DNA from: Octopus vulgaris
Lineage: Eukaryota
NCBI GenBank assembly: GCA_951406725.2
Contig: OX597830.1
Span: 3,782,001-3,846,000 of the forward strand
Direction: 5' to 3'
DNA length: 64,000 nt
Within the stretch, counting starts at the first letter, position 1, and the number at the start of each line of letters is the position of its first letter. The position numbers and the translations under genes are program-made. The notes beneath the pieces are model-generated. The model was not told where the DNA came from, did no database searches, and worked only from the letters and a program-made list of their open reading frames with translations. This document shows positions 1 to 64,000 of this stretch, one piece after another.

Positions 1-697
1 TTCACTGTAGAAATTACAGCGTACTTAGAAAATTGGGAATCACAGTTTCAATCTAAGGATTGCAGCAACATTTAATAAGAACAGGTCAAATAGTTGGAAA
101 GATTGTTCAGCTTTTGTATATTAATAATGTATTTGAATCAATCTAATTCATCTGAGTGTGTAGCCATAATGACCTGCTGCAAAGCGAAAGAATCAAACTT
201 CAAACAAAATCAGTGGCCTTCATTGATAGAATTGGTTTGTTTTAATCTATACGGAGGATATGAAGAATATTTTGAAACTCTGAAACTAAATAATGTTATT
301 AAGTCCTTATCTGAAAAATGAGATATGATTCTAAAAGTTTTAATCCTAGAGAAAATGGTTTTAGCAAACAGCAATGAAAAAGGAAATACATTAGACTAAA
401 TATTCGATTTAATGTAAGAAAAATAATACCATTTATTAGAATAATGGCAGCAGAATCGGCAGACTTTAAATCTTGGAATAGTGCTATTAGCTGTTTATAA
501 ACTAGTTTGTATCTGTAATACCACTGATTTGTCTATGAAATTGAATATTTGACAAGACTTTATCTTTTAATCTGAATCTTGTACTGTTTACCATTTCATT
601 GCACAAACCAGAATCTCTTTCCTCATCGTCTCCATCAATTTCTTCACCTTTCCATCCCTATTGTCATCAGCATCAGTGTCATTGTCACCATCATCAC

Positions 698-900
698 CTT
701 CTTCTCCTTCTTCTTCTTCCTTTTCTTCTTCTTCTTCTTCTTCTTCTTCTTCTTCTTCTTCTTCTTCTTCTTCTTCTTCTTCTTCTTCTTCTTCTTCTTC
801 TTCTTCTTCTTCTTCTTCTTCTTCTTCTCCTCCCCTCCTCCTCCTCCTCCTCCTCATCATCATCATTACCACCACCACCACCACCATCATCATCATCACT
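698..900. repeat. Compound (TTC)n/(CCT)n/(CAT)n/(CAC)n microsatellite
   Basis: Directly visible. Confidence 0.95.
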
Positions 901-1132
901 GCTGCAGGGAAATGGCAGAATCCATAGCATGCCTGGTAAAATGTTTGGCTGCATTTCTTGTGACTCTTTACATTTTAAGTTCAAATTCTACCAAAGTTGA
1001 CTTTCCCTTTCATCCTTTCGGCTTCCAAAAAATAAGTACCAGTTGAGTACTAGGGGTCAATGAAACCGACTTACCCACTTTCTCTGAAATTGCTGGCCTT
1101 GTTCCAAAATTTGAAATCATTATTATCATCAC

Positions 1133-1170
<38 letters not shown>

Positions 1171-1439
1171 TCCTTCCATTTTTTTTTTGTTTTTCACTTT
1201 CCCCACCTCAACATTGCTATTTCCAGCTTTTCTAAAATTACCATTTTATCTCAATATTCCCTATACAGACATTACTCCTATAAGGGCTGTTTTTCTTTCA
1301 CTATCAGTTCCCTGCCCCTCAGGTCACTGTCTCTGCTCCCTTGGTCTAACATTCGGTCTCAATGATTGAGAATTGTCATAAACAGAAATATTTCTCGTGA
1401 TTCCAATTAAATAAGGAATTAAAAGAACTTGAAATTGCT

Positions 1440-1826
1440 GTAGGAGTGGCTGTGTGGTAAGTAGCTTGCTTACCAACCACATGGTTCTGGGATCAGTCCC
1501 ACTGCGTGGCACCTTGGGCAAGTGTCTACTACTATAAGCCTTGTGAATGGATTTGGTAGACAGAAACCGAAAGAAGCCCGTCGTATATACGTGTATATAT
1601 GTATGTGTATGTATATGTTTGCGTGTCTGTGTTTGTCCCCCTAGCATTGCTTGACAACTGATGCTGGTGAGTTTACATCCCCATAACTTAGCAGTTCGGC
1701 AAAAGGGACCTATAGAATAAATACTAGGCTTACAAAGAATAAGTCCTGGGGTCGATTTGCTTGATTAAAGGCAGTACTCCAGCATGGCCACAATAAAATG
1801 ACTGAAACAAGTAAAAGAGTAAAAGA
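1440..1826 (+). mobile_element. tRNA-derived SINE with CR1-like 3' end
   Basis: GTGGCTGTGTGGTAAG...GGATCAGTCCCACTG head, TA/TG linker and CCAGCATGGCCAC...GACTGAAAC + (AAAAGAGT)n tail. Related pieces at 9745-10010, 11388-11610(-), 34660-34875(-), 36755-36910, 48345-48486, 50740-50885(-), 53950-54112 and 55605-55765. Confidence 0.85.
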
Positions 1827-2169
1827 ATACTTGAAACTATGAAATTAATTACCATCAATTAAGAAAATACACATTAAAAATATTCTGTGAAATCATTCTG
1901 AATTTGTTGAAATTATCTTCCCATTACTTTGAGAGTTGTTAACTATTAGGAAAAAAAGTCGCTTATGTCCTTTATTCACTTCATAATCTCTTAATTTCTC
2001 TGAATTTACATCATTAATCTACATGGGTTATCTCCCTTAGGCTGTTATGTTTATTTACATGGAAACTTCATGATTTGCTCAGAGCAAGGCTGTTTTGCTT
2101 CCTGATATATATATATATGTATGTGTGTGTGTGTGTGTGTGTATATGTATCTATGTATGTCTGTATATA

Positions 2170-2214
<45 letters not shown>

Positions 2215-2343
2215 ACGCATGTATGTATATGTATATATATAGATACATATATATATATATATGTATATGTATGTATATGTATATGTATGTATATATATAT
2301 GCATGTATGTATATATATACATGTATGTGTATATATATATATA

Positions 2344-4471
2344 CCCGAAGGTCTCATACCGGCCCAAAGGTTTCATACTCTCAGGAATGACTCATTGCAA
2401 GCAAGCACAGTTGGAGTCCCTGCTCAACCTCACCAATGCCCTATTCATGGAGCAAGCTGTACTCAGACCAACTAGGGTGAATAACATTTTGGATCTCTGC
2501 TTCACGAACAATATGGACATCATACATGATGTGAAAGTGACACTGACATTAGTCTCAGATCGCAACATAATAGAGCTGTCTATGTTTGGGCCAAAAGTAA
2601 CCAGAGACATACAGCCTAAAGGAAGCACCCGAAATTTCTCCAATCTGAACTCCCACAAAACAGATTGGAAATCGATCCAAAAAGAGATCCTCAGAGAGGA
2701 CTGGCTAAAATGTCTCTCCACACCAGACATTGACATGATACTAGAATGCTTCATGTCTTGAAACTAGAATGTTTCATGTCTTCTGTGCAAGCCGTATGCC
2801 AGAAATATGTCCCAGAGCACAAGGCCAAAACAAATAGGAGTAAGATTCCAAGAGAGAGGAAGATCGTCTCAACCAACATCCCAAAAGTAGCGAAACGTCC
2901 TGCCTAAAAACAACACATGGAGATCGAAAAAAGGCTGCAACAATCCTATGTGAGGGAGAAAGCAGACAAAGAAGCCTGGGTTATAATAAACATTAAATCA
3001 AACCCAAAGGCCTTCTTTCATTACGTGAAAGAAACAGCCTCAGTACACTACAGGATAGGACCCCGCCTCCAAAAGGATGGCTCCCTCACAGACAGTCCAA
3101 CTAAGATCAGTGAGATACTGAATGACCAGTTCAAAAGTGTCTTTACCACCCCATTGGAACACAGACAAGTGAACGAACAAGTGGACTTCTTTGCCACCTC
3201 ACCTATAACCAGCGAGGACGTTAGAAAAGAATACATTGACATTAGCGAAGAAGATGTCCTACTAGCCATAGATGAAGTGGACACAAACTCAACTGCTGGT
3301 CTTGATGGTTTCCCAGCAATCCTCCTCAAAGTGTGTAAGTATGCCCTAGCAAAACCCCTTAAGATTCTCTTCCAGAGCTTTCTTACAAATGGCAAACTGC
3401 CAAGCAACCTGACATGGGACCACTGCTTTTTATAGTGGCCCTCTCAGATATGCTCTCCAATGCCCGGATAGCCACTCTGGCAATCTATGCAGACGATACA
3501 AAAGTCTCACAGAAAATACAGAACCCCAGTGATGTTGCACACCTGCAGCAGGAGTTGGACTCAATCTACAGATGGGCTGAGGACAATAATATGCAGTTTA
3601 ATGCTGAAAAATTACAGGCCCTGTGCTACCAGCATCCAAAACTGAATATTAAACTTACAGGGTACACCGGTCCTCAGGGAATTTCAATCCCAGAGCCTAA
3701 GTCTGTGAGGGACCTGGGTATCGACATGAGTGATGATACCTCTTTCCAAGTGCACATTACAAGGATGGCGACAAAGTGCAGACGACTGGCTGGGTGTATC
3801 CTAAGAACATTCAGAACTAGAGATAAGGAAATCATGATGGTCCTCTGGTGGACATTCGTCCTCAGCCACCTGTATTACTGCTCACAGCTATGGTCACCCA
3901 CCAGTGTGAAATTAACAGCGGACCTTGAAGCAATCCAGAGAAGATTCACAAAGAAGATCGTCTCTTTGCAACAGCTCAGCTACTGGGAAAGGTTGAAACA
4001 GCTAAGACTCTACTCCCTGCAGAAAAGATGGGAGAGGTATGCAGTAATATATATCTGGAAGATCCTGGAAGGAATTGTGCCAAATTTTGGCATTGTAAGC
4101 TACACCAATGCTAGAACGGGACGACACTGCATAGTGCCAAAGATCCCAGCAATGCCATCACGCTTCAGGACCAGCTACTGCAACAGCCTGGGTTTCAAGG
4201 GCCCACAGCTTTTTAATATTCTCCCAAAGAGTCTGAGGAACTTGCACAAAGTAGATGTAGCGGTTTTTAAATCAAAGCTGGACCTCTTCCTGTCGAGAGT
4301 CCCAGATGAACCTACCTCACAGCAAGAGGTGCAAATGAGGGTAGCTACATCAAACTCCATTCTTCACCAAGTGCCACATATTTGAGTAGGCTCTTAGTAA
4401 TAACAGTGTAGCACAAAACGGTGGTGCATCAGTATGGCTGCAGCTCTGAGCTGAAACAAAAAAAAAACAAA
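2344..4471 (+). mobile_element. CR1/L2-group LINE copy A, 5'-truncated, degenerate, with internal RT deletion
   Basis: ORF pieces 2261-2761 (APE C-terminal PTRVNNILDLCFTN...SDRN), 2917-3435 and 3414-4385 (GPLLF, YADD, LRLYSLQKRWERY). Jump KLPSNL->GPLLF at ~3412 removes ~460 nt relative to copy F. 3' end GGTGGTGC...CAGCTCTGAGCTGAAAC plus A-rich tail. TA-rich repeat on both sides. Confidence 0.9.
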
Positions 4472-4491
4472 TATACATATATATATATATA

Positions 4492-4870
4492 CTAGCAGTA
4501 TCGCCCGGCGTTGCTCGGGTTTGTAAGGGAAATAACTATAAAGCATTTTTAGAGAGTTATAGCCAAAAAATAGAAAAAAAATGGGAAAAAAATGATGGTA
4601 AATTTTTTTTGAGAGTAAAAAAGGTCGAGTTGCGTCCCCTAGACAGTCTGTGGTTTGTGTTCCTGATTCTCGACCCCTGGCGAATTTATCGATTTTTTTC
4701 AGAACTGGGGGAACTTTTCAAAATTTTCTCTGCGTTAGTTTTGAATTATGACATTGGGCTATGTGTGTGTCAAGTTTCATCAGAATCGGTTGAAAGCCAT
4801 GGTCAGGTTGAGGGTACAACCTAACAGACACACAGACACACACACAGACAAACTGCCGTTTATATAGAGA
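4492..4870 (-). mobile_element. Non-autonomous Helitron-like element
   Basis: On the minus strand: 5' TC (TCTCTATATAAACGGCAG), subterminal hairpin CCCGAGCAACGCCGGG and 3' CTAG; inserted between A and T in (TA)n with no TSD. Confidence 0.8.
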
Positions 4871-4945
4871 TATATATATATATATATATATTATATGTAT
4901 ATATATATGTATGTATATGTCTATATGTATGCATATATATACATG

Positions 4946-4976
<31 letters not shown>

Positions 4977-5275
4977 GTAATTATAATTAAGGGTTAATTG
5001 CAACAAGTTGCTCAAAACCACATACCGAAAATATTAGAAATAGCAGCCAAAATTGATCACTATTTCCTCTACTAATAAAAAGTCACCACAAACAAACAGA
5101 ATTTGTAACCTGTATATGGCAAAAAAGGAAGAAAATAACGAAATCCCAGCCTATGGATTAATTATAGACGAATCGTTTCTGGATTAGAACCGAAGGCTCA
5201 TTTCCTTGTCAATGTAATATTTCCTATAAATCTAGAAATGCTAGGGGAAAAACTCACCCGCTACACCAGCACGAT
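4977..5275 (-). mobile_element. Decayed Penelope-like pLTR fragment
   Basis: Minus strand ~5160-5218: ATTACA-tTGACaA-GGA...TCC-a-GAAA-CGATTCG-TC-TATAAT (decayed core). Shares TTAGAAATAGCAGC with 17450. Flanked by (TA)n. Confidence 0.45.
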
Positions 5276-5286
5276 GTATATATACA

Positions 5287-5371
<85 letters not shown>

Positions 5372-5400
5372 CTATATGTATATATGTATGTATATATATA

Positions 5401-5987
5401 GAAATTCGGGGTGAGTACTTGATAATTATAAGCACCTGTGTATACCATTTGGTGGTGTAGGTGGTGGAGTAAATTGATCAAAATAAAAACATGATGCCAA
5501 GGATTCAGTAGTACATATGTTTCGGGCCTTTATTAGACAGATTTATAACAATGCATAATGTATGTCTGTGGCCTTCTTCAGCCGCGCACAACAACTTCTG
5601 CAAGGACATGTGTTACATCAAAAATTCTTGGTTGGGGATGCAAATCCTCTCATTCGCGTACGACATAATGCGGCAACAGCATAGAATTGAAGCGTCCATC
5701 TCTTTCTTCTCTCAATGTAGAATCTACATTGAGAGGATTTGCATATTGAGAGAAGAAAGAGATGGACACTTCAATTCTATGCTGTTGCCGCATTATGTCG
5801 TACGCGAATGAGAGAATTTGCATCCCCAACCAATAATTTTTGATGTAACACATGTCCTTGCGGAAGTTGTTGTGCGCGGCTGAAGAAGGCCACAGACATA
5901 CATTATGCATTGTTATAAATCTGTCTAATAAAGGCCCAAACATATGTACCACTGAATCCTTGGCATCATGTTTTTATTTTGATCAAT
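5401..5987. mobile_element. Penelope-like pLTR/retrozyme fragment forming a ~244-bp inverted repeat
   Basis: Arms 5473-5716 and 5745-5987, each with a hammerhead motif; TA-rich repeat on both sides. Confidence 0.75.
5509..5585 (-). ncRNA. Type I hammerhead ribozyme-like motif (mirror copy at 5876-5952 on +, with damaged GAAA)
   Basis: CTGAAGA-AGGCC...GGCCC-GAAA-CATATG-TA; stem III is the palindrome ACATATGT; stem I is weak/decayed. Confidence 0.6.
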
Positions 5988-6026
5988 ATGTATATATATT
6001 TGTATGTATATATGTATATATATACA

Positions 6027-6078
<52 letters not shown>

Positions 6079-6130
6079 TATGTATGTATATGTATGTATG
6101 TATATGTATATATGTATATATATATACATG

Positions 6131-6177
<47 letters not shown>

Positions 6178-6209
6178 GTATATGTATATATGTATGCATA
6201 TATATATAC

Positions 6210-8430
6210 ATGTTGCATCATTTCTCATGTAAATACCCAGGTCACGCACTGATTGTGCCTCTGGGATTGCAATACTTCCAGGTCCAGTGTATTTATTGGG
6301 TATTGCATTTAGTTTTGCATGCTGATAGCATAAAGCTTGAAACATTTCAGCATTGAACTGCATGCTATTCTTTTCAGCCCATTTGTATATTTTGTCCAGC
6401 TCACATTACAGGTGCTTAGTGTCTTCAGGGTTCTGTATTACCTGTGAAACTTTTGTATCATCTGTATAACTTGTGATAGTGGCTCTCTGCGTGGCTGAGA
6501 GCATGTCTGAGAGGGCCATTATGAACACTAGGGATCCTAAAACAGTACCTTGCGGAACACCGCTCACTATTTGCATGTTAATGGAGGTGGTCCCATTGGC
6601 TACTACCACCTGACCTCTATCCTTCAGAAAGCCATTCTCCCAATTTTTCAACTATGCCAAGATCACGCAGTTTGTGACATATCATTCCATGATCGACTTT
6701 ATCAAAGGCCTTTGCAAAGTCAAGATATATCACTTCCACATTTGAGTGGTTGAGCAGTTGTTTCAGCACCCAGTCATAGTGTTGTAGGAGATGAGTTAGG
6801 CAGCTTCTTCCTGGTTGGAAACCATGTTGGGTGTCAGGCAGCAAGTCATTTTCTTCAAGGAAGGCGATTAGTTTCCTTCTGACTATTCGTTCCATGACCT
6901 TGCTGATGTGTGAGGTCAGAGAGATAGGTCTGTAGTTCTTGGCCTCCACTCTGCTACCTCCTTTATGTATAGGGCATATTTTACCCTCCTTCAGTTTTCT
7001 TGGAAGTTTGCCAGTTGCAAGGAAGCTCTGAAAGAGCCACTGCAGTGGTCTTGCTAGGAGTCTCTTACATACTTTTAGAAGGATTGCTGGGAATCCATCG
7101 GGGCCAGTATCTGAGTTTGTTTTCATTTCATCTATAGCCTTTATATTGATGTAATCAATCATCGCCGCCTCTGACCCCATATCTGCAGTGGTGAAGAAGT
7201 CCGTTGGATTGCTGACTTGAAAATGCCCTAGGGGTGGAGTGAAAATACCTTTGAATTGCTCATTTAGTATTTCACTTATCCACGTTGGATTTCCTCTGAG
7301 TGTGCCATCCTTTTCAAGGAGTGGCCCTATCCTACAGTGCACTGTAGCTGTTTCTTTGGCATACCTGTAGAAAGCTCTGGGGTTAGATTTTATATTGTCT
7401 ATAGCCCAGGCTTCTTTGTCTGCTCTTTCTTTTTCATGGGAGAGTTGCAGACATTTTTCAATTTCCAACAGTTTTATTTTCAGGTGGGACTTTTCACTGC
7501 TTTCAATTTGTTTCTTTAGACGATTTGAAACTTTTGTACGCCGTCTCATAAGAATTTTCCTCTCTCTGGGGATTTTGTTCTTGTGTACAGTGGCTTTTCT
7601 CTCTGGAACACATTTGTAGCATATGGCTTGCATTACAGACATGAATTGTTGAAGTTTCATGTCGATGTCTGGCGAGGGGAGACATTCAGGCCAGTTTTGT
7701 TTGAGGATCTCTTTCTCAATTTGTTTCCAGTTTGCCTTATGGAAGTTCAAGCTGGAAAGATTCTGAGAGTTTCTTATAGGCTGCATGTCCATGCTTTCCT
7801 TTGGCCCGTACATGGTCAGCTCTACCATGTTGTGATCCGAGAGTAGTGTCGGTGTCACTTACACATTATGGATGAGATCCATATTATTTGTTAAGCAGAG
7901 ATCCAGTATGTTACCTGCCCTGTTTGGTTGGAGTATTATTTGCTCCATGTATAGAGTGTTGATGAGGTTCAGGATGGACCTCGCCTGTCCTCGTTTGCAT
8001 CGTGTCATTCCTGGGAGAGAAAGGCCCTCAGGCCATCTGACATAGGGCAGATTGTACAGCAGGTTAGCTGTTGTACAATCTTTTGTGCCATGCACAAAAA
8101 GATTCTTGTTCAGCAGCTGCCCTTTCAATATCATGTTGATGGTTTGTAACACGCACTACATCTGCGTACCTCCGTTTTGCAGCAGGTGGTGAGTAGTCCT
8201 TTCCTTTTCCTTTTGGTAGTTGGTTTCTGCCCTGTTTCATACTTATGTGGCAGGGTCTTTGGTGTGCAAAACGGCAGCCTGCACCCTCCTCTCCATGCCA
8301 GCAGACACCTTTCAGTTAGAATTTACACATTCGTGTGTGCTGTCTCTTTCTATCCTTTTTGGTATATGTATAGTCAGGTTTGCTTCTTTCCTTGGCTGTT
8401 TCATCTTTTGGTTTTGTTTGAGTTTTAGTA
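6210..8430 (-). mobile_element. CR1/L2-group LINE copy B, degenerate, 3' end lost; retains ORF1 remnant
   Basis: ORFs 7859-8152, 6617-7858 ([30 protein letters not shown]) and 6406-6651 ([13 protein letters not shown]) are close to copies D/E/F. Deletion at ~8055 joins the ORF1 end to mid-APE. Confidence 0.9.
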
Positions 8431-10373
8431 AAGTATAATAGCCATCTCAGTATGGCTAACCACAAAGGGTGGGTGTTACTGAAGCTTTTAGCCCCAGGAG
8501 ATCATCGAAGAAAAAAGAAGAAAATAGTGTAATTGGTGTAAAACTACTTGTTCTAAACGATTATCAAGAACATACACACACACAACTCCATAATAATAAT
8601 AATAACAATAACAACAGATACTAAAGATGGTGCTATGGCCTTTTCTTTGATAATATCTTTCTTGCTTATTTAGATTCAGTTCAATGCACACTTGCCTTGA
8701 ACCAACCATTTCTCTTTGTGTGTGTTCTTGATAGTCGTTTAGAACAAGTAGTTTTACACTAATTACACTATTTTTAAAATTTTTTCCAGCCCGGCTTAAA
8801 CACCATAGTTTAAAGGCCATTGACTGAAGATGTGAATTTTCCAAGGTCTCCCCCACCCCCCTTTCGCGAGTGTGCATTTTTCTTGTCATATTCGGTTAGA
8901 GCAAATTATTTTACACCTATTACACTATTTTATTTTTTGTTTTTATGACCGGGTCAAATGCTTTAGTTTAACCTAAATTCTCAGGTAAACGTTTCTGATA
9001 GAAGACACCAGAAGCAAAAATAAGGAATATATACGCACAGTTAAATATAGAAGGGTAAAGCATAATTTGTTACATAATCTCTATAATAAAAAGATATTGA
9101 ATGGAATAATTCCTCGTTTGAACTTTTTTAATTACATGTGTGTGTGTGTGATAAACAATTTCATTAAAAATATCCATTTTCCCCAAAGTTATGATCATCC
9201 AAAGTCAGGGACGCAGAAATCTGTAGTTATACCGATTCAAAAATACATAAAACGTAAAAAAAAGTTCTCCAATATTCAGAGGAATTTTAAAATTTGGATT
9301 TATACCTGCTATACACAATAAACTGTCACCAAGTTATGGGCGAAAACCTCGGATCTTGTGAATTTTCCAAAGTCCTCTTCTCAACCCTCGGAAAAGATTT
9401 TCCAAAAAATTTCTTTATAATTGTAATCTATGCCAGTTGAAAGGTATTTATATAAAACTTCATTAAAACAAAATTTTCCTAAAAGTTATCAGGGGAAAAC
9501 TCAGATCTTGTGAATTTTCCGAAGTCCTCCTCCACCGTTGATTTCCTTGAATTTTTTTCATATTTGTTTCCTACACATTTCTTTTTACATCCGTTGAACT
9601 ATTTTTTCATTTATTTCGTGTCCGGGTATATTGTAAACATTAACCAAATTTTGAATAACAAAACTTATATATCACAAGGGGTCATCAATATTTTAGAAAT
9701 GATTCTGTGGGGCATGGCCAAAAATCGATTGGGAACCATTGCCTTAGACTAACCAATGCTTTGTAAATGGATTTGACAGACAGAAACTGAAAGAAGACCA
9801 TCATTGTGTGTGTGTGTGTGTGTCCCATCACCACTTGACGATTGGTGTTGGTGTTTACATCTCTGTAACTTAGCAGTTCACCAAAAGAGATCAATATAAA
9901 CACCCAGCTTAAAAAATAATGCTGTGGTCAATTTGTTCAACTAAAATTCTTCAAGGTGGTGCCCCAGCATGGCCACAGTCTAATGACTAGAACAAGTAAA
10001 AGCTAAAAGATGGGAATACTGTTCATTGGTAAAAGTCATGAAGAATTTGATCAAGAAAACATTTGAACTCAAAGAAGTTAAGTTCCTAACCAAGTTTCAG
10101 TCTGTGACAGCAGCAATTTACTTCATTTTGATTCCAAGTGAAAGAAATATTCAAACATCAGATAATTTCATTTCCTCTTCCGCACTCCTGCACCAGATAG
10201 GTCTTCCATGGGGTTCAACATTGATGTTATTGAATTTTATTCAATTTTCTTCATTGTTATTGAGATAGAATGTCTTTCAAACAAAAACTGAACACCACCA
10301 ATATCTTTAGAGGCAGCCAACTCCTTCCCTCATATCAGAGCGAACTATTTGGCTCTTACACTTTCACAGTCTT

Positions 10374-10461
<88 letters not shown>

Positions 10462-10827
10462 TCACTCACTGTAAATTTCAAATTTTGTTGACAGCTGTAT
10501 TTAGTTTCTCAAGACTGTCCATTTAACAAATCTTCAATTCTGAAAGATGCCAAAATGAATATTCTTCCTTTTTGCTTCTAATTAGATAATTAATCAAACT
10601 ATTGGAGCCACAATTGGATGTATTGAGTCATTCTTCAGAATCAACTCCAAACAATAATGGAGCCAGACATACAATATGTTTTACAGAAGAAATAAAATAT
10701 TTTCAAATTCTAGACAAAGCTAGATTTTCGGTAAAACAAAGAACAAACCGTCTCAAGTCATTTGAAATAAAATCTATATAAAAAAAAAATATTAATGATT
10801 ATTAATCTTGTTTTCTAGATTAGTGAC

Positions 10828-11150
10828 ATTAAATACAACAAAAACAATAAAGATAACGGTATTTGAAAAATGATTTCATAAATCTTTTACTGTATCCAGC
10901 CAATAGCAATATTTTTGGAAATTAAAGAGATGTTGTTAATCTTTTGTAATAATTATTTGATAAAGACTGTTTGAAATTGAATTTTTATTCTTAATTATAT
11001 TCCAGTTGATAGCAATTATAATTACCGTCACACACTATTTAATTGAGATGTCTTCTCGTAGGATTCCTTCAGAGAGTTTTGCTGTGAGTATCATGTTTAG
11101 TGTCAAGACTTGATGTGCTTATATTCTTTGCTTTATGTTTCAATGATACC
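10828..11150 (+). repeat. ~320-bp segment duplicated at 41873-42180
   Basis: Collinear match including CTGTATCCAGCCAATAGCAATATTTTTGGAAATTAAAGAG and TCTTTTGTAATAATTATTTGATAAAGACTGTTTGAAA. Confidence 0.85.
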
Positions 11151-11387
11151 TCATCAACATAAAGTTCACTTTTGTATGCCTGAGTGGGTCAGACTGAATT
11201 CATCCAAGCAGACCTTCTACAGTTGGGTGCTTTTCCTGTCACCAACAATCACCTGTTTCCAAACAAGGAAATAGTGTTCCTTCTTCTTCACATCCAAACA
11301 GCATAATGTGCAGACAGACATGCTTTCACAGAGAATTAGAGATGAATGTCACCACATCTGAAATGGTCATGTTTGTTTACAACAATA

Positions 11388-12152
<765 letters not shown>

Positions 12153-14170
12153 TTCGCCGTGTATATATAAATACACACATTCGACGGCTATCGCACTGCT
12201 TGAATCCAAAAAATATAACCTCCAACAATGACCCTCATCAATAACCAAAGATCAGCTGAGGAGAAGTGGGCCATTGAAAAAATCAAACTCAACCCCAAAG
12301 TGTTCTTTTCATTTGCGAGGAAACGCAGGGTCACTGTCTCCACTGTAGGCCCTCTAATTGACGAAACTGGCACTCTCCAAGATAATGCCAAATCCATGGC
12401 CGAGATACTGCAGAAACAATACTGCTCTGTTTTCAGCAATCCTGATATGGCCGATCTGGGCTGTATCAGTGATGTCAACCCCCAACACACTATATCGGAC
12501 ATAACGTTTAGTGCCCCTGATGTCTTAGCGGCGATAAACGAAATAAAACACAATTCAGCAGTAGGCCCCGATAGGTTCCCTGCTTGTGTCCTGAAGGTGT
12601 GTCGACACCAACTTGCATCTCCCCTTGCTAATCTGTGGAGAAACTCACTGGATGCTGGCTATATTCCAAAAACCTTCTGTCCCAGTCTGTTGTCCCAGTT
12701 TTCAAAAAGGGAAACAAGTCCCTTGCAGTGAATTACCGTCCGATCTCACTCACCTCTCATATCATCAAGGTATTTGAGAGGGTGGTGAGATCTTGAATAA
12801 CCCAATTTCTGGAAAGCAACAGACGGCTGATCTCCAACCAACATGGGTTCCGTAATGGAAGGGACTGCCTAACGCAGCTCCTGCATCACTTTGAGGACAT
12901 TTTGAGAGCTTTGGGAGAGGGCTCCAACACCGATGTCATCTACCTTGATTTCAGTAAGGCCTTCGACAGGGTCGATCACAAGATCCTATTGAAAAAACTA
13001 TCCAACATTGATGTCTCTGGAAAGTTACTGAAATGGATCAAGTGTTTCCTGACAGACAGATCTCAACATGTTGTAGTTGAAGGGGTAAAATCAAGCCCAG
13101 CCAAAGTCAGTAGTGGCGTTCCGCAAGGCACTGTGCTGGGCCCACTTCTTTTCATCATTTACATTAATGACATTAATGACATCATCAAGCACAGCAACAT
13201 AAAAATTTTTGCAGATGACTCCAAGCTACAGAAGGTCATAAATGAGGCGAGTGACCGGACATGCCTTCAGTCAGATCTACTGGCTGTTATCCAATGGGAA
13301 GAAAAAAACAATATGCTGCTGAACGAGGATAAATTTGAGCTAATCCACTTTGGAAAAGAGGATGCCCTGAAACTCCCATACTCCCTTCCATCAGGTGAAA
13401 CTCTCGCGGCGTCCAACAACATCAGAGACTTGGGAGTAATTGTGGACAACAACAAAATCAGGGCCGCTCATATAAACACCAAAGTTGACATGGCCCGCAG
13501 AATGTGTTCCTGGATTCTCAGAACTTTCCAGTCGAGAGATATCCACACCATTATCCTTCTCTTCTCCACTTTTGCCCAACCCCACCTTGAATACTGTTGT
13601 CCACTGTGGTCCCCCCACACAATACAAGGTATCATAAAAGTTGAAGCACCTCAAAGGGCAATCACAAAAAAGATAGATGGCATGACAGGCCTCGACTATT
13701 GGGGTCGACTAGAAAAGCTAAAACTCTATTCTCTCCAACGTCGTCGGGAGCGCTACATCATCTGCATGATGTGGAAAATATTCCATCAGCATTGCCCAAA
13801 TGATGTTGGCATCACCTTTAAGGTACATCCAAGGCTTGGGCCCCGTGCCATCCGCCCAAAACAAAAATCGCACTCTCATTTCATAACAACAATACGGCAC
13901 AATTATTTTACCTCAATTGGCCCCGCTCTCTTTAACATTACACCAAAACACATTAAAACAGAAACTGACCCTATAGGGTTCAAGAAGTCTTTGGACAGAT
14001 TCCTTCAAGAAATCCCGGATAAACCCCCTACACCTGGATATGTCTCTGTAAACAATAACTCTCTAATTGAGTGGGCCATAGTGACCAAATTCTGACTTGA
14101 AAGACTTCACCAGGTGGTGCTATTAAGTTAGACATGGCCTGGGCCAATAATGGCCGAAACATATCAAAGT
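12153..14170 (+). mobile_element. CR1/L2-group LINE copy C, divergent subfamily, 5'-truncated
   Basis: ORFs 12228-12731 and 12902-14095 ([43 protein letters not shown]); frameshifted. 3' end GGCCAATAATGGCCGAAAC. Long (TA)n on both sides. Confidence 0.92.
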
Positions 14171-14174
14171 ATAC

Positions 14175-16990
<2,816 letters not shown>

Positions 16991-16996
16991 ATATAA

Positions 16997-17283
<287 letters not shown>

Positions 17284-17300
17284 TATATATATATAAATAC

Positions 17301-18506
17301 TTTCAACAATTGAGGGTAAAATTAATTAATTAATTAATCAATTTCACCAAGTATTCAGTATACAAAGGGACCATTTAAGGCGAATTCAAATTATTACATT
17401 ATATAAAAGGGCTTAGTAAAATAAATTACTTTGCCGCATACTGAACTCATTAGAAATAGCAGCTAAAAAAACTTTTTTAAAACTATCTCCAATACTTAAA
17501 GAAAACCTCTCTCATATAGTGTTTGCTCAACTCAACTCCCGAAAGTATGGTGGTAGAGACATTAAAAAATCAAATGCAAAGGTTATTTGAGAACGTACGT
17601 TTCAAGATTAGTCAAAATCGACACTTCTATCATCAGCTCAGAACTTCCTGGTTTGGATTTGAAAACACTGAAAGTGGGAGCATACCCTTTCGGCCTGTTA
17701 TCGCCTCTGAAGATCTGCTCAAAACTAACAGTGCTAGCAAATTCAAATATGCAAGCGAAGAATTTCTGCTCTCCCCTTTCCACCAGCGTGGGTTAAAATC
17801 AGCAAACACTATGCTTTTTTCGGTAAAATCCGAGGCATTATATAGAGAGAGATGAATTATAATTTCAACAATTGAGGGTAAAATTAATTAATTAATTAAT
17901 CAATTTCACCAAGTATTCAGTATACAAAGGGACCATATAATGTAATAATTTGAATTCGCCTTAAATGGTCCCTTTGTATACTGAATACTTGGTGAAATTG
18001 ATTAATTAATTAATTAATTTTACCCTCAATTGTTGAAATTATAATTCATCTCTCTCTATATAATGCCTCAGATTTTACCGAAAAAAGCATAGTGTTTGCT
18101 GATTTTAACCCACGCTGGTGGAAAGGAAGCAGAAATTCTTCGCTTGCTGTATTTGAATTTGCTAGCACTGTTAGTTTTGAGCAGATCTTCAGAGGCGATA
18201 ACAGGCTCGAAAGGGTATGCTCCCACTTTCAGTGTTTTCAAATCCAAACCAGGGAGTTCTGAGCTGATGATAGAAGTGTCGATTTTGACTAATCTTGAAA
18301 CGTACGTTCTCAAAAACCTTTGCATTTGATTTTTTAATGTCTCTACCACCATACTTTTGTGAGTTGAGTTGAGCAAACACTATGAGAGAGGTTTTTTCTT
18401 TAAGTATTGGAGATAGTTTTAAAAAAGTTTTTTTAGCTGCTATTTCTAATGAGTTCAGTATGCGGCAAAGTAATTTATTTTACTAAGCCCTTTTATATAA
18501 TGTAAT

Positions 18507-18509
<3 letters not shown>
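17301..18509. mobile_element. Non-coding hammerhead-containing element: ~560-nt tandem monomer plus inverted copy
   Basis: 17301-17374 repeats at 17863-17936 (period 562). 17935-18509 is a reverse-complement, circularly permuted monomer with a 15-nt terminal redundancy. Confidence 0.85.
18257..18315 (+). ncRNA. Type I hammerhead ribozyme motif (mirror copy at 17586-17643 on -)
   Basis: TGAG-CTGATGA(18264)-tAGA...GTC-loop-GAC...TCTt-GAAA(18297)-CGTACG-TT-CTCA; palindromic stem III; predicted GUU site. Confidence 0.7.
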
Positions 18510-18584
<75 letters not shown>

Positions 18585-18585
18585 G

Positions 18586-18627
<42 letters not shown>

Positions 18628-18666
18628 TATAAAATATATATATATATATATAAAATATATATAAAA

Positions 18667-22273
<3,607 letters not shown>

Positions 22274-22402
22274 ATGAAGAGCGTAGGCTCGAAACGTTAA
22301 AGACTTGTTTTATTTATATTTCCTGAGCGCCATACTAATACAATTGTTCGTTTGTTTTCCACCTGCCTTCGTCTTTTGTTTATTTTCAGAAAGCTTCCCG
22401 TT
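22274..22402 (+). mobile_element. Truncated relative of the minimal-hammerhead repeat
   Basis: ATGA-a-GAGC-GTAG-GCTC-GAAACGTT-AAAG and the shared TTTCCTGAGCG; truncated inside the core by (TA)n. A more decayed relative lies at ~57770-57930. Confidence 0.6.
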
Positions 22403-22425
22403 ATATATATATACAATATATATAT

Positions 22426-22551
<126 letters not shown>

Positions 22552-22594
22552 CATATATATATATATTATCATATATATATATATATATATACAA

Positions 22595-22842
22595 TATATA
22601 GCAAACAAATGGAAAAAAATGATAAATTTTTTTATAAAAAGGATATAGACAATATATATATATTTTTCAGAACTGGGGGAACTTTTCAAAATTTTGGCTG
22701 CGTTAGTTTTGAATTATGACATTGGGCTATGTGTGTGTCAAGTTTCATCCGAATCGGTTGGAAGCCGTGGTCAGGGTGAGGGTACAAGCAAACAGACACA
22801 CAGAAACACGCACAGACAAACTGCCGTTTATATATAGAGAGA
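22595..22842 (-). mobile_element. Partial copy of the same Helitron-like element
   Basis: 22665-22842 matches 4694-4870 closely; the 3' CTAG end is missing; the element abuts the 5' end of LINE F. Confidence 0.75.
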
Positions 22843-22843
22843 T

Positions 22844-28660
<5,817 letters not shown>

Positions 28661-28677
28661 TATATAAATATATATAT

Positions 28678-28811
<134 letters not shown>

Positions 28812-31800
28812 CCTTAAATCCTTAAAAATGTTTTAGCCCGAAGGCCGCGGCCATGCTGGGGCACCACCGCTGAATGAGCCACACTAGTTTGTGAATCCAC
28901 CTCTGATACGTGGCACTTGATCAACAAGGGAGTTCGATGCTGCTGCCCGCATCCGTGTCTCCTGTCGTGAGGTAGGTTCATCTGGGACTCCCAACAAGAA
29001 GAGATCCAGTTTAGTTTTAAAGAAACCCACATCCACACCATGTAAGTCTCTCAGGCATTTAGGGAGGATGTTGAAAAGCTGTGGTCCTCTGAAACCCAAG
29101 CTGTTGCAGTATCTGGACCTGTATTTTGATGGTGATGTTGGAATCCTTGGCACCACGCAGCGGCGCCCCGTTCTGCGGTTGGAGTAACTTTGAATGCCAA
29201 AGTTTGGGACAAGACCCTCCAGGATTTTCCAGATGTATATTACTGCATATCTCTCCCGCCTCCGCTCCAGGGAGAAGAGGTTTAATACCTTCAGTCTTTC
29301 CCAGTAGCTGACATTTTGCATTGAGACGATTTTCTTTGTGTAGCTTCTCTGAGTTGCTTCGAGTTCTGCTGTTTGTTTTATATTGTGTGGTGACCAAAGT
29401 TGGGAGCAGTAGTCCAAGCGGCTGAGGACAAATGTTTTCCATAGGACCATCAGTGTCTCCTTCTCTCTTGTTCTGAAAGTTCGGAGAATCCATCCAGCTA
29501 GCCGTCTGCATTTTATCACCAGATTAGCAATATGCATTTGGAAAGATGCATCATTGCTCATGTCAATGCCCAGGTCACGCACTGATTTTGACTCAGGGAT
29601 TGCAATTCTTCCTGGGCCAGTGTATCCAGTCTTCACGTCATTTACCTTTGTGTGCCAGTAGCGCAGGGCCTGGAACTTACCTGCATTAAACTGCATGTTG
29701 TTGTCCTCAGCCCACCTGTATATTGTGTCCAGCTCATGTTGCAGATGCGCAATATTTTCAGGGTTCTGTATTGCGTGGGAGACCTTTGTGTCATCTGCAT
29801 AGCTAGCAAGGGTGGTCATCGTAGCAACTGAAGGCATGTCTGAAAGGGCCACTATGAACATCAGTGGCCCCAAGACAGTGCCCTGTGGGACACCGCTTGT
29901 TATTTGCGTTTCCCTGGAGGTGGCTCCATTGCTCACAACTGCCTGTTTTCTGTCTTTTAGGAAGTTGTGCAGCCACTCTCCAAGTTTCCCGCCTATGCCG
30001 AGACCACGCAGTTTGTGACAGATCATACCATGGTCGACTTTATCAAAGGCTTTTGCAAAGTCAAGATATATTACATCCACATTTGAGCCATTTAGTAGCT
30101 GTTTCAACACCCAGTCATAGTGTTGCAGGAGCTGTGTTAGGCAGCCTCTACCTGGTCGAAATCCATGCTGGGTGTCAGACAGTAAGTCATTTTCTTCAAG
30201 GAACATGATTAGTTTCTTACGGACTATTCGTTCCATGACTTTGCTGATGTGTGAGGTCAGAGAGATAGGCCTATAATTTTTAGCATCTGCTCTGCTACCT
30301 CCCTTATGGATAGGGCATATTACCCCCTCTTTCAGTTTGACTGGGAGCTTACCACTTGCAAGAAAGCTCTGAAAAAGAAGCTGTAGCGGTTTTGCAAGGG
30401 CTCGTTTGCACGATTTGAGAAGGATCGCTGGGAATCCATCAGGTCCAGCAGCTGAGTTTGTGTCAATCTCATCAATGGCTAGTGTGATATCATCTTCTTC
30501 GATGTTGATGTACTCAATTTTTGTCTCTTTGGCCGCTGGTAAAGTGGCAAAGAATTCTTCTGGGTTGTTTACTTGCCTGTGTCCTAGAGGTGTAGTGAAT
30601 ACACTTTGGAACTGTTCGTTCAGTATTTCACTTATCCTCGTGGGATTTCCTGTGAGAGAGCCATCTTTTTGGAAGAGAGGTCCTATTCTCTGGTGCACTG
30701 TGGCTGTCTCTTTGGCAAACTTAAAGAAAGCTTTAGGGTTTGATTTTATATTTTCTATTACCCAAGCTTCTTTATCTGCTCTCTCCTTTTCATGGGACTG
30801 ATGTAGACTTTTCTCAGTTTCCATTAGCATTCTTTCGAGCCGAGACTTCTCACCACTTTTGGTGTGCTTGCTCAGGCGGTTTGCAATCCTTGTCCGTCGT
30901 CTCATAAGAATCCTCCTTTCTCTAGGGATCCTGTTTTTATTCTTGTGTGTGCTGGCCCTGCACATTGGGACATATTTGTCACATATGGCTTGTATTATGG
31001 ACATGAAGTGTTTGTGTTTCATGTTTATGTCCGGTGTGGAGAGACATTCAGGCCAATCCTGTTTGAGGATCTCTTTCTCAATCGACTTCCAGTTGGCTTT
31101 ATGAAAGTTTAAGTTGGAGAGATGGTGGGTGCTTCGTATAGGCTGTGTGTCTGCGGGGGCTTTTGTTCCATACGTAGACAGCTCTATTATGTTGTGATCC
31201 GAGATCATTGTCGGCATCACATTAACATTATGGATAATATCCATATTGTTTGTAAAGCAGAGATCCAGTATATTATCTGCCCTTGTTGGTTGCAGAACTA
31301 TTTGCTCCATGAAAGAGGTATTTGTGAGATGGAGCAGGGACTCCACCTGTGCCTGCTGATGGTGTGTCATCCCTGGGAGCATCTGCCCCCAGGCCATTCC
31401 ACATTGGGGAGGTTAAAGTCACCCATGAAGAATACACTGTTGTGCTGTTCAAGGTTGGTGAGGACTTCTCCTATTTTTGTTAGGCAGTCTTCAAACATGC
31501 CTGAGTGTTTTGGGGCGTCTGGTGGGCGATATGTAGTGCATATGACGATATTCAGTTGTCTTATGTGTACAATTTGAGTTTCACATACTGAGTTTGAATA
31601 TGACAGCAGGACCTGGGGCGTGAGGTCATCTCGGATGTACATTGCAACTCCACCATGGCTCCTCCCTTTTCTATCTGTGCGTATGACTGCATATTGCGGC
31701 ATGTGTATTTCTGCATCACCTATATCGGGTTCAAGATGCGTTTCTGTGAGTGCCATGCATATAGCTTGATTGCATGTCACAAGGTCTCTCAGGAATGAAA

Positions 31801-31839
31801 TTTTCTTTTTACAGTTTCCGCGCAGCAGCCCTCCTACAT

Positions 31840-32592
<753 letters not shown>

Positions 32593-33478
32593 GTTTAAAT
32601 ATTTGTTGTGCAAGATTTTTTATGTGAAGTCGTGTGTTGAAACAGATATTGTTATATTTCGGAATGGTCATATTGCCAGTTTAGCCAATAAAAACACACG
32701 CACTATATATTTGGTGTTATTTTGCTTCAGTGATATTTATTTTTTACATTAATCTTAATCTTATTTCGGCCAAAGTTCTTTCGTCACACTCCTGTGACCG
32801 CATCAGTGGTCCTTTGTTTTCTTCTCACTTACTTGTGTCTCTCCTTACTAACCGTCAGCCATTTTGTATTTCTATTGTATGTCTTCATTTGCGCATGCTT
32901 ATATCTCTATGTGCGTCTATGTTTATTTAGTGTGTGGGGGGGGGATGTCTGTAATATTTGTATCTTCTGGTTATATACATTCTTGTAATTTGTATTTTGT
33001 TTTTGTTGTTGTTGCTTTTGTTCTAATTTTGTTCATGTGTTTACATCCACCCATTATTATCATTACATATGCTTGTATGTATGTATAACAACAATATTAG
33101 TAATAATAATAATAAATCTAATCGAGAAAAAAAAAAAAAAAAAAAAGAATATACATATACATATATATATATATATACATACACATACATATACATATAT
33201 ATATATACATATATACACACATATATACACATATACATATACATATATATACACATATACATACACATAGATATTCATTTCTATTTCTTTAATTACCTGT
33301 GTATTTATTATGTTTGCAGGATCCACTATTGTCATATGTTGTGGTGTGCGCTATTGCTCCATTCTAGTTTTCTATTCAGGCTAGGTTTATTTTCTATTAT
33401 ATGTGTAGCTTCTGTAATTTGTCTAATTGTTGCATCTGTTCTATGTGTGGACAATATCTTAATCTCTATGTTATTGAT

Positions 33479-33587
<109 letters not shown>

Positions 33588-36372
33588 TTGGCTCAAATAT
33601 ATATGCATTGGCTCAACCAACTAGAAATAGCAAATCTCTCTCAAACTCTTCCTGCTACCTTCAAAAACAGAAAAAACAAAAAGCCTAAATCAGAAACCAT
33701 TATTTGATTGACTAATTTGCGTCAAAACAGACAGGAGACAATCACTAAATTTCAATTAAAACTAATTAAATATGGAATGCAGTGGCAGGTGTGTGTCATC
33801 CTTAGCACTGTGAGATGACAACTCTGTTCCTATTTCAGGCTAATCAGATCTCATCAGTGAGACATAGCCGATTGTTTACTGCAAAATTGTAAGAATTATT
33901 AAATATGATATTGGTGCTTGACTGCAACATGTCTGTTAAAGATTCTCTTCTCATAGCATCTCCTAGTTTATTAAATCTAATTAGTTACTATTTCAGAGTT
34001 GTCTCCACTTATATTTTTGGTTGGAGCTATATAGTTAGATAAGGATTCATTCTCACATCTAAAATTTAATCAATTGAAATTACTTGGGTTACTATTCCAA
34101 GTCTGATAATAATGCTTGCTTGACTATTAAGATTTCTTGCAGCAGGTGTACTTGGATATTTTATTCTGGTCCTTCTTAAAAGTATAGTCTGTGCTAGAAT
34201 AAAAGACAACTGATTCCAACTGGAACTCTGCTGATGGCAGACAGTCTCAAGTATGGCCTGAAAACTAAACAAGTCCGAATTAGATGTTGACTTTAATTAG
34301 TATGTTAACGTTTTAAAATATAGCTTCTTATCAATGGTCGAGAGACAGAAATTTTAGGAAAGTAATATTATTTTGATTCAGCTGTTTGTAAAAGATGAGA
34401 TTGGTTTATGTAGATTAAAAGAGACCATAGAAATACCTCATTAATTTGGAATTTGGTGCTTACTGTAGAATTTATCAAGCTGTATGGACATGAGCAATAG
34501 TATTCAAATAAACTAGAGACAGACGAGTGATATGCTAAACTGATAGCTGCCAAAATTCCATGAAACACAATTACAACAAGAGAGAAATCTTTCTTGGTGG
34601 AAAAGAAAAGTCAAAGATGGAAGATGAAGAGAACCATTTATCATTGTTTCTATCATTAGACTGTGGCAATGCTGGGGCCATGCTGGAGCACCATCTTGAA
34701 GAATTTTTAGCTGAACGAGTCAACCCCAGGACCTGATTTTCTTTTTAGACTGGTACTCATTCTATTTTTACCATTTTTATTTATTTTATTAATCTCTTTT
34801 GCTGAAATGCTAAGTTATGGGGATGTAAACACACCAACACAAGTTATCAAGCAGTGATGGAGGGGGACAAACTCACACACACACACACATAGATATACAC
34901 ATATATACTAGACTACCCATGACCTGTTGGATCACTGGGAAACTCTGAGTTTCCCAGCAATGGAGTTTTGTTTCATGGGTGTTTTTTTTTTCCAGTTTAT
35001 TTTGCATGCTTTCAATCAATGTGACATCAAAATCATGCATAAAGGATTCTTTTCCCCAGAAAAGGAAATATTTGGCTGCCATTTCTGCTACCATATAACA
35101 GGTATTTTGGGTCCTTTAAACAGAACTATGGCACTGAACTCACTGGTGTTGGAGGGCCTCAGAGAACATAGTGCATTGTCACTTTCACTTCACTGAATAA
35201 AAAGAAATAAAATAAGATCACTGAACCCTTTTCACACCAACCCACCTAAAACCAGTGTCAAATCTATTATAAAAACACTGTTTCAAAATGATCTTAATTA
35301 AAAGTTTACATATTATTTTCAAAATTCATTGAAACAAAGATTATATTTCAACAGAAATACGGTAAGAAAAGGGTCTGGACTTGCTTTATTTATTTTATCA
35401 AACCCAGGAAAGATAGAAGACAAAGTCAATTTTAGTGGAGAATAAATTCAGAATGTAAAAAGGTTGTAACTAAATAATACTGCAAGACATTCTGTCCAAC
35501 ATTTTACCATTTCTGCCATGCAATCAATTGTTTGCCAAAATGTTTAACATTACAGACAGACTAATTAACACTTGTACTACTCTAAAAATCAAAGGAACTG
35601 GTATGTATAATTTGAAGCTAAAGATCATTTGATGTATTATATATATGCTATTATTTGGTTCATGGAATCAATTGGTGTTGAGAGGCTAATGAAGGATAAC
35701 AGAGAATGTTCAATAGACTTCTAAAATATTTTCTGAATATCTTTCTTCATTGACAAGACAAACGATGTTCTTTTTATTAAAAATGTAAATTTGGACAATA
35801 TGTCTGATGCTTGATGAGAGAAACATGAGCCATAAAAATGGAGGCTACAAAAGCTGAGAAGAAATAAGCTGTAAATGGTTTACCTGATGTAGCTTGTAAA
35901 TTTGAATGAAATAATGATTCAGACAATTAAAGGAATTGGCTGGAAACTGGAGATGTTGTTTTTATGAGAAAAGACATACCGTGGAGAATATGCAATAAAT
36001 ATTTTTGTGAAGTGAAATGAGTAACATGGCCACCATAGAAAAATGTAATTTTTATGATCAAAAAGGTAAAAAAATATTAACCACAGATGATGAATAGGTG
36101 TATAGATAAAAGTTGTCTGACATGTTTGTGTTACTTTACAGCATAAAGGCACATGGCTTAGTGGTTAGGGCAATCAGTTCATGATTGTAAGGTAGTGAGT
36201 TCGATTCCCAGTGGCATGATGTGTCTTTGAGCAAGACACTTAGTGTCATGTTGCTCCAGTCCACTCGGCTGGCAGAAATCAGTTGGACAGGTAATTAAAG
36301 GGGCCGACCTTGTCACATTCTGTGTCAGACTGAATCTCTCTGAGAACTGCATTAAGGGTACATGTGTCTGTG

Positions 36373-36608
36373 AAGGCAGTGAGTTGGCAGAACCATTAGC
36401 ATGCCGGATGAAATGCTTTGTGGTATTTCGTCTGTCGTTACGTTCTGAGTTCAAATTCCGCCGAGGTCGACTTTGCCTTTCATCCTTTCGGGGTCGATTA
36501 AATAAGTACCAGTTACGCACTGGGGTCGATATAATCGACTTAATCCGTTTGTCTGTCCTTGTTTGTCTTCTCTGTGTTTAGCCCCTTTTGGGTAGTAAAG
36601 AAATAGGT
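36373..36608 (+). mobile_element. Second tRNA-derived SINE family (octopus-type)
   Basis: AGGCAGTGAGTTGGCAGAA...GAGTTCAAATTCCGCCGAGGTCGACTTTGCCTTTCATCCTTTCGGGGTCGAT. Nested in another SINE (GGTACATGTGTCTG repeated on both sides). Confidence 0.85.
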
Positions 36609-39600
36609 ACATGTGTCTGGGAAATGCTCAGCCACTTGCATGTTAATATCATGAGCAGGCTATTCCATTGATCAGATCAACTGGAACCTCCATCATCAAA
36701 GCCAATGGAGTTCCAGTCATGAATAAATAATTTCCTGTATTTCATAAAGAAAAGGCACAACTGAGTGGTTTTGAGAAAGGACCACTGGGTTTTGAGTTCA
36801 GTCTCACTGTATGACAACCTGTGCAACTATCTTCTATTATAGCTGTAAGCTGACTAAAGTCTAATGAGTAGATTTGGTAGACAGAAACTGAAAGAAGCCC
36901 ATCATATATATGTTTGTGTGTGCGTGAGTGAGTGTGTGTGTGAGTGAGTGTGTGTGTGTGTCCTTATCTTGATATTGTGCAATAGATGCCAATGAGCATC
37001 ACTGCCGTACAAGCGGTGTCCTTCATTTCCAATCTTCTATGAAGACACACCCAGCCAGGGTGAGGGTTAGAGCCAGGAAGAGCATACAGCCATAGAAAAT
37101 CTGCCTTAACAAATTCCATCTAACCCATGCAAACATGGAAAAGAGAACATTAAAACAATGATGAATATATATTTCAGAGATAAATCTGATAGTTCTCAAC
37201 ATGAAGTCACAGTCAGAGCTGTGTGGTTCAAATATCCATTTGCAATATCTGGTTTCATGTTCAATCCTTGAGAAAGTTACTTTTACTGAAACCTCAAGCT
37301 GTCCAATAATTTATCAGTAGAAATTGGAGGCTGGAAACTATTTTGAAGCTTGTTGTATGTGTGTGTGTGTGGAACAGAGGTCCCAGGACTGAACATTTCA
37401 CACTTTCCACCCACACTCTACCCTAAGAAATCAAATTACAATTCCACTTCTAATTGCATCTTTCTCTTCCTCATATTTCCTCTTCATACATTATGATTGT
37501 TTTCCAATCCCCTTTCTTGCCCTCACTGCTGTCCATTCCCACACCCTCACACCCACCTCTTATTTTTCTAACCAGGTTCTACACTCATATTCTTGTTACT
37601 CATGAGTATACCCTAGCACAACACACCATCTCTCTTCTGCTCTCACTCTCTCTCCTTCTCTTATTTTTTCCTCTGACTTGGTGACCAAATGTCACCTTTA
37701 CATCAGCACACTTGTTTCTGGCCTCTTTCTATACCTCTTCCCCCCTCTCTCTCTCTTACACGCACACACAAACACACACAGGTAACCATGTACCTCCTTT
37801 ATAGCAAGACACCTGTTTCTGCCTGTCTATTTCTCTGTTACACTCTAACCTTTCATCATCTGATACTGAATCACCTCTTCTAATGCCTCCTCTGTTGCGG
37901 CAAGACACCTGCTTCTGTCTCTTTCTCACCCTCTAACCTTTCATCCTCTGATACAAGTTCCCCTCCTCAAATGTCACTGGCCCTCTCATAATTCCTTGTC
38001 TTGTGAGTGATTTGGTTACCCTGCCAGTGCTGGTGCCAAGTTAAAAGCATTCCGTCCATACTGTAATGTGATTGGTGTTAGAAAGAGCATCCAGCCCTAA
38101 AATCACTACCAAAACAGACACAGTTGCCTAGGGTAATATTTCTATCTGGCCGGCTCCTATCAACCACCCTACCCATGCATGCGTGGAAGATGGATGTTAA
38201 ATGATGATGATGATGATGATGGTCTCCAAATGTTTGTTTTGTTGTCATTTCTTGAAACTGCAAAAAATGTCTGAGTTAAGTCAGAAAAAAATTAAGCCAA
38301 AAGCTCAATTTTAAGAAATTTTATGGCATTTTGAAGTTGGGACTTGGACACAAATAAATGGTAAGTGAACTGTGTCAAAATTTTAGCAGTAAAAATTACC
38401 AGAATTTTAAACAATGGCTTGAAAATATTACATTTTCCACTTGTAACAGTGCCCTTGTAAGAGAAAAATATCAAGGTTAATTGATATTTAGTAATTCCTG
38501 TTGCAATTTTCAATACAAACATGTGTCAGACTTTTTAAAGAATTATCAAAATCAAGTTAGTATTTATTCTTTACTGTTCTGTAGCTTCAGTAAATAATCT
38601 GGTAATTTTCATTGAAGTATATTTTCTTAATTTCATACACCTACAAGAATGCAATGAAAAGATAACTTGTGTCTCTGGAATAAAATTAAGTGATTTTCTT
38701 CATGTTATTGTTACATCTTACTTAGATTTTATTATTTTTTATTGTTATTCAGCAGCATTCATATCTAATTTCTCAGCAGACCTTAGCATATTCAAATGAC
38801 TATTTATAGGCTTGACGCAAATTGCCTGTTACAGTGACATTCTTTGTCCAATAAACATTGCTGAGAAGAAGCTGTGAGACAATCCACTGTATTTTATGTC
38901 CTGTGAGCAATGAACATTATGAAGACACATGTTATTAGTTTTAGACGATAGTTCACAACACAGAATCTAAACTAAAAGTGATTACTTTCAGTCAGTTAGG
39001 CCTCAAAGGTAGAATTAATTTTGTAATTGAAATTACCTGGTCTGGAATTTATCATTGTCTGTATTCATTATATTTAAATAATTACAGACTTATGACTAGA
39101 ATCCACTATTTAACGAAGTTGATTACAAATTTACAAGACTTAATCACAAACTAAATTTTACTACAATCAACCTTCATTCTTTTCCTTCTAAACCTCTACC
39201 GATAAAGAACACAGATCTCATACCCCTTTTGAATACATAATTCTTTGTTTGAGTTAAAGCACTCATACTCTACCCTTAAGTCAAAGAGAGGAATTTTTAT
39301 CATTTCATTCAAATTCTCTGCAGCCTTCAGTAGTTGAATAATTTGAATGACCAACTGTAAGCTTCACTAGTATAATCTATCACAAACTTCATTAAAAATC
39401 TTTCTATTTGCTCTGCTCCACTACCAGTTCCCCCAGCCTCCTGCGAGCCAATATCCATAAACATTCAAGAGGACATTTCACAAGAATATATAGGCATTGA
39501 ATAAATACCTAAATTCCAATTCTTTGAAATCAGTTCACTGTATATTTTTATCATTCTACATTATGGAAAAATACTTTCAAATTCAGATTTTTGTAATCAA

Positions 39601-40369
39601 AACTCATGGCATAGAATTAATGTTATTCTCCCATTTGTATTATTGGATATATTCCAGAAGACTCTAAAATATTCTAGTACCAAAAATACTGATCAGGTTT
39701 TGTAAAGTGTGACTTTACTGCAAAAGAAAGAATCACCTTATTAACCGGATGTGAATTTGAACCCTTATCCCAAGTGCAACAATTTAACAAACAGTCCACT
39801 TGCAGTCTTTCTTTCAAGTTATAAAAGTTTCAAATCAATTAACTCCAAAGAATCACTTTACAAGCTCAAAGACCATGTCCTCACTTACCGTCAAATATGC
39901 GTCCTTTTTAAGCTTGTCTCCACCAGCTTTAGTAAATCTTTCTTAAGTAAAATTCTGATAATTCTCTGAGTAGAATTCCTTCTGCTAAAGTTAACATCTC
40001 TTCTCAATTTGTACCTAATAATCAATGACACCTGACAAATCTCATCGAGTATTTTTTTTATTATTTAACCTCCTTATACTACCTTTTAAATTCTTTTGAC
40101 ACAAGACAATTTTATTTTATTTCACAAATACAATGCACTAAAATGATGTGATTTTCAATTCACTTCAGTCAATCTTCTTATTTCTCTTCTTATGAACTCT
40201 TTTGACTTACACGTGCACACACGCATACATGCATTCCCCTATCTGTCTGTCTCTCCCTCTCTCTCCCCCTATATGTATATATATTTATATATTTATACAC
40301 ACACACACACACACACATTTATATATAAATAGATATATGTGTGTGTGTATATATATAAATGTGACCGTG

Positions 40370-40550
40370 TGTGTACCGTTGGCGATTTTCTTCTTCCTTC
40401 TTCCCTTCCTTGGATCTTTCCTTTTTCTATGTTTCTGACGAAGAGCTCCGCTCGAAGCATTAAATCCTCCTTCTTTCTTTCCTTTCCTGAGCGTCCAATA
40501 ACACTATACTTGATCCACGTCCTCACATTGTTGTGTTTTCATGTTTGGAT

Positions 40551-40558
<8 letters not shown>
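40370..40558 (+). mobile_element. Second copy of the ~200-bp hammerhead-bearing repeat
   Basis: CTGACGA(40435)-a-GAGC-TCC-GCTC-GAAG (mutated core); aligns with 46195-46390. Confidence 0.65.
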
Positions 40559-40593
<35 letters not shown>

Positions 40594-41168
40594 ATTCTAG
40601 AGTAATGCGCATCATATGATGGGTAACTTTAGAAGTATGCATTCGTGACCAGGGTAATATCAGGAAATGTGGAATGCATATAATAATTATAATTTCATTA
40701 AAATTTGTTCATGGTTATATAGAATGATGCAGTGAATTCTATATGTCAAAAGAAAAATATTAAAAAAACAAATTTTTTATTTGTATGATTCCTTCTATAA
40801 CTACTCTGTTATTTACACCCTCTCCTTCTCTCTTAGTGTATGTTTCTTTCTTTCTCACTATTTGGGTGTGTGTGTGTGTTTGTAGGCTTCTTTTACTCAT
40901 TGCCTGCCACCAAGCTTAGTATGTACATTCATCCTACACCGCTTAAGTGTATGTATATTCTCTTATACTCTTTGTTCCCTTTTATCTATATGATTAAAAT
41001 ATGAGTATAGAAATCAATCTACCAGCCAGCCAGCATCTATATTGGTTATTTTATATATACATACAAATATGCATGTGTGTATAGATATAGGTATCATATA
41101 TATACATACATACATATATATATACACACATATATATATCAAAATAAGCAACAAGGATATTCAGAGGA

Positions 41169-41256
41169 ATGCAGTACGATCGTTTCAAGCGACTACATTT
41201 AATTGAACAATGCAACCATTACATCAATTTAAATGCAGAGCAATCCTCAGCTGCAT
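41169..41256 (-). ncRNA. Type I hammerhead ribozyme motif, same family as the 63.1-63.4 kb element
   Basis: Minus strand: ATGCAG-CTGAGGA-long stem II (CATTTAAATTGA/TCAATTAAATG)-GAAA-CGATCG-TA-CTGCAT; 6-bp stem I; palindromic stem III; next to a TA-rich repeat. Confidence 0.75.
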
Positions 41257-43722
41257 AAATTCATAGAATTAAATTAAATTAAAACAGATGGACACCTTAG
41301 TATAATTTTGCCTAAAATCTCCAAGAAGGTAAGGAGATAGATGAAAATCATGCTGCCTCCACTTCAGCTTATATACACTCATATATATCAATTATAATCA
41401 AGGATAAAATCTTGTTAGGATTTTATCTAGTAGGTAGCATGTAAAACCAATTTAGGTAACAATTAATACAAAGTATTTAATTTTATAAATATAATTATGA
41501 TAAAGGCAAGTTTTGAGTAATGCCACATGCTAGAAGAAGATGCCAAATTCGTATGGTATGTATAAATGTTTATAATCATGTACTTTCAGTTATGTCATAC
41601 TGAGGACAGTAAAGTAGTATTACATCACTAGACCAGTTTCCCACCAGGTGGCATACCAGTCAGAGAAATTTTGATTCTTACTTTATTGCTTGTGTATTGA
41701 ATAGAAGGCTCTTAATTTGCAGTCTGGTTCAAAAGTACAACTTAGCCCTTCGGGAACTTTTAGTAGAGTCCACTCTGTCAAAAGCATTTGGCCCAGGTAT
41801 CAAGATAGCTTCTTTGTCTTTCACTAGCCTAAAGAGTCATTTAAAAGATCAAGGGCTTGTCTTCTCTCCTCACATTAAATACAACAATAAAGATAACAGT
41901 ATTTGAAAGATGATTTCATAAACTTTCTTCTGTATCCAGCCAATAGCAATATTTTTGGAAATTAAAGAGTCGTTGCTCATCTTTTGTAATAATTATTTGA
42001 TAAAGACTGTTTGAAACTGAATTTTTATTTTTAATTACATTCCAGTTGATAGTAATTATAATTACACAATTTGATTTAATGTCTTCTTGTAGGATTCCTT
42101 CAGAGTTTTGCTGCGAGTATCATGTTTGGTGTCAAGACTTGATATTCTTGTATTCTTTTCTTAATATTTCAATGATGTCACTAATTGAAAAAAGACTTCT
42201 TTTAGATCAATGGGACATTTGTGTTTGCTCATCCTGCTAAAAGCAGTAGCTGAAATCGCCCTCGTAGTTCAATACTTGAAAAACAAAAAACTGGTTGATC
42301 ATAACTGTTACTCCTTTGGTCGTAGCTCTGCTGAAACACACTGGTTCAGGGCTAAATAAAAACAACATTAGTTGTTTTGCATTTTATGAGAAGCAGTTTA
42401 TTTTTCATTTTCAATTAATGTAAATATTGTTTCAATATTCCAAACAACAAAGGAATTATGATAGTTGTTTTTATTCCGGATAAACCTCAAAATTACGTAG
42501 CATTTCATTCAAAATGTGCTGCAATTAAAATTAAACAGATTTTTAGTCCAGATACACATTAGTTAAAATTAATTAGATTTTAATTGCGGGTGCACTTCAG
42601 TTGTAATTAAATAAATTTTAATCCCAGATATATATTTGAATTAAACCTTTTCATATGTTGAAACCACAATTAAGACAAAGTTAATAGTAAATAGGTATCA
42701 TGAATGTGCACAGGTCACAGTTACAAAAAGTAGATGCAGAGTACAACTAACAAATGTGATGCTAATTTGAAGTGCTGAGTTCAAATTCTAGAGTAGAGTA
42801 GAATCTACCAAAGACTAGTGTCTCTTTACATTCTGTGGTTAAAGTATGTCTCAACTGTTTAATGGAGTTTTGTTTTCAAATAATATCTTATTTTGTGAAA
42901 GCTAAATGCACCCTATAGCCTGCTTTATTGTAAACCATTATATAGTACATAACTTTTGAAAATATCTATTTATCTATATTTTCCCAGCAACAACAACTTG
43001 TATTAAGGAAGACAATTTTATTTTCTGACTAATGTTGTCCAAAGACTTCTTTTCCTCACTTTCTCCATCCTCAGATTGAAGTCATCTTTCAAAGAAATCT
43101 AATTGTTTAAAGTTTCTAAAGAATATAACAGAAGACGCTTGGAGGTTAGAGTCCTTACCATTGGTTTCCATAATAAACAGATGAAACACATATAAATATT
43201 TTCCAGACAAATAGGAAATAGCTTCATCCGTTATTGAGAAGACTAGAAAAATTCTTTATGTATTTACTAAACTCACTATGTCTAAGAATATAAGACAGAG
43301 GAGATTTTATGAATCCTACCTGAAAAGTTATTTTAGCTGGGAGCGATTTCTAATTTTTGTCACCCCCACCTAAAAAAACAAAAAAATAAATAAATTCACG
43401 AAGTGTGTCTTCTACAAAACAGTACATCATATCTATCCAAGTTGCAGTCTTGTCAACTACATCCGGAATAAAAATATTTACCATTTGGATAAGCTTTTAT
43501 TGCTAAACAAATATTCACTTTCATCTGATCAAAACAGTTTCTTACTATCAACAGTTTTTTTTATAACTTTTCTGTACTTTTGAACTTTTGATAAATTTCT
43601 AACAGGATTGATATGTTATACTTAGCAATGTATTTCATTTCTCTCACCTGTCCTGCCACATTCATCTTGTACTTAATGTATTACATACCTGCCACATGTC
43701 CTGTTACATTAATTGTATACTT

Positions 43723-44033
43723 GAAGGCAGTAAGCTGGCAGAAGCATTAGCACGCCGGGCGAAATGCTTAGCGGTATTTTGTCTGTCTTTACATTCTGAG
43801 TTCAAATTCCACCGAGGTCGATTTTGCCTTTCATCCTTTCGGGATCAATAAATTAAGCATCAGTTATGCACTGGGGTTGATGTAATCGACTTAATCCATC
43901 TGTCTGTCCTTGTTGACTTTGTCTTTCATCCTTTCAGGGTCGATAAACTAATTACCAGTTGTGTACTGGGATCGATCTAATTGACTGGGCCCCTCCCCCC
44001 AAATTTCAGGCTTTGTATCTAGAATAGAAAAGA
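43723..44033 (+). mobile_element. SINE, same family as 36373, with internal duplication
   Basis: Same head and core; the TTTCATCCTTTC block occurs twice. Sits between two ~100-bp repeat units (43621-43722 and 44041-44142). Confidence 0.8.
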
Positions 44034-44434
44034 TTGTGAACTTAGCAATGTATTTCATTTCTATCACATGTCCTGCTACATTCATCATGTACTTAATGTA
44101 TTACATGCCTGCCACATGTCCTGTCACATTAATTGTGTACTTAGTAATGCATTTCATGTCTGCTACATGTCCTGCTACATGTCCTGCTACATTCTTCTTC
44201 TCAACATTTACATTAATTATTAAGAGGACACCCACACATGTAAACACATTTCATACCTGTGCATGCAAAGATGTGAATATCCATGATATAAACTTGTAAT
44301 CACCTTCACAAAGGATTTGCACACACACATACACACTGTCAAATTTTGACAAATGTAAGAAATAATATATGCATGTAAAATCTCAGCCAATTCAGCAGAG
44401 CCTATTGTTGTTACGGTTCTTGTTGTTGTTGCAG

Positions 44435-44503
44435 ACATATCATCTATGAGATTCCGGATGTGACCTACCTTTCAGACATAATTATCATGAATTACACCGA
44501 ATG
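44435..44503 (+). CDS. Candidate 69-nt internal exon of an unidentified host gene
   Basis: Pyrimidine-rich TTCTTGTTGTTGTTGCAG acceptor, GTAAGT donor at 44504, length divisible by 3, open phase-2 frame HIIYEIPDVTYLSDIIIMNYTE; not part of any repeat seen. Confidence 0.45.
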
Positions 44504-44782
44504 GTAAGTCTTGCATTTTATTATATTAAGTAAAATGTCGTTTAAGCAACCCTTAAGCATTCAGATTACTTTATCAAATGTAATGTTTAATTATTCACGT
44601 CATTTCGAACTAATTGTATGTTATGTTGTAGCTTTGTGATTTCAATCATGTGATTGCTTATTTTTGGAGTGACATTGTAGGGCAAGTGTGAGTGGCCGGA
44701 TCTGGCCATTTGTAACACAAAACAGATATTATATTTGAGCCAGGTATGGCCAGTTTAAATGCTAATGAGTTAAAGGTACATT

Positions 44783-45018
44783 TGGCGGTGAGCTGGCAGA
44801 AACGATAGCACGTCGGGCGAGTTGCTTTGCGGTATTTCATCTGCTGCAACGTTGTGAGTTCAAATTCCGCCAAGGTCGACTTTGCTTTTCATCCTTTCGG
44901 GGTTGATAAATTAAGTATCAGTTATGCACTGGGGTCGATGTAATCGACTTAATACTTACGTATGTCCTTGTTTGTCCCCTCTATGTTTAGCCCCTTGTGG
45001 GTAATAAAGAAATAGGTA
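44783..45018 (+). mobile_element. SINE, same family as 36373
   Basis: Same head and core; flanked by the direct repeat AGGTACATTTGGC (TSD-like). Older copies at 905-1118, 35365-35520(-), 49640-49855, 56680-56785 and 57418-57610. Confidence 0.85.
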
Positions 45019-46194
45019 CATTTGGCTGTTATTTCTTGCAGTTTAAGTGTCCATGTAGATGAGCCTGAAAAACCTCTTGTCTGCCAATAGCTCCTCAGTG
45101 CCTTGTTGTTTTCCTTTTGGCCATAACATATATCAGAGAGAGGAGAAACTCGATAATAAGCTTGTTAGAGAATCTAAAATTACTGTGGCTGTTTTTTATT
45201 TACCTTTTATCAGTTGGAATTAACAGATGGTTATCACAACAGCATATGGGTTCCATATGTGAGAAGGTGTGTACATGCAAAGGTGAAGAATATGGTTAAG
45301 AAGTTTGGGGGTGGAGAAAAGAAAGGAATAGGTCTGTAAGGTGTTGAATAAGGATTAAGGTAAATAATAACAGAAACTAGATTGGTTGGTGGAGGAATGT
45401 TAAGCATTTCTCCAGACATTCGAGGACACACACACACACACACACGTATATATGCATAAACACCTGCACACATACAGACACTCACACACACACATACATG
45501 TAGAAATGCATGTACTCACATATGCAGGCACATATGCACACACTCACACATACAGGCAAACACATACTCTCATACACATGCAAACATACACAAACATACA
45601 CACATTTACAAAAAAAGAGTTTGAAAGGAAAAAAAATAGTGTTAATGCAAAGACAAATTGGCGTTGTATAATATAATTATATAATACCACAGTATCAACC
45701 AGACTATCAGATATTGTTATACACCGCTATTCACAGTGCTCTTCCAATGTCTTCATTGCACCATTCTTTACCCTCTTGACCTAAGTTGCTTAACTAAATT
45801 CTCTTCCCATCATCAAGGAGGCCTCCCAATGGGACCCTTTCTGGTCTCTTGGATACCACTCACAATTGCATGGATCCACCTGCTGTCTGTGAACCTGGTG
45901 ACATATCCAGTCCAGTTGAACTTCTGCCTTCATTACTCAGCTATCAAATCATTCACTCCACTCCATTCTCGTGAAATGAAAAGAATTAAATGATATAATA
46001 CAACAGGATATAATGCAATATAAGATGTACATAGAAACTCATGTACCTGTGTGCAATGTAAATGACGTATGTCTATGTATGCGTGTTTGTGTGTACACAC
46101 ACACACACACACATGTATATATGTATATATATATATATATACAAATATGTGTGTGTGTAAATATATATATATAAAGAGTGTGTGTGAGTGCGTG

Positions 46195-46390
46195 TGTATT
46201 GTTGGCAATTTTTTTCCACCGTCTTCCCTTCCTTGGATCTTTCCTTTTCCTATGTTTCTGATGAAGAGCTCTGCTCGAAACATTAAGTCCTCCTTCTTTC
46301 TTTCCTTTCCTGAGCGTCCAACAACACTCTACTTGTTTCCCGTCCTCGTGTTGTGTTTTCTCTTTGTGTTTTCATGTTTGGATTAACTAT
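46195..46390 (+). mobile_element. ~200-bp hammerhead-bearing repeat (minimal-HHR family)
   Basis: TTT-CTGATGA(46258)-a-GAGC-TCT-GCTC-GAAA-CATT-AA; closely similar to 40370-40558; flanked by TA/TG repeats. Confidence 0.7.
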
Positions 46391-49300
46391 ATATATATAT
46401 ATATACACACACACACTTTTTGCTGCATATCAGGAGGGTCATTATACCTGTAAAAACGTTAATTATGAAGTCAGTTAATTAATAGATTGTTAAATTAATC
46501 ATTCAGTTAATCACTCCATCAGTTACATTTGTCAAAGTCTTTATGTATCCCTCCATGACCTTTTTAATGCCATGCCCTCTGTACTGCAGGTTTAACTTGA
46601 AAAACAGGCAAGGGTTAGTGAGAAGAGCAGCACCAGTTATAAAAGTCCTGCATCCTATACTTCACTGTCTAAGCTATACTGGTGTGGAAAAATCAATGTT
46701 AAAATGAATGAATAAATAATGCGTTTAGACTCACGGTAAAGTTATGATTTGATAGTGTCTTACTGTCTCCTTATCTTGGCATTGTGTAGTAGTTTTAAAC
46801 AAGCATCACTGCCGTGCAAGCAGTGTCCTTCATAACCAATCTTCCATGAAAACATGTCTGGCCATGGGAAAATATTACCTTCTTTCAAAGCAGGTGAAGG
46901 TTGGTGACAGGAAGGGCCTCCAGCTGTAGAAACTCTACCTCAAAAAATTCCATCTAATGACTTTGAGTATGGAAAAGTAGACATTAAAATGATGATTAGG
47001 ATGATTTGATGATGTTGATGATGATGACAGCACCTGATTCCAGGTTCAATCTTACCCTGTGACACCTTGATTGAATCTTTTCTACTACATCTTCAGGTTC
47101 ACTAATACCTTGTGGGTGGAGTTTGCTTGACAAAATCTCCATCGAAGCCCATCATATGAATTTATGACACCATGAATTTTTATTAAAGCAACTTTTTAGC
47201 ACATAGCTGTTCTGAAAATGATTTTACAAATACACCAGCTGAATAGCCCATCATTGCCAGGCAATTTTTACAATAGAATGTCTCACATAAATTTTTATTT
47301 ATTTGATGTCAGAGCATTCCTTCTCCGACAGATTGGCCTCTTGATCAACACAGATTTGTGTAATTTTTCACCAAAAACCTGCATTGAGGATTTTTTTCCG
47401 TTTTGAATTATTTACTTGTCTGTTCGACCATTTCACTTTGACTTTATTCATTAAAACTTCAGAAGTTCTTACAACTTTGGTCATCATAATGTTTTGCTTT
47501 CGTTCGTTTAATAAAGATTCCTCCTAATGATTTTGTTTTCATTTCGTGATAGACAGCTATCATGCAGAAAGTGCCAGCTTTCAAATCCTGTTTTCTGATT
47601 AGGTAAAATTGATTAAACTTTGAACCTCAGTAAAATATTTCTGCAATTTTTCTGGAACAAATAAAAATCAGATTTAACATGGAAAGTTATTTCAATATAT
47701 CAAATTTGGAATTTTTGATGTAATTTTAAAATCTCACAATATGTGACAGCAACAGGGAAGACCCTACAAAAGTTGAGAGACAGACAGTTATAGGACGTCC
47801 CACACACACATTTACAAATGTACACACAAGAAATCATGAGTTTTAAATGGTGTATAGTAAACATATGTACATATGTATGTATGTGTCTGTGTGTGAGTGC
47901 TTCTTTGTGATGGACAGCAGAAAAGCCACCTACCTCATCTCTCCTTAAAGCTATCTATTCCTCATACCCACCATTCTGCGAGTGTGTGTGTGTGTTTTAT
48001 CAATGCGTTTATGAAAGTATGTATGCAGTGTCATGTGTATATGACTGTTGTATTATCCCATTGCCACTGCTTTCTCACCATCACTGATATAAGTTACCCT
48101 CCCTCTGCTACTACCTTTCCCTCAGACTAATACTTTTTGCAACCTTCTCATTTTATCATATAATTCATACAATACCCCGGGGGTGGGGGGCACATTATAG
48201 ATTTTTATTGAAATCCAATTAGCCTATTATTGAACTAGATGTTAGTGTAACATGTATACAAAGTTTTGTGAATATTGGTTCATTGGTTTAGGCACTAAGA
48301 TGGTAACAGATAGACAAAAGTTGCTATTTGTATATTAGATTTTGTCGACCGGACTAGTAGAATAAGTGGCAGGTTTAAACAAATAAAAGGGCTGGGGTTG
48401 ATTCATTTGATAAATTAAAAGATTCTTGAAGGCCTTGCCCCAGCATGGCAACACTCGAATGACTGAAACAAGTAAAAGAGAAAAGATAGTCATTTGATTT
48501 GTGAATGTTTTTATAGTTTTGTGGACATCAAAACTTTAGATAAATCAGACAATATGATCTCTTCTGCCAAGCTCCTTCATAGGCCATTTGGAAACAGCAT
48601 GGATTGAGGCTGTATACTAAACAAATGGCTGACATCCAGAATTTCTGATACTTCATTGGAATATATATGTACATGTGCAGTTATGTAGCACATACAAATA
48701 ATAGTGTTGAATGGTGGCACCAAGCATTTAGAAGAAAACCATACATCATCCTATATTAGGTAAACTTGTGAAAAAATTTCAACATGAGAAAGGTGCAAAA
48801 GTGTTATTTATTAAATAATTTTCTGCTAGTATTGGATGGCAAACCAGAAAAAAAAAAAGAAAACCCAGAAGATATTTTGCTACAGTGAGCAAAGAGCTAA
48901 TGAATATTGAGACAGTGTGTCATGCTGTTGATTGTCAAATAATTATCTATTATCTGTGGTAATTAGCTAATGAAACTGGTACAAATGGAAATCCTTTAAC
49001 TTCTATTTCTGTTTCATTTTTTAAAATGAATTTTTGCATGGAAATTGTATTTCTATTTTACATTAAGAATTATTGGATATTTAAAATTATGCTGTACTCA
49101 AAAGTATTCTACAAAACAATTATTCTACACAGGTAATAAGTTAGGTGATGTACAAAATGCCATATGCAAAAATGTTTTTAATTAATTTGTTAGCGTCTCT
49201 GAAAAGGTGGGGAAATAATTTCAAGAAATGAAAATTCTATCTCGCAAAGATAATTCCCATGTTTAACTCTTTAGAATTCAGATTACTTTGTCAAATGTAA

Positions 49301-51067
49301 TTCTCATTGGTTCATATTGTTTTGAATTAACCTTGCATTATATCAAAGCCTTAACATTTCAATGACGTTGTAGGGCAGGTGTGTGAGGCTGAATCTGGCA
49401 GACTTACTCATAAAACAGGTAGAATATTTGGACCAGACATGGCCCAGTTTTAAAAGAAAGAAAGTTTGATTTTTGTTTTCAGTCAAGGAACTGCAAAATT
49501 GGCCTATTAGACCTTAGCAACAGAGAATAATTTACCCAAGTTTGCTTAATCAGGTGACAAATCGTTTTTGAGAAAGTAAAAGAATTATGAATAAATCTTG
49601 GTCTGTCAAATTAAATTTATAATAATATTCTACAAAATAAGGCAGCAAGCTGGCAGAAATGTTTGCACGCTGGGCAAAATGCTTAGTGGAATTTTGCCTG
49701 TCTTTATGTTCTGAGTTCAAATTCTGCAGAGGTTGACTTTGCCTTTCATCCTTTCGGGGTTGAAAAATTAAGTACCAGTTGCTTACTGTGGTTGATCTAA
49801 TTGACTGGTGCCCTCACCAAAAATTCCAGGCCTTGTTCCTATTGTAGAAAAGAATATTATTCTACAAAAAGTAGTTTTGATAAAAAGTTGTTTGATGAGT
49901 ATATATTTGTAAAATTATTCTATGAAGATAATTTCAATAGAAACATGTTTCAATCAAAAGTTGTTAGATGACAAATATATTTGAAAGCTATTTTTATGAA
50001 GGTAGTTTTGATAAAATGTCATTTGATGAAATGTGTTATTTCCACAATACGTTGTGCATGTATATGTATTGTTCATCAATGAATATATATCAAAGAAATA
50101 TATAGACGGTGGTCAGAAACTCCAGTCGTTTTAGATATGAAGTTCACTGAAGTACTCCAAGGGACATGGAAACCTTTATTATTCCCAATACTAGAAACGT
50201 AGTGAACCAGAGATTGGTCCATTAGAAACCTATAATAAATAATAACAGGGTTCATGAATTGTGATACAAAATGATCAGAAATAAAATACTGATGGAAACG
50301 GTGTAGGAGTTGTTAATGAAGAAGTATTATTCTGTGATTATGAATATATCTATAGATTTTAGCCAACACCTTATCATAATGGATCTTCATTTCATGAATG
50401 AGTACTCAAGCTATTTATCAATTCTTTGCAAAGCTGACTGGGTATTCCACAGGCATGTGTATCTTAATTGGGATTCTCGAGCATATGAATCCCAGTTGAG
50501 CACGTGACAGTGTGACAATACTGGACCTTTGAATTACAAGTGCAGTCCAGCTGACATGCTTCCTCACAGTTTCCATTTACTCAATTTCACTTACGTGTTT
50601 TGGATCAAACCTAGACTAGAGTAAACTATACCTGTCTGAGATGCCATGCAGTCAATTGTTACTAAGCTGGGATCTCAGAACTGCATGGCTAACAACTAAA
50701 CCATTCAGCCATATTGCACACACATACACACACACATGATGGGCTTCTTTCAGTTTCTGTCTACCGAATCCTCTCATGTGGCTTTGATTGGCCAAGGCTA
50801 TAGGAGAAGACACTTGCCCAAGGTGCCACGCAGTGGGACTGAACCTGGAACCATGTGGTTGGGAAGCAAAATTATCACATAGCCAACCTATACCTGTGCC
50901 CGTTAGAGGAGGAATGTAGAGAATCATTAAGTGTTTTAATGATTTTAAGTTCCATTCCACTTTGTGGTAGCTTCAGGGAATGTCTTTACATCTTTGCTTA
51001 TACTCTTAGGCTGACCAATTCTTTGTTATTGAAATTGGAGGGAAACTCCACAGAAATCTGTCAAATA

Positions 51068-51119
<52 letters not shown>

Positions 51120-51344
51120 CACTCTCAAGTATGGGTGTATGATTTTGTGTGTCTTTATAGTGGCACCATTGGGGAAATGGTGATATTGTGCACATGTCTC
51201 TTGGTTTCAACTTATGAAGACCAGTGAAATAAAAATATCTTATTTCAAAAACACAAAGGCCCCTGACAGCTGAAAGAAGAGCATCTTGCCGCAGAATGTT
51301 GGTTTAGTAAGTCATAACCCATGCCAGCATGGAAAAATCATGTC

Positions 51345-51670
51345 GATAACAATGATGAGGAGGATGATAATAATGGTGATGATGATGATGATGATGATGA
51401 CAAAAGTGGTGATGATGATGATGATAACAATAATCGTGATGATGATGATCATAATGGTGATGATGACAATAATGGTGATGATGAGAATGATGGTGACAAT
51501 AGTGGTGGTGATGATGATGACCATAATAGTGATGATGATGATGACAATAATGGTGATGATGATGATGTTCATCATCATCATCGTCAACATGCCACTGCTG
51601 CTGACATCATTGCCATTTTTGCTGGCATTGACAACAATGTTGACAAAGATGCTGACAATGATGATGATAT
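51345..51670. repeat. Degenerate (GAT)n expansion, probably the tail of an RTE-type SINE
   Basis: Follows AACCCATGCCAGCATGGAAAA, the 3' motif also seen at 37122, 38171 and (reverse) 27645. Confidence 0.8.
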
Positions 51671-52012
51671 AATCTAACAACATTGTCGGTTGTGTTGATT
51701 CTAACAATGACAACATATCCTGATAGAGATGAAAGAAAAAAAAATATACGTAAAACAAGCAACAGATCTTGCTGATTCAGATAATATTGATAATATTTTC
51801 TATGAATTCTGAGAAAGCTTCAGGTAAATCTTGGCTTAAAAATACTTATTTTTATGATGGAGTAAAATATACTGTTTCTGCTTTGTGACTTTAAATCAAG
51901 TTTATATGGAAATATATTCAGAAAGCGACAGAAAGAAATAACTGATTGAATATGGCCATAACATCATCAACAACAAGAACAGTAAAAAGAAAATTTCATG
52001 TGTGTGTGTGCG

Positions 52013-52064
<52 letters not shown>

Positions 52065-52404
52065 TGTATGAACAACAAGTCCTGTTGTCGTCTGTTAATT
52101 TTATTATTCATTTATTTGCATTGACTATATATATATATATATATAAATATATATATGTATACATACATATATATATATACATATATATATATACATACAT
52201 ACATACATACATACATACATAGATATATATACATACATATATGCATATATATATATACATATATACATACACACACACATATATATATATATATATACAT
52301 ACATATATATATACATATATACATACATACATATACAAAAATACATATATATATACATACATATATATATATATACATACATACATACATATATATATAT
52401 ATAC

Positions 52405-52475
<71 letters not shown>

Positions 52476-52541
52476 CATATATATACATACACATACGCAC
52501 ACATATATATATATGTACATCCATACATATTTATGTATATG

Positions 52542-52611
<70 letters not shown>

Positions 52612-53013
52612 AAGATTTTTCAAAAAGTTGAGATTAAAATAAAACTTTTCAGAGAGTGTATAAAGAAAAATCACAAAAGTACACTTGGCTTTAGGTTGTC
52701 TCAACTTCTGTTGTGTCAATGGTTCTTGAGCTGTGCAACTCTCCATGCACTCAAAGCGAATTCATACACTAGAACTTCTTCTTGAACTCTTGGGACGCTA
52801 GCATGGACTTACTGAGTTAAGGGCTACGACTTGATTTTCACCTTGTATTTTTATATATATGTTGCCGTCATCATCGTTATCATCATCATCATCATTTAAC
52901 GGCCCCTTTTCCATGGTTTGGATGGTTTGATGGAACAGACAAGCCAGAGGGCTCTGCCAGATTTTATATCTGCAAGGTTTCTACTACTGAATGCCTTTCC
53001 CAATGCCAACCAT

Positions 53014-53235
53014 ACAACATATGGCATAGTGCTTAAGAGTGCAGGCCACTAACCCCAAGATTCCAAGTTTGATTCCAGGCAGTGACCTGGATAATAATAA
53101 TAATAATAATAATAACATTGAAAAATACCTTAGGAATGAGAACCCAAGTTTGAAATTTCCCCAAGGCACCTGATGAAGGCTGGCGGGTATATCAGCCGAA
53201 ATGTTGTGTTAACAACAAACAAGATGAGGACAAAT
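53014..53235 (+). mobile_element. tRNA-headed SINE-like element carrying a hammerhead motif
   Basis: A-box-like TGGCATAGTGC at 53022, B-box-like AGTTTGATTCC at 53066, (TAA)n linker, then a hammerhead at 53165-53210. Appears to interrupt an older RTE-type repeat. Confidence 0.65.
53165..53210 (+). ncRNA. Minimal type I hammerhead motif
   Basis: GGCAC-CTGATGA-a-GGCTG(loop)CAGCC-GAAA-TG-TT-GTGTT; stem I GGCAC/GTGTT includes two G-U pairs. Confidence 0.7.
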
Positions 53236-53949
53236 GCTTTTTACTTGGTTCCAGCACTGGTGAGGTTACCAAGTACCAGCAAAGTAAGATCCCTCAGCTG
53301 AGTTGGGTATAGACTGGAGGAAGAAACTATAATAGAAGAAGTGAAGCAGGTATCTTGTAAGAGAGATGAATACATGTCTTGTGTCCCCTGGAAAGTGAGA
53401 GGGGGAAAGAATGGGATGTGAGGTCCACGTACAACATGGATGTGAAACAGAATAGGATAGAAGAGAGTAAAAGGTGGATGTGTAGGTAAATGCAGTGGTG
53501 AAATTAGTGTGAGAGATGATTAGAGATAGGGAACGAGTTGGACGTGGAGGATATCGGTTCAGTGTAGGGGGAAGGGAAAGAGACAGGGTAATATAGAAGA
53601 TTGAAGGAGGAGTGGTTGTCAGAGGATGCAGGGAAAAGCTTGGTCAGGGTTTCAATTCTGTTGAGATGGGTGGGTATGCATATATATGTGTTTGTGTGTG
53701 TATATATATGTTCTTATGTTATACATATGTATATTTATCATTATCACCATCATCATTTAACATCCGTCTCCCATGCTGGCATGGGTGGGACTATATATAT
53801 ATATATATGTATTATGTATGTATGTATAAAGGAAAGAGCTACTAATAGCTTCATGCTTTTAAATATGTGTATATGTATGTTTGTATATATGAATGTATGT
53901 ATGTACCTTTATATATGGATTTATATATGAATGAATAAATATACATAGG

Positions 53950-54112
53950 TACAGGAGTGGCTGTGTGGTAAGTAGCTTGCTTAGCAACCACATGGTTCTG
54001 GGTTCAGTCCCACTGCATGGCACCTTGGGCAAGTGTCTTCTACTATAGCCTCAGGCTGACCAAACCCTTGTGAGTGGATTTGGTCGACAGAAACTGAAAG
54101 AAGCCCGTTGTA
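53950..54112 (+). mobile_element. SINE 5' half (same family as 1440-1826)
   Basis: Near-identical head with GGTTCAGTCCC B-box-like motif; ends at the TA linker, where the Penelope-like element begins. Confidence 0.8.
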
Positions 54113-54480
54113 TATATATGTACATATATATATATATATATATATATAGTAGTAAAGCTAATTGTTCAAACCACAGTGACTATCGTTATCATTTATATGA
54201 GTAGAAAGTGTGTTTCTGCCAGTGTTTACATTTGTACGATTTTTCTATGAGTGTGTTTACTAGGGGAACCTTAGAGAAAATAATATGGAAGAGTTCAGAG
54301 TTACAAATGTTACAAAATCTCCTGCCCTTATCAAAAGGAAAGGATACAGACAGTATGAACCAATCTAACTTGAAAATTATATTGTTGTCTTTAAGACGCC
54401 AAACTAATTTACTTAGCCCTGTGCTATGTTGTTTTTTACTATCCCTGAATGTTGAGTAGTGGTTTGAAATTCTTTTGGAT

Positions 54481-54772
54481 ATCCAAAAGAATTTCAAACC
54501 ACTACTCAACATTCAGGGATAGTAAAAAACGACATAGCACAGGGCTAAGTAAATTAGTTTGGCGTCTTAAAGACAACAATATAATTTTCAAGTTAGATTG
54601 GTTCATACTGTCTGTATCCTTTCCTTTTGATAAGGGCAGGAGATTTTGTAACATTTGTAACTCTGAACTCTTCCATATTATTTTCTCTAAGGTTCCCCTA
54701 GTAAACACACTCATAGAAAAATCGTACAAATGTAAACACTGGCAGAAACACACTTTCTACTCATATAAATGA
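54481..54772 (+). pseudogene. C-terminal part of a Penelope-type GIY-YIG endonuclease (mirror copy at 54189-54480 on -)
   Basis: KRISNHYSTFR...STGLSKLVWRLKD...WFIL...CNICNSE..II...LVN...KCKH resembles the R..H...S.LSK..W.LK...W.I...C.LC..E...N...CRH pattern of PLE endonucleases. The GIY/YIG motifs themselves are truncated away. Confidence 0.75.
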
Positions 54773-55224
54773 TAACGATAGTCACTGTGGTTTGAACAAT
54801 TAGCTTTACGTCCACCCCACTGCTATAGAGAAATTCTTTCCTAAGCCTTCGAACATTCTTTCAATCAACGTGCCCTTCCCTCTCCACTTGTTCCCTACAT
54901 ATTATTCCTTTATACCTTCTCTTCCTACTATCTATCTTTGACGTCTGTCTCTCTCTCACACACACAATCACACACAGACACAAATACAGTTATACACACA
55001 CACAAACACACGCACTCATTAACACAAGCACACACCCACACATTTCCATGCATACAGCAAACATACTGTTCCCTACCTATTATTACTTTATCCCTTCTCT
55101 TCCTACTATCTATTTTTGACGTCAATTTTTCTAACAGTTTAAAAAAAAAAACACTCATTATCGCTTCGTTTACCATGTAGGCAATCATCGAAATTTTTGT
55201 TTGTCTTGTTGTCGAGAGAGGCTC

Positions 55225-55317
55225 CCTTTCTTTCCTGATGAGAATATTGCATAATGCACCCTTTATTCCTTTGGAATGAAAACGTGCTGTCTTCGAAACA
55301 TGTGTCGAGAGTAAAGG
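55225..55317 (+). ncRNA. Type I hammerhead ribozyme
   Basis: Stem I CCTTT-CTTTC/GAGAG-t-AAAGG; CTGATGA at 55235; stem II GAA...TTC with a long insert; GAAA at 55295; C-ATGT-G; GUC site at 55304-55306. Confidence 0.8.
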
Positions 55318-55513
55318 AATTTTGTTAACATCTTAGTTCGACTCCATTCTTTCATTTATTCATATACAACACACAAATTTCTGCACATGAACCCGGAGTT
55401 TCTACCCTTGACAGGTCGCTTCAACCGTGTTTTCTGACGTGAATATGCTACCCAGGCTTCGGTTAAACGAATTTTCCATGCTGACGATAAACATAGGCTA
55501 ATTCATTCACCGA

Positions 55514-55561
<48 letters not shown>

Positions 55562-56619
55562 TACATATATGCATGTATTTATGTAGATATATATGTATGT
55601 ATGTGTGTATATATGTTTGTGTGCCCGTGTTTGTCCCCCCAGCATTGCTTGACAACCGATGCTGGTGTGTTTACATCCCTGTAATAAGTCCTGGGGTCGA
55701 TTTGATTGACTAAAGGCAGTGCTCCAGCATGGCCACAGTCAAATGGCTGAAGCAAGTAAAAGAGTATGTATATGCATACACATATATCTTGATAGATACA
55801 TAGACAAATACAAGCACATGCACATATACACACTGTATGTCTGAGTGTATTTTCTTGCTAGGAACACAGCGTCTAATATTTGTTTGCAATGGAAGTGTAT
55901 TATTTATTTCATATGTGTCTTGTTGTATCTGTGTGTATATGTGTATGCATGCGTGTGTGTGTGTGTGTGTGTAATTCTGTGCTCATGAGTGTCTGTGCAT
56001 GTATATGATTTGCGTATGTGTGAATTATTAAGAGAATAAATAAAAAAAAATCACAAAGTTGAAGAATATGGAGAAAATAGCCAGTGGAAAAGAGACTGTG
56101 TGAAAAAAAAATGGTAAATGCTTCAAGATGTTGTGAAGTTTGTTGGAACTGTTTGACTGGTGAATAGACAGAGTAAAGAAGTAGCAGCCATGAGAAATTG
56201 TATTTCAAGATGATTGATTTTGAATATCTGCTTAAGTAAGATCTGCTGCCTGTGTCACAAAGATGCTGAAGCAATAATTAATAACTTGATATTCCATGTA
56301 CACATTTACATAGTCAAAATTGTTGAAGGCATTGTAGTATGAAGAACTTTGAACCAAATTCTTGCCAATATTAGTAAAATTGTACTATTTTTACTTTAGT
56401 TGCAATTTTCTGCTTTAAATGTCTGAGATGAGTTGTTGAAGTTGGCATTTTTCTGGCTCTTAAGATTCTGGGTTCAAATTTAACCAATGTTAGCTTTGCT
56501 CCTCATCCTTTTCAGTCTGATAAAATAAATAGCAGTGGCACTGGTGTTATTAACTAACTTCCTCTTTCAAAAAACATTGCTGGCTTTGTGCCAAATTCAA
56601 AACCAGTTTCATTATTATT

Positions 56620-56660
<41 letters not shown>

Positions 56661-58274
56661 CGTTATTATTACTATTTAGAAGGTACTGAACTGGCAGAAT
56701 CATTAGAGCATGAGACAAAATGGTTAGCACCACTTCTTTTTGCTTATAACATTCTGAGTTCAAATTCTACCAAGATTAGCTTAGGTTTACATCTAGAAGT
56801 TGGTAGGGAATATAATTTTTGTATGACTGAATGAATTAGTCACTGTGTAATTATATAATTTGGAGTTGGTTGTAATTTACTTATTGAATTGATTTACAGA
56901 TACAGTTGTTCTTAGGGTAAATGTGTGTGAAAATTGTGGTTTTTTTTGGTATGTTTGTTCCCAAACAACACTTATTTTAGTGCTGTTGACACCACCGGAT
57001 TGAATGGTACTTCCCAGGTGTCAAAACCATAATGATATCCGTAGGGCAGCTGATGATGGAGGTATTTTGGATTGTGGGTATGGCTGTTTTTGTATATGTG
57101 GAAAAGTGTTATAACACATCCTTTTGATAAAATAAACACAAGTCAGGTACTGGGGTTGATGTCATAAAATGGCCCCTGTCCCTTAAAATTGCTAGCTTTG
57201 TGTCAAAATTAGAATTATTGTTATTTGGGGCTTTAAAGAGAAAATCATCATCATTGTACATCATCCTTTTGTTGTTGGCATGGGTGGATGATTCTATGTT
57301 CAGCTACTCGTCTTGACACTGGCCCTTTTAATCACCCCTTACAACATGAAGAAATGCATGTATATGACATACTGTGAAAGAGTCACAAATGGTATTTATT
57401 ATGATAAAATACATTAAGCAGTAAGGTGGCTGAATTGTTAGAATGCAGGACAAAATGCTTAGTCTTTATGTTCTGAGTTCAAATTCTACCAAGATCAACT
57501 TTGCCTTTCATCCAGTTGAGGTCAATGAAATAAATACCAGTTATGCACTGAGGTTGATTTAACTGACTTGCCCCATCCCCTACAAAATTTCAGGCATTTG
57601 TAATCTATAGGAAATCACAATGGTTTCAATATATTTTTTATATATTGAAAGACTACATTGATTTGCAATAGTCTCTCTTTTAATTGGATCATTTTCTGTT
57701 CCATGTTTTAATCTTATTTTTTAAGACATTATTGCACTCCACCATGACTGACTATTAGCCCCTAAAGCTTTTTTTATTCTCTCTCTGTTTATTTTCTGTA
57801 TTCCTTTCTTTTAAAGAGGTTAGCCTGGAAATGTGAAAGACTTTCTCACCTTCCTGAGTGTTAAACTGATACACCTGTTTGTTGTTTATACACCTGTCTT
57901 TGTCTTTTGTTTTTCTGTAAATTCCAACTATATATATACATACATTCATACATATATATCCATATATATGAGTGTTACACACATGATTGTGAGATAAGAG
58001 TTTCAGTTCCCAGATCAAGTGTTGAGTTATGTTCTAGAGCAAAACATTTCATTTCATGTTGCTCTGCCATCATTTCAGCATCTGACATGTGGCATATGAC
58101 ATGTGGCATGTCATGCACCTGTGCAGTTAATGTCAATTTGATGGTGGGGAATGGGCTTATGTGCAACACAAGCATTTGATCCCAATCAACAAGACATCTG
58201 TCTGGTTGTTCAGCAAGAAATTTCAGAACCTTCATGTCGTCTAATGGCAGTAGAGACCATGATAAATACATACA

Positions 58275-58309
<35 letters not shown>

Positions 58310-58311
<2 letters not shown>

Positions 58312-59320
58312 CACTACCAGAACTAGAGAAGTTTCTGGTGTGGAAAAGGGTCTAGAATTGATGGGCCTTAGAGTTAACCTTGCAAAAACCAAAAAGAAGT
58401 AGGAAAGCCGACAAATCAGAAATCCCTTCAAGTAGATGGCCCAGATCAGTCTGTAGAAAAGGTGTAGACAGAAATTCCATAAGCTGTACCTTGTGTAAGC
58501 TATAGACACATAAATGATGCAGCAATATCAGAGCAAAGTTAACAAGGAAAATAGGTTTTATGTGTGGAAGGTGCACAGGTACAATTAACACTAAAAATGT
58601 ACAGAAAATAGATTTCATCACATGCCAGTAGGGAAAACTATAAGTAGATGATAGCTTTTGTTATCTAAGTGAACAGGTCAGTAATGGGAGGCAGGGTGGA
58701 TGCCCCGAGAGCATAGCTGCTAGAATGAGAATAGGCTGGGCCAAGTTCAGAGAGCTCCTGCCTCTGCTGGTAATAAAAGGCCCTCTTTTTCAGAGTGAAA
58801 GGCAGACTGTATGATGCCTGTGTACAAACAGCCATGCTACATGGTAGTGAAACATGGGTTGTGACTGCCAAGGAGATGCGTAGGCTTGAAGGAAATGAGA
58901 CTAGTATGCTTTGCTGGATGTCTAATGTCAATGTACATGCACAACAGAGTGTAAATAACCTGAGAGAAAAGCTGGGCATAAGAAGCATCAGATGTGGTGT
59001 GCAAGAGAGACAACTGCACTGGTATGGTCATGTGATGTGTATGGACTAGGACTGCTGTGTCAAGAAGTTTCACACTCTAATGGTGGGGGGAACATGTGGA
59101 AGAAGGAGACCAAGGAAGATATGGGAGAAAGTGATGACACGCGATCTTCAAACGTTGGGCCTCACAGAGGCAATGACAAGTGACCGAGACCTTTGGTGAT
59201 ATGCCAAGCTTGAGAAGACCCGTTAAGCTAAGTGGGTCTGTAGTTGTGGCTGACGCCAGTGTCGTGTAATTGGCCTGTTAAAAGCACCCTTCAACTGCTG
59301 TGCTTGTGAAGACCTCCGTC
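58310..59320 (+). mobile_element. RTE-clade LINE 3' fragment, degenerate
   Basis: GLRVNLAKTK, ARMRIGWAKFRELLPLL, KGRLYDACVQTAMLHGSETW and QLHWYGHV are typical RTE ORF2 C-terminal motifs; many stops and frameshifts. Confidence 0.85.
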
Positions 59321-61199
59321 CTTAGTCTGATGCTTTTCTGTGCCAACTCACAGCTTTCTTGCCATATTAATATCTTTTTAGCATTTTTAATACACTATCC
59401 ACTAGACAAGTTAACACTAAATAAACTCTTGTTTTCATGCAGCTAAGTCCCTAAATTATTTGCTTTCGACACAGTAATGGCTGGAAAAGGGAATCACTCA
59501 CAAAATTCCTTTAACTAGAAATGGGGAAAGCCTGAATGTGAGATTAACACTCACTTCTCATAGAAAAAATAATATGGTATTGGAACCATCCACTGACAGA
59601 CTGATTGATGTCCAGTGCAATAAGGAATAGAAATAAGGGAAGAAAACATATCCATCACCATTTCTGCAGACATAGAAAAGGTTATGTTTTACTGATGAGC
59701 ACAGAATAAGATCAAAACATATTCAGTTTTCTCCCAAATTTGCTGTAAAATTTAAAGTAACTCTAGTCACTGTTAAGTCTTGGTGTTTTCTTAGTGTCTA
59801 GACTCCTTTACTTTCTAATGCAATAATTCAGTTATAATGAGAAAATATTTTTAACTCTTGTCCTGACATTAAATATTTTACCGTCTGTATCTTCATAATT
59901 CTGCTGCAAACAACTGTGGCAAATCAGATTCATGAATTCCCAGAATCAAAAGACATAACCATGTTAGTCATTAAATATATGTCATAAATATTTTAGACAT
60001 TACCATAGATTGATATCTAATGTGCACATTTACATAATGCATGTGTCATATGTGTGTGTGTGTATTAGATATCATAATTTATAGCATCATTTTAGCATCC
60101 ACTTTTTACTCTTGCACAAATCAGATGGAAATTTGTTGAAGTGGATCTTTCTACAACCTGATGACCCCCCCCCCCCCCTGCCACCCCCCATTTCAAACTA
60201 AGGTAATATTTTCCCCATGATCAGACATGTTTTTATGGAAAATTGGAAATAGTGACATGATACTTAGGCACAGAAAAAAAGAGTTTTGGGAGGGTTTGTG
60301 CATGTGTGTGTATGTGTGGAACTCTAAACAAGACTCCCGCCTACAGAACTATTCTACTTAAGAAGTAAGATTAGGAGAATTCCAAAATATTGGTAGAGAT
60401 TTCACATGGGATCTGAAGAATTATCTGCAACTCAAAAGGTGAGAGAGTGCTTGTTTCATCTGTCTTTCTCCATTAAAGATTTTTATGCTAAAGTATTGAC
60501 TTCAATGACAACATTACCTCCATAGACACAAACACTAATTAATTAGTTCATTAGCATACTGCTACTCATTCTGTAAACATTGTCTACATATAGTGCTTTC
60601 TTACGAAATATCTATATTTCCTGTTGACTATTTTCCAAAACCATTCTTACAATACTTCTGTTTATCATTTCATATTAACTCCATTTTAGTTTTATGTTTA
60701 TCTATCTGCAGTTCCTACTTTGGTATATCTCTATTCTTGTGTAAAGAGGGGTCTTCTGAACCTGCATTAATATTGCCAAATGCCGATCTAGCACTCTCTC
60801 GTTCTCTAGAAACACTTTACTACACCTCTAGCTCCTCCTCCTCCTCCTCCTCTCATGGTTACAACTGTAGCTAGAGTTACACTTAGTGATTCTCCAACTT
60901 TTGTATTCCATCATTTTGAAGCAACATTATATTCCGAAACTTCTTTTTCTCTATTCACTTCAAATGCATTTTGTCATTTGTGGATGAATGTATATATTTA
61001 TAGACATGTATACACATATGCATGTGTGTGTGTGTAAATGTAAGTGTAAATGTGTGTGTGTGTATGCACGCTTCTTTCTGTTGTTCTGTTTTCTTTTACT
61101 GTTCAATATCATTTACCTGACACTTATGATGTGCTGTGTATTATTAAAAAGACAAAATATACATACAGGCATACAACTAAACAAACATACATACATGCA

Positions 61200-61293
61200 T
61201 ATATGTATATATATATATATATATGTCTGTCTGTCTATCTATCTATCTATCTATATATCTATTTATCAATCTATCTATCTATTTATCTATCTA

Positions 61294-61326
<33 letters not shown>

Positions 61327-61375
61327 ACATATATATCTCTATATCTATATCTATATATGTATCTATATATCTATA

Positions 61376-61423
<48 letters not shown>

Positions 61424-61457
61424 AATACATCTATTTATCTGCCTATCTATCTATCTA

Positions 61458-61510
<53 letters not shown>
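61200..61510. repeat. (CTAT)n/(TA)n compound microsatellite
   Basis: Directly visible. Confidence 0.92.
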
Positions 61511-61511
<1 letters not shown>

Positions 61512-62257
61512 CAGACACATAAATGCAACATATTAGATTCAAGTGCAGTTAGATCTTTAATGCATTGCCCTCTTAGTACTGAATTTAGGTTTCCTTATCC
61601 TTTTCACATTGTTTCTTGTCGAGACATTTTTGAATATAGCTGTTTTCAGATGAGACCAAAGGTTAAAGAAAAACCATTCACCCTCTTACCCATTCCCTTT
61701 ACTTATTTATTGTCTGCTAGTATCAAAAGAAAATAAAAACAACTTCTTTTACCATTTCATTGATTCAGCAGAATATCTCCCTACCAAAAGACCCTTGGGT
61801 TCCTTCGGTATTGTATGCTTCAAGGCTTCAGGTATAACTAGATGAACAAGTTTTTGTTTCTCATCTCAGTTATGACCTAAATAATCTTCCATAATCATAC
61901 ACACACTAAAATTAATTCTTGTTTTTTGCTTGGAGTGATAAACCAACGTAGCAGAACATATATTTAGAGAATATAAAATCTATTTATGAAAGTGGATTTA
62001 TTTGTGAGAGGTGAAAAGGGAGCATGAGTAAATCATCAGAGCAGTATGAAGAAGATATTTCAGAAAATATCTACGTTTGTTTGTTTCTGTTTTGACTAAA
62101 ATTTACAGAGGAGCAAAAGTTTTAAATTGTTCAATGAAATTAGTTAAACCATGAGCTACCAGTGAGATGGATGGAAGGAAGTTGTGTCTGATGGTCTGGC
62201 TTGCAAACACACTTGGTAAAAAGAATTTCTTCCTCATGAATACTTTTGAAATTATTT

Positions 62258-62278
62258 TGTTGCTGCTGCTGCTGCTGC

Positions 62279-62334
<56 letters not shown>

Positions 62335-62347
62335 CTGCTGCTGCTGC

Positions 62348-62390
<43 letters not shown>
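62258..62390. repeat. (TTG/CTG)n microsatellite
   Basis: Directly visible. Confidence 0.95.
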
Positions 62391-62929
62391 AGGGAGGAAG
62401 GTGAGGATACTATGGGGTCAAGAAAATAATGATAGACTTGTGAAAAGTAACAAAGAAAGAAGAGGCAGAAATGGGAAAATATAAACCAAAAAAATATTAG
62501 TGAAATGGAAGAAAAAGTTCTTGTGTTGCCTTTTGGGAATGAAAGATATAACAAGGAAGGAAAACAAATACTGTGGTTTCAGGGGATGAGCTTTTATAAA
62601 AGACACACACACACACAGGCTTCTTACCACACAGCCACTATATGTTGCAGGCATTGTATACACAAACATGCATACAGACACACTCACTCTCACATGCACA
62701 AACTGTCATAAGCAAACACAAACACACATTTATTTACAATGAAAAAGAAAAAATAAGGAATTGGAGAAATTGTCAATAGAGAAAACGTTTTAGAAAGTAC
62801 AACAAAAATATAATTGAAATGGTAAGTATGAATAATTGGGGTGGGTGGGTAGAATAGACAGATTAGTGTCAAGAAATATGCACACACACAAACATACACA
62901 CATGCATATAAATATATATATACACACAT

Positions 62930-62976
<47 letters not shown>

Positions 62977-63131
62977 TATATTTATATATATATATATATA
63001 CATATATATACACACACACATACACACATATATATATAAATAAATAATTGAGATTCAGATGAATTAGGTACATAAGTTGAAGCACCAAATCAGTGTGGTA
63101 TTGTCTGTAAAACTCAAAGTAAGGTGAATAA

Positions 63132-63419
63132 AATCAAAATAAGCAACAGGATATCAAGAGGTGATGCAGTACGACCGTTTCAAGTGGCTCCATTTAATTG
63201 AACAATGCAATCATTACATCAATTTAAATGCAGGGCTATCCTCAGCTGCATAAATAAATAAAGAGAAGTTTTAATGTGTCCTGCTGATTAAAAATTTTAT
63301 TTATCTAATTATGCAGCTGAGGATAGCCCAGCATTTGAATTGATGCATTTGTTCAATTAAATGGAGCCGCTTGAAACGATCATACTGCATCATCTCTTGA
63401 TATCCTGTTGCTTATTTTG

Positions 63420-63422
<3 letters not shown>
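63132..63422. mobile_element. Penelope-like pLTR fragment forming a ~120-bp inverted repeat with hammerheads
   Basis: Arms ~63132-63253 and ~63309-63422. ATGCAG-CTGAGGA...GAAA-CGATCa-TA-CTGCAT at 63311-63390 (+), with the mirror at 63164-63251 (-). Confidence 0.75.
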
Positions 63423-63459
<37 letters not shown>

Positions 63460-64000
63460 TGGCAACACTGGTACTCAGGTTGTTCAGGCTTAGCTCCAAG
63501 TATAAATTTATTAAAGTGAATGTGTAATTGCAGGCTGATTTAATTTCTGCCAACACTGACTTGAAGTATGTAATTCCAGCCAATGACTCAGGCTCCCTTT
63601 ATTGAACCTGGTAGCAGTTCATTTATTTTTGTTCAGCTTCTGGCAGTGGTCTTAGAGATGCTCTGTCTCAAAAAATACCATTTGTAGCAAACTTTCTCTC
63701 GATATTGTTCACACATGCCTGACTTGGGCTCAAAAGTTACAGCCCAAGTTGTTATCTATAATTGTAAAAATTAAAAGTAATTCAAATTCAAAATTTTTTT
63801 GAAACAATAAATTTCTGTGAAGATTAAGATTTAAATTCCAATGTATGCAAAGTTTTCTGTCTACAAAAATCTTAAAGGAATGAAAAATTATCCAGCATCT
63901 TGGGCTAATACGAATGAGCCTAGGTGTAAAAGAGTAACTGGCATCTCTTGTCCAAGATGACAGGCGATGGTCAGATCGCTGGTGTTTGTTGTGCACTTTG

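Follow-up and report, generated by a model that had tools for sequence, protein, structure and literature searches.

A two-armed retrozyme insertion in Octopus vulgaris and the two fixed end sites of its family

The element at positions 17301–18509 of the window, by which we mean the whole 64,000-nt stretch of Octopus vulgaris DNA analyzed here, is an insertion of an animal non-LTR retrozyme family and agrees with such elements in every feature that could be tested. In this family the 3′ ends of the insertions fall at two fixed sites, A and B, and all 50 classifiable two-arm loci follow the rule of one arm per site. As to the origin of the insertions, the involvement of the machinery of Penelope-like elements (PLEs) is very probable and the separate priming of two cDNAs probable; a circular template is moderately favored, and we lean slightly towards the complete reading, in which a PLE reverse-transcribes a circular monomer by twin priming.

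The element consists of two back-to-back arms inside a TA microsatellite, each of which ends at a different fixed site. The left arm (17301–17936, minus strand) comprises 1.13 monomers and runs, in hammerhead sense, from a variable 5′ end at 17936 to site B at ~17301, and the right arm (17935–18509, plus strand) comprises one monomer plus 15 nt and runs from a variable 5′ end at 17935 to site A at about 18500–18509. On the hammerhead strand the arms point outward and meet head to head at 17935–17936 with a 2-nt AT overlap; junctions in the family range from an overlap of 30 nt to a gap of 32 nt. The element is flanked by (TA)n tracts at 16993–17300 and 18510–18666, and no target-site duplication was discernible in these flanks. 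The original prediction had described the left arm as ~1.13 tandem monomers and the right arm as the reverse complement of one circularly permuted monomer with a 15-nt terminal redundancy from 17935, joined to the left arm at an AT microhomology. This description is borne out by an exact 74-nt direct repeat with a period of 562 in the left arm, by the 96–97% identity (indels included) between one arm and the reverse complement of the other, and by the AT common to both arms at the junction. The differences between the arms are mostly small indels, which suggests some consensus error in the arm sequences. The prediction that the element contains no credible ORF likewise held, as the hammerhead strand has no ATG ORF longer than 34 aa and the opposite strand none longer than 94 aa; the test for coding capacity gave 18–34 aa sense and 94–102 aa antisense. 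The monomer folds strongly, with z-scores of −5.5 as a linear molecule and −5.3 as a circle. A match to the Rfam entry MIR7533 was below the gathering score and was rejected, since it reflects the long inverted repeat.

Each monomer carries one hammerhead motif, as had been proposed, and the motif is of type I. In the right arm it occupies 18260–18312 (plus strand) with the core elements CTGATGA (18264–18270), GAAA (18297–18300) and GTT (18306–18308), stem I formed by 18260–63/18309–12, a U·U mismatch followed by stem II (18272–74/18293–95), and a palindromic stem III; the CUGANGA core, GAAA, the NUH triplet and three stems of a type I hammerhead are thus all present. The predicted cut lies after GTT at 18308, and for the second copy in the left arm (17588–17640, minus strand) after 17592 on the minus strand. 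As an Rfam scan of the locus gave no hammerhead match at E ≤ 1, the assignment is based on covariation, which was evaluated in an alignment of 12 rows chosen by hand from the retrozyme family of the locus and its sister families. Here, 89% of the cells were paired, compared to 29–46% in slid controls, and 22 cells were changed on both sides; none of 500 shuffles reached as high a value, a count that is not a probability because the rows are related. Sister families have U3–A8 in place of the C3–G8 pair, and covariation is seen in stems I and II. A single-sequence fold of the 86-nt hammerhead region did not give the hammerhead fold (z = +1.0). The substitution rate was 0.6% per base in the hammerhead core and stems versus 3.8% elsewhere, and the 80-nt hammerhead region was identical in 81 of 98 near-full monomers. 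Self-cleavage after GUU is predicted from the core and its covariation.

The octopus genome (2.8 Gb) contains 1,580 exact copies of a 25-mer from the hammerhead and none of the reversed control. The repeat is a young and very abundant family of dispersed, mobile, non-coding elements with tandem arrays of up to 16 monomers. We analyzed 80 insertions, namely that of the window, the 39 loci chosen as its best matches, a set with a bias towards full monomers, and 40 loci on contig C1, taken consecutively from the first 100 25-mer hits listed; locus L070, which consisted of flank only, was omitted, and L103, which comprises two separate insertions, was not used for the variant count. There were 53 simple two-arm, 19 single-arm and 8 complex insertions. 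Arm lengths in the two-arm loci ranged from 39 to 6,379 nt, and one arm measured about 8.9 kb. A monomer of ~560 nt, which the original prediction took to exceed the usual retrozyme size, is not unusual, as the available text of a recent preprint reports 51–972 bp (10.64898/2026.07.22.740005), a range that includes the octopus monomer. Assembled contigs of four sequencing runs, whose status as RNA was guessed, covered most of the monomer; such contigs show no level, ends or circles, and a LINE control (2,067 exact 25-mers) was as deep as or deeper than the retrozyme in the same four runs.

The original prediction expected the copy ends to be randomly permuted genome-wide. This was true for the 5′ ends, which were uniform round the monomer (n = 125, KS P = 0.17), but not for the 3′ ends, which in the 80 insertions fell at two AT-rich sites about 95 nt apart: site A at monomer position about 548–560 and site B about 95 nt further. 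The 3′ end ran into (TA)n in 61 of 62 cases at site A and in all 65 at site B, together 126 of 127. One A arm combined with one B arm was found in 50 of the 53 two-arm loci, the combinations A+A and B+B never occurred, and the other 3 loci had an off-site end. The ~94 nt by which the left arm of the window locus had been said to exceed a simple fold-back copy of the right arm are real, but they equal the distance between sites A and B and do not mark a circle. Similarly, the 15-nt terminal redundancy is present, yet it was rejected both as a target-site duplication and as a signature of a circle, since it simply reflects an arm that begins 15 nt ahead of one site A and terminates at the following one. 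The rule was also followed in 13 of 13 rows of sister family C, representing 11 distinct loci, in 28 rows of family B, a sample biased by a query that was itself two-armed, and in 16 of 16 further two-arm loci of sister families picked by eye. Of 17 fetched copies of an autonomous PLE of this genome with a 781-aa frame, the two that possess an inverted pLTR arm (L146 and L148) showed the same layout.

The insertions display 5′ truncation, an inverted 5′ copy, a one-sided tail and a microsatellite target, which is the layout of PLE insertions. In the parts of the PLE literature available to us, an optional tail of 30–40 bp at one end and an inverted, 5′-truncated copy are given as a signature of these elements (PMC8557442, PMC3846280), and a PLE protein studied in purified form cuts the two strands of AT-rich DNA, extends both, and begins reverse transcription at two internal sites bounding the tail (PMC11167929). 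The two-site pattern of the octopus family is a long version of this PLE tail. In the literature searched, mostly the main texts of open-access papers, no account of the one-arm-per-site rule was found.

Sites A and B lie in a terminal module of ~200 nt, which is about 70–75% identical in sister families that have other hammerheads and bodies. It is common to the short family B and to sister retrozymes of 529–561 nt with different bodies and a UUGAYAA-core hammerhead, and further relatives are 70–88% identical over the whole monomer. In the window a complete module with both end sites is present at 17301–17480 (minus strand), in the order hairpin, CCCT and site A, long-range helix, hairpin, ACCCT and site B, and the site-A half closes the right arm at 18425–18509 (plus strand); each end site is preceded by a hairpin and a CCCT motif. 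The long-range tail helix was absent from the RNAalifold prediction. When this putative helix was specified by hand, 78% of it was paired and 2 pairs were changed on both sides in 9 related rows, which weakly suggests its existence. The module is likely an element for recognition or loading by the reverse transcriptase. Family B consists of ~280-bp two-armed elements that contain nearly nothing but the module (2,543 first-look candidates; L118:2505–2790 and L161–L190), and its site-A motif looks similar to a telomeric CCCTAA unit. The arrays of family C (L258, G000:C2:84286500-84294500; L259; L260; L263) are built of 529–561-nt monomers with a U3–A8 hammerhead core and have the same module and end rule.

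Information on the template comes from the 5′ ends and the make-up of the arrays. No pile-up of 5′ ends was observed at the cut site (1 of 125 within 5 nt, 2.5 expected), and no indel scar was present at the cleavage site in 219 passes. A cleaved linear monomer is too short to have served as template for 47 of 50 A arms and for 37 of 50 B arms, so that template jumping on cut monomers is unlikely. The divergence between arms was 0.45% within a locus versus 4.4% between loci (46 pairs), and the nearest sequence was the arm of the same locus in 33 of 39 cases; judged by these values, both arms come from one haplotype, with one template per insertion. Of 556 shared-variant cases, 529 had the variant in every copy of the locus. 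Among the locus-private substitutions, 26 in 19 loci were fixed in every copy, 20 of them spanning both arms, 88 were singletons and 15 were partly shared, and 58 distinct sets of fixed variants occurred in 71 loci. Clonal arrays, fixed private variants and the number of sets together indicate a frequent step from monomer to multimer, which rolling reverse transcription of a circle provides. The 15 partly shared variants, present in only some monomers of an array and often in neighbors (L037, L046, L060, L062, L075), argue against a circle, as they are not predicted by independent laps round one monomer circle. In L046 a variant at position 453 occurred in passes 3, 6, 8 and 11, and in L063 a variant at position 12 occurred in passes 12, 14 and 16, a scatter that may reflect higher-order repeats, multimeric templates or noise in the consensus. 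A later history at the DNA level, or consensus errors, may also have shaped the long arrays. The idea that the element derives from an RNA longer than a monomer through a PLE reverse transcriptase fits every test; the case for a circle is indirect, coming from clonal arrays and scar-free cut sites in the family and not from the window locus.

By analogy with known retrozymes, read-through transcripts of tandem copies would cleave themselves after GUU, and the monomers would be ligated to circles of ~558 nt. A PLE complex with reverse transcriptase and GIY-YIG domains, possibly a dimer, would bind the ~200-nt terminal module and nick the two strands of (TA)n, from which two cDNAs would be primed on a single RNA, probably a circle. 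One cDNA would start from site A and the other from site B, 95 nt downstream, on opposite target strands, presumably helped by microhomology between UAUA and (TA)n. Each reverse transcriptase would then circle for a variable distance before the two cDNA ends were joined head to head by microhomology. We tentatively propose, as a bolder version with less confidence, that each insertion is the work of one PLE complex, asymmetric in build, which copies a single RNA circle in rolling fashion from two fixed starts at once, one per target strand, and that the two-site module is a portable PLE-loading signal common to several retrozyme families with different hammerheads and bodies. Two published observations speak against the main reading: a single purified PLE used uncleaved RNA in vitro and did not require the hammerhead (PMC11167929), and, according to the accessible text of the retrozyme study, 8 of 9 Xenopus retrozyme dimers showed no cleavage in vitro (10.64898/2026.07.22.740005).

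The use of uncleaved RNA in vitro fits a different template, an uncleaved linear read-through multimer or partial tandem from a source array, used by the same PLE machinery from the same start sites, with arrays growing later by unequal exchange and the hammerhead of little weight for mobility. Such an origin is unlikely, though it has several results on its side. If the arms may overlap, a linear template of 663 nt is enough at the window locus and 814 nt at the median locus, and for 38 of 50 loci two monomers or fewer would do; neighboring monomers of long arrays have private variants in common; and unprocessed RNA is what the purified PLE accepted. It would need another route from monomer to homogeneous multimer to account for the 26 fixed private variants and the 58 haplotypes in 71 loci, however, and if the arms do not overlap on one linear RNA the median need rises to 1,278 nt, whereas only 6 of 40 C1 loci have an arm of that length. 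Nor does it agree with the hammerhead, in which core and stems vary 6-fold less than the remaining sequence and show covariation between families.

A quite improbable alternative concerns the number of cDNAs: a single cDNA primed at A or B could form the inverted arm by fold-back self-priming, with endonuclease resolution at the other site. Self-priming with endonuclease resolution of the tail has been proposed for PLEs, as the available parts of two papers describe (PMC3846280, PMC8557442), and in 9 of 50 arm pairs the 5′ ends coincided within 10 nt (P about 1e-4). Non-nested pairs were also fewer than expected from random pairing (12 versus 19.5 ± 3.1), so that some loci may be fold-backs. 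However, these 12 of 50 pairs are not fold-back copies of each other, and both ends of the tail are start sites of reverse transcription in vitro (PMC11167929). The window locus belongs to the non-nested pairs, which excludes simple fold-back there. Finally, it is extremely improbable that the element is a one-off local duplication, a fold-back artefact of the assembly or a plain pLTR of an ORF-bearing PLE, an idea to which the small indels that make up most arm differences lend some support. The 1,580 hammerhead copies, the two end sites shared genome-wide and the non-nested arms speak against these readings, and the local duplication and the artefact are refuted; this refutation does not extend to a past pLTR origin.

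A pLTR attached to a PLE ORF had been named as the other outcome that would contradict the prediction, and no PLE ORF joined to the repeat was seen in the loci inspected. PLE protein fragments in the flanks of L100, L118 and L137 were rejected as partners, being separate neighboring insertions where inspected. The terminal module was joined to an ORF in none of the 87 (overlapping) PLE-bearing loci scanned and in none of 50 further tail-bearing loci; the search covered a small part of the PLEs of the genome, from families with a C-terminal EN, and 3′ ends other than those of Naiads. GIY-YIG and protein searches yielded PLE families with a 781-aa frame, a 574-aa frame and a ~1,210-aa frame, none of which had the module, and no ORF for reverse transcriptase plus GIY-YIG was seen between or beside the repeats. 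The young 781-aa family (L141–L157, e.g., L141:1430–6672) has an intact RT and GIY-YIG frame, in some copies an upstream 479-aa frame, a 456-bp pLTR, a tail of ~40 nt and a variant hammerhead with a UUGAUAA core. The very young ~1,210-aa family (L221–L257, e.g., L251:2252–6520), with copies 99% identical and a proline/serine-rich end to its frame, ends in (TA)n and carries a minimal hammerhead with a UUGAAGA core.

Twin priming by L1, in which two target-primed cDNAs joined by microhomology give rise to a 5′ inversion, uses a second priming site that is variable, whereas the octopus retrozyme has two fixed sites and uses either one a single time. Animal non-LTR retrozymes, as far as the available text of two studies describes them (PMC7229834, 10.64898/2026.07.22.740005), likewise consist of tandem, non-coding, AT-rich, self-paired units with one type I hammerhead each in a genome with active PLEs, and the U·U mismatch at the base of stem II of the octopus hammerhead resembles axolotl HHR_Amex2. 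Rolling-circle reverse transcription of retrozyme circles by a PLE was already proposed there, and circles and cleavage were demonstrated in other species, while the octopus family is known from its sequence. The main texts of these papers, in the portions available, mention neither arms in inverted orientation nor priming at fixed sites nor (TA)n as a target, and the latter study links retrozymes to pLTRs by sequence (10.64898/2026.07.22.740005), whereas no such partner was found for the octopus family. The EN+ PLEs Poseidon_Ac (PMC11167929), Adineta Penelope (PMC3846280) and Neptune/Naiad (PMC8557442), as partly accessible descriptions have it, share with it 5′ truncation, partial tandems, an inverted copy placed head to head, a tail confined to one end, targets that are AT-rich or (TA)n, and a hammerhead in the terminal repeat. 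The octopus element differs in having no ORF and a tail of about 95 nt instead of 30–40 nt, and the tail called optional in the available PLE descriptions (PMC3846280, PMC8557442) contrasts with its strict one-arm-per-site rule (50 of 50). Non-autonomous Chlamys elements such as MRC1 are also non-coding passengers of PLEs with multicopy head-to-tail insertions; according to the same partly available source, their 3′ end generally resembles that of the autonomous partner and most Chlamys elements have no canonical hammerhead (PMC8557442), in contrast to the octopus family, in which the hammerhead is conserved and for which the search revealed no partner.

How retrozymes return to DNA and how tandem, inverted and tailed PLE copies originate are both stated as open in the accessible text of these retrozyme (PMC7229834, 10.64898/2026.07.22.740005) and PLE papers. 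The octopus family provides countable footprints, namely a strict rule of one arm per site, 5′ ends that are uniformly distributed, clonal arrays and an RNA module with two sites that is conserved, so that both questions can be addressed by direct experiment on a 560-nt substrate; as the class of element was already known, the value of the finding is mechanistic and not categorical. Rolling-circle reading from two starts, if correct, would explain why PLE insertions are tandem, inverted and tailed, and any circular RNA with the module could be written into (TA)n DNA as a multimer.

The surroundings of the element contain young LINE copies (RVT_1) with TA-tract ends at 14251–16992 (minus strand), 18667–21071 (plus strand), 22890–26718 (plus strand), 6212–8054 and 28546–32017, the nearest three being 96–98% identical among themselves. 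The two copies flanking the element point outward and, being 5′-truncated at different points, mimic a large inverted repeat. These 96%-identical arms were rejected as part of the element because of their unequal truncation points and the third copy at 22890–26718. A near-perfect palindrome of 658 nt (99.7%) at 54152–54809, which has a TA microsatellite on the left but none on the right, may represent a further fold-back insertion or an artefact of the assembly.
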